Positions 1 through 64,000 of a DNA stretch of 64,000 nt are shown piece by piece (positions within the stretch are counted from its first letter, which is position 1; every line of letters begins with the position of its first letter). The DNA lies in the NCBI RefSeq assembly GCF_006345805.1, contig NC_043019.1, positions 30,813,360-30,877,359 on the forward strand, read 5' to 3'. A program made the translations under genes and the position numbers. This stretch comes from Octopus sinensis (taxonomy: Eukaryota). The notes beneath the pieces were generated by a model that worked only from the letters and a program-made list of their open reading frames with translations, had not been told where the DNA came from and did not search any database.

Positions 1-250
1 ACAAAACAAGGACCGGTCATTCAGAGATTCCTTTTCTGAGTTGAGTTCCAGTTTATCTTCACAATTTCGGCTGGTTATACTCGAAATTGCTCCAATCTGG
101 CCAGACCCAAGGAAAAACTAAGCTAAGAGCATTAGATTCCTTGAAAGAAAGCAGTGAATGTATACAAAAACAAGGACAGAAAAAAAAAACGGAGAAATGG
201 TACACAAATACAAATTCAAATAACAGGACCTGAACAACAGGTGTCTTTCG
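1..250. mobile_element. Interspersed TA-associated repeat (probably PLE-derived); related copies at ~5230-5545 (opposite strand) and ~13920-14240
   Basis: Shared segment gctggttatactcga..attgctc..aatctggccag..ccaaggaaaaactaag. Confidence 0.6.
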
Positions 251-1677
251 ACTACAGCAGCAGCATTATTATTTAACATGCATTTTCCATGCTGGCATGG
301 GTTGGACGGTTTGACAAGAGATGGTAAGACCAAGGTCATACCAAGCTTCATTGTCTGTTCTGGCATGGTAACTATGCCTGAATGCCCTTCCTAAAGCCAA
401 CCACTTTACAAAGTGTACTGGATGCTTTTTACATAGCACCAAGACTTGTACTTTTAATGTGGTATGAACACCGGTGCTTTTAATGTGGATCCAGGACCAA
501 TGCTTTAAATATGGCACCAGCACCAGTGCTTTTTAAGACCTAGCACCAGTGTTTTTTACATGGCACCAGGACCAGTGCTTTTTACAGGATACCAGGAGAG
601 ACAGGAGAAAGTAAAAGGAAAAGAAAAAGAACAGCATGAAGAAGAATGAAGGAAACGAAGATAAATTGCAGGAGGGAGGGAGGAGAATTTATCAAGTATA
701 GAAACTAAGGAAATATATATTTTTTATTTTATCATCAGACACAAAAAGGTGACAAGCTATAATAACATTTATGAGATTACAACAATTCATAGGAAATAAC
801 ATTCAAAATGTTGCAGCTGTACTAACATATGAACTGAGATCTATATAATATGTTTAGTTCCTCTTTCCTTCATTTGATTATGAGAGACACAAATAAAATA
901 ATAAAAAAAGGAGAAAAATAAATCAATAGCAGTATTTGTTTCTTTATTATTAAGTTAGCAGACATTGGAGCATTTCACAATTTTTTTTTCAGAGATCTGT
1001 CAAACCATTCAATCCATGCTAGTAGAGAAACAGGTGTTAAGAAATGATCATGATCTACAACATCATCATCATGATAATTGCCTTAATGCCCCTTTCTTCA
1101 TGCTTGCATGAGTTACAGGGCTTTTATTGAAGCAGTTACTCTACAGTTGGATGCCCTTCCTGTTACCAATCCTTGTTTCGAAGCAAAGTAATATTTCTTT
1201 ATGACCAGGAATGTTTTTGCAGAATATTGGAAAGGAGTGTCATTGCTTGTATAACAATAACACATGCATATGCGCACACACACACATGCAAATATATAAA
1301 GGTATAAATATATACATATACACTTCTTGTAAACAAACAAACAAACAACATATCTATGTGTATGTGTGGGGTGGGGTGGGGTATGTGTGTATGTATGTCT
1401 GTTTTATTGTGTTAACCATCCTCGTTCTGAAAATATAAGATTTATATTGATGATGCTTAAAAGCATCATCAATATAAATCTTAGTTAAATCATATATCCA
1501 TACATATATATGTGTGTGTGTGTATAAACACATACAGTCATATATACGTAAATATATACATGTGTGTATATATATATATATATATTATATATATATACAC
1601 AAACAGATACACACATATATATGTATATGTATGTATATATATATACACACAGATACACACATACATATATATGTATA

Positions 1678-2064
1678 TGTGGAAGCACTCCGTCGGTTAC
1701 GACGACGAGGGTTCCGGTTGATCCGAATCAACGGAACAGCCCGCTCGTGAAATTAACGTGTAAGTGGCTGAGCACTCCACAGACACGTGTACCCTTAACG
1801 TAGTTCTCGGGGATATTCAGCGTGACACAGAGAGTGACAAGGTCGGCCCTTTGAAATACAGGTACAACAGAAACAGGAAGTAAGAGTGAGAGAAAGTTGT
1901 GGTGAAGAGTACAGCAGGGATCACCACCATCCCCTGCCGGAGCTTCGTGGAGCTTTAGGTGTTTTCGCTCAATAAACACTCACAACGCCCGGTCTGGGAA
2001 TCGAAACCGCGATCCTATAACCGCGAGTCCGCTGCCCTAACCACTGGGCCATTGCGCCTCCACA
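1678..2064 (-). mobile_element. tRNA-derived SINE (ggaggcgcaatggcccagtggttagggc head) inserted in (TA)n
   Basis: Clear A and B boxes. The 3' part is shared with the fragment at ~11820-12018. Confidence 0.85.
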
Positions 2065-2412
2065 TGTATATGTATATATATATATATATAAAATAAACCT
2101 TTACATATATAAATAACGTGAAATACACGAAGGGATGAACATAAGAGACAGATGGGTCATTCAAATCCTTCATTCTTCAGTCAGAAACCGATTCGTCATC
2201 ACAAATTTCGGCTGTTTAATTCTGAGATCTGCTCTGAATCGGCCAGCCCCAGAAGGAGAGAATGCAACGCAACAGAGATGAACACGAAACGAAAAAAACT
2301 TTTTTGAAGACAGTAACGGTTAAAAACAAGGATGACACAGGCGCCCTACGGCTTATATATATATATATATATACACACAGATACACACATGCATATATAT
2401 GTATATGTATAT

Positions 2413-2443
<31 letters not shown>

Positions 2444-2536
2444 AAATATTATTAGAGACAAAACCACTATTTTGCAAAACAAACAAGGAAAGACTTAATC
2501 AATACATAAAATTTTAATAAATAGTCAAAAAAACCG

Positions 2537-2579
2537 CCACTACAATTGTTACTTGTCTTGATCGACAATCTTCAGGTGG
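2537..2579 (-). ncRNA. Minimal type I hammerhead ribozyme motif, one core substitution
   Basis: CCAC-CUGAAGA-UUGUC(GAUCAA)GACAA-GUAA-C(AAUU)G-UA-GUGG. Stems I-III pair and loop III is palindromic; GAAA is changed to GUAA. Confidence 0.7.
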
Positions 2580-2613
2580 ACTTCCAATTTACAAGTCAGT
2601 TTCAAATTATGAA

Positions 2614-2648
<35 letters not shown>

Positions 2649-2678
2649 CATAAATACATATATATGTATATGTATATG

Positions 2679-2726
<48 letters not shown>

Positions 2727-4221
2727 CATAAATACATATATATGTATTTATAAATACATACACACACACTGAAGCATGCACACACACATGACAGGCTTCT
2801 TTCAGTTTCTGTCGATCAAATCCACTCACAAGGCTTTAGCTGGCCTGGTGTTATAGTAGAAGATACCTGCCCAAGATGCCATGCTTTTGGACTGACCTCA
2901 GGGCCATAAAGTTTGAAAGCAAACTCCTAAACACATGGCATTGCTTGAGACTAAATAAATAAGTATATATATAGGAGTGGCTGTGTGGTAAGTAGCTTGC
3001 TTACGAACCACATGATTCCAGGTTCAGTCCCGTGGCATCTTGGGCAAGTGTCTTCTACTATAGCCTCGGGCCGACCAAAGCCTTGTGAGTGGATTTGGTA
3101 GACGGAAACTGAAAGAAGCCCATCGTATATATGTATATATATGTATGCATGTGTATATGTTTGTGTGTCTGTGTTTGTCCCCCCAACATCGCTTGACAAC
3201 CGATGCTGGTGTCTTTATTTCCCAGTAACTTAACAGTTCGGCAATAGAGACCGATAGAATAAGTACTAGGCTTACAAAGAATAAGTTCTGGGGTCAATTT
3301 GCTCGACTAAAGGCAGTGCTCCAGCGTGGCCACAGTCACATAACTGAAACACATATTGTGTGTGGGTATAAATATATGTGTGTGTGTGTGTGTATATATA
3401 TGTCTATATTTAAGAAAATAAGAAAATAGAGTTAATTAATTATTATTTATTAATTACAAACTTGGGCATCATCTCTGACTTCTGTTTCAATTCAAAAACT
3501 TTAGAAATTAAATAGTATATTTAATAACATAATAAAGTTGAATCACGTCGAAGGTAGAAAGATATACCATTACATTTTCATATTATTTTGTTTTGAGTGT
3601 ATGGAGCAAATCCGCTAACTGATAATTGTTTAATAGAAAGAACATTGTATTAACTTTACCAAGGTGGTGGTTGGTGAAGGTAGTATATTTAGAGAATTTA
3701 TTATAAAAATGAAAATAAAAATAAGGAATGAGATATCGTAATAAAACATATATATCTAAAGTATATTTAAATATCAAATAAAAGTAATTGTGATTATAAA
3801 AATATAAGTAATAATATTTTATGAGAAGTTATTGATATCATAAAGTAAGCAGTGTGTTAATTTATTTCATAATAAACAATTAGGAATTATATTTCATATA
3901 AACAATTAGGAAGAGAAACATTAAGGTGAATATATTTGAAATATTGTTATATTTCGGAATGGTCATATTGCCAGTTTAGTTTGAAATAGTTTATAATCTT
4001 TTAAGGAATTAAGGTGTTTAAATATGGGAATAAAATAGATACAAAACGAGTAATATAATAGGTTAAAATATATATTTTTATACACATACATAATTCATTC
4101 CATATGTATGTCTTTTTGACTTTTGTTATTTTGTTATTTGTTATTCTTAATTTTTGATTTACCTATATATATATAGGTACACATACGGACACATTCAAAA
4201 TGTGACCGCGTTTGTACCGTT

Positions 4222-4400
4222 GTCAATTTTTTCCTCTGTCTTCCCTTCCTTGGACCTTTACTTTTTCTATGTTTCTGACGAAGAGCTCCGCTCGAAATGT
4301 TAAGTCCTCCTTCTTTCTTTCCTTTCTTGAACGTCCAATAACACTATACTTGTTCCACGTCCTCACCTTGTGTTTTCCCTTTGTGTTTTCATGTTTGGAT

Positions 4401-4437
<37 letters not shown>

Positions 4438-4624
4438 GTGTGTGTGTGTGTGTGTGAGTGTGTATGTGTGTGTGACCGTGTGTGTATCATTGGCAATTTT
4501 CTTTCTCTGTCTTCCCTACCTTGGACCTTTACTTTTTCTGTGTTTCTGACGAAGAGCTCCGCTCGAAACATTAAATCCTCCTTCTTTCTTTCCTTTCTTG
4601 AGCGTCCAATAACATTATACTTGT
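4222..4624 (+). mobile_element. Two direct copies (period 271) of a Penelope-like terminal-repeat fragment, each with a very minimal hammerhead-like motif
   Basis: GTTT-CTGACGA-A-GAGC(TCC)GCTC-GAAA at 4271-4297 and 4542-4568. The copies are separated by (TA)n/(TG)n. Confidence 0.55.
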
Positions 4625-5584
4625 ATATATAGAAAAATATACTGGGTGGGAAAATTATAGAAATTTTTCTACCAGTGGCCTAGCATATATATATAAAATA
4701 GTCAATAGACAATATATTTTTTATATAAAATTAGTGTGCGTTTAAACACAAAAGTTACTCTTAACCATGGTTTGGATTTTGACTGTTCCTTCTTGCATGT
4801 GAGGTGTCCTGTTAGGGTCACCTCTTTTGTGCTTAAATGCACACTAATTCTATATATATATATAAGAGACCAAAGTGTATGTATGACTCTTATTCTTTCA
4901 TTCTTTCAATCAGCTCCATTCAATTCCACTCTTCTTTCTTTCGTCCCCCTCTCTCACATTTCCTGGCTTTCACTTCACTCTCACCTTCCCTCCTCTTTCA
5001 CTTCATTCTGTCCCTTTTCTTTTTTCTCATCCCTCCCTAATTCTTCTATCCCTCTGCCTCTACCCCTCTCCTCTCTCTCCACATGACTGGTGTTCAGCCA
5101 AGCCTGACCTTTCTTTCTTGGTTCGGCTACCATCCATGCAACATCTATATTCCTCCCCATGCATGTCATCTCTTATGTCCCTGCCATAAGGCTTCCCTTC
5201 CACACATGCCAGCTTAATTTAATTCGTCCTTAGTTGAAAGACATCTGTTGTTAATGTCCTGTTTTTTGCATTTGTATTTGTGTACCATTTCTGGGGGGTT
5301 TTTTTTCTGTCCTTGTTTTCATATACATTCACTGCTTTCTTCCAAGGAATCTAGTGCTCTTAGCTTAGTTTTTTCTTGGAGCTAGCCAGATTGGAGCAAT
5401 TTTGAGTATAACCAGCTGAAATCGCAACTTGTCTGAGGAAAGCAAATTCTGAATGACCCATCCTTGTTTTTACTTGTCCCTTTTTTGTATCATCTGTCTG
5501 GATGCTTTGTTGTCCCTTTTTCATGTTATCTAACTGTCTGGATCTATATTTATATAATATATATATATTATATATATATATATA

Positions 5585-5667
<83 letters not shown>

Positions 5668-6431
5668 ATATGCTGAAAGCCCCTTCAGTCATGACTGATC
5701 ATGGGATTGCACCTAGAAAGTTACCCTCTCAGGCACAAGTCCAGGCAAGGTTGTTTATGGAAGACCAACAGCCACCCATGCATACCAGCCACCCCACTCC
5801 ATGCTATGCCACTAATGTTATTCAAGGAAAAAGCAAAGGCCAATACAACTTGGCACCAGTGACATCGCAACTCATTTCTACAGCTGAGTGAACTGGAGCA
5901 ACGTGAAATAAAGTGTCTTGCTCAAGAACACAACACGCAGCCCGGTCCAGGATTCGAACTCACAACCTCATGATCATAAGCTCAATGCTCTGACCACTGA
6001 GTCATGCACCCTATATATATACATATATATAAATACCAACCACATGGTCCCGGGTTCAGTCCCACTGCATGGCACCTTAGGCAAGTGTCTTCTACTATAG
6101 CCTCGGGCCGACCAAAGCCTTGTGAGTGGATTGGTAGACGGAAACTGAAAGAAGATCGTCATATATATGTATATATATATATATGTGTGTGTGTGTTTGT
6201 GTGTCTGTGTTTGTCCCCCTAGCATTGCATGACAACCGATGCTGGTGTGTTTATGTCCCCGTTACTTAGCGGTTCGGCAAAAGAGACCGATAGAATAAGT
6301 ACTTGGCTTACAAAAGAATAAGTCCCGGGGTCGAATTACTCGACTAAAGGCGGTGCCCCAGCATGGCCACAGTCAAATGACTGAAACAAGTAAAAGAGCA
6401 AAAGAGTATATATATATGTATGTATGTATGC

Positions 6432-6470
<39 letters not shown>

Positions 6471-6867
6471 TATATAAATGTATGTATATATATAATACTT
6501 TTAATGATATGTTAGTATTTATGTAATTATGTGTATGATATTATTGAATGTTATTATTGTTTGTTATTGACAAAAGAGGAAGCAAAAATAAAAACAAAAG
6601 TAAAAACAAAAAACAACAATTTACGTTCTTCAATAACAGTTTCCATCATCTCTTTTTTAAAGATCTGATCTGAAAGTTAATACAATGTGAATTAACGACT
6701 TATTTATTGTAGCTTCTTTCTTTTTTTTTTTTTCAATTTTTTTCCTTTTCTGTTTAATCTATTAGAAACATTTACAGATGTTCAGTTGAATGAAAAAAAA
6801 AAAACCCAAAAAAATTTACGCAAATATATTTGTCATAGATTGTGAGATCATCTCCATCACCAATAAC

Positions 6868-6946
6868 CTCTTCCTCCTCCTCTTCCACCTCCACCTCCTC
6901 CCCATCAACATCATCACCACCACCACCACCACCACCACCACCACCT

Positions 6947-6979
<33 letters not shown>

Positions 6980-7116
6980 CCACCACCACCACCACCACCA
7001 GCATCATCATCATCATCACCATCATCATCAACACCACCACCACCACCACCACCACCATCATCATCATCACCATCATCATCACCACCACCACCACCACCAC
7101 CATCATCATCATCATC
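6868..7116. repeat. Compound trinucleotide microsatellite (CCT/CAC/CAT)n
   Basis: Alternating CAC and CAT tracts, which explain the low-complexity ORFs here. Confidence 0.95.
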
Positions 7117-7871
7117 CTGCGGCAAAAAAGGCAAAATAATGTCGACCTAGTTAAAAGAACAGAGCTTGCAAAAATGTTGACAAGACACGTTTTTGGCTTT
7201 GAATTAGGAACGAAGTTTTATTTGCTTATTATTTCATTTGTGGCATTATGCTTTGTGAAAACGTTGAACTGTTTTGTTATAGATTTCTACTGTCGGAGAC
7301 AATCATTGACTCGTTTGGATTTTCCAATGGTGAGAATGAATGACACAAAAGTGGTTTTTGCAACTTCTGCAGAATATATATACCGCATTGGAATTTTTGC
7401 TCAATGCATCAATTTATTGGTCTACTCAATGATGCGTATATCTTTCATTACATATATCCATATCAGCATCGTCATTTTCATCCATATTTAATTCTGACAT
7501 TGGACACACACACACACACACACACACACAACACACACACCACATACACACACACATGTATACTGTAATAATAAGGAACAGACAAATAGTAAATGGTACT
7601 TCTAAGTCTTCTATATACACATTTGGAATATTGAAGTATTGAGTATGGAACTGGTTACTTATCTCAGTTTATCTGGTTATGTGTTGTGCCTTGCAGCACA
7701 CTTTTATCTCTCTCTCTCTCTCTCTCCATCCCTCTCTTTCTCTCTTTCTCTCTCTCTCCCACCTCTCTTTCTCTCTCTCTCTCTGTATATTATATATATA
7801 TATATATTTACATATATACATACATATATATATGTATATTATATATATATATATATATATACATACATATA

Positions 7872-7916
<45 letters not shown>

Positions 7917-8009
7917 ATATATATATGTATATATATACATACATATATATACAATATATATATATGTATGTATATATATATATATAATATATATATAATA
8001 TATATATAC

Positions 8010-8092
<83 letters not shown>

Positions 8093-8229
8093 TATATATA
8101 TACATATATATATATATTATATATATTATGTATGTATATTTTATATATATATTATATATACAATACACACACACACACACACACACACAACACACACACA
8201 CACACACACACACACATGAATATATATAT

Positions 8230-8360
8230 ACGAGAGGGTGCTGAAAAGTTCCTGGTTTCAGGTAAAAGAAAATACAGAAGAATCAATTAATTATGAGTTT
8301 ATTTAACATATTCCCCTCTCGCAGATTCACACACTCACTGTAGCAGTCTTTCAGTCTTTC
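8230..8360. mobile_element. Mariner-like MITE end fragment
   Basis: TA followed by cgagagggtgctgaaaagtt, a mariner-type TIR start. Confidence 0.45.
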
Positions 8361-10972
8361 AGCCTTTCTTATTTCTTTATTAACAACAAGGGGCTAAACA
8401 TAGAAGGGACAAACAAGGACAGACAAAGGGATTAAGTCGATTACATTGACACCAGTGCGTAACTGGTACTTAATTTATTGACCCCGAAGGGATGAAAGGC
8501 AAAGTCGACCTCGGTGGAATTTGAACTCAGAACTTAACAGCAGACGAAATACCTATTCCTTTACTACCCACAAGGGTAGTTAACAACAACAACAACAACA
8601 ACAACAACATCGAAAAATATCTTAGGAATGAGAACCCAGGTTCAAAATTTCTCCAAGACACCGGATGAAGGCTGGAAGGTATATCAGCCGAAACGTTGTT
8701 AACAACAAACAAAATGAGGACAAATATCCGTCAAATGTAAATAATGTAAATAATGTAAATAATGTAAATAATGTAAATAATGCAAAAAGGATAATGTTTG
8801 AGGGGGGGGAATAAATCAAAGAATTTCATGAATGTTTTGGATGGTGTTCTAGTAACAGTAGTATTATTAGGGTATGTGCTGCATCCACCATTTGTTGGTG
8901 ATCCCCTATTTCTCCTGGTGGATGATGCCTTTGCATCACTCAGGCAACAACCCTTTACCACATGGGTGTGTTTGGGTAGCTGCTGCTGGTGAGGGTTTTA
9001 TGAAGCAGGTGTGCAAATCCTACCTCAACCTCTAATAGTCCCCTTTGACAACATGCAAATGAAATGTCGAGTCTGTTCTTTGACATGTCAGAGCCTACAC
9101 AGTACTGGAGCAACTTGAAATGAAGTGTTTTGCTCAAGAACACAACACACACCCAGGTCCAGGTTCGATCCCACAATCTAATGCTCGTGAAGGCAATACC
9201 CAAACCACTAGGCCACATGGTAGTGGGGAGACATCTGTTTGTCAGTCAATTTGAGAATAACTAACCGAACAGACTTGTCTCACGTCTGAGTATGGTGATT
9301 TTAGCTGACCACTCGTTTTAGTTCTCATTTCTTCTGACATAAGTATGCTTAAAATGGAAGAAACTCGCTGTAGTCGTTGTTCTGGAAAACTTTTAAATCA
9401 ATTTATGCAAAGATAATGAATGGTTAATGAATTCAGATGAAATCTTGACTCATACAATAAAGTTTGTCGTGACAAAGATTGCATTTATATGTTACGAAGA
9501 AGCCAAATTAATTTCTCATGTCAACACTAACTCACAACTGAAAGCTGCTGCTGTTGGCTGCCGTCGTACTTTCTGACTGACACTCTACTTAATTGAAGCA
9601 TTTTAAAAGCATGCCGTGAAATTATCTCGAGATCAGATCTTGTTGTTCAACAATAAAACACTGTAATGTTGGTGAGTTTTTGATTCTGGTCCACCAGACA
9701 GACAACAACACAATGTGTGTGTGTGTGTGTGTGCATGCATTTCATTTCTACAGCTGTATTGTTTTTTTTTAATTTTGGATTAATTAGATGGAGTTTCCTA
9801 GTCTATATTCCACAGATGGATGTCCCCTTGATGCCATTCCTTACTTGCTTTTCAAATACCTATTTCTTTACTACCCACAAGCGGCTAAACACAGAGGGGA
9901 CAAACAAGGACAAACAAACGGATTAAGCTGAGTATATCGACCCCAATGCATAACTGGTACTTAATTTATCGATCCCGAAAGGATGAAAGGCAAAGTTGAC
10001 CTCGGCGGAATTTGAACTCACAACGTAACGGCAGACGAAATACGGCTACGCATTTCGCCTGGCGTGCTAATGTTTCTGCCAGCTCGCCACCTTGCTTTTC
10101 AAAAATAGTTTATTCCACTGATTCCTATGCATTGGACTTGCAAGCTGCATAACTTTTAATGAGAGCAGGACATAAACAAACAACACTGTTGATCAAGCAT
10201 TGTCGATGCAATGACACCTAGAAACGAACACAATTGCAAACAATACAATAACACATGGGTGCAACGGGCAGCTTGGTTGATAATGATTCGCCAGTGGTGG
10301 ATGGATGCACTCAGCGGGTCAGGTGTCTTTGTGCATGAAAGTTGGGAACACCTGCGGTCTCAGTCACTGGGGTCACATGAAGCCGTAGCCTGTGCCGCGG
10401 GTACTTCTGATGTAGTGGCTCCTCTCCACACTAATATATCGGGAAGTCTCTGTGCCCTGAGCTCACGTTCACACTGGCTGAGTGGTAAATAGCTTGCTCA
10501 CAAACCACATGGTTCTGGGTTCAGTCCCACTGCATGGCACCATGGGCAAGTGTCTTCTACTATAGCCTCGGGCTGACCAAAGCCTTGTCAGTGGATTTGG
10601 TAGATGGAAACTGAAAGAAGCCTGTTGCATATATGTGTGAGTATATATGTTTGTGTGTCTATGTTTGTCCCCCCAACATCACTTGACAACCGATGTTGGT
10701 GTGTTGACATCCCCGCAACTTAGTGGTTTGGCAAAAGAGACCAATAGAATAAGTACTAGGCTTACAAAGAATAAGTCCTGGGGTGGATTTGCTCGACTAA
10801 AGGCAGTGCTCCAGCATGGCCACAGTCAAATGACTGAAACAAGTAAAAGAGTAAAAGAAAGTATAAGAGTATACACATGTGCTTGTGTTTTTACACACAC
10901 ACACACACACAGACATGCACATATATACCTTATTCATGGGATAACCAGACTCGTGGGATTTTACATGCACAC

Positions 10973-11288
10973 AGTATCAAGCAGTGAGACTGAATGCTCA
11001 ACACTGCATTGGTGGATAAATAATATTCTTCATTTGTGAGATAACCAGGCTACCATTGGTTTTATGTTGAGAGAGATAACACTTAGCAATTATTCAAGTC
11101 CATCACATGGGATGTTGGTGCTTGTCTCCATCTTGAATAAAACCAATGTCCTATGTGGCAGACTTCAATAATTGTTGAGAGATATCTCTCACAGCATGAG
11201 ACCAATGATAGTCTTGTTACCTCACAAATAAAGAATATTATTTATCCACCAATGCATCGTTGAGCACTCATTCTCGCTGTTTGATACT
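10973..11288. repeat. Diverged inverted-repeat module with decayed hammerhead remnants
   Basis: The arms are reverse complements; remnant AGAC...GAGA-CCAATGA-TA-GTCT followed by AATAAA. Confidence 0.6.
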
Positions 11289-11717
11289 AATGTGTGTGTG
11301 TGTGGGCACAAACATAGCTGCGTAGATAAGAAGTCTAAAATTTTGTCTTGGCACATGTAAAAAGCACCCAGTACACTCCATAAAGTGGTTGGCATTAGGA
11401 AGGGCATCAAGCCATAGAAACCATGCCACAACAGAAAGCTGGAGTTTGGACAGCTCCTTGCTAGCTGTTTCCTTTTAAACCATCCAACCCATGCCAGTAT
11501 GAAAAGCGGACATTAAATGATAATGCTGATGATGCCAATGGATCTCATAGCTAGGGGTTCAGTTCTGCTGTGTGAATGCTGTTGGCTAGCATTTATTCTG
11601 TTATAGCCATGGATCAATCAATACCTTGTGAGTGACTGTTAGTAAATGGAAACTAAAGAAATATGTCTGTCTGTCTGTATGTATGTATGTATGTATGTAT
11701 GTATGTATGTATGTATG

Positions 11718-11755
<38 letters not shown>

Positions 11756-12192
11756 CCTATCTATCTTTTACCCTCATGTGAGGCCAGATCAGACAGACTT
11801 GCTATATATATATACATTACTATACCCTTAATGTAGTTAGCATGACACAAAATGTGACAAGGATGATTCTTTTGAAATACTGGCACTACTCATTTTTGCC
11901 AGCTGAGTGGACTGGAGCAAAATGAAATAAAGTGTCTTGCTCAAGGACGCAATGCGATGCTAGGAATTGAACTCACAATCATGAATCACAAACCCTAACC
12001 ACTAAGCCACATGCCTTCATGTTTACATTTGTCTACACTATAATTCTACATCAAATTGTATGCCAGAAGATAAATATGATACTGGAATCTATATGATCAA
12101 GTAAGACCCTTCAAGGTGGTGCTCCAGCATGGCCCCAATCCAGTGACTGAAACAAATAAAAAAATAAAGAATAAAATAAAATAAAAACTTAC

Positions 12193-12364
12193 TGTTACGA
12201 TTGAGTACAGATTTGGTGAGCTCAGCGTTGGGTAGACGCTCTGCATATATGTTGCATGTACACCTTCCTGGGCCAACATTTTCAGTGTTTTTGTGACATT
12301 TCTATCAAGGTAATTTGCTCTGAAATGTCCTATGGCTATTAGCAACAACGGATGTCTGTCAGAA
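12193..12364 (-). CDS. Exon encoding the N-terminal part of an ENPP/type I phosphodiesterase catalytic domain (SDRHPLLLIAIGHFRANYL...MQSVYPTLSSPNLYSIVT)
   Basis: 172-nt exon with acceptor ttttattttttag and donor ACA|gtaagt. The translation aligns by eye to ENPP1/3 motifs PTLLFSLDGFRAEYL and MRPVYPTKTFPNHYSIVT. The next expected exon (GLYPESHG...) was not found in the window. Confidence 0.9.
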
Positions 12365-13587
12365 CTAAAAAATAAAATGATGTAAATTGATAACTGGAAG
12401 ATAAAGAACTAAAAGATTTTGTTACAGTGGATCTTGAAGCATATAAAGCTATAATTAACAACATGTAAATACTAGGTTGAAAAGTTCTCGTGGAGAGAAA
12501 AAATCAAAAGCTATCCATATAACAAGACCCTGCATCTCCTACAGACACAACAACCTTTGACATTTTCTGTCCAAAAATGTTTTCCAACCCAATTTTTACA
12601 TGCTGTTATTTATAGCTCTATGTGTTTCAAGATCCATTGTTCCAAAAAAAAACAAACATTATTTTATATTCTCTTTTAAGTTAATAAATACTTTTGATGT
12701 TGACATCATTATTTCAATTTTAGGTAGAGTACAATGATCTTTTGTAAGAAGAATACCTTAACTTCCATCTACCATAAAAATGTACCTCCATCCCACTCCT
12801 CAGGTTTTGTAGATTTGTGATTTGCATGACTTCCTCACTAATGCCAGTTGTGAGAAGAAAACACCCAGTATAAGCTGTAAAGTGGTTGGCACCAAGAAGG
12901 ACATCCAGCTGTAAAAACCCTGTAAAAGCAGACACTGCAGGTCGACGCAGTCCTTGGGCCCAATGAATCCTGTTAAGCTGTCCAACCCATGCCAGCATGG
13001 AACATGGACATTAAACGATGATGATGATGGTGTTGTGTAATGGTTCTACCAGTTTTCATGCGAGTTGGATGGTCATATCAAAATAAGTCAATACAATGTA
13101 AAGCTTGTTTGATGATGGAAAAAGTGGCCACTGATGTTCTGTACAGGACTTGTTTGGTTTTTCATAAGTTTCGACTGTAGGTCTGTATCAATTATGAAAA
13201 TTGCGTTTCATAGCATATTAAGTATCTAATTGTCTGAGATGAGTTCTTGTTAATACAATTAGACTGTTTTGAACTTCTAACCTCATCTACAGAGAACAAA
13301 TAACTTTTAATATTTACATATAGGCATAGGAGTGGCTGTGTGGTACATAGCTTGTTTACCAACCACATGGTTCTGGTTCCAGTTCCACTATGTGGCACCT
13401 TGGACAAATGTCTTCTACTATAGCCTCGGGCCAACCAAAGCCTTGTGAGTGGATTTGGTAGATGGAAACTGAAAGAAGCCTGTCGTATATATGTATATAT
13501 ATTTATATATATATATTGATAAAAATGGTAAGACAGCAAAAGAATGAAAGAGACCTCAATAAATTCCTCTATTTAGATATATGTATG

Positions 13588-13618
<31 letters not shown>

Positions 13619-14239
13619 GTTTGTGTATCTGTGTTTGTCTCCCCAACATCACTTGACAACCGATGCTGGTGTGTTTATGTCCCTGTAACTTAAGCAAATG
13701 AAGAGAAGACAGATAGGTCATGAACTAGCATAACTGAATGGTTAAGAGGCTTGCTTCTCAACTATGTGGTCTTGGGTTCAGTCCCATCGTATGGCTCTTT
13801 GAGCAAGTGCCTTCTACTATTTCTTCAAATCTAACTAAGTCTTGTGAGTGGATTTGATAGATAGAAACTGAAAGAAGTTTGTCATGTGTATGTGTGTGTG
13901 TGTATATATATATATATAAAGGAATACAAAAAATGGGACAAGAATGCAAAACATCTAGACAGTTAGATGATACAAAAGCGGGACAAGAAAAAAACAAGGT
14001 TGAGTCATTCAGAGTTTTCTTTCCTCAGTCGAGTTCCAGATTATCTTTGCAATTTCAGCTGGTTATACTCGAGATTGCTCTAATCTGGCCAGCCCCAAGG
14101 AAAAACTAAGGTAAGAGTGCTAGATTCCTTGGAAGAAATCAGAGAATGTATACGCACACAAGGATGGGAAAAAAACGCAAATAACAGGACATTAACAACA
14201 GGTGTCTTTCGCCTAAGGACAAATTAAATTGAGCTGGCG

Positions 14240-14275
<36 letters not shown>

Positions 14276-15671
14276 CAAATTTACAGAAAATAAAAGATGG
14301 AGAGAGGTGAGGGTACAGCAAGCAAGTGTATTATTTTAACGCTCAGGAAGAATGGCAAAGTCTTTGACGTTTCAAGCCTATGCTCTTTGACAGAAAGGAT
14401 TGAGAGGAAAAAAATGGAATGAGAACAAAATCATGGAGAGGAAAAAGTATATACATGTTTGTGTGTGTGTGTGTGTATGTGTGTGTGTATGTATCTTTAT
14501 GTATCTTTGTGTTTGTCCCTAATCACCACTTGACAACAGGCGTTTGTCTGTTTGCATCCCAGTAACTTAACAGTTCAGCAAAAAAGACCGATAAAATAAA
14601 TACCAGTTTTAGAAAAATTAATACTGGGCTCAATCTGTTTGCCTAAACCCTTGAAGGAGTTGCCCCAGCATGGTCACAGACTAACGTCTGAAACGAGTGA
14701 AAATACACAGGAAAGCCAGAACGGCTCAGTCTGTCCTGGCCTGTGGCTAAATAACAAAGAACAGACACTTATAAATTTTTTGAGAATTGATATCTCATAT
14801 AAAATACTCCTAGCTCGTTCCTGTCACCCCTACCACCCACCACCACCAGCACCAGCACCACCGGCACCAGCACCAGCACCACCACCAGCACCACCACCAA
14901 ATCAAGAGAGAATGTCAAAACAAATTTTCTCTGCGTCATTGAATAAAAGTTATGATTTATTTGGAATTATGAAACCCAATAAGAAAAGTTCTTCCATTAT
15001 ACAAAATTCTTTGGTTTTCTGTGTCTGTGTGTGTGTGTATGTGTGTGATTAATTTCATTGGAACATATTTATTCTTAGTGATATTGTCTGCAGAGTGTAT
15101 GTAAGTCTTGTAAAACGTGCTTGTTTTCTGGAGACATTCTTGTAGTCTTAATGCTATTACTGAATAGGATATATTCACGAACAAATGAATGGAACTCAAT
15201 AAATGTTTTTTTTTTATCTTTAAACTATTCTTGTTTGTATACTCTTTTACGCTTTTACTCTTTTACTTGTTTCAGTCATTTGACTGCGGCCATGCTGGAG
15301 CACCGCCTTTAATCGAGCAACTCGACCCCGGGACTTATTCTTTTGTAAGCCCAGTACTTATTTTATCTGTCTCTTTTGCCGAACCGCTAAGTAACGGGGA
15401 CATAAACACACCAGCATCGGTTGTCAAGCAATGCTAGGGGGACAAATACAGACCCACAAACACACACATGCATATATATATATATATACATATATACAAC
15501 GGGCTTCTTTCAGTTACCGTCTACCAAATCCACTCACAAGGCTTTGGTCGGCCCGAGGCTATAGTAGAAGACACTTGCCCAAGGTGCCACGCAGTGGGAC
15601 TGAACCCGGAACCATGTGGTTGGTAAACAAGCTACTTACCACACAGCCACTCCTAATTTTGTTATATATAC

Positions 15672-15707
<36 letters not shown>

Positions 15708-16597
15708 GTATGTATTTACTCATTTACACATTTACTTGTTTCAGTCATTTGACTGTGGCACCGCCTTTAGTTGAGGAAATCGACCTCAGGACTTATTTTT
15801 TGTAAGCCTAGTACTTATTCTATCAGTCTCTTTTGCCGAACCGCTAAGTTACGAGGATGTAAACACACCAGCATCGGTTGTCAAGCAATGGGGGGGGGAG
15901 ACAAACACAACACATAAACACATACATATATACGATGGGCTTCTTTCAGTTTCCGTCTACCAAATCCACTCACGAGGCTTTGGTCGGCCCGAGGCTATAG
16001 TAGAAGACACTTGCCCAAGGTGCCATGCAGTGGGACTGAACCCTGAACCATGTGATTTGTAAGTAAGCTACTTACCACACAGCCACTCCTACGCCTATGT
16101 ATATAAAATTAGCATACATTTAAACACAAGAGAGGTGACCCTTAACAGGCAGCCTTACATTCTCGAAGTAGAAGTCAAAACGACCAAAACCACATTTAAG
16201 AGCAATTTCGAAGGGAATGAAAAATAAAAAAAGTTTTACCTTGTATCTTTATAGCCATACCTAGGTTTCAAACTCTATTTTAGCAAATAAAATAATTTGC
16301 TAGGCGAAGTTCTCATCATTGGCTACGCCAAAACATTAACATATAATTTAGAGACAGAATATCATGTCTCATCATTATATATTATAATTTTTCAAATTCA
16401 CTGCAAGTGCAGTTTCAATTGGCAGGAAACCAACAAATTAATATCTATGCAATCCAGTAAGAAATAGCAGCCAAATATACACAAAATTATACTTTAGTGG
16501 ACTCCACTAAAATCATCCCGAATATTACGTGGTAATGTGTTAAATCAATTGAAAATGGATGAAGGTGTTGTTGACCTAGTTGTAGATGTGGTAGAGA

Positions 16598-17128
16598 TGT
16601 TTGTAGAGAGCAGAGGCATTGGAGGAACTTGTAAAGAACGGAGGAATTTGTAGAGAGTGGAGGCACTTGTAGAGAATGGAGGCATTTGTAGAGAGTGGAG
16701 GCACTTGTAGTGAATGGAGGCATTTGTAGTGAGTGGAAGCATTTGAAGAAAGCCGAAGCATTTGTAGAGAGTGGAGGCATTTGTAGTGAGTGGAAGCATT
16801 TGAAGAAAGCTGAAGCATTTGTAGAGAGTGGAGGCATTTGTAGAGAATAGAGGCATTTGTAGTGAGTGGAAGCATTTGAAGAAAGCTGAAGTATTTGTAG
16901 AGAGTAGATGCATTTGTAGAGAGTGGAGGCATTTGTAGTGAGTGGAAGCATTTGAAGAAAGCTGAAGCATTTGTAGAGAGTGGAGGCATTTGTAGAGAAT
17001 GGAGGCATTTGTAGTGAGTGGAAGCATTTGAAGAAAGCTGAAGTATTTGTAGAGAGTAGATGCATTTGTAGAGAGTGGAGGAACTTGTAGTAAAGAGCAA
17101 GGAAATTTGTAGAGATAAAAGCATTTGT
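16598..17128. repeat. 19-bp minisatellite with higher-order variants
   Basis: Unit GTGGAGGCATTTGTAGAGA, with variants GTGGAAGCATTTGAAGAAA and GCTGAAGCATTTGTAGAGA recurring in blocks. Confidence 0.95.
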
Positions 17129-18079
17129 AGCCAGGTTAGCAGCTCCCTTGTTTTTATTTACACTGCAGAAGGCTACAAACCTGTAACAGACTTTAGATTC
17201 TTAATGGTAAGCAAATGTAATGACATTCTGTACACTCTCACTTGCAAGGCATTTTGTCTTGTACTAACATTTCTCTTATATCTCTAATCTGATTACATGA
17301 ATAATAATTTATTTAACTATTGACTAAGTTAATTCTCAAAGATCTGAAATATCACTGGCAGAATTAGTCTCCACAAGTACATCATTAGTAATTATGTTAT
17401 AAAACCCCAGAGTGACAGGACACAAAGTTTACAATGGAGCATAATTAAAACTTATTGAGGTGTAGATTTGGTAGTGTGGTTAAGAAGCTTGCTTGTCAAA
17501 ACCATGTGGTCTCAGGTTCAGTCCCACTGCACAGCATCTTGGGTAAGTGTCTTCTACAATAGCTCCAGGTTTACCAAAGCTTTGAAGCCTGTTATGGAAC
17601 TTAGTGGTTTGGCAAAAGAGACCAACAAAATAAATACCATCATCATCATCATCATCATCATCATTGTTTAACATCCGCTTTCCATGCTAGCATGGGTTGG
17701 ATGATTTGACTGAGGACTGGCGAACCAGATGGCTGCACCAGGCTCCAATCTTGATTTGGCAGAGTTTCTACAGCTGGATGCCCTTCCTAACGCCAACCAC
17801 TCCAAGAGTGTAGTGGGTGCTTTTACATGCCACTGTCATGAGGGCCAGTCAGGCGGTACTGGCAATGGCCAAGCTCAAATGGTGTTTTTTATGTGCCACC
17901 TGCACAGGAGCCAGTCCAGCGGCACTGGCAACGACCTTACTCGAATGGTTTTTCACGTGTACCATGTTTAAAACAATAAATAAGTACTTGGGTTGATTCA
18001 TTCGATTAAAAGTTATTCAAGGTGGTGCCCCAGCATGGCCACAGTCTAATGACTGAAACAAGTAAAAGATAACTATCCA

Positions 18080-18340
18080 GAGGGAAATGTATTTATTAAC
18101 AACTGTATAAACTCACAGGTTTTTGACCTGTAACTAGTTTGATACGTGCCTACGCACAAAACTCTTGGACCTTGAGCCACTCGGCTACTATAGTGTCTAC
18201 TCTTCACTACCAGTGAACTAAGGTAACAGCCTTTATTTTTTGAGCACCAACCAGTGTATTTGAGCGGTTCCAAGCAGTGCTGTTTTCTGCAAGTGCTCCA
18301 CCCTTATTGTAGCCCCTATTTGTACCATGTACTTCTCGAG
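18080..18340 (-). pseudogene. Dong/R4-like non-LTR retrotransposon 3' relic
   Basis: LEKYMVQIGATIRVEHLQKTALLGTAQI matches the QK..LLGTA.I C-terminal motif of REL-type elements. Confidence 0.65.
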
Positions 18341-19487
18341 ATTATTATTGAGTGAGAGAGCAGTGCATGCCATCAAAGTGACACTGGGGTAAAATATATG
18401 AAGCCCAGTATACTCATCATGACTACCTGTCTGATAAGGGTACACTAGGCACATGCATCACAACCATGTGTGCACAACATGGTGATCTCATATCAAGATA
18501 AACAGCACATGACCTTGCAAGTGGGGCTCAGTTAGAATTTTCTTCTGGTCGAGTAACCCATCCCGCTCAAAAGATCCCTGAATAAGGATGTTGAATGAAA
18601 CACTTATGTTTCCAGAGGTGAATTATTCGAACCCCAAAGAATCCCTCTCAATACATGGCTATGATGCTCAAGGGAATCGTGCCAGTGACCAAGTTAGTGA
18701 ATGGAGTAAAGCTTTTCAATATATCATCATCACCATCATCATCATCATCATCATTTAATGTCCGTTTTCCATGCTGGCATTGATTGGACAGTTTACCAAA
18801 ATTGGTAATCCAGGGAGCTGCACCATGTTCAAATTGTCTGTTTCGGCATGGCTTCTACAGCTGGATGCCTTCTTAATGCCAACCTCTTTACAGAATGAAC
18901 TGGGTGCTTTCTATGTGGCATCAACATGGTTGTTTTTGTGTGTGGCACCAGCATAGGTGGTTTTTATGTGGCACCAGCACAGGTGGTTTTATGTGGCACC
19001 AGTATAGGTCGTTTTTATGTGGCACCAGCATAGATGGTTTTTATGTGGTACTAGTACAGGTGCTTTTTACAGGACACCAGCAGCAGCAGGTTGCCAAGTA
19101 GCTTGCAAGACAGAGACCTTTCAGCTGAGAGAGGGAGTGGAATTGAAAAAAGTAGTTGTGTACCTGGTGAGAGGTAGAAGTATGATAGAGGGACAGAGAC
19201 AGTTGTCTTACCAGAGGGGAGATACTTGGCTATCCCAGTAGGACAAAGGAGAGGAAGATGAAAGAGTGAAAGATATAGAGATAGAGTGAGAGAGAAATAG
19301 AGAGAGAGTGAGGACCTACCCACTATAAACAGTGGTGGGTGTGCAACATGAACATTTGAGGGAATAGAGGGGAATGTTCCATAAGAATGTAGTGGGAGGT
19401 GTTTAGAGACACCAAGTGTTGGTGAGAGGAATTGGAATGGCCAAGGGTGGGTAATAAAGAGATAAATGAAAAGCGAATGCAATAGAG

Positions 19488-20030
19488 TCGAAGGTTATAA
19501 TGGACACAGGTTCATGTGTCACACAGCTAGCTAGAGGCGATGGCCTCTTAGTGCTAATCAGTGGCAACATTTGTCCTATATTTCTGGACTGCCATATTAG
19601 CTTGGCAATAACTATTAATATCCAGTACTGCTGCTGTAGTCTCCTTTAGAGAGACTTAGAAATATTAATATTTCTATTTTTGAAAACCAGTGGATATATT
19701 CCACTGAATTTCGGTAAATAATCCTTCGAACAGATGGTTAGTAGCGACGCCTGCTGGGTTTGGATGCTCTGCATTGACAAGGGGCAAATACCCTGAATCT
19801 AGTCTGCAGATAACTGACCAGCAAGGGGAAGTGGCTGACCTCCCCTGTTCGAAGGTTATAATGGACACAGGTTCGTGTGTCACATAGCTAGCTTGAGGCG
19901 ATGGCCTCTTGGAGCTAATCAGTGGCAGCATTCGTCCTATATTTCTGGATTGCCATATTAGCTTGGCAATAACTATTAATATCCAGTACCGCTTTGGAGA
20001 GACTAAGAAATAATAATAATATTTCTGTTT
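19488..20030 (+). mobile_element. ~1.5 head-to-tail copies of a 361-bp structured hammerhead-bearing unit (retrozyme/PLE-like)
   Basis: tcgaaggttataatggacac recurs at 19488 and 19849. The unit contains a hammerhead at 19768-19810 and several hairpins. Confidence 0.7.
19768..19810 (+). ncRNA. Type I hammerhead motif with U3:A8 core
   Basis: UCUGCA-UUGACAA-GGGG(CAAAUA)CCCU-GAAU-CUAG-UC-UGCAGA. 6-bp stem I, palindromic CUAG; position 15.1 is U instead of A. Confidence 0.65.
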
Positions 20031-20433
20031 TTCTTTCCTTTTTACTCTTGTTGTTGATCTTAAAATGATTAAAATGACTCTTCCATGATGCAATTGTTCC
20101 ATTTCCAGTCATTTGGCAAACAATTAATAGCTCTGAAATATTTAATGAAGTGTGTGAGAGTATATGAGTATATGTATTGTGAAGGCATGTGGCCTAGTGG
20201 TCTGAGTTCAAAATTCCACCATGGTCAACTTTCACCTTCACCCTATCAAGGTCAAGTATATAAGTACCAGTTGAACACTGGGGTTGATGTTATCAACTTA
20301 CCCCCCCCCCCGTAATTGCTGGCCTTGTGCCAAAAATTGAAACCAATATATCAAAAGTGAGATTTGAAGATTGTTATTACACACTTTCAGTGTAAATAGA
20401 AAGATCTTGTTTAAATTAAATTAAATTGCTTAC

Positions 20434-20573
20434 GCTTTTAATGGTGTTGTAGTAGTTGGTATTTTTGTCGTTGTTGTTGTTGGCCTTGTTTGGTTTAAGG
20501 CTTCTACATTCTTGTGTGTTTTCCCAGTAACATGTATTCCAACACCAACTCCTATAGCTGTGCAAAGAAGAGT
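20434..20573 (-). CDS. Exon of ENPP-like gene: end of TM helix and Thr-rich stalk (TLLCTAIGVGVGIHVTGKTHKNVEALNQTRPTTTTTKIPTTTTPLK)
   Basis: 140-nt exon with acceptor ttcttctgtgttgcag and donor GC|gtaagc. It starts in phase 0 and ends in phase 2, compatible with the phase-2 start of the 12364 exon (GC|T = Ala). Contains an NQT sequon. Confidence 0.75.
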
Positions 20574-21767
20574 CTGCAACACAGAAGAAATAGGAAATTT
20601 GAAATTTGCAAAAAAAAAAGAAAAGAAAAAAAACAACAGGAAAAAAGTGCTACATTTGAAGTAAAAGTTGTTTGCTTGGAATTACATTTTTGGTGTAAAG
20701 TGTTCGAAATTTTCAACAGACAGGAAATTAGAGAAACCAGAGAAAAAGGGGAAAAGAAAAAAAACATAACATATTCTTTAAGAAGAAAATAATTTAAAGA
20801 ATTCAAGTGAAAGACTGAAAACCAAGAAGTGAAATGATATTCTAATATATTCAAATCGAAATAAATTCTGTGAGGAGTTTTCTTCATAACCAGGTGTTTC
20901 TTGGTAGAATCCCATATAAAATAATTGTTATAATATCGACAGATATGGAAAGAGAATTTATAACCTATTCTGTAGCACCTCTGACAACTAGCTTCCGCTG
21001 TAAGCTTAATCAATAATTTGCACGTAGAATTGATAGACAAAATTGTGCAGCAGCACCTGGCTCTTCCTCTGTCTCTCTCTCTCTCTCTCTATACATACAT
21101 TTATATATATATATAATAATAATATAAATAATATGTATATATCATTTATATTATATAACTGTACACCACGCATCTTCCTCCAAGTAAGTTTTATCTTAAT
21201 AATTCTGATGCGCACTCTATACAATCTTTTTATTCTTTCATTTCTCTCTCTTATTCTTTTACCTCCACTTCTCAATTCTCTATCTCCCTCACTCACATGG
21301 CTCCCAGGGGACCATCGGCCATCTTTCTTTCTTTCTCTCCATTGTAGCTGGAACAAGGAAGACGTGTTCTTGTTTGTCGCCTGTCCAAGCTTGATTTACG
21401 CATTCACCACCACAACCTTGTTTAGGCTTAGCAGCCCTTCCCGTTTGTTTTCACTGTCCTATTTGTGTTACCTAAAATTCCAAATTTTATTTAATTTGCT
21501 TTGCAGGAGCAACTGTTTTATCGAAAGCATATATTGTTGTTAAATGCTCGAAATACGAGACTAGAAAAACAGCCAACACCTGATAATGGGCCGTTCTTTA
21601 TATTTGTTTTGTTTTCCATTTGTGTTCTTCATTGTTTGAAAGAATAGTTCATGTTCCATGTACTTGTACTTTGTACACTTTTGTTGTACATATTTCATGA
21701 CGTCCTGCGCCCACATATGCATATATATACATATTGATGTAAGTATGTACACATATGTATGTATATA

Positions 21768-21826
<59 letters not shown>

Positions 21827-21887
21827 TATATTATTATATGATCGAATGTCATACATCCTCTTCCAAGTAAGTTTTATATATATATGC

Positions 21888-21923
<36 letters not shown>

Positions 21924-21930
21924 ATATATA

Positions 21931-21995
21931 TAATACAAAATTAGAAAATGGAGAAACATACTTAAGTATGTTTCTCCATTTCTAATTTTGTATTA
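21931..21995. repeat. Near-perfect palindrome next to (TA)n
   Basis: Centred on CTTAAG (21961-21966), with one 1-nt indel. Confidence 0.85.
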
Positions 21996-23426
21996 TTAAT
22001 TCACGGTAATATTTTTACCTTTGCCCACATAATACAGTAGATGAATTAATTGCACCGCAGTTTTTAACATTTATGTATTAGTCTTGTTGGGTACCTCTCT
22101 AGCAGTATATTGGATATATGTTATCCCATGGTGGGTTGAATTTTCAACCCCTATCTCATTTTATATATATATATATATTGAGTGATGTTTCTCTGTTACT
22201 TTTTTATGTTCCTTAACTCCTCCTCGACCATTGGTGTAAGGACAATGAAAGTCAAACCAGCAACTCCCATAATCTCAGGGAATGTCCAAACAGGGTCTCT
22301 TTTTTTTAAGGGCCACCTAATTGTGGCCACACAGGCCCCCCCCCACCTATTTTTATTGCATTTTAAACTAAATACATGGCATTGGTGTCCAAACCAGAGC
22401 AATAACAATGAATATCATACCATGAACTTCCAGGGAGAATCGTAAGGAGGCTCAATTTCTGAAGGGCCGCTTAAACAGGGTCCCCAGCATCAGTACTTAG
22501 CACATTTGCAGAAATAAGTTTGGGCATTCTAAATACCTTTACATACATTCAAATCGAGATAAAGAGTTATAACAGGTACGTTTCAAGTGTGGTAGTGTGG
22601 ATATTTATATTTTGTAGTTTATGAAACTTCTGTCTAGGTGGAAAACTAATCTTTTTGTTCTGGTTACATATTGGTGCTGAGATAGGTGGGATCCATTTTC
22701 CATGTTTCTTTTTTTTTTCTTTCTTTTATTTTATTCTGACAATGAAAATTTGCGACACTTTCACGGAATTATATGTGCTTCCAAACTCACTGTAGTAATT
22801 AATTCACTTCATGTCTTTAAACTTGAACCCCCATTCGTACTAAGCAAGTGAAATGTTTACGGAGTGGTTGGCGTTAGGAAGGGCATCCAGCCGTAGAAAC
22901 ACTGCCAGATCAGACTGGGCCTGATGCAGCCTTCTGGCTTCACAGACCCCAGTTGAACCGTCCAACCCATGCTAGCATGGAAAACGGACGCTAAATGATG
23001 ATGATGATGATATCATCATCATCATCATAGCTATCATAATTTTTCCATCATTTCACTCTTTCTGAAAAAATATCAAAACGAGCTTGAGATAAAATGAATA
23101 GATTCCATTTCATCCCAATCTCATTCTAACTTCTATAAAAATCTTTAATGTGGATACTATAACTGGAACAGGGAAATTAATTTTCTATTTAGACATAAGT
23201 GTCATAAACTACAAAATGTAAATATCCACACTACCACACTGTAACCGGAACTGGCCTCACTGACCCCTACCCACTATTTTTACTGCATTTACATTGCTCC
23301 TACCATTATTAATTAAACTATGATACCAGATAATTAATACCTGGAGATACATATACAATGAATGTGTTTGAGTCCATTACAACACACAAGGGTAGACAGC
23401 TGTGAAGCGGCCTGATAATATATATA

Positions 23427-23494
<68 letters not shown>

Positions 23495-23962
23495 ATAGTA
23501 ATTAGGAAGGCAGACAAATCACAGATCCCTTCAGATAGATGGTACTCAATCTATAAGAAAGGCTAAGGTAGAAACTCCATAAGATATACCTGGTGTAAGC
23601 TATGGACACATTAGAAGTGCAGCAATATCAAAGGAAGGTTAACTGAGAAGATAGTTTTTGTGTGTGGCAATACACAGGGGCAATAAACACTGAAGATATA
23701 CAGAAAACAGATTCCGTCACATGCCAAAGGGAAAAACTAGAAGTAGTTGATAGCTTCTGTTACCTAGGTGACAAAGTCAGTAGTGGGGATGGATGTTCTG
23801 ATAGCATAGCTGCTTGAATAAGAATAGCCTGGGCAAAGTTCAAAGAGCTCCTACCTCTGCTGGTAACAAAGGGCCTGTTTCTCAGAGTGAAAGGTAGACT
23901 GTACGATGCTTGTGTGTGGACAGCCAGCATGAAAAGCGGACATTAAACGATGATGATGATGA
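23495..23962 (+). pseudogene. RTE-clade LINE reverse-transcriptase C-terminal relic with (GAT)n tail
   Basis: LEVVDSFCYLGDKVSSGDGCSDSIAA*IRIAWAKFKELLPLL..KGRLYDACV with an in-frame stop. The 3' end aaagcggacattaaacgatgatgatg is shared with the Meta-type SINE tail. Confidence 0.8.
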
Positions 23963-23976
23963 TATAACTGAAAAGA

Positions 23977-24276
23977 TTGGAATCAACAAGAAGGGGTACA
24001 GTTGAATATTTATTTTTTAATCACTACAATTGTTTCCACGCAGTGTAATTCTCCAGGCATGCTGGTAGTTGATTATGCAACTGTTTCCCTGCATTGTGAG
24101 ATCTAGTTGTATTTCCTCAGGAAGAATATCACCTGATGAAATGCATCTAGATCTCATAATGCAAAGAAACATTTGCATAATCAACTATAAGCATGCCTGG
24201 AGAATTACATTGCGTGGAAACGATTGTAGTGATTAAAAAATAAATATTCAACTGTACTCCTTCTTGTTGATTCCAA
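23977..24276. mobile_element. Inverted-repeat Penelope-like module with a hammerhead in the right arm
   Basis: Arms ~23977-24120 and ~24132-24276 are diverged reverse complements. AATAAA at 24239-24244 follows the ribozyme motif. Confidence 0.7.
24128..24233 (+). ncRNA. Type I hammerhead motif with an enlarged (77-nt) stem II region
   Basis: AUCAC-CUGAUGA-[24140-24216]-GAAA-C(GAUU)G-UA-GUGAU. The mirror arm has palindromic C(AAUU)G. Confidence 0.65.
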
Positions 24277-24680
24277 CTTTACATATATCTATTCTCACAT
24301 GACAGATTGTTGACATGTGGGATTCGTGCATGAAAAAGTGATGGAAAATAAACAAACTACATCAGTTTAAATATAACTGAGACATTTTTGAACTGATTTA
24401 GAATTTGTTTACACACACACACACAAACATAAATATTGCTCTTACATTATATCACTCCTCAAAATCCTTAAAGTGCAAACTACATTAAAGTGACATTAAA
24501 ATGTTTATTTTTAATAATTCTTGCATCTTCAGACATTTCATTCGAATGGGAAGTAAGCAACAAAACTGAAAGCTTGGAAGTAAGTGCCTCGAAGAATTCT
24601 TCTCTATTTCAACAATGTTTATTGTATGCTTGGCAATTATATTAACAGACAGTAATTGTAGAATTACTGACACTTGAACG

Positions 24681-25150
24681 ATCTCTCTAGATCTCTCTCT
24701 CTCCTTCTCTCTCTCACTCTCTCTCTCACTCTCTCTCTAGCTCTCTCTCTCTCTCTCTGTCTCTAGCTCCCCCTCTCTCTCCCAAGCTCCCTCTCTCTCT
24801 AGCTCTCACTCTCTCTAGCTCTCACTCTCTCTCTCTAGCTCTCACTCTCTCTCTCTTGCTCTCACTCTCTCTCTAGCTCTCTCTCCCTCTCTCTCGCTCA
24901 CTCTCTTTTCTAGCTATCTCTCTCTCTCTAGCTCTCACTCTCTCTCTAGTTCTCTCTCTCACTAGCTCTCTCTCCCTCTCTCTCCCTCTCTCTCCCTCTC
25001 TCTCTCTTTCTAGCTCTCTCTCTCTCTAGCTCTCTCTCTCTCTAGCTCTCTCTCTCTCTCTAGCTCTCTCTCTCTCTAGCTCTCACTCCCTCTCTCTCTA
25101 GCTCTCTCCCTCTCTTTCTCTCTCTCTAGCTCTCTCTCCCTCTCTCTTTC
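24681..25150. repeat. (CT)n low-complexity tract punctuated by CTAG
   Basis: ~470-bp polypyrimidine strand with recurring ctctctctagct units. Confidence 0.95.
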
Positions 25151-25242
25151 AGTGTGTGTATATAACCAAAGGAGAAGATGAATAAGAGGAAGACAATATC
25201 ATATATTTATCAAAATATACTACTGGTTTTAATTGTTTAAGC

Positions 25243-25993
25243 CATAGGTTCTCAAAGTGGGTGCTACTGCTACTCCTCCAACGAATGTCAAGATGGTTCA
25301 GGTGGGCGCTGGTGCCTAAGGGGCGGTGGGTGGGTAGGAAAAAAGAAGGCATTGGGAAGAAGGCAATGGATTGGGGGGACACAATGAATTTATTATAATA
25401 TTACTATATTATTGTATACAAATTATATATTATATTAAATATCAAATGATTCATAGTATATATAAATTAGTAAATACAAAGTATTTATAGGCGCAGGAGT
25501 GGCTGTGTGGTAAGTAGTTTGCTTACCAACCACATGGTTCCAGGTTCAGTCCCACTGTGTGGTACCTTCGTCGAGTGTCTTCTACTATAGCCTCAGGCCA
25601 ACCAGAGCCTTGTGAGTGGATTTGGTAGACAGAAACTGAAAGAAGTCCGTCGTATATATGTGTATATATATTATATATATATATATATATATAGATATAT
25701 ATATATGTATGTATGTGTGTATATGTTTGTGTGTCTGTGTTTGTCCCACCAACATCACTTGACAACCAATGCTGGTGTGTTTACGTCCCTGTCACTTAGC
25801 GGCTCGGCAAGAGAGACTGATAGAATAAGTACTAGGCTTACAAAGAATAAGTCCTGGTGTTGCTCGACAAAAGGCGGTCAAATGACTGAAACAAATAGAA
25901 GAATAAAAGAATATCTATTTATGCATAAAAATAGGGGTGGGGGCGCTGAGGGCCATGAGGTGGGCAGTGGCCCAAAATGTTTGAGAACCTCTG
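25243..25993. mobile_element. hAT-like MITE with a SINE inserted
   Basis: TIRs cataggttctcaaa / tttgagaacctctg and a perfect 8-bp TSD GTTTAAGC (25235-25242, 25994-26001). The SINE is at ~25488-25910. Confidence 0.8.
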
Positions 25994-27863
25994 GTTTAAG
26001 CTAACTTAGTGACAGTAGGGAAAATAAATTGAATCAAAGTAAATTAATATTTTGTGACGGCTGTTTTGGATGTTCTCATGTTTTTATTGCAAAATTCACA
26101 TGATTGTATTTTAGTGGTATTTTTCTGGAAAAAGCTGCTGGGTCATAATAGCAGTTACTTTCTCTTTACTTGTTTTAGTCATTTGACTGGAGCACTGCCT
26201 TTAGTCGAACAAATCGACCCCAGGATTTATTCTTTGTAAGCCTAGTACTTATTATATCAGTCTCTTTTGCTGAACTGTTAAGTTATGGGGGTGTAAACAC
26301 ACCAGCATCGGTTGTCAAGCAATGGTGGGGGAACAAACACAGACACAAACAAAAACACACACATATACATACATACATCATCATCATCGTTTAACGTCCG
26401 TTTTCCACGCTAGCACGGGTTGGACTGTTCGGCCGGGGTCTGGGAAGCCAGGGGCTGCTCCAGGCTCCAGTCTGATCTGGCAGAGTTCCTACGGCTGGAT
26501 GCCCTTCCTAACGCCAACCACTCCGTGAGTGTAGTGGGTGCTTTTTACGTGCCACCTGCACAGGTGCCGGGGGGGGGGGTCCAGCATCGGTCACGATCGG
26601 TTGGAGCTTTTAACGTGCCAGTGGCATGGAAGCCAGCCAAGGCGGCGCTGGCAACGTTTGGATGGTCTTTTTTTCATGTGCCACCGGCACAGGGGCCAAT
26701 ATATATATATATATATATATCATCATCATCGTTTAACGTCTGTTATATATATATATATATATAATATATAATATGACAGGATTCTTTCAGTTTCTGTTTA
26801 CCAAATCCACTCACAAGGCATTGGTCAGCCTGAGGCTATAGGAGAAGACACTTGCCCAAGGTACCATGCAGTGGGACTGAACCCGGAACCATGTGGTTGG
26901 TAAACAAGCTACTTACCACACAGCCACTCCTGCACCTATAAAAAAATGTGCCAACCACCGGATGCTGAAACCCAGGATCGAACCATGGACCTTTAGTTAT
27001 AATATTAAAAAATTTTTTTTGCAGTGGTAGCATGTTTTATTTGAAGATAGATTCATAAATGTTGGTATCTGTTCATATTTGAATTCATTAAAGAGCAATA
27101 ACAGAGTAACAAGAGAGAAGAGAGATGGGAAAGGAAAGAAAAGTAAAAAGAAAAATATTGGGGGGGGGATAGGGGGTAAAGCAGTAGAAGATGGAGTGGA
27201 GTAGGGTGCTCAACGACACACTTCAGTAATGCTTGTGACGGCATTGCCACAGAGAATGGCCAGTAACACTTGCTGCAATAGTTGCACCACCTTGCAGAGC
27301 TTACTTCTCCAATAGGCCGCCGTTATCCCTATCTTATGAAGGAAAATGGTAGTACAGGGTCTTAAATCACCAGATGTCTCAACAACAACTAGCAGAAACT
27401 GATAGCAGCTGGCCAGGCTCCTGTGTTTATTTGTATTTATTGATTTCTACTCCTTCACATTACAGGTGGCAACACCAGGGTGTGCAGTAGATACTGCCAG
27501 GTTTCTTGCTGGAAATGTTGATATTAAGGAGTGGTGCTTAATGGTGGTGGTGGTGGTGGTGGAGTTAGTAGTAGCAGCAATTGTAGTGGCTGTATCAGTC
27601 TCACTAGTTTAAGCAAGTTATGTAAATTCATGTAGCATCAAATATTTCAGGAATGGTCATTAAAACTGTAGATAAGAATTTTCCCACTTCTAGCAGATAT
27701 AGTAAGATATCTAATAAACATAATGTTGTCTAAAGGCACAGGCATGGCTGTGTGGTAAGGAGCTTGCTTCCTAACCACATGGTTCTGGGTTCAGCCCCAC
27801 TGCGTAGCACCTTGGGCAAGTGTCTTCTACTATAGCAGCCGACCAAAGCCTTGTGTCCTTTTG

Positions 27864-27912
<49 letters not shown>

Positions 27913-28624
27913 ATGTCTGTATTTGTCCCCCCCCCCACCATTGCTTGACAACTGATGTTGGTGTTTCTAAATTCTTGTAAATTAGCAATTTGGCAAAAGA
28001 GAATAAGCTCTAGGTTTCCAAAGAATAAATCCTGGGGCCAATTTGTTTGACTAAATGACTGAAACAAGTAAATGAATAAAAGAATAAAAGAATAGTGTGA
28101 AATTCGCATATTCCACTACACTTAATGTAGCAGATGTTATAATGACTAACAATATGAAAAAAATGGAATGCCTTCAGAATGAAGGAATATACAAGTACTC
28201 ATTCTGAAACTTTTGAACAAATGTACACATAATATACATATACACATTACGCATACATATACATGTATACATATAAGTACATACACTTAACACACACACG
28301 CAAACACCCACACGCAAACACCCACACACACATATACACACACACGCACACAATATTTCTATGCTGTTTGTTGTATGACAGACTGGTAGATTTATTTCCC
28401 AGCATTTTCTTTGTTCCAGTTCTATAGCTGTTTCCATTATCCGTCTGAAAACTTTGTCAGCTATATAGTAATTACATAATTAATTGCTGTTATTAAATTA
28501 ATTTAGTTGAATGTGATGTGGATGTTTTTGAAATATGAAAGTGGTATCACCATTTCTGTTATAAACATAACAAAAGAGCATATATAAAAAAAATAGGTAC
28601 AATAATAAAATATATACTGAGTTA

Positions 28625-29353
28625 TATATAGTAGCAGTACTAAGCCATGGCTCTCATGGCTTCTGATCTTAACTGATTGGAAGTGTTATCATGTACATTG
28701 TTTTGTCTTGGTATAAAAGATGGGCTACAGCAAATATTTTGCTCAATACCACAGATTTGCTTGTCAATATTTTGACCATAACCAGTTGAGCAAGTCCCTT
28801 AGTGGCTGACAATATGTGCATTTCTGATCACGAGCAAAAGTAGTGGGGGAACATCATAGCCATGGGTTCTTTGGAGTTTGAATAATTCACCTCTGGAAAC
28901 ATGGGTGTTTCATTCAATATCCTTAAACAAGCCTTATTCAGGGACCTTTTGAGCAGGATGGGCTACTCAACCTGAAGAAAATTCTAACTGGGCCCCACCT
29001 GCAAGGTCATGCACTGCTTATCTTGATGTCAGATCACCATGTCACACATGTATGGCTGTGATGCATGTGCCTGGTGCACCGTCATCAGATGGGTAGTCAT
29101 GATGAATATATTGGGCTTTGTATATTTGTACCCCAGTGTCACTTTGATGGCATGATGATAACAACAACAACAACAAAAATAATAATAATAAATGTCCTGA
29201 TGTAGTAGCAGGCAGTGGCTCTCATGGCTTCTGATCTTAACTGATTGGAAGTGTTATCATGTACATGTTTTGTCTTGGTATAAAAGATGGGCTACAGCAA
29301 ATATTCTGCCCAATACCACAGATTTGCTTGTCAGTTGTTTGACCTTAACCAGT
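28625..29353 (+). mobile_element. Non-autonomous element associated with (TAA)n, with partial tandem duplication; other copies at ~18341-18670 (-) and ~54870-55080 (+)
   Basis: ctcatggcttctgatcttaactgattggaagtg occurs twice around a (CAA)n(TAA)n tract, and the body is shared with the other copies. Confidence 0.7.
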
Positions 29354-29425
29354 GTATTCAAGGAGAAAGACAGACTTATTACAAAACTTTCCCATATTGC
29401 TATAAATCATTAAGTGCCACGTCAG

Positions 29426-29497
<72 letters not shown>

Positions 29498-29512
29498 ATA
29501 TATGTATATATC

Positions 29513-29545
<33 letters not shown>

Positions 29546-29662
29546 ATATAAGGTTAAGTAATTGAGATTCAAGTGAATTCTAATGAATTCACATGAATAT
29601 GGTCCTTAACTGGGATGTACCGGAAATCTATATGGTGTTAACCATACGACAAGTGGGGTGAT

Positions 29663-29704
<42 letters not shown>

Positions 29705-29853
29705 CAGTGTACATTTAAACACATAAGAGGTATCCGTCATAGGATTCCTGGCACGCTAGAAGGAATAGCCAAAATCCAAATCACTATTAGTGATAAACTT
29801 CAAAGTCTTCAGTCTTTGCTTTCTTTCTGTTTGCATGTATGTATATATGTATG

Positions 29854-29933
<80 letters not shown>

Positions 29934-30116
29934 AAAGTAGATAAATGGTACAATAAGGCACCAATATTTACTGGAAAATAGCAATCGATATAAATACGAC
30001 TCTATTGTATAGCTTCACTGCGTATATACTAGCAAAGACGTGTGTGTGTGTGCAACAAATATGAAAAAAATTTGTCTTACCTCTAGGAAGAACATTTGAT
30101 AAATGGACAACCTAGA

Positions 30117-30163
<47 letters not shown>

Positions 30164-30742
30164 CATATATATATATATCTTGTATACAAACCCAAGCTGT
30201 TATATTTGATTTGTTTGCCTGCATAATATATGAATGTACATATACAGATGACACACACAGACACGCAGACGAAAACTGCTTACATAGACAAACATATAAT
30301 TCAGTAGAAACATACACAGACAGGCGCAGGAGTGGCTGTGTGGTAAGTAGCTTGCTTACCAACCACATGGTTCCGGGATCGGTCCCACTGCGAGGCATCT
30401 TGGGCAAGTGTTTCCTGCTATAGCCCCGGGCCGACCAATGCCTTGTGAGTGGATTTGGTAGACGGAAACTGAAAGAAGCCTGTCGTATATATGTTTATGT
30501 ATATATATATGTATGTGTGTGCGTGTATGTTTGTGTGTCTGTGTTTGTCCCCCTAGCATTACTTGACAACCGATGCTGGTGTGTTTACGTCCCCGTCACT
30601 TAGCAGTTCGGCAAAAGAGACTGATAGAATAAGTACTGGGCTTGCAAAGAATAAGCATGGCTGCAGTCAAATGACTGAAACAATTAAAAGAGTAAAGAGT
30701 AAAAGAGAGAGACACACACACATGTGTACATACACATACACA

Positions 30743-30806
30743 CCTTTAAATGTGTATGACCCTTTAAATGTGTATGACCCTTTAAATGTGTATGACCCTT
30801 TAAATG
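30743..30806. repeat. 18-bp tandem repeat x3.5
   Basis: (CCCTTTAAATGTGTATGA)n. Confidence 0.9.
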
Positions 30807-32458
30807 AGCAATAATCAATTATTGCAAAGTTACTTTCAGACTTACCCTTCTTCTTACACAGACTATGTGTGATGTTACTATTTGATTTAGAGACTTTAAT
30901 AGACTTGCAGCTGTCTGGAGACTCAAAAGTTTGAAGATTTACATTAGGAAAATTACACGACTAGAGCTTAAGAATGATTGGTAATTTGACTGATCAACTG
31001 TCTTTTCTTTTAATGATGATTTATACTTGTCTTTTTCTCTGTTTAGGTTACAACAAAACTTGTTTAAGTGAGTTTTATATCATTTAAGTTACAGTTAGAT
31101 ATATATTATTCAAAACTTTGCTCTCATATTTCTTTTCCTTGATATCACTCTAAATTTAAATTGTCTGTTATAAATCTAGTAAAACTTTACACTATATAAG
31201 TAATAAATCTAACCATCCTAAAGCTATAATGAATTGAATTGTCTAGTCAGAAACCTCTTATTTCCTGTTGAGATGTGCCAAATTTACTGAAGCAATGTGA
31301 TTTACAAAAAATACAAATCCCATCTTTTTGGTAGATATCTAACATCATTACTGAGAGAATTACCAGGAAATTTAATTTTACAGTGAAAAAGTTAAGGGAT
31401 CTTGTCAAACCTGTGATCAGAGGCATTCCAACCATGACTGTCCTGTATTTTTTCCAGATACACTGAATTCAGAACCACATTATCCAATATCTCCTACTTT
31501 TATTTTAATGCTTTTACTGTGGAAATCAGATATTTCCACTCAAAATTTCATTACCCTCAACTGTGGAAGGTAGTTTTTTTATGCCAATCTATCTTTTGTT
31601 GAGGAATGTCATGTTTGAAACGCTTTTTATTGAGATACATCAGTTTTATTGAGACAGTGTAACTTGCAGAAAATAGCAATTCTATTTTTTTAGAAGACTT
31701 TTAACATCATTATTGGAATGAGCATGAAATTTAATTTCACAGGTAAAGGGTTAAATTAAAAGAAAGGAAAAGAAAAAGAACCACAAGATTTTTATTGATT
31801 GCTGATAGTAAAATTCTTCAAATTTTTCTAATTACCCAAAATGAAACAATGATGGCATTAATATTCAAGAAATGACAGACAATAAATTAAGCAATAATAA
31901 TACTAACGAGAGAAAAAAGACTAACGATAAAGTATCTGTGAATGCAGGATAATACAAATGTGATATATTTAAACTTATTTTATATTTTTCTTTTATAATT
32001 AATTAATTAATCGCTTTAATCAATCTGGTTTTATTTTAATCCATCATTTTAATTTGTTACATTTGGTTTCCCATTTATTTTTTCATATTTAGTTTTAAAT
32101 TTATTCTGAAATTTATGTGTGCTCAAATATGAAATATTTACGTTTATATTGGTTTGTTTGTCTTAGTTGTCTATACATTTGTGTGTATATGTGGTATATG
32201 TATATGTATGTGCATGTGTGTGTGTGTGTATTCTTTTATTCTTTTACTTGTTTCAGTCGTTTAACTGCAGCCATGCTGGAGCACTGCTTTAAAGGATGTT
32301 AGTCGAAGAAATCGACCCCCAGGACTTATTCTTTGTAAGCCTAGCACTTATTCTATCTGTGTCTTTTGCTGAACCAGAACACACCACCATTGGTTGTCAA
32401 GTGATAGTGGGATGATAGACACAGACACACACAAATATATACACACACACACACACAC

Positions 32459-32491
<33 letters not shown>

Positions 32492-32522
32492 CTTTATTTA
32501 AAGCAGCAGAAAATTCTACAAA

Positions 32523-32564
32523 ACCTGTTACTCTGAGTTTCGCGTTGCCGTTCATCGGACAGGT
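32523..32564 (-). ncRNA. Type I hammerhead motif with CCGAUGA core
   Basis: ACCUGU-CCGAUGA-ACG(GCAA)CGC-GAAA-CUCAGAG-UA-ACAGGU, followed by AATAAA. It sits in a (TA)n-flanked module (32491-32620); a related module lacking the ribozyme is at 42582-42720. Confidence 0.7.
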
Positions 32565-32615
32565 ATTTGAGTACTCTTTTTTTCCACCTTGTTTCACATT
32601 TATGTGTTTACTCCG

Positions 32616-32650
<35 letters not shown>

Positions 32651-33870
32651 TAGGGATGGTATTATTAAAATACCATCACAAGTGGTAAGCGAATTATCAG
32701 CCGTACAGGCAAATTAATAAAATATATTCATACAATATTAGATATGTACATATATACACAAGGGTACTACATGAGTACCTATATCGCCAATGATAGAAGT
32801 CAAAAAATACTTCTGTACCACCGAAAAGTCACAAATCTATTACAGAAAAGATAGGCAAAAATATCAGTGAACAATAATAATGTCTTACCTCAAATGGGTC
32901 AGAACAAGTAAATGCTAGTCAACACGGTACCGGTTTCGAAATTTAGCACCATGCTACCTCCCATGATCTCAACACAACCCTGGTTTGGGTGTTTTCCAGG
33001 TTCTAGGTCTTGCCAAGGGGCCCCACATGTGATTTGGTCCAAGGTTGTATGTTCTCAGTTGACCTTCATTCATATGCTAATTTAATCCACAGCTGGTATC
33101 CTGACCATTGTTACTACTCCAGGCCAGAAAAAAAACTTAGAAACAATAGTATCTAAGAAGTGGTTCCACAATCCTGGAAAACACTGAAACTCCTGAACGA
33201 GGGCCCCACTACTGGATGTAGCTTAACCTTGTAGCATTCAGATTATTGTCAAATGCTTATTTATTCACATTGTTTTCAATTAATTATACAATATCTTGTA
33301 GCTTCAAAATTTTGATGACAAGATTGTTTTTAGGGTAAGATGTGAGAGGTCTCATATGGCCAGTTTGAACATAAAACAGACAGAATTTTGGAGCCATATA
33401 TAACTGGTTTAAATGCTAAAAGGGTTAAAGCCATGCTCAGTATTTCAAATTGTTTTGACTAAATCAAGTAATTTCGATGCTAAATTGAACAACTCATAAA
33501 CTATTTTCATTAACCTAATTGATTCTTTCAGAACAGAAAAAGAAAGGAAAAATTCACAAGGCATAAAGGCCTTTAATCAAAGCAAATAAATAAATAAATA
33601 ATTAATAGCTTCTGTTCTTTAACGATGGAGATGTCAAACTTAAACAGCAAACTGAAAACCACTCACTTCATTTAGTTAAAGTGAATTGTTAAATACCTTC
33701 TTTTAATTTAAATGAAATAGAGAAGTTAATAAAATGTGATTCAGTAGAATTAATGCATTGCTCATTTTTTTCATTCATAGCAGGACCTTTCTTCACTAAA
33801 TTTTATTATTAATTTCAAAATTATTGAAATTAATTATTATCGCAAAATATTAATCTATGATGGTAACACA

Positions 33871-33921
<51 letters not shown>

Positions 33922-34091
33922 CACTGACCATTTGCAAGTGACAAACACAGTTCATCTGCCTATACTCAAAATGCATGTAGTTAGACCCATATTCACCAAT
34001 TATAATAAACATACACTGTTAATTACCCAATGCTATATTTTTTCAATTAATGGAGTATGCATTTAAAAGTTAGAAAATTTGACCAACATAA

Positions 34092-34122
<31 letters not shown>

Positions 34123-34139
34123 CATACATACATACATAC

Positions 34140-34208
<69 letters not shown>

Positions 34209-34214
<6 letters not shown>

Positions 34215-34340
34215 TATATAGAAGGAGCTTCTACAGGACTAGAACTGTTTCATTCAAGAGAAATCATCAGGAAGCTTCCTGATGATTTCTCTTGAATGAA
34301 ACAGTTCTAGTCCTGTAGAAGCTCCTTCTATATAATAAAT
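34209..34340. repeat. Perfect 132-bp palindrome made of two back-to-back hammerheads
   Basis: Exact reverse-complement symmetry centred on GAAGCTTC (34271-34278). (TA)n lies on the left, and on the right after a ~70-bp unique tail. Confidence 0.9.
34273..34323 (+). ncRNA. Type I hammerhead ribozyme motif (mirror copy on - strand at 34226-34276)
   Basis: AGCUUC-CUGAUGA-UUUC(UCUU)GAAU-GAAA-CAG(UUCUAGUC)CUG-UA-GAAGCU. Predicted cleavage after A34317; AATAAA at 34334-34339. Confidence 0.8.
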
Positions 34341-34409
34341 TAATTTTACTCTGCTATGTATTGAGTACCTTATTTACTGTGGTTAACCCCGAATCAACCC
34401 GGGACCTAC

Positions 34410-34452
<43 letters not shown>

Positions 34453-34734
34453 TTATATATATATATTTCTTGTCCAACATCATTGCAAAGGAAGAAGAAA
34501 CAAGACTTTGGTCAACCTGGGGCTATAGTAGAAGATACTTACCCAAGGTGCTACACAGTGGAATTGAACTCAGAATCATGTGGCTGGGAAGCAAGCTTCT
34601 TACCACACACCCATGTCTGCACCTTAATATTTCTTTGAACCCCACCCCTTCGCTTTATTGTTGAGAAAGGAAACTTTACCTGCTTATGTTTCTTCTTCCT
34701 TTGCAATGATGTTGGACAAGAAAGAAGCCTGTCG

Positions 34735-34749
34735 TACATATGTATATAT

Positions 34750-34782
<33 letters not shown>

Positions 34783-35054
34783 GTGTGTGTATGTGTGTGT
34801 ATATGTTTGTGTGTCTGTGTTTGTCCCCCTAGCATTGCTTGACAACCAATGCTGGTGTGTTTACGTTCCGTAACTTAGCGGTTTGGCAAAAGAGACCGAT
34901 AGAATAAGTACTAGGGTTACAAAGAATAAGTTCTGGGATCGATTTGCTGGACTAAAAGCGGTGCTCCAGCATGGCTGCAGTCAAATGACTGAAACAAGTA
35001 AAAGAATAAAAGAGTACACATACACACTCACACCACACACACCCACGTGTATAT

Positions 35055-35091
<37 letters not shown>

Positions 35092-35368
35092 GTGTATGTG
35101 TGTGTATATGTTTGTGTGTCTGTGTTTGTCCCCCTAGCATTGCTTGACAACCAATGCTGGTGTGTTTACGTTCCGTAACTTAGCGGTTTGGCAAAAGAGA
35201 CCGATAGAATAAGTACTAGGGTTACAAAGAATAAGTTCTGGGATCGATTTGCTGGACTAAAAGCGGTGCTCCAGCATGGCTGCAGTCAAATGACTGAAAC
35301 AAGTAAAAGAATAAAAGAGTACACATACACACTCACACCCACACACACCCACGTGTATATATATATAT
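34735..35368 (+). repeat. Recent tandem duplication (~300 bp) of a SINE 3' half plus flank
   Basis: The two copies are essentially identical outside the microsatellites. Confidence 0.9.
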
Positions 35369-35374
35369 AAAAAT

Positions 35375-35680
35375 GCCGCCCTTTAAAAGCCTAGCCAGGC
35401 TCATGGGCCCAGTTTCCCGGTTTCTGTGGCGTATGTGTTCCTCCCAGCTGGACGGGACGCCAGTCCATTGCAGCATTACTCAAGAAACAGGAAGAGAGAG
35501 TGAGAGAAAGTTGGGGCGAAAGAGAACAACAGGGGTCACCACCATCCCCTGCTGGAGCCTCGTGGAGCTTTTTTATGCGTTTTCGCTCAATAAACACACA
35601 CAACACCTGGTCTGGGGATCGAAACCACGATCCTCCGACCACGAGTCTGCTGCCCTAACCACTGGGCCATTGCGCCTCCA
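35375..35680 (-). mobile_element. tRNA-derived SINE with V-domain-like 3' part; copies at ~43820-44126-, 44890-45192-, 60058-60355+, 62710-62940+
   Basis: Same head as the 1678-2064 SINE, followed by atggactggcgtcccgtccag...gaaaccgggaaac. Confidence 0.8.
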
Positions 35681-35839
35681 CATATGACTGGTTTAAATGC
35701 TAAAAGGGTTAAAGCCATACTCATGGAGCTTTAGGTGTTTTCACTCAATAAACACACGCAGCATCCGGTCTTGGAATCGAAACCACAATCCTCCAACCGC
35801 GAGTCCGCTGCCCTAACCACTGGGCCATTGCGCCTCTAC

Positions 35840-35875
<36 letters not shown>

Positions 35876-38144
35876 ATGGAAGATTTTTGGTCAGCTGGGC
35901 AATGTATCTAAAGTGCAATCATTTTACCCTGAATGTTCCTTGCTGCATAAAGCATACATGTAGTTAGAAATCTAGCAGAGTAATTAATGCTGAGTCTTTA
36001 TTTTGATGAAGTGTTTAATTTTATTTTCTGACACTAACACAAATTTCATATAAGTTTTATGGAAATTAAACATCGTGTATTTATGCTCGTATTACTATAA
36101 ATGTAAATTCTCTCTGTTATTTCAGTATTATACACGAAATTTTAATGTCATTTAGTAACATGATTCCATGCTATAAAACATTGACAAAGACATTTAAATA
36201 CATCTAACTAATATATTTACACTATTTGGAAATGTTTATTAAAGATGTTTTTTTTTAGACATTTGAAATTAGAAACTTAGTATATTGAATATTTCTAATA
36301 CATACAAACCAGACATACATACTAAATATTTACAATCACTCACACAAAATATCTAAAATAAATTAGCAAAATTTTTTCATTTACATATGAAATTTTTTTA
36401 TAGTTTTAGAATGTTTTATTTTTAATATATATTTTGTAACTTTTATTTATAATTATTATCAAGATTGATTATTTTAAAACTATTCTAATTAACTGCATGT
36501 CATAGCAACATTAATAACGATGCTAAATTATTAAATAATCACATGCAAGGAAAGTATGAATTTGAGAAGACTAGTGACAGTTCACTTCTGCAAAAATCAT
36601 TTAACCTTAATAAATGTTGTAACATGATATACCTGTGTGACTGATGAAGAACTCCTGACTGAAATATTGGCATTCATTTGTCCTCAAGCTACAGAAATTT
36701 CCAGAAATATTTAGATAATTCTATCAAATGTAATGCTTATTTATTCACATTGTTTTGAATTGATCATGCATTCTCTCTTAGCTTCAAAACTTCGATGCCA
36801 TAATTGTTAATATTTCCATTGATATAAGAGGTCACATCTGACTGGTTTGAACATAAAACAGGTAAAATATTTGGGTTGGATATGGATGGTTTAAATGCTA
36901 AAAGGTTAAATTAATCACCAGTTTGCTTTGATATCCGTTAAGTTAGTTATAGATTAATTTCATTCATTTATTTATTTAATTATTTATTCATAGTCTGCTT
37001 CTTGATTCCATTGACAAAACAAGGTATTCCTGATCTCATTAACTTTGGTTTTAAAACAAGGAAATAATTACAGTTAAACGAAGATTAAGTGTGATTATAA
37101 GGCCATGAGCTGGCAGAATCGTTAGCACGCCGGACGAAGTGCTTAGCAGTATTTTGCCCTTTGCTATGTTCTGAGTTCAAATTCTGCCAAGATCGATTTT
37201 GCCTTTCATCCTTTTGGGGTCGATAAATTAAGTACCAGTTGCGTACTGGAATCAATCAAATCGACTGGCTCTGTCTCCCCAAAATTTCAGGCCTTGTGCC
37301 AATAGCAGAAAGGATTAGGTATGATTACTTACATATAAGTGATATTGCTTGTGTTGTGCCATCTTTAAATCCTAAAACTTAGCATTTTAACAAATAGAAT
37401 TCAAGAAAATAAGTATGAGTCTGAAAAACTGGGATTATGATCAATCAAAGCCCTTGAAATAAGCATCTCAGTGTAACCACAGTTTCATGTGTGCAAACAA
37501 AAATATGAATAAACACACACACACACGATTTAGTTATAAGAATTCATGAGAATCAAAGCACATCAACACATACGATGCCAGAAATGGTTTGATATGATAA
37601 CATAGAGCTCACAGTGAGCTAAAAAGGAAAAACCATTAAAGATGTGATTTGAGTTTACTAAGGCACCAGGTATCTTGGTCCTTTGTCAGCTGAACCTTTT
37701 AGATGAGATGACTAAGGACTGAGATACCTGATGCCTTGCTGTACCTGAGAAGACCTGTCCTCCACGGCAGAAGTGTTAAGGCCACATCCCCTGGTGGAAA
37801 GGATTGGTCTGCAAAATTCCTATGCTGGTGCCACATAAAAAGCAATCGTGCCAATGTCACATATGGGTGGTCTTGTCAGTGCCACGTTAAAAGCACCCAG
37901 CACAACACTTTAAAGTGCTTGGCATTAGGAAGAGCATCCAGCCATAGAAACCGAGCTAAGGCAGATTGAACCTGATGCAACTCTTTAGCCTGCCAGCTCT
38001 GGTCAAACCGTCCAAATCATGCCAGCATAGAAAATAGATGCTAAAAGAAGGATGATGATATGTGCGTGTGTGTATTTATGTGTGTGTGCATGAGTGATCG
38101 CTAGCGATGGTGACATACTGCCGCCTCCATTCATATTTTCACAT

Positions 38145-38664
38145 AGCCTCAGACTTAATACAGAGGCCTTCATCAAGTGCCTGGGGGAGATAGTGTTGTC
38201 CTGGGTCAAGTGGGTGGTTGCTGGAAGACCCTATGTCTGACAACAGGACTCTGCACCATGCTACACAAGCAGGAGAACCAAGTCATGGCTGTCAGACAAT
38301 TTCTGCGACCACATCACCCCTAAAATCTAGCTACTTAACCCCCAGACTGCAACCCCCTTGATTATTATGTGTGGAGTGCAGTTGAGCAAGAGACCAACGA
38401 AATTCTTTGTGACACTAAAGAGGCAAAGATTATAGCAGCATTCACCAACTTAAAGATGGAGACTGTCCAGAAGAGTTGCAGGAGATTCTGAAGTTGTCTG
38501 GAGGCCATGGTTGAAGCCAGTGGCGATTTTATAGAACAAATTTACTCTTTAGTATTCCAAAATAATTTTGTGCAATTTTGGTAAATATATCTCTTAAAAT
38601 GAGATATCAGTGTTATTTTCATTTCTGTGTAATTTAGATGACAGTTTATTCACTTCACCCTGTA
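38145..38664 (+). pseudogene. Tc1/mariner (maT-like) transposase C-terminal relic with right end
   Basis: GRPYV*QQDSAPCYTS..WLSDNF....PDCNPLDYYVWSAVE..CLEAMVEASGDFIE with stops. It ends in ...cttcaccctg|ta. Confidence 0.85.
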
Positions 38665-38677
38665 CATGTATACGTAT

Positions 38678-38730
<53 letters not shown>

Positions 38731-38993
38731 ATATTATATATATATATATATATACTCTTTTACTTGTTTCAGTCATTTGACTGTGGCCATGCTGGAGCAG
38801 CACCTTTTAGTCGAGCAAATCGACCCCAGGACTTATTCTTTGTAAGCCTAGAACTTATTCTATCAGTCTCTTTTGCTGAACTGCTAAGTTACAGGGACAT
38901 AAACACACCAGCATCAGTTGTCAAGCGATGTTGGGGGGACAAACATAGACACACCAAACATAGACACACAAACATATACACACACATACGTAC

Positions 38994-39030
<37 letters not shown>

Positions 39031-39631
39031 TATACGATGGGCTTCTTTCAGTTTCCGTCTGCCAAGTCCACTCACAAGGCTTTGGTCGGCCCAAAGTTTA
39101 TAGTAGAAGATACTTGCCCAAGGTACCATGCAGTGGAACTGAACCCAGAACCATGTGGTTGGTAAGCAAGTTACTTACCACACAGCCACTCCTATATATA
39201 TACTGGATATAACATCTTTATCTTTACAGTTAAATGTGGTTTATAGCAGAGCAAGAAATTGATACTAATTGAATGACAAGATATCAGCAAATATAAGCAA
39301 ATATCAAGATAGTATAACAGACAACACGAGTTTTGGCATTTGTTGCTAGTTTAGGTTTTAGAATTTAAGTATAATGACAGTTGAAATGACAGACATAGAA
39401 AAGTGTTGAGACACTCAGAGAGGAAGAAAGAAAGAAAAGTTTGTAGGTAAGTACCATTTGAAATCTTGTAAATCTATATTATGAAATGGAAGTATCAATA
39501 CCCTTTGAACTGTGACGTTTATTCTTCATTTAAATAATAACATGTGTATGACATTATATCTGGAGTTCATCGAGGAAGAAATGAGTAATGATTGAAAAGT
39601 CGAAAATGTATGAAAATAAAGAAATAGAGAA

Positions 39632-39977
39632 TCTCTCTTTATATAAACGGCAGTTTGTCTGTCTGCATGTCTGTGTGTCTGTTTTGATGAAACTTGACAC
39701 ACACATAGCCCAATGTCATAATTCAAAACTAACGTGGCGAAAATTTTGAAAAGTTCCCCCAGTTCTGAAAAAAATCGATAAATTCGACATGGGGTCGAGA
39801 ATCAGAAACACAAACCACGGACTGTCTAGGGGACGCAACTCGACCTTTTTAACTCTCAAAAAAAAATTTACCATAATTTTTTTTCCATTTTTTTGCTATT
39901 TTTTGGCTATAACTCTCTAAAAATGCTTTATAGTTATTTCCCTTACAAACCCGAGCAACGCCGGGCGATACTGCTAG
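39632..39977 (+). mobile_element. Non-autonomous Helitron
   Basis: A|TC 5' end, subterminal hairpin CCCG-agcaacgc-CGGG (39950-39965), CTAG|T 3' end and no TSD. Confidence 0.8.
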
Positions 39978-40237
39978 TTTTTAATATTTCTGTTAAGGCA
40001 GTGAGTTTGCAAAATTGTTAGCATACTAGACAAAACACTGGCATTTCGTCCATCATTACAGTTGGAGTTCGAATTCTGCTGAAGCTGGTTTCGCCTCTGA
40101 GGGTTTTCCAAGAAAAGGCATTAATTGAGGGTGAATGATTGTTTTTGCTTGGAGGAGCCCATAACTCAGCAGTATTTAAAGCTTGATTTATGCTCCTTGG
40201 AGTATCAGCAATTATTAAGTTTCAAGAAATCCTAAAT

Positions 40238-40640
40238 ACTCTTTTACTCTTTTACTCTTTTACTCTTTTACTTGTTTCAGTCATTTGACTGCGGCCATGC
40301 TGGAGCACCGCCTTTAGTCGAGCAAATCGACCCCGGGACTTATTCTTTGTAAGCCCAGTACTTATTCTATCGGTCTCTTTTGCCGAACCGCTAAGTAACG
40401 GGGATGCAAGCACACCAGCATCGGTTGTCAAGCAATGCTAGGGGCACAAACACAGACACACACACACATATATATACGACAGGCTTCTTTCAGTTTCCGT
40501 CTACCAAATCCACTCACAAGGCATTGGTCAGCCTGGGGCTATAGTAGCAGACACTTGCCCAAGATGCCACGCAGTGGGACTGAACCTGGAACCATGTGGT
40601 TGGTAAGCAAGCTACTTACCACACAGCCACTCCTGCGCCT
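40238..40640 (-). mobile_element. tRNA-derived CORE-type SINE with internal microsatellite (dominant family), near full length
   Basis: A/B-box head (gtggctgtgtggtaag..ggttcagtccc), CORE-like ccttgggcaagt and (AAAGAGT)n tail. Other copies: ~2973-3350+, 6035-6406+, 10475-10858+, 13322-13695+, 15255-15653-, 15732-16097-, 25488-25910+, 26160-26937-, 27735-28090+, 30322-30706+, 38755-39192-, 40853-41245+, 46760-47070+, 52712-53154-, 53383-53783-, 63045-63392+. Confidence 0.9.
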
Positions 40641-41944
40641 ATGGAGGAAAAAATTGTTTGAACCATGGAAAATGTTATTGATCATGGGTTGTACAGTTTG
40701 AGAGAATATGATGGATCCAAGTATTGTACCATGCCCCAGGTTAAATTTGTATTAAAATATTTATTTCAGGGAGAATTAAATAAAATAAACTAGAAATATT
40801 TATGCGGTGAGGCAGAAAGCTAGGTAAGCTAGTGTTTAAATAAGTATGATATGCAGGAGTTGGCTGTGTGGTAAGTAGCTTGCTTACCAACCACATTGTT
40901 CCGGATTCAGTCCCACTGATTAGCACCTTGGGCAAGTGTCTTCTACTATAGCTTCAGGCCGACCAAAGCCTTGTGAGTGGATTTGGTAGACGGAAACTGA
41001 AAAGAAGCCCATTGTATATATGTATATGTATATATATATGTGTGTCTATGTGTCTGTCCCCCCAACATCACTTGAAAACTGATGCTGGTGTGTTTACGTC
41101 AGCGTAACTTAGCAGTTTGGCAAAAGAAAACGATAGAATAAGTAATAGGCTTACAAAGAATAAGTCCTGGGGTCGATTTCCTTGACTAAAGGTGGGGCTC
41201 CAGCATGGCCACAGTCAAATGACTGAAACAAGTAAAAGAGTAAAAGCGTAAAAGCGCGCGCGTGTGTGTGTATGTGTGGTGGTGTGGCTAAGTGTCTTGG
41301 TATCTTAATGAAGCAGCTTGTAATGTCTAATTTGTTGGTATTTTGCATGTTAGTTGAAGTGTGCACGTGTGCATCGTGCATTGTACAAGTTCATTGGGTA
41401 AGTGGGGGAGGGCTGGCTTGGTAAACAGGGTGGAGTCATGCTGGTGTAAGAGGTAGCTTCTAATTGGATAAGATAAACTTGTGTTGATAGGAAATTTCTA
41501 CTAATCAATATACTGAGTGTGTAAAGAAAGTATGTGTGGACGAGAAAATGTTAGAGCATTTGACCTTAACAAGAGAAAAGGAAAAAGGAATTGAAAAGGA
41601 CAAGGACAAAAGAGTCTATTGTTTGAAAATTGCTGACTTTTCATAGGTCAAAACTATGGGAGAGTGGAGTGGAGATAATGTAGCAGGAATATTGATGGAG
41701 TCCCAAATATCAAACTCCACAGTAGGATTCTAGTAAGTGACAAATTCACTTAAGTGTCCAATAAAAGTATTAAGAACTTGTTTTCATTAGTTACTGGGCT
41801 GACCATCTAAAATAACAGAACCAACAAATGTTTAACCCATTAGGTCCTAATTGTGATAAACAACATATGAGATTGTCATTAACAATTTTGCTTTTGGTGC
41901 CTTTTCATTAATGGACTTTGGCTATATATAGACAGTGTGCCTGC

Positions 41945-41988
<44 letters not shown>

Positions 41989-42172
41989 TATTATCATCAT
42001 GATCATGATCATCATGATCATTGTTTAATGTCCATTTTCCATGTTGGCATGGGTTGAAAGTCTGGAGAGCCAGTGACTGCACCAGGCTCTGATTAGATCT
42101 GGCAATTCAGTATGTTACGGAGTTTAATGATTATTACAATTCGATATACATGAGCATATTTAAATATTATAC

Positions 42173-42566
42173 ATTATAAGGAGAAAATGGAGATTTTTAA
42201 CTAATAAAATTTAATTTATTAACAAATTGTCAAAATTCTCTGTTACCTGCAATCATTTCCATTCTCAGCTCATTCGATTACAAATTAATTAATTGAAAAT
42301 TATAAATTGCATCTTGAAATATTGAGTTAAGTATTTCCTCAGAGTGAGAATTAGACATAAAAAGAATTACATTATAATCGATTGGGTGGCCATCAACGGA
42401 CTCAATATGACAATAATGTGTATGCATGTTCATGTTAATTTATTAATTTATTAATTTGTAATCAAATGAGTTGAGTATGGAAATGATTGTAGGTAACAGA
42501 GAATTTTGACAAAATGTTAATAAATTGAATCTTATTAGTTAAAACTCTCTATTTTCTGCTTATAAT
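42173..42566. repeat. Old inverted-repeat module
   Basis: ~115-bp diverged arms (attataaggagaaaatggag / ctctattttctgcttataat), with (TA)n on the right. Confidence 0.65.
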
Positions 42567-42728
42567 ATATATATATATATATACCGGAGTAAACACATAA
42601 ATGTGAAACAAGGTGGAAAAAAGAGTACTCAAATACCAGTGGTAGAGCAATATGCTTTATTTAAAGCAACAGAAAATTCAACAGGATTTGTTGAATTTTC
42701 TGCTGCTTTAAATAAAGTATATATATAT

Positions 42729-43152
42729 ATATTGAGAAAAAGGAAACAGTCAGAATTTTGGATAATTCTTTATTTTGATTGTTTATCTAACTCGTCAAAA
42801 CAAAATCAGAATGGTAAAAGCAGAATGTTTCGGTGTTCATTTATATGAATCAGATGCATTTTTTTTTTGCTTTGTTTAAAAGCGGAGAAAAATATTCTTG
42901 TTTTTTTGGTGGGAAAGGGGTAAGAGAGACTGAACAGCAAAGGGGGAGGCGGTTTTCTCTCCTCTCTTTTTCCAAAAAATAAAAGCAAAAATAATTTTTT
43001 ACCCCTTTATAAACAAATGATTCACGTAAATGAACAATGACACATTCTGTTTGCCATTTTGATTTTGACTTTGTCTTGATGAGTCCAATAAACAAACAAA
43101 TGCGCTAATAAAGAATTATCCGAAATTTTGACTGCCTCCTTTTACTCAATAT
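42729..43152. repeat. Old inverted-repeat module
   Basis: Diverged arms (attgagaaaaaggaaacagtcagaattttggataattc / gaattatccgaaattttgactgcctcctttttactcaat). Confidence 0.65.
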
Positions 43153-44182
43153 ACTGCCTCCTTTTACTAAAAAACCATCTCTGGCTCTGAGTACAAATGT
43201 CTTGTTTTCATAAGTTTTGAATTGAAATCTTCCACCAAACCTTAGTCACAATTTATGTTCCGAACACTAGCTTCATGATAACTAAGTTGTTTTACTAAAT
43301 TCTTTATTATATTTATAGTAATTGTAAGAAACACAGAGCATTTCAAAATAAATACAGTAATGAAAGGGTTAAACACTCTACACACACACATATAAGGTGA
43401 GATTCTGTAAAGTTTCTGTCCACTAGATTCTACTAACAAGTTATTGAGCAGCCTTGAGGTTATAGTAAAAGCTTGCTAAAGGCATTACACCACAGAATCA
43501 AACATAAGACTACATGGTACTGAACAAAACGTCTTAACCACACAGCCATGGCTGTGCCCATAAAATACGAACAATCTTATGAATATTCTTAACTGTTTAG
43601 CATTTGCACTTTTCTATCACATTGTTTTAAATTCATCATTCATCATCTTGTAGCTTTGAGATTTTGATGATGTGGCTGTATTTTTAGAATTACATTGTTG
43701 GGTAAGTATGAAAGGCCAGATTTGTGCAAAACAACATCAATGATGGACAACAAACAATTCAGAACTTTGATCAAATCATCCTTTTCAAAATATTCAATGT
43801 AACATTTTAGAATTTTCTATGCGCCCTTTTCAAGCCTAGCCAGGCTCATGGACCCGGTTTCCTGGTTTCTGTGGCTTATGTGTTCCCCCCAGCTGGATGG
43901 GACACCAGTCCATCGCAGCTTTACTCAAGAAACAGGAAGAAAGAGTGAGGGAAAGTTGGGGTGAAAGAGTACAACAGGGGTTGCCACAACCCCCTGCAGG
44001 AGCCTCGTGGAGCTTTAGGTGTTTTCGCTCAATAAACAACACACACAACGCCTGGTCTGGGAATTGAGACCGCAATCCTCTGACCGTGAGTCTGCTGCCC
44101 TAACCACTGGGCCATTGCGCCTCCACCAATTTAACATTAAAAAAAAAAAAAAAAAAAAAAAGAAAATGAAACAATAACTTAC

Positions 44183-44227
44183 CATTATTCCAAACAGGGC
44201 AAAAATTCTTCTGTTGAATTTTCTTTT
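44183..44227 (-). CDS. Exon of ENPP-like gene: basic juxtamembrane segment and first half of the type II TM helix (KRKFNRRIFALFGIM)
   Basis: 45-nt phase 0-0 exon with a strong acceptor (gtttttttccctttattatag) and donor (ATG|gtaagt). It joins in frame to the 20573 exon to give KRKFNRR-IFALFGIMTLLCTAIGVGVGIHV, a basic cluster followed by a 23-aa hydrophobic helix. Confidence 0.7.
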
Positions 44228-45597
44228 CTATAATAAAGGGAAAAAAACAATTAAAATCACTCATATATCATGTGTCATATATATGTATGTGTTATGTGTG
44301 TGTAGGAGCAGGTATGGGTAAGTGATTGAAAAGCTTGCTTTCCAGGCACATGGTCTTGGGTTTAATCCCACAGCACCTTGGTCAAATCTTTGGTCATAAC
44401 CCTGGGCAGATCGTAATTTCGTGAGTGGATACATATATTGTTTATTATATATATGAGTGTGTGTATGTGTGTGTGCATGTGTGTGTGTGTGGGGGGGGTA
44501 CATGTGTATGTATTCTAATCCACAATGGAATCGATTACCAAAACTTCCATATGGTATGCTTGTGCAATTGTGAAGATCTCTGGACATGAAACTATTGACA
44601 ACTTTACATAGTTGTCCTTATCCCTTCCCATTGCATGAGCAAACCAGCAGGGGTCTTCTCTTTTACACACTGCATTTGATTCCTCTTATGGCCATGCATT
44701 CTCCACATTTATTATCCTTTCATAGTAGCACAGCCATGCCTCTTTTCAGAATTCCCAAATGCAAGTGCACCATTTTCCATCCACACACACACTTTTCACC
44801 CAAAACACTTTGATTCTTTCAGACACACTGTCTTGCAATCTGGAACATCTCACACAGCCGATTCCTATGCAGTAGAACATTGTTTTTTTCTGTTTGTTCC
44901 TTCTCAAGCCATGCCTGGCTCATAAGGGCCAGTTTCCCGGTTTCTTGGCGTATAGGTTCCCCACCTGGACGGGACACAGGTCCGTCGCAGGTGAGCTGCA
45001 AGATGCAGGAGGAAAGAGTGAGAGAAAGTTGTGGCGAAAGAGTCAGCAGAAGTTCGCCATTACCTTCTGCCGGAGCCGTGTGGAGCTTAGGTGTTTTCAC
45101 TCATAAACACACACATTGCCCAGTCTGAGATTCAAACCCGCGATCCCTCGACCGTGAGTCCGCTGCTCTAACCACTAGGCCATGTGCCTCTACTGTAGAA
45201 CATTGGCAAATTCCTTGCTTACCGCTTCTCTCTTCACTATTTCAAACTATTGCTTAGCTTCTCATCCAGCTACATAATTTATTTCTTTGCTACTTCCATT
45301 TTACCAATCTTTCCAAGCCTGCATCTTAGCTTTAACGATGACTGTCTATTCCTCTGTTCCCCTACCACATCATGCTTGGCCTAGTTGGAACTTGGCTCTA
45401 GCGACAGATTTCTTCCATTGCTCTCTGTAGGTTGTCCTGAAGGAATTTCCAGTTCTCCTCTTTGTCTATACATCTCTATTGCTTCCTCCTCTTTCTCATC
45501 ATCAAATACCTCAACAAGTACTTCTCAAATTTTTTTTAATATTCATTGGATCTTTAAGCCTCACATACATACATACATAGATACATGCATGAATGCA

Positions 45598-45631
<34 letters not shown>

Positions 45632-45793
45632 CATAAATACATACATACATACATGCATACATACATACATTACATTACATACATACATGCATACATACAT
45701 CCATTCAAACATACATACACACATAAAAACATACATACACACAAACATTCATGCATACATACATACATACACACACATACATACATACATACA

Positions 45794-45825
<32 letters not shown>

Positions 45826-46472
45826 CACAAACGGAGTAACATAGGCATCGCATGGACACACATGCTCAAACACACACACATATACACTCACATACACACA
45901 CTCACAGACACACACATGCCACTGTTTATACTATGAATGCCACAGAGTATTAATTAGCATCTTATGATTTTATTGTTTCTTTATCATTGTTAGTTCCTAA
46001 TTAGATGAGTAAACTAAAAGAAGAACCGAAACCAACAAGAGGAACAAAACCACCCCACCCTTGACTCCCTGCCATTCTCTCTTCCCCCACACCAGACAGC
46101 TTATCTTCATGATTTCTACCTGTATTCTATTAAAACCTAATCAACTGACTTCACTGTTTACTTACAGAATTAGGTATTCAGCACACATCTTTTTACCTTT
46201 GAGAATCACTTAAAAAGGTTGGGAAAAAAAAAGCACAAATGAGAAAACAATATTAGATCTTTAATTAGCAAGTTTATTTCAATGGCTTTAATTTATTTAA
46301 GAAAATCGCAGAACTTTGTATGCATCAGACTTTGTCTTTCACCTTCTTTTTCTTGTTTACTTCATTGGGCTGTGGCCATGCTGGGGTAGTTGATCCCAAG
46401 TTTTTTCTACTGCACTAAGTGATGGGGACATAAACACACTAACACTAGTTGTCAAACAGAAGTGGATGACAA

Positions 46473-46705
46473 AGGTGGCGAGCTAGCAGAAACGTTAGCA
46501 CACCGGGTGAAATGCTTAGCTGTATTTCGTCTGTCTTTACGTTCTGAGTTCAAATTCCGCCGAGGTCAACTTTGCCTTTCATCCTTTCAGGATCAATAAA
46601 TTAAGTACTAGTTACGCACTGGGGTCGATATAATCGACTTAATCTGTTTATCTGTCCTTGTTTGTCCCCTCTATGTTTAGCCCCTTGTGAGCAATAAAGA
46701 AATAA
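46473..46705 (+). mobile_element. SINE with Deu/Nin-like domain; copies at ~8368-8550-, 9860-10092-, 37100-37315+, 47695-47840-, 56807-57035+, 57265-57497-, 59400-59990-
   Basis: gcctttcatcctttcggggtcgataaattaagtaccag motif after a tRNA-like head. Confidence 0.8.
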
Positions 46706-47263
46706 AAAGTGGAAGGCAAAGATACACACACACACACAAGCATAGGCTGTGTGGTAAGTGTAGGCACAAGAATGGCTGTGTGGTAAATCGCTTGCTTACC
46801 AACCATATGGTTCCAGGTTCAGTCCCACCTCATGGCACCTTGGGCAAGTGTCTTCTGCTATAGCCTTGAGCCGACCAAAGCCTTGCGAGTGGATTTAGTA
46901 GACAGAAACTGAAAGAAGACTATCATATATATGTGTGTGCATGTGTGTGTGTGTGTGTGCGTGTGCGCGTGTGTGTGTATGTGTGTCTGCATGTGTGTGT
47001 AACTGCCTTTGTGTCTATTTGTCCCCCACAACTACATGACAGCTTAGCAGTTCAGCAAAAGAGGCTGACAGACTAAATAAGCAAAATAGATAGATAGATA
47101 GATAGAGAGCGACAGAGAAAGAGAGAGGGAGACAGAGAGAGATAAATAGACAGACAGACAGATATATATATATATATTATATATATATATATATATAGAT
47201 AGATAGATAGATAGATAGATAGAGAGATAGATAAATAGATAGATAGATAGATAGATAGATAGC

Positions 47264-47338
<75 letters not shown>

Positions 47339-48023
47339 ATATGACAAGCTTCTGCCGACCAAATTCTCTCAAATTATTAACCTGGAAACCAATAACCACT
47401 AGAAGCTTATAACTATGTGGTTAAAAAGTGAGCTTATTAACCACATAATGTTAAATATAAATAGGAAAGGCACTAAACAATGGCTTCAAATTTTGGCACA
47501 GGGCCAGCAGTGTTTGAAGTCAATTTCTTTGACTCCAATACTTGACTGTTACTTATTTGATCCACCCCAAAAGGAAGAAAGGCAATGCTCACAGAGGAAT
47601 TTCAGCTTAGAATGTAAAGACAAAAAAATTTTCTCCACTGGGACATTAAATGATGACGATAATGATGATGATGATATATATATATGTGTGTGTTTCTTTA
47701 TTACCCACAAGGGGCTACACACAGAGCAGACAAACAAGGACAGACAAACGAATTAAGTCAATTACATCGACCCCAGTGCGTAACTGGTACTTAATTTATC
47801 GACCCTGAAAGGATGAAAGGCAAAGTTGACCTCGGCGGAATATATATATATTTGGGCCAACAAGCTTTTTAGGTCTGATGATGCACCATCAAGCTAAACC
47901 CTTTATGGACGGGAGACCTAAGGTAATCCCATAAACCAGCCTTTCCCATTTTTGATATGTATATGTGTGTGTGTGTGTGGTGTGTGTGTGTGTGTGTGTG
48001 TATTTGTATGTGTAAAGTAACAG

Positions 48024-48086
48024 TTTAGAAAAAAACCATTGATTTCATATCTAGTGTAAACTAGACATATCTTCAGTATTTCTAAA
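48024..48086 (-). ncRNA. Type I hammerhead ribozyme motif 3' of a Penelope endonuclease relic
   Basis: UUUAGAAAUA-CUGAAGA-U-AUGUCUAG(UUUACA)CUAGAUAU-GAAA-UC(AAU)GG-UU-UUUUUCUAAA. The core is intact and stem II is 8 bp. Confidence 0.75.
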
Positions 48087-48209
48087 TGATAACTGTTCTC
48101 TGCAAAGAATGTTTTTTTTTATTTTTAATACAAGAACACTGGTGATAGTTAAAAAAATATTCCTCTTAAAAAATTATGGCCGAGCAAGTTGTCTTTCTTT
48201 GCTTGATGG

Positions 48210-48530
48210 CTAGATTTTCCAATTTTGAAGTAAAAATTTCTGAAAATGTGGATAACTCCTTATGGCTTCTTTCCTGGAGTTCAGGTAGCCTCCTGGCTCA
48301 TGTGAGTTCATAAGGATTATAAATTTTTCTGCTATTCTCAATTTACATAGGTTTCTAATAATTTCCACCTAATGTTAAAGGGTGTGTGATTGTCCTTTAA
48401 GCGCCATATGTATCCTGTGAGTGTCATTGTGTTGCATCTCTCCAGGACCCTGAAAGAAGATCTGTGGTTGTTCGGGCAAATTTTTAATTTGGATTCACAA
48501 TATCCGGCATTAATTTTAGTGTGTGTCCCT
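48210..48530 (-). pseudogene. Penelope-like element GIY-YIG endonuclease C-terminal relic
   Basis: AGYCESKLK..NNHRSSFR..TLTGYIWRLKDNHTPFNIRWKLLE, then a frameshift, then LCKLRIAEKFII..YLNSRKKAIRSYPHFQKFLL*. This resembles PLE endonuclease motifs (NH.SSF, T.LS.YIW.LK, C.LC..EK, LN.R.E...C.H..KFLL). Confidence 0.8.
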
Positions 48531-48540
48531 GTGTAACGAA

Positions 48541-49090
48541 TTTTTGCCAACTTAATGTGGCAGTCCCATTTTGGGGTAAACGCTACTGTTATTTAACCCC
48601 AGGAGACTATAATACACATGATCTGGGTTCTTATATTTTTGAACTGAGGAGGTTAGCACCCCCACCCAGCACAAAGCAGTATCTGTGGACCATATGATTT
48701 CAGGGTTATTTCCTTTTGTTGGCACAGAATAACTTTTCAGCTTAGATGGCGCTGCTAAACACCTGTTTGAAAATATATATAATTTTCTAAGTGACTCACA
48801 GTTACTGATCTATTAAAATAGAAAAATAGTTGTTCCTAAATCTCTCTAAGAGAGATATTCAGTAGCAGCACTTTAAAGTAACGATTTTTTACCAACCAAA
48901 TGCGGCAGTTCCATTTTGGGGCGAATGCTACTGTTGTTTAACCCCAGGAGACACTGTCTCCAGCTGGTTATATGACACATGATCTGTGTCCTTATATTTC
49001 CGAATAGGGGAGGTTAGCACCCCCCACCCAGCACAAAGCAGTATCCATGGACAATACGGTTTCAGGGTTATTTCCCTTTGTCGGCACAAA
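48541..49090 (+). mobile_element. Two copies of a ~190-bp short element (third, partial copy at ~51140-51283)
   Basis: ttttgccaac..gcagtcccattttgggg..gaggttagcaccccc..ttgtcggcac at ~48541-48727 and ~48886-49090, with short inverted ends. Confidence 0.7.
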
Positions 49091-49715
49091 AATGTTTTGT
49101 GTCTTGTAGAAGTATAACTAATTTATTGCACATAAATTTCAGCAACAAATTACTTATGTGGATTCCAAAGGGTCATATGGGCCTTGGTTAAGAAACACAG
49201 CTGTAGAGGAATGAGAAAAAATATATTGGGTTCTCACAAATTTGGAGTGCTTTGATGATTATAAATCTCCCGTATTAGGACTAACATTGGGCTAACCAAA
49301 ATCAATAAGAACAATAATAGAATGCAATGTTTTGCAGAGACTTATTTGGCCTGCCAGAGGAAGTCAGAGATTAAAGGTGATATATACAATGATAATTTTT
49401 CCACTTATTAAGCAATAATAGATTCAATCTTCAGAATACAAGCCTAGTTTATCAATCTATTAGTTGTCATTATAGTCCATTAACGAAGGCTGTCAAACAT
49501 ATATTGCTAGCTTCGATGATGAATTGAACATTTCACCTCGTTTTAAATAAATTACTCAGAATAAGTATTTGTTATTATTTATTGATAAATAATTTACTGC
49601 TGAAATTATATAAACGCACAACACACGCACACACACACACAATTTCATATATAAATATACATATATATATATATAAATAATAAGAAAATTTACTCTTGAT
49701 ATATATATATATATA

Positions 49716-50000
49716 TGCCAGCACCGCCTCGACTGGCTTCCGTGCCGGTGGCACATAAAATACACCAATCTGACCGTGGCCGTTGCCAGCCTCGCCTGGC
49801 ACCTGTGCAGGTGGCACGTAAAAAGCACCCACTACACTCACGGAGTGGTTGGCGTTAGGAAGGGCATCCAGCTGTAGAAACATTGCCAGATTAGACTGGA
49901 GCCTGGTGCAGCCTTCTGGCTTCCCAGAACCCCGGTCGAATCGTCCAACCCATGCTAGCATGGAGAACGGACGTTAAACGATGATGATGATGATGATGAT
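49716..50000 (+). mobile_element. SINE with Meta-like domain and RTE-type (GAT)n tail; copies at ~270-590-, 11345-11530+, 12850-13030+, 17640-17960-, 18730-19080-, 22860-23010+, 26375-26690-, 58920-59215-
   Basis: gtggttggcgttaggaagggcatccagctgtagaaa motif, repeated gtggcacgtaaaaagcacc units and tail ggacgttaaacgatgatgatg. Confidence 0.8.
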
Positions 50001-50002
50001 AT

Positions 50003-50830
50003 ATAAGAAATATTGAATTTCTAAATCTCTCGTAGAGACATGTACGGTGGTGGGGCGATAGAATGGTTGTATACTGTCAATCTAACAAGAACGTGACAGT
50101 AGGGGGTACACCACCGTTGTATAGTCCTAGGAGGCATCGAACGCCTCCAGACAGCTTCGACACATTTTTTCCTTGTGTCCTTATATACATATACGAAGGG
50201 GAGACAAACACCCCCGGCCGTCGAAACTGCATCTAGGGACACCGTGTTTCAGGATCATTGTCCTTCATCGGCCTAGAGTAGCAGACACCGGTCGGCTGGT
50301 GATATTTGCCTCGACTTCGTATCTGTATATATGTAAACTCAGTGAAGTTTATTCACTGGTTATCAAAATAAGAAATATTGAATTTCTAAATCTCTCGTAG
50401 AGACATGTACGGTGGTGGGGCGATAGAATGGTTGTATACTGTCAATCTAACAAGAACGTGACAGTAGGGGGTACACTACCGTTGTATAGCCCTAGGAGGC
50501 ATCGAACGCCTCCTGACAGCTTCGACACATTTTTTCCCTGTGTCCTTCACTGAGTATACATATATACAATTATGAAGTCGAGGCAAATATCACCAGCCGA
50601 CCGGTGTCTGCTACTCTAGGCCGATGAAGGACAATGATCCTGAAACACGGTGTCCCTAGATGCAGTTCCGACGGCCGGGGGTGTTTGTCTCCCCTTCGTA
50701 TATGCATATAAGGACACAGGGAAAAAATGTGTCGAAGCTGTCAGGAGGCGTTCGATGCCTCCTAGGGCTATACAACGTTGGTGTACCCCCTACTGTCACA
50801 TTCTTGTTAGATTGACAGTATACAACCATT

Positions 50831-50831
<1 letters not shown>
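50003..50831. mobile_element. 365-bp structured hammerhead-bearing unit: 1.5 tandem copies (- strand) plus an inverted copy (+ strand)
   Basis: ataagaaatattgaatttc recurs at 50003 and 50368. 50545-50831 is the reverse complement of 50061-50347, with CTT microhomology at the junction. (TA)n lies on the right. Confidence 0.85.
50615..50660 (+). ncRNA. Type I hammerhead motif with CCGAUGA core (identical copy on - strand at 50232-50277)
   Basis: UCUAGG-CCGAUGA-AGGA(CAAUGA)UCCU-GAAA-CACGGUG-UC-CCUAGA, with a GUC cleavage triplet. Confidence 0.8.
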
Positions 50832-50865
<34 letters not shown>

Positions 50866-50965
50866 TAAAACGGTAAGATAACAACAGAAAGAAAGAGACC
50901 TCAATATTATGTAAATAGAGGAAATTTATCTATAAAATAATATGTTACTTTACTCGATAGTCAAG

Positions 50966-51024
50966 ATAAAACTCTGAGTTTCAGATGCCGAAGTGGGAAT
51001 CCACAACGCCATCTCTTCGATGAT
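50966..51024 (-). ncRNA. Truncated or degenerate hammerhead motif
   Basis: UCGAAGA-GAUG..CAUC-U-GAAA-CUCAGAG-UU. Stem III matches the 32523 motif; stem I is disrupted. Confidence 0.4.
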
Positions 51025-51028
51025 GTAT

Positions 51029-51073
<45 letters not shown>

Positions 51074-51305
51074 TACATATATATTTATATATGTATATGT
51101 GTATATATATGTGTGTCTATATGTATATATATATAATGATTTTTTGCCAACCTAATGTGACAGTCCCATTTTGGGGTGAATGCTACTACTGTTTAGCCCC
51201 AGGAGACACTGACTCCAGCTGGTTATATGACACATGATTTGTGTCATATTTCCGAACAGGGAAGGTTAGCACCCCTACCCAGCATATTTATATATATATA
51301 TATGT

Positions 51306-51352
<47 letters not shown>

Positions 51353-51371
51353 GTGTGTGTCTATATGTATG

Positions 51372-51433
<62 letters not shown>

Positions 51434-51527
51434 CAATTAAATTAATTAATTTATCAAACAATTAATTAATAATTTTACCAAGTAGATTGGTATGTTAAAA
51501 TAACCTTGATAGGTAAAATTAGACAAG

Positions 51528-51661
51528 TATTTTATAATTATAAACATAATTATAATTAGGGTTCAGCTAATTGCATCACCACATACCGAATTTCTAAATT
51601 CGGTATGTGGTGAAGCAATTAGCTGAACCCTAATTATAATTATGTTTATAATTATAAAATA
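51528..51661. repeat. Near-perfect 134-bp palindrome next to (TA)n
   Basis: tattttataattataaacat...ccgaattt-ct-aaattcgg...attataaaata, with one internal mismatch. Confidence 0.85.
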
Positions 51662-51663
51662 GT

Positions 51664-51728
<65 letters not shown>

Positions 51729-51753
51729 TACATATATATATATCAATATATAT

Positions 51754-52050
51754 AAACAATTGCAGCATAGAAGGTGTTTGTAAGCCATTTAAAAACACAC
51801 AAGAACCACTAGATTCACTTCAACATTTAAATTTAATTTGTCAAAATATTTTCGTCACTTTGAAACCATGACCTGTTCACTGATAAAATTCCATGCTGCA
51901 TCTCAGAACTTTGTCAGTGAACAGGTCACAGGTCACAGTTTCAAAAGGAGGAAGATATTTTGACAAATTAAATTTAAATGTTGAAATAAAATTAACGGTT
52001 TTTGTGTGTTTTTAAATGACTTATAAACACTTTCCACACTGCAATTGTTT
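51754..52050. mobile_element. Inverted-repeat Penelope-like module with hammerhead motifs carrying G3:C8 in both arms
   Basis: Arms ~51754-51891 and ~51906-52050. The GTGAACA core is at 51874-51880 (-) and 51917-51923 (+). Confidence 0.7.
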
Positions 52051-52914
52051 TTGTTTCAGCACACGATCTCAGATCAGGTCACTTGCAATGGAAGTACATC
52101 TCCATAATATATATTGCAAAATCAATAACCCAACGCAAAACTCACTACATGCATGTTTCAGAATAAAGTGTTGGCTGAGTACAGAGTGGTAATAAGAAAA
52201 AGAGAAGACTAGGAATAAATGATTATCTTGTGACCTTCAGTAGCTAACAACTGTTTCTGCTATGAGATGTAGTGGATTTATAATTTCAGTGCCTGAATAG
52301 CACCTTATAGCTTCATTGGAACCTTGAATATGAAGTGCAATTTATCTGAGAAACAGGATGCTTTTTTTCCATCTGGCACCAGCACTAGTGAGGTAACTGA
52401 GTAACTTGTAAGACAACAAAATACCTTGTGACTGAGTGGGTATATAATAGAAAAGAAGGTGGCTAGGGAGAAGCACAGATGTTTTGATGCATAGAGTAGA
52501 TGCATGGCTACCTTACATGAGATAAGGGCTAGTGGGAATAGCAGGAAAGAAGATAAAACACAAGAATCCCAAATACATCAAACTGAAAATGAACTCCAAC
52601 TCAGAAAAACATGTGTTCAAATTATGTGACCAACAATATTATGTATCACTATTTCATTACCATCAACGTCAGTATTGAGTTACACAACTTAAAAGCTTAC
52701 AGTAGTATTATACTCTTTTACTTGTTTTAGTCATATGACTGTGGCCATGCTGGAGCACTGCCTTTAGTCAAGCAAATCGACCCAGGACTTATTCTTTGGA
52801 AGCCTAGTACTTATTCTATCAGTCTCTTTTTGCCGAGCCGCTAAGTTACAGGGACATAAATATGCCACTGTTGGTTGTCAAGCAATGTTGGGGTGGACAA
52901 ATGCAGACACACAA

Positions 52915-52983
<69 letters not shown>

Positions 52984-55640
52984 TATATATATATATATAT
53001 ACACATATATTCAATGGGCTTCTTTCAGTTTCCGTCTACCAAATCCACTCACAAGGCTTTGGTTAGCCCGAGGCTATAGTTGAAGACACTTGCCCAAGGT
53101 GCCACACATGTGGTTGGTAAGCAAGCTACTTACCACACAGCCACTCCTGTGCCTATATATCTCAAATCCTTTTAAATCAAAATTTATTTAGCAAATACTT
53201 TCCTTCAAAAGCAAGATAATTCTATACTGTTAAGACCAATCTTGCTGCTGGTGTAAAGCACTTGTGGCGCTGTCATGTAAAAACGCCACATAGAAGCATC
53301 CATATGGTGTCATGTAAAATCACCCATGCTGTGCCATGTAAAAGTGCCTCTGCAGTGCCGCATAAAAGCACCCAGTGCACTCTTTCTCTTTTACTTGTTT
53401 CAGTCATTTGACTGTGGCCATGCTGGAGCACCGCCTTTAGTCGAGCAAATCGACCCCGGGACTAATTCTTTGTAAGCCCAGTACTTATTCTATCGGTCTC
53501 TTTCGCCGAACCGCTAAGTGACGGGGACGTAAACACACCAGCATCGGTTGTCAGGCAATGCTAGGGGGACAAACACAGACACACAAACATACACACACAT
53601 ACATATATATACATATATACGACAGGCTTCTTTCAGTTTCCGTCTACCAAATCCACTCACAAGGCATTGGTCGGCCCGAGGCTATAGCAGAAGTCACTTG
53701 CCCAAGATGCCACGCAGTGGGACCGAACCCAGAACCATGTGGTTGGTAAGCAAGCTACTTACCACACAGCCACACCTGCGCCTATAAAGTGTTTGGTGTT
53801 AGGAAGGGCATCCAGCTGTAGAAACCATGCCAAAACAGACTGGACTTTGGGGCAGCTCCTCAGTTTACCAGCTGTGGTCAGACCATCCAACCCATACCAG
53901 CATGGACAACGAACATTAAATGAAGAAGATGATGATGATGATGGTGATGATGATGATGATATACTTTCTAAAACTGTGAGAGATAATAATAACCCAAAGT
54001 GCCATAGAGTGGGACTGAACCCATGACTGCATGGCTGGGAAACAGGTTTCTTAACCACACAGCCTACACATGTATAAATCATCATCATCATCATTGTTTA
54101 ACGATGATCTTCCATGCATGGTGATAATGATGATGATGATGATGATGTGTGTGTGCATGGGTGAGTGTTTGTGTGTGTGTGGGTGTGCGCGCGCATGTGT
54201 GTGTGCAAGCATGCATGTGTGTGTAAAGTTTAGGTCGCAAGGTCAAACAGAAGGTCAAACATGTAAAGGCCAAACTGAAATGACCCAAAACTCAGCTTGT
54301 AAAACTGAATCTTTGGAATACTGAATTTTGAAATATGTTGGTTGGGGGAAAAAAAAAATATCAAGCTTAAAAAAAAGAAATAACCCATTTATTTACAATT
54401 TTAAAAAAAGATGTTTATTCTAGAAACATAGAATGGCATTTCTTCTTTTAAATCAAACTACATCAGAATAACTATTTTAGAAGAAAAACAATTTTAAAAA
54501 CATTTATTTGCAGTTTGAGAATGAAATCTATTTGAGAAACTACCATATTTACTCATTTTATTGAGTCACATCAGAATAATTATTTTTGGGGAAATATGGA
54601 AAAAAATAGGGTAAAAAACATTTATTTACAGTTTAAAATTGAAGTCTATTTAAGAAACAAGAATTATTTTTTTTATTTTGTTTTGTCAAAATAACAAAGA
54701 CAAGCGAGATGCATTGGACATATTTATTTATAAAAAACATTTTTTCTTTTTTACTCGTTTCAGTCATTTGACTGTGGCCATGCTGGAGCACTGCCTTTAG
54801 TCGAGTAAATCGACCCCAGGACTTATTCTTTGTAAGCTCAGTACTTATTCTATCGGTCTCTTTTGCTCGAGCAGAAGTAGTGGGGGAGCATCATAGCTAT
54901 ATGTTGAGAGGAATTCTTTGGGATTTGGATAATTCACCTTTGGAAACATGGGTGTTTTGTTCAACATCCTCAAACAACTCTTTTTCAGGGACCTTTTGAG
55001 TGGAATGGGCTACTTGACCTGAAGAAAATTCTAACTGGTCCCCACCTGCAAGCTCATGTACTGTTTATCTTGATATAAGGTCAGACAGAATTCATTGAGG
55101 CAGATTTTCTACAGCCAAATACTTTTCCTACTGCTAGCCTACACCCATTTCCAAGCAAGGTAACATTTCCTCAGGGATGGCCATGTCTTCATATCCTGAA
55201 GGCCTTATATAAAGGTGACAGCTGTTTATAACTAGCATGTAATGTCAAGACAAAGAGATGCACATACAATGTGCTATCATATATACATACACATAAACAC
55301 ATATATACTCACACACATTCACAGATGTACACACACATATACATACACATATGCATATATACACACACATTCAGATATACATACACTCACATATATACAC
55401 ACACCACCACATACACATATACACACACTCACAGACACACGTACATGTACACACACATGTAAACACATACACACCCACATGTACACACATGTACTTGAAT
55501 GTACTCACACACACATGTACATGCATGTACGTACACACATGCACATATACTTACACACTCACATATACACATATATACACACACACACATATCTACACAC
55601 ACAAACACATACATTCACACACACACACATATATACACAT

Positions 55641-55644
<4 letters not shown>

Positions 55645-55678
<34 letters not shown>

Positions 55679-56235
55679 GGATTCTTTCAGTTTCCATTTA
55701 CCAAATCCACTCACAAAGCAATTGGCTTGCTCAGGCCTGTAGTAGAAGACACATGTTGAAGGCGTCACACTGTAGGACTCAACCTGTATCTACATAGGTG
55801 GAAAGTGCAAAGCCAATTTTGTCTGGCACTTAATTTCATATCTAACATTCACACACACACACACACACACACAATAGGATTCTTTCAGTTTCCATTTACC
55901 AAATCCACTCATAAAGCAATTGGCTTGCTCAGGCCTGTAGTAGAAGACACATGTTGAAGGCGTCACACTGTAGGACTCAACCTGTATCTACATAGGTGGA
56001 AAGTGCAAAGCCAATTTTGTCTGGCACTTAATTTCATATCTAACATTCACACACACACACACACAATGGGATTCTTTCAGTTTCCATTTACCAAATCCAC
56101 TCTCAAAGCAATTGGCTTGCTCAGGCCTGTAGTAGAAAACACATTTTGAAGGCGTCACACTGTAGGACTCAACCTGTATCTACATAGGTGGAAAGCACAA
56201 AACCGATTTTGTCTGAGGCTTAATTTCATATCTAT
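55645..56235. repeat. Three tandem ~190-200-bp copies of a decayed SINE head with (CA)n spacers
   Basis: attctttcagtttccatttaccaaatccactc...acataggtggaaag repeated three times. Confidence 0.9.
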
Positions 56236-57839
56236 CTACGACATGACTAGTTCTTAATTCATTTGTCTTGTTCCATAATAAACTGTTTAAATACTGTGCG
56301 TTAAAGTAATTACCAGAGTACATTTTCTCTGTGTTCAGTATTTTTTATGTTGGCTTTGGGGATACAAATATCGCATTTATAAGTGATGGCTTTAAAAATC
56401 TGATTTTACACGTGCTAATGGAAAGTCTACCAGGTCGTTCAGTACGTTACTTTCCAAGCATTACATATTCTGCGTTCACTTTCACAATTTGATTATTTCA
56501 CAATTGCGCATATATAAACCATGCACCTGTCATTTGTAAATATCAAATCGTAATTGCAGCTCACACAAGAACTGTTTGATTTCTCCCTGTCCATCAGAAC
56601 AGTGCATGGAACCTTCTTAAAACACCATCTCAGTACCAAATGCAGGTCATTTGGTCATTTATTAAGCTTATCTCTACTGATTTGCTATACAAATTGTGGC
56701 CAGAACTTATTCGGGTTACAACGGTTTGTATCTGAGATGGTAGATGTAAACAAACAATGAGTTCTCAGATATGAAATGTCGTAACAAAATCAGTTAAATG
56801 ATGAGACGGCGAGCTGGCAGAAACGTTAGAACGCCGGATGAAATGCGTAGCCATATTTCGTCTGCCGTTACATTCTGGGTTCAAATTTCGCCAAGGTCGA
56901 CTTTGCCTTTCATCCTTTCGAGGTCAATAAATTAAGTACCAGTTACGCACTGGGGTCGATGTAATCGACTTAATTCGTTTGTCTGTCCTTGTTTGTCCCC
57001 TCTATGTTTAGCCCCTTGTAGGTAATAAAGAAACAGATATATATATATATATGTTCATGCCACTACATCTCCCAGTCACGGAGGAAATGATAAGGGACCA
57101 GGAGAAATGGTGATTTGATAAGACACATCAAACTAAGTAAAATCGCAGTCTTCCACACATACAAGCTTGTCCGTTCAGGTGCCAGAGCTGCATTAAAGCA
57201 CCTGTGCTGGTGCTGTGTAAATGCACCCATGCTGGTAGCACATAATAAGCACCCAGCACACTCTTATTTCTTTATTGCCCACAAGGGGCTAAACATAGAA
57301 GGGACAAACAAGGACAGACAAAGGGATTAAGTCGATTACATCGACCCCAGTGCATAACTGGTACTTAATTTATCGACCCCCCCGAAAGGATGAAAGGTAA
57401 AGTCGACCTCAGTGGAATTTGAACTCAGAACGCAGCGGCGGACGAAATACCACAAAGCATTTCTCCGGCATGCTAACGTTTCTGCCAGCTCGCCACCTTA
57501 AGCACCCAGCACATTCTGTTAAGGGGTTGGCATTAGGAAGGGCACCCAACTATAGAAACCATGCCACAACAGACAGTTGGAGTCTGGTCAGATCCCTGCT
57601 AGCAAGTTCCATGTCAAGCTGTCCAACGCATGCCAGCATGGAAAGCAGATATTAAACGATGATGACACACACACACACACACTTCACACACATACATGCA
57701 CTTCACACACACACACACACACACACATCACACACACACACACTTCACACACACACACTTCACACACACACACACACTTCACACACACACACACTTCACA
57801 CACACACACACACTTCACACACACAGACTTCACACACAC

Positions 57840-57875
<36 letters not shown>

Positions 57876-58295
57876 CCACAGACACACACACTCCACAGAC
57901 ACACACACAAAGTTTGCTGTTCATAAGTCAGAAAAGAAGTGCACTCAGTACGAGAAATCAAATGTTTATATTTTCGTATTGCTGAGCAGAATATTCCTGG
58001 TTAAAATATACAACTGGTGAGGCTGTTACAAACAGTTTCATATTGACTATTACACTCAACAATATCGGCAACTCTTCAGAGACCTTGCTGCTTTCTGCTT
58101 GCTAACTAGTCATCAGCATTGCCTATTGCATTAGTGTGTGCAAATCTATTGGTAACTGTCTGACCAGTTATACGATATCATCAGGAACATGCTGCTCAAC
58201 AATATACACACATACATACACAACACAACAAGCTTCTTTCAGTTTCCATCTGGCAAATTCTTTTGCAAGGCATTTTTTGGCCCAAGGTTATAGTA

Positions 58296-58819
58296 CAGTG
58301 TTTCTCAAAGTGGGTGGGGGCGATGGAAAGATCCAGAGGGCCATTGAAGAAAAATGGGGCGATAATGGGGTGATCAAAATGGGGCAATGGATGTAAAAAA
58401 AAAAAGAAAAAAATATATGTATATATATGTGTGTATATGTGTTTGTGTGTCTGTGTTTGTCCCCCTAGCATTGCTTGACAACCGATGCTGGTGTGTTTAC
58501 GTCCCCGTCACTTAGCAGTTCAGCAAAAGAGACCGATAGAATAAGTACTGGGCTTACAAAGAATAAGTCCCGGGGTGGATTTGCTCGACTAAAGGTGGTG
58601 CTCCAGCATGGCTGCAGTCAAATGACTGAAACAAGTAAAAGAGTAAAAGAGTAAAATAAAGGGTTAGTTAGGTTAATTTTAATTTGTGAAATACTGTTGT
58701 TTTGAATTTGCTGCAGAAAATGGTCTTTGTCTCCGATGGTGAGTGGGGGGTGGGGGTCACTAGTAAGGTGGCCTTAGAACCAAGGGGGTGGCAGCCTGAA
58801 AAATGTTTGGGAACCTCTG
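58296..58819. mobile_element. hAT-like MITE nested in a SINE and itself containing a SINE 3' half
   Basis: TIRs cagtgtttctcaaa / tttgggaacctctg and a degenerate 8-bp TSD ttatagta/ctatggta. Confidence 0.65.
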
Positions 58820-61023
58820 CTATGGTAGAAGATACATGTTCAATATGCTGCCCAGTGGGAATGAACCCAAAACCACATGGTTGAAAAGTGAACATCTTAA
58901 CCAAGCTATGTTTTATATATCATCATCGTTTAGCGTCTGCTTTCCATGCTAGCATGGGTTGGATGGTTCAGCAGGGGTCTGGGAAGCCAGAAGGCTGCAC
59001 CAGGCCCAGTCTGATTTGGCAATGTTTCTACGGCTGGATGCCCTTCCTAACGCCAACCACTCCGAGAGTGTAGTGGGTGCTTTTTACGTGCCAGACGAGG
59101 CTGGCAAACGGCCACGGATTGGATGGTGCTTTTTATGTGCCTCCGGCATGGAGGCCAGTCGGGGTAGTACTGGCAACGGCCACGTTCGATGGTTCTCTTA
59201 CGTGCCACTGGCACTGAGTATGCACATAGGTGCAGGCAGGACTGTGTGGTAAGAAGCTTGCTTCCCAACCACATGGTTCCAGGTTCAGTCCCACTGTGTG
59301 GCACCTTGGGAAAGTGTTTTCTACTATGACCTCAGCCTCACCATCTTCTCCTCACATTTGTCATCTCAGGCATTTGAATCTTGACTACTAATAAAGCCAT
59401 AAGTGTCGACCCCATAAGGATGAAGGGCAAAGCTGACCTTGGTTAAATTTGAACTCAGACTATAATGACTATTATTTCAAATTTTGGCACAAGGCCAGCA
59501 ATTTTTGAGGGGAAGAGTTAGTTAATTTTATTGACTGTAGTACTTGACTGGTACTTTATTTTATTGACTCTCAAAGGATGAAAGGCGAAGTTGATCTCAT
59601 ACAAAGCTGGAAGATACGTCACTAAGCAATTTTCTGATGCCCTAAGGATTCTGACACTCTGCTACCGTAATAACAATAATCCTTTCTGTCATAGGCACAA
59701 GGCTTGAAATTTGGGGGAGGGGGATAGTCAGTTACATTGACCCCAGTACTCAACTGGTACTTGATTTATCAACTCTTTCCTACACTTGGCACAAGGCCCG
59801 AAATTTCTGGGAACAGGGATGGTCTATTAGATCAACCCCAGTACACAACTGGTATTTAATTTATTGACCCTGAAAGGATGAAAGGTAAAGTCGACCTCGG
59901 CAGAATTTTAACTCAGAACATAATGACAGGTGAAATACTGCTAAGCATTTCATCCAGCGTGCTAACGATTCTGCTAGTTTGCCATCTTAATTAATAATAA
60001 TAATGAAGGACTCTCCTGTCGAAAACAACATATGAGCATTCAGCTTTTACCAAAGTAGTGGAGGTACATGGCCTAGTGGTTAGAGCAGTGGACTTGCTGT
60101 CAAGGGATCGCAGGGTCAAATCTCAGACCGGGTGGTGTGTGTGTTTATGAGTGAAACACCTAAGCTCCACGCGGCTCTGGCAGGAGGTAATGATGAACCT
60201 CTGCTGACTCTTTTGCCACAACTTTCTCTCACTCTTTCTTCCTGCATCTTGTAGCTCACCTGCGATGGGCCAGCGTCATTCATGTGGGGAACCTATATGC
60301 CAAGGAAACCGGGGAACTGGCCCTATAAGCCAGGCGTGGCTCGAGAAGGAACAAATAACTCTGTAAAGTAAATGTTAGAAAGTGTATCTGGCCATAGAAA
60401 CCAAGACAGGATAGAAATTTGTTGATCGATGTGTGGTTCTTAGGTCATATGCAGGAGGGGAATAACCCCAAACAACAACTGATTCAAATTATGACAAACT
60501 GTTCAGCCCATGCCAGCATGGAAAGTGGTCATAAAATGACTAAGAAGATGATTCAAATGCCATTAATTCTATAATCACCAATAGATATGATATCTTTTGC
60601 ATGCAAAAATAATATCGATCAAATGTAAAGAAACCATAGAGTTTATCCAAACTTTGAATTTTGCTGTTTTCTTCCCACAAGGGATTAGCATTTGAAATGT
60701 CAAAAGGCATTATAGAGTTTAAAAAAATGGAAACATTGACATTTTCATTTAATTATCATATGACTATCTATATGATGTAATATAAGTCTATTGGTTTTCT
60801 TTAATTTGCAATTAATAATAAATCCAATAATTTTCTGTTAGCATACTTTGTCGATGGACATATCATGGCTTAATGGTTAGTAAGTTTGCTTTGCAACCAT
60901 GAGATTTCAGGGCCAATGCCATCAAAAACATCTTTGGTAAGTGGCTCTTACCAAAGCTTGAGATTGACCCAAGACTTGCAAGTGAAGCTGCTTAGTCAGA
61001 AAGTGTGTAGAAACCTTCTAGAT

Positions 61024-61499
61024 CAGTGGTTTTCAACTGGGATCCACATGACTCTTGTGGATCTATAGAAGATTTGGGGGGCTCCACACAAGCAAAATAG
61101 TATATTAAGGATCTGTGAACAAATTTTGCTTGAGATGTCTTTTATTCCAAGAAACAGCTAGGTTTCTTTCTCTGACAATTTACATAGTACAAACTACACA
61201 AGTTAACGGGTGAAAAACAAAATAGGGATTTTGTGAGAAGTTTCTACAAAACTCATTTTTAAACACTGAATGGCTCTGGGGATCCACCAGAATAAATTAG
61301 CAATCAAAGGGATCCCAAGATAAAAAAAAATAGTTGAGAACCATGTCTTATATAGTTTAACGTACAGAAGTTAATTTGTGAAAAACAAAATAGGAATTTT
61401 GAAAGAAGATTCCATAAAACTAGATTTTAAACATCAAATGCCTATAGGGGTCCACCAGAATAAAGGGGTCCACAGATTGAAAATGGTTGAGAACCTTTA
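61024..61499. mobile_element. hAT-like MITE with duplicated right part
   Basis: cagtggttttcaac ... gttgagaacc with TSD TTCTAGAT (61016-61023, 61500-61507). ~61200-61342 is repeated at ~61357-61499. Confidence 0.7.
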
Positions 61500-61561
61500 T
61501 TCTAGATGGACTGTAGCTGTAATTTTAGGGTTCAATCTTGTACATTATGTCTGCCTGAGAA

Positions 61562-61792
61562 TTAACCCTTTTGCATTTAAACCAGCTTTATCCAGCCCAA
61601 ATTTCCTACTTGTTTTACGTTCAAAAACTGGCCAGATCCACTATTTCACACCTACCCTACAATGTCATTCAAAAAAATAAACAACCACATCATTGAAACC
61701 TTGAAGCTATAAGATAAAGCATGATTAATTCAAAACACTGTGAATCAATAAGCCTTACATTTGATGGAGTGGTCTGAATGCTAAAGCATTAA
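61562..61792. mobile_element. TTAA-flanked piggyBac-like MITE; relatives at ~33230-33428 and ~36720-36910
   Basis: ttaa-cccttttgcattta ... gaatgctaaagca-ttaa termini and a shared body. Confidence 0.6.
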
Positions 61793-62149
61793 AGATACAT
61801 GTCTGTGGAATTATCAGCCAATTACATGTTTATTCAATAAGCAGTTAGTCCAGGTAATCAAACAACTGAATACTCATCAATTGAAATCAATGGAGATTCA
61901 TTTATTTTGGAGATGACATAAGATGACTGAGTGTGTAAATGGTTAAGTCTGACAAACCACCACACAACCAATTGAAAACCTAATTACTTATAATGTGTTT
62001 TTGTATTCAATATATAATCAAAACATAATTCAGAGCAATTAACGAGCAATTTTTATTGTTACTTAGCTCCAGGGGATCCTAAAAAAAACTTCGTTTTCCT
62101 GATTATTTTAAGCAGTGTTTCATTTTATATGGTGTCCTTCCCAACCAGT

Positions 62150-62485
62150 GAAGGCACATGGCTCAGTGGTTAGAGCGTAGAGCTTACAATCATGAGGTTG
62201 TGTGTTCTATTCCAGGACCAGGCTGTGTGTTGTGTTCTTGAGCAAGACACTTTATTTCACGTTGCTCCAGTTAACTCAGCTGTAGAAATGAGTTGTGACC
62301 TCACTGGTGCCAAGCTGTATCGGCCTTTGCCTTTCCCTTGGATAACATTGGTGGTGTGGAGAGGGGAGGCTGGTATGCATGGGTGACTGCTGGCCTCCCA
62401 CAAACAATCTTGCCCGGACTTGTGCCTTGTGGGGGGGACTTTCTAGGTGAAATCCCATGGTCATTAATGACCGAAGGGGGTCTCC
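62150..62485 (+). mobile_element. tRNA-derived SINE (second CORE-like family); copy at ~5672-6010 (-)
   Basis: ggcacatggctcagtggttagagcg head and ttcttgagcaagacacttta motif; the 3' body is shared between copies. Confidence 0.8.
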
Positions 62486-63213
62486 TCCCTCCCAACCAAT
62501 TTGTTGTGAGAGACACTGCATAAAATGCTCTAAATCAGAAGGCACGGAGGTCCATGTGTGTTGCTAGAGTAGAATATTTTGAAACCGAAAGCAAGAGAGT
62601 GCATTAAGAGAGGAACAGACATTGTCATCAACCCTCTGTTGTTGTTGTTCAGGGTCACTCATAGTGCCCACAGTGCCACAGGATCCACTTATCTTGTGTT
62701 GGTTTTGTTGTGGAGGTGCATGGCTTAGTGGTTAGGATGTTGGACTCATGATCAAAAGATTGGGGTTTCGATTCCTGGACTGGGTCATGCATTGTGTTCT
62801 TGAGCACATTGCTCCAGTTCATTCAGCTGGCAAGAATGAATAATCCTGGGATGGACTGGCGTCTCATCCAGGTGGGCAATGTATATGTCATGAAATCAGG
62901 AAACCGGCCCTTATGAGTCAGTATGACTCAATGAAGTAACCTCGACCTTACCCTTTTTCTTTTTTAGAGGAGGATAACTGTCTTGGATCAACACTGACAT
63001 CACTTTTGATGAACTATTATAAGCAAAGTAAGAGCAGAATTAGTTGTGTAATAAGTGGCTTGCTTCTCAACCACATGGTTATGGGTTCGGTTCCACTGCA
63101 TGGCACCTTGTCAAGTGTCTTCTACTATAGCCTCGGGCCAACCAAAGCCTTGTGAGTGGATTTGGTAGGCAGAAGCTGAAAGAAGCCCATTGTGTATATA
63201 TATAAATATATAA

Positions 63214-63259
<46 letters not shown>

Positions 63260-63397
63260 ATATGTTTGTGTGTTTGTGTTTGTCCCTCCAACATTGCTTG
63301 ACAACCGATGCTGATGTGATTACGTACCCGTAACTTAGTGGTTCGGCAAAAGAGACTGATAGAGTAAGTACTAGGCTTATAAAGAATAAGTCTTAGA

Positions 63398-64000
63398 ACT
63401 AATAATTGAAAAAATAATTGAAAGAAATGATTGAAAGAAATAATTGAAAGAAATTATTGAAAGAATAATTGAAAAAATAATTGAAAGAATAATTGAAAGA
63501 AATTATTGAAAGAATAATTCAAAGAAGTAATTGAAAGAATAATTGAAAGAAATAATAGAAAAAAATAATTGAAAGAAATAATTGAAAGAATAATTGAAAG
63601 AAATTATTGAAAGAATAATTGAAAAAATAATTGAAAGAATAATTGAAAGAAATTATTGAAAGAATAATTGAAAGAAATAATTGAAAGAATAATTGAAATA
63701 AATAATTGAAAGAATAATTGAAAGAAATAATAGAAAAAAATAATTGAAAGAAATAATTGAAAGAATAATTGAAAGAAATAATTGAAAGAATAATTGAAAG
63801 AAATAATTGAAAGAATAATTGAAAGAAATTATTGAAAGAATAATTGAAAGAAGTAATTGAAAGAATAATTGAAAGAAATAATTGAAAGAAAATAGAAAAA
63901 AATAATTGAAAGAAATAATTGAAAGAATAATTGAAAGAAATTATTGAAAGAATAAGTGAAAGAAATAATTGAAAGAATAATTGAAAGAAATAATTGAAAT
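63398..64000. repeat. AT-rich 12/13-bp minisatellite running off the window end
   Basis: (AATAATTGAAAG / AAATAATTGAAAG)n. Confidence 0.95.

What the first reader, a model, noticed from the sequence alone, without database searches (positions are those of the whole stretch)
50003..50831. Young hammerhead element: 1.5 tandem copies plus an inverted copy
The copies are nearly identical, so the insertion is recent. Tandem-then-inverted geometry with 3-nt (CTT) microhomology at 50545-50547 beside (TA)n is the pattern expected of Penelope-type template switching. Identical ribozyme motifs lie on both strands (50232-50277 -, 50615-50660 +), with a near-palindromic stem III (ACAC-G-GUGU) suited to dimeric cleavage.
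Basis: partly seen in the sequence, partly recalled or inferred. Interest (0 to 1): 0.8.

Follow-up and report, generated by a model that had tools for sequence, protein, structure and literature searches.

The report
Octopus retrozyme with Penelope insertion signature
This is an ordinary, middle-aged copy of a high-copy 365-base non-coding repeat that carries a predicted self-cutting hammerhead RNA, and its family's insertions pair two fixed end points 55 bases apart, which suggests it is likely copied by a Penelope-type retrotransposon enzyme.

Summary
There is a 365-nt unit (50003-50367), a 180-nt second round and an inverted arm (50545-50834). Identical type I hammerhead motifs with a CCGA core lie on opposite strands.

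It is one of more than a thousand dispersed copies (1795 exact 19-mer matches, control 0) of a non-coding retrozyme family in what is likely an octopus genome. Arms end at two fixed sites 55 nt apart. In 87 of 89 two-armed insertions one arm uses each site. Targets are mostly (TA)n, with 9-13-nt duplications elsewhere. This is the Penelope-like 'tail' signature, so a Penelope-type RT/GIY-YIG enzyme likely mobilises it. Such elements are in the genome, but no partner sharing sequence was found.

Cleavage, circles and polymorphism are untested.

In passing: a 1.7-kb ORF1-like cassette inserts repeatedly just upstream of the hammerhead in three related families, but not in this copy.

Verdict: a new member of a known kind, with unusually clean genomic evidence on how animal retrozymes move.

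The parts
50003..50367 (-). Unit A: one full 365-nt retrozyme unit; its 3' end (U1) at 50003 is the first of the family's two fixed end sites
50368..50547 (-). Second round B (U1-180), head-to-tail with A, 5'-truncated at the inversion joint
50545..50834 (+). Inverted arm C (U345 to U56); ends at the second fixed site and so lacks the 55-nt tail
50003..50057 (-). 55-nt 'tail' between the two end sites (inferred RT start sites)
   Evidence: 106 arms start exactly at U1 and 100 exactly at U56, of 285 arms
50227..50284 (-). Type I hammerhead motif (stems I-III, CCGAUGA core, distal stem I helix); predicted cut after C50238
50608..50665 (+). Identical hammerhead motif on arm C; predicted cut after C50654
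50290..50331 (-). TATATA (50326-50331) about 25 nt upstream of an initiator-like site at U304 (50306); U304-288 is the stretch duplicated where the ORF1-like cassette inserts in other copies; empty here. Promoter role inferred.
50561..50602 (+). Same TATA/initiator-like stretch on arm C; also empty
   Evidence: sequence
50545..50547 (.). 3-nt overlap at the inversion joint
50835..50862 (.). (TA)n run, the family's usual target
   Evidence: 174 of 257 defined ends abut an alternating TA run
50863..51022 (-). Neighbour, not part of the element: 160-nt 3' piece of another high-copy family with the same two-end pattern (61-nt offset)
49706..50002 (.). Neighbour, not part of the element: very high-copy short repeat ending in (GAT)n (SINE-like; label recalled, not tested)

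Best explanation
This is a dispersed copy of a 365-nt non-coding hammerhead repeat (an animal retrozyme) that was likely inserted by a Penelope-like reverse transcriptase/GIY-YIG endonuclease acting in trans. Shown: the family's arms end at two fixed sites 55 nt apart, two-armed insertions carry one arm from each site, targets are (TA)n or AT-rich sites with 9-13-nt duplications, and arms run on head-to-tail past one unit. Inferred: the enzyme, probably as a dimer, makes staggered nicks and primes one cDNA from each nick. One starts at U1 and the other at U56. The two 5'-truncated cDNAs are then joined head-to-head, often through 1-4 nt of overlap. Inferred: the template is more than one unit long, most simply a circle made by hammerhead cleavage of a two-ribozyme parent and ligation. 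Here one cDNA ran 545 nt (A then B) and the other 290 nt (C). This copy has one sense hammerhead per strand, so it would not release a monomer by itself.
For: Family: 1879 candidates, 40 scored, the other 39 best hits at 93-98% identity. In 168 distinct insertions, 257 of 285 arms start at U1-8 or U54-63. Of 89 two-armed insertions with both starts defined, 87 pair the two sites (35 of 35 in the set anchored by a 19-mer common to both starts); 19 further pairs had an undefined start and were left out (binomial P 6e-24). Duplications of 9-13 nt occur at 15 of 23 two-armed sites not flanked on both sides by dinucleotide runs. No coding frame with a Pfam match, and the sequence upstream of U365 returns to U1. 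Published match: Penelope-like insertions form partial tandems plus an inverted 5'-truncated copy with a tail at one end (PMC8557442, PMC3846280, passages). The tail is the stretch between two internal RT start sites, the enzyme nicks AT-rich DNA on both strands and is predicted to be a dimer (PMC11167929, main text). Intact-looking 775-883-aa frames with RT and GIY-YIG are in this genome. Hammerhead: 14 of 17 pairs show double changes over 11 sequences. This includes the distal helix (4 of 4) and C3-G8/U3-A8, neither of which my descriptor demanded. The unit folds at z -5.8. Subfamily alleles agree between consecutive rounds (560 of 566) and between arms (1321 of 1341), against 68% between loci. 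Linkage is complete across the cut site. Four arms (690-901 nt) exceed the 669 nt that a linear RNA from the U304 site of a two-unit parent would allow.
Against: No autonomous partner shares sequence with the unit: none in 40 GIY-YIG loci or 25 loci of a further family, and local alignments of 3' ends of four Penelope-like families were no better than shuffles. Arm ends do not pile up at the cut site: 3 of 19 first-round ends between U200 and U330 fall at U237-240. So nothing ties cleavage to insertion, and in the one in vitro system ribozyme mutants inserted normally (PMC11167929). The monomer's best fold traps the core, with the hammerhead fold 5.4 kcal/mol higher. Only 1 of 9 predicted Xenopus retrozyme dimers cleaved in vitro (bioRxiv 10.64898/2026.07.22.740005). 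The window copy is one of 3 of 86 loci whose arms differ at two or more diagnostic sites, which a single circle does not explain. Stems I and II were demanded by the descriptor that picked the aligned sequences, so part of the covariation is built in.
Confidence: 0.85

Rival explanations
1. The copies are only 5'-truncated ends (pseudo-LTRs) of an autonomous Penelope-like element that I did not find, not an independent non-coding unit.
For: Same end anatomy, TATA/initiator spacing and ribozyme as published pLTRs (PMC3846280, passages). Searches score only the top 40-150 candidates.
Against: In 168 insertions the sequence beyond U365 returns to U1. The only shared extension found is the ORF1-like cassette, which has no RT.
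Confidence: 0.07
2. It is a SINE-like repeat moved by a LINE enzyme, with the inversion made by L1-type twin priming.
For: Head-to-head inversions with short overlaps and target duplications also mark L1 insertions (established knowledge, recalled). LINE-like cassettes with their own duplications are active in this genome.
Against: There is no poly(A) or simple-repeat 3' tail. Both arms begin at fixed internal sites, paired 87 of 89 times, and arms run through more than one unit. L1 twin priming starts the second arm at variable sites (recalled).
Confidence: 0.04
3. The structure arose at DNA level (replication template switching next to a microsatellite) or is an assembly artefact of a repeat.
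For: Public contigs could not span the locus. Arm A carries a short patch of another subfamily's alleles at U317-334.
Against: The same geometry with the same two ends recurs at 87 loci on many contigs, with different inner breakpoints and with target duplications. A, B and C each carry their own rare letters.
Confidence: 0.04

Closest known systems
Animal non-LTR retrozymes (PMC7229834; mussel units of ~350-390 bp)
   Same: Non-coding ~365-nt head-to-tail unit, one type I hammerhead per unit, palindromic short stem III, strong folding, duplications longer than 4 bp, autonomous Penelope-like elements in the same genome.
   Different: Mostly under two units long and two-armed rather than long arrays. 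The CCGA core is fixed (164 of 170 copies). Has a TATA/initiator-like stretch, although PMC7761336 says retrozymes seem to lack promoters. Circular RNA and cleavage are not shown here.
Penelope-like element pseudo-LTR insertions (PMC8557442, PMC3846280, PMC11167929)
   Same: Partial tandem plus inverted 5'-truncated copy, tail at one end only, (TA)n/AT-rich targets, duplications of about 10 nt, hammerhead in the repeat, TATA about 20-25 nt before an initiator-like motif.
   Different: No ORF. The tail is 55 nt rather than 30-40. The hammerhead has a full distal stem I rather than the minimal form. No sequence link to a partner was found.
Non-autonomous Penelope derivatives: Chlamydomonas MRC1 (PMC8557442) and Xenopus retrozymes related to pLTRs (bioRxiv 10.64898/2026.07.22.740005)
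   Same: Non-coding, head-to-tail elements proposed to use Penelope enzymes in trans.
   Different: Those links rest on sequence likeness and co-occurrence. Here the link rests on the insertion signature, and likeness to a partner is missing.
Tx1-clade and SINEU elements that target other transposons (PMC4494074), for the cassette seen in other copies
   Same: Repeated insertion at one site of another mobile element, with tandem copies separated by a target duplication.
   Different: ORF1-like frame only, no RT partner identified, so clade membership is untested. The target is a retrozyme site just downstream of a TATA-like motif, and its sequence differs between host families.

Membership tests
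Type I hammerhead ribozyme | Core C3-Y4-G5-A6-N7-G8-A9, GAAA and UH around three helices | tested here: met
   position 4 is C (CCGA), a change reported as tolerated in viroid hammerheads (PMC9608096, one passage citing earlier work)
Type I hammerhead ribozyme | Helices supported by covariation | tested here: met
   14 of 17 pairs with double changes, 0/500 shuffles; stems I and II partly built in by the descriptor; distal helix and the 3-8 pair were not
Type I hammerhead ribozyme | Match to an Rfam hammerhead model | tested here: not met
Type I hammerhead ribozyme | Site-specific self-cleavage | not testable with these tools
   monomer fold disfavoured by 5.4 kcal/mol; intermolecular stem III duplex -10.7 kcal/mol
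Non-LTR retrozyme | 150-450-nt non-coding head-to-tail unit with one type I hammerhead, GC under 50% | tested here: met
Non-LTR retrozyme | Copies with two hammerheads in tandem on one strand (needed to release a monomer) | tested here: met
   met by some family members (L008, L010, L107, L125, L126, L149); not by the window copy
Non-LTR retrozyme | Expressed as linear and circular unit-length RNA | not testable with these tools
   no RNA holder on record, contigs only
Penelope-mobilised element | Partial tandem plus inverted 5'-truncated arm, with a tail at one end | tested here: met
   87 of 89
Penelope-mobilised element | AT-rich or (TA)n target with a duplication of about 8-13 nt | tested here: met
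   174 of 257 ends, 15 of 23 sites; uninformative at the window copy (7 nt of AT repeat)
Penelope-mobilised element | Shared terminal sequence with an autonomous partner | tested here: inconclusive
   none in 65 loci from several families; only top candidates were sampled
Autonomous Penelope-like element | Single ORF with RT and GIY-YIG | tested here: not met
   no such frame in the unit or in family extensions
Tx1-clade LINE (cassette only) | ORF2 with APE endonuclease and RT placed in the Tx1 clade | not tested
   the cassette copies examined carry only the 427-465-aa frame; no ORF2 partner was searched for

The most novel reading that the evidence does not exclude
Octopus genomes hold a three-tier parasite chain. 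Penelope-like enzymes copy circular hammerhead retrozyme RNAs by obligate two-site twin priming, one subunit per start site. An ORF1-only LINE-like cassette in turn homes on the transcription start of these retrozymes by position rather than sequence. It borrows their promoter and sometimes rides along as a 2-kb protein-coding hammerhead RNA.
Probability: 0.3. Interest if true: 0.7.

Novelty: new member of a known kind. Interest (0 to 1): 0.42.

Why it matters
Which enzyme moves animal retrozymes is stated as open. PMC7761336 says the repeats show no motif that points to their partner, and the July 2026 preprint infers Penelope elements from co-occurrence and pLTR likeness. This family carries the Penelope insertion signature itself, with a near-absolute rule (87 of 89) that the two arms use different start sites. 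That gives a 365-nt protein-free template and two predicted start positions for an in vitro test of both the partner question and the dimer model of Penelope reverse transcription. The single window copy adds little by itself.

Tried and rejected
Rfam: no hammerhead match at either threshold.

Partner search: GIY-YIG loci, one family's 3' end and a more distant RT family gave no sequence link. The right-hand neighbour proved to be another short family with no RT match within 1.5 kb in 20 loci.

The idea that the U304 extension was an autonomous parent was rejected: it is an ORF1-like cassette.

The idea that cassette and retrozyme spread mainly as one chimera was rejected. Cassette distance does not track host-unit distance (r 0.00, p 0.45, 19 junctions; the three oldest hosts failed the filter). 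Two loci break inside the cassette array and a few pairs are close in both, so some hitchhiking stays possible.

Template jumping at the cut site was not supported: no pile-up of ends, and full linkage across it. An apparent directional change at U168/U171 between rounds is largely a homopolymer alignment effect.

Sequencing runs: no RNA holder listed. Four contig sets cover the family in pieces but cannot span the locus, show an empty site or rank expression.

Cassette protein: two folds failed (pLDDT 32 and 36), so no fold search was run. No convincing solved relative. Word-indexed searches gave 0 and 1 hit.

Gene context: one phosphodiesterase exon at 12100-12408 (-), and no Pfam match in 134 other frames sent, of 577 of at least 48 aa. 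Whether the element is intronic is unknown.

Earlier findings of the scan: none returned. The primary paper on the CCGA viroid variant was not held.

Full report
What is there. The window holds a 365-nt unit A (50003-50367), a second round B of its first 180 nt (50368-50547, 4 differences) and an inverted arm C (50545-50834) matching unit positions U56-345 with 12 differences. Positions U1-365 count along A on the + strand; the hammerhead reads in sense on the opposite strand of the unit. A descriptor scan found exactly two hammerhead motifs in the 64 kb, identical over 54 nt, with cores starting at 50271 (-) and 50621 (+). The predicted cut on + follows C50654. Rfam sees neither. The genome is likely an octopus: the named relatives of a protein from a linked repeat come from Octopus and Argonauta.

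It is a family. The unit has 1879 candidate places, 40 scored, the other best hits at 93-98% identity. Exact patterns give 381 matches across the cut site and 1795 near the 3' end, with 0 for reversed controls. I fetched loci by three anchors (best full units, the cut-site pattern, the 3' pattern) and one cassette-led set, giving 168 distinct insertions. The pattern-anchored loci came from the first 100 listed places of each search, so contigs C1-C6 dominate.

The ends. Of 285 arms, 132 start at U1-8 (106 exactly at U1), 125 at U54-63 (100 exactly at U56) and 28 elsewhere. Among 108 head-to-head pairs, 89 have both starts defined: 87 pair U1 with U56, one pairs U1 with U1 and one U56 with U56. 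In the set anchored on a 19-mer shared by both start types it is 35 of 35 (binomial P 6e-24 for the 89). An alternating TA run flanks 174 of 257 defined ends. Where at least one flank is not a dinucleotide run, 15 of 23 two-armed insertions show a 9-13-nt duplication, allowing a few edge bases. Inversion joints overlap by 1-4 nt in 37 of 108 and by exactly 3 nt in 8, so the CTT is ordinary.

Published match. Penelope-like elements form partial tandems with an inverted 5'-truncated copy and a 30-40-nt tail often at one end only (PMC8557442, passages; PMC3846280, passages). In the one purified system the tail is the stretch between two internal RT start sites, both strands of AT-rich DNA are nicked and extended, the protein is predicted to be a dimer, and ribozyme mutants still insert (PMC11167929, parts 1-2 of 4). 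The window copy is the common U1/U56 form.

The partner. The genome has 5029 GIY-YIG candidates (150 scored) and frames of 775-883 aa; one tested has RT and GIY-YIG matches. By my reading of the sequence, at least two such families carry minimal hammerhead-like motifs after the ORF and end at TA runs. None shared sequence with the unit in 40 loci or in 25 loci of a more distant family, and 3'-end alignments matched shuffles. The partner is therefore inferred from the signature, not identified.

The ribozyme. The core is CCGAUGA; C at position 4 stands in 164 of 170 copies, and the other core letters in 95-100% (part of the set was chosen on U229-244). A CUGA-to-CCGA change is reported as tolerated in viroid hammerheads (PMC9608096, one passage). 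Over 11 sequences from this and related families, 96.8% of cells pair and 14 of 17 pairs show double changes (0 of 500 shuffles). Stems I and II were demanded by my descriptor, but the distal stem I helix (4 of 4 pairs) and the C3-G8/U3-A8 swap (3 sequences) were not. Stem III is palindromic or nearly so in the families aligned. The monomer's best fold traps the core, 5.4 kcal/mol below the hammerhead fold, while two stem IIIs pair at -10.7 kcal/mol. This fits the dimer mode described for animal hammerheads (PMC4209133, parts 1-2 of 4). The whole unit folds at z -5.8. At this locus the two motifs face opposite ways, so a cis dimer cannot form. Cleavage is untested, and only 1 of 9 predicted Xenopus dimers cut in vitro (bioRxiv 10.64898/2026.07.22.740005, parts 1-3 of 5).

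The template. In the 3'-anchored set 19 of 100 arms run past one unit. Ends do not pile up at the cut site or at U304. Subfamily alleles stay in full linkage across the cut site and the unit joint. They match between rounds in 560 of 566 comparisons and between arms in 1321 of 1341, against 68% between loci. So both arms normally come from one template lineage and RT reads through the cut site. A circle explains this most simply, and arms of 690, 693, 694 and 901 nt exceed the 669 nt expected from a linear RNA starting at U304 of a two-unit parent. An uncleaved read-through RNA is not excluded. The window copy is an exception: it is one of 3 of 86 loci with two or more diagnostic mismatches between arms, through a patch at U317-334. 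Two RNAs, gene conversion or assembly polishing could each explain it.

Age. Within-locus divergence averages 2.4-2.5% and between-locus 6.3%. The window copy's 2.2-4.1% and its rare-letter rate (0.62% against a median of 0.67%, n 158) make it middle-aged in its family. Public contigs could not test polymorphism, structure or expression.

A parasite of the family, absent from this copy. Seven of 76 cut-site-anchored loci leave the unit at U304 and enter a 1.7-kb cassette. It has one 427-465-aa frame with a CCHC knuckle (13 of 18 aligned relatives match PF00098 at E up to 1) and resembles CCHC/ZCCHC3-type proteins by language-model features (0.91-0.93, a lead only). I read it as LINE ORF1-like (inference). 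It ends in an AATAAA motif, sits between 15-17-nt duplications and stacks in arrays. In 24 of 77 listed 3' junctions (inner array copies and some repeated loci included) a hammerhead core follows 34-40 nt later. This holds in three families whose target sequences differ, each about 25-30 nt after a TATA-like run; another cassette subfamily sits the same distance after TATA in an unrelated repeat. Cassette and host distances do not correlate, so these are mostly independent insertions, as for Tx1-type elements that target other transposons (PMC4494074, passages).

Novelty. Retrozymes of this size are known in a mollusc (PMC7229834, passages and section 14). Penelope elements are their proposed movers (PMC7761336, passages; the 2026 preprint), and non-autonomous Penelope derivatives are known (PMC8557442). 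Searches for hammerhead with octopus, retrozyme with Penelope and target duplication, pLTR with tail and twin priming and Tx1 with hammerhead listed no paper whose title or abstract start describes this family, the strict pairing of start sites in a retrozyme, or a cassette targeting one. The library lacks most subscription papers, I read no supplements, and Repbase and Dfam were not available. The finding is a new member of a known kind. Its value lies in the family-level evidence, not in this copy.

Noticed in passing
L101:2619-7922, L102, L190, L204, L205, L249, L271, L272, L276, L277, L278: A 1.7-kb ORF1-like cassette (CCHC knuckle, no RT) inserts, singly or in arrays, 34-40 nt upstream of the hammerhead core in three retrozyme families with different target sequences, each just downstream of a TATA-like run. 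237 DNA candidates and 14092 protein candidates in the genome.
   Followed up: yes
L187, L194, L195, L200, L273-L275: Another subfamily of the cassette sits about 30 nt downstream of a CCAAT/TATA stretch in an unrelated repeat; solo copies with their own duplications also occur (L184, L186).
   Followed up: partly
window 19488-19993: A 1.4-unit copy of a related ~360-nt hammerhead family with the U3-A8 core, 84% like the copy in L060; its GAAA box is decayed.
   Followed up: partly
window 48520-49100 and 51134-51285: Decayed pieces of a further relative, spaced 345-362 nt, with hammerhead remains on the - strand.
   Followed up: partly
window 50863-51022: 3' piece of another high-copy family with the same asymmetry: 16 of 19 shorter second matches stop 61 nt short; one locus shows a 299-nt tandem; no RT match nearby.
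   Followed up: partly
L052:5150-5290, L060:5060-5170, L062:4620-4850: Autonomous Penelope-like families with minimal hammerhead-like motifs after the ORF. One has the same U3-A8 core and CATG stem III as the L060 retrozyme family, so it is a candidate partner for that family.
   Followed up: partly
window 12100-12408 (-): Exon of a nucleotide pyrophosphatase/phosphodiesterase gene (PF01663, E 3e-12); upstream exons not located.
   Followed up: partly
window 50319-50336 against 50556-50573: Arms A and C carry different subfamily alleles over U317-334, unlike most loci; unexplained.
   Followed up: partly
L101:4657-7878, L274, L278: Some cassette copies show many A-to-G type changes on the sense strand (for example K to R or G, Y to C), seen in the translations; possibly RNA editing before copying; not counted.
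   Followed up: no
window 16620-17091, 34745-35369, 55652-56234, 63401-63999: Tandem arrays with periods of 19, 305, 198 and 12-13 nt.
   Followed up: no
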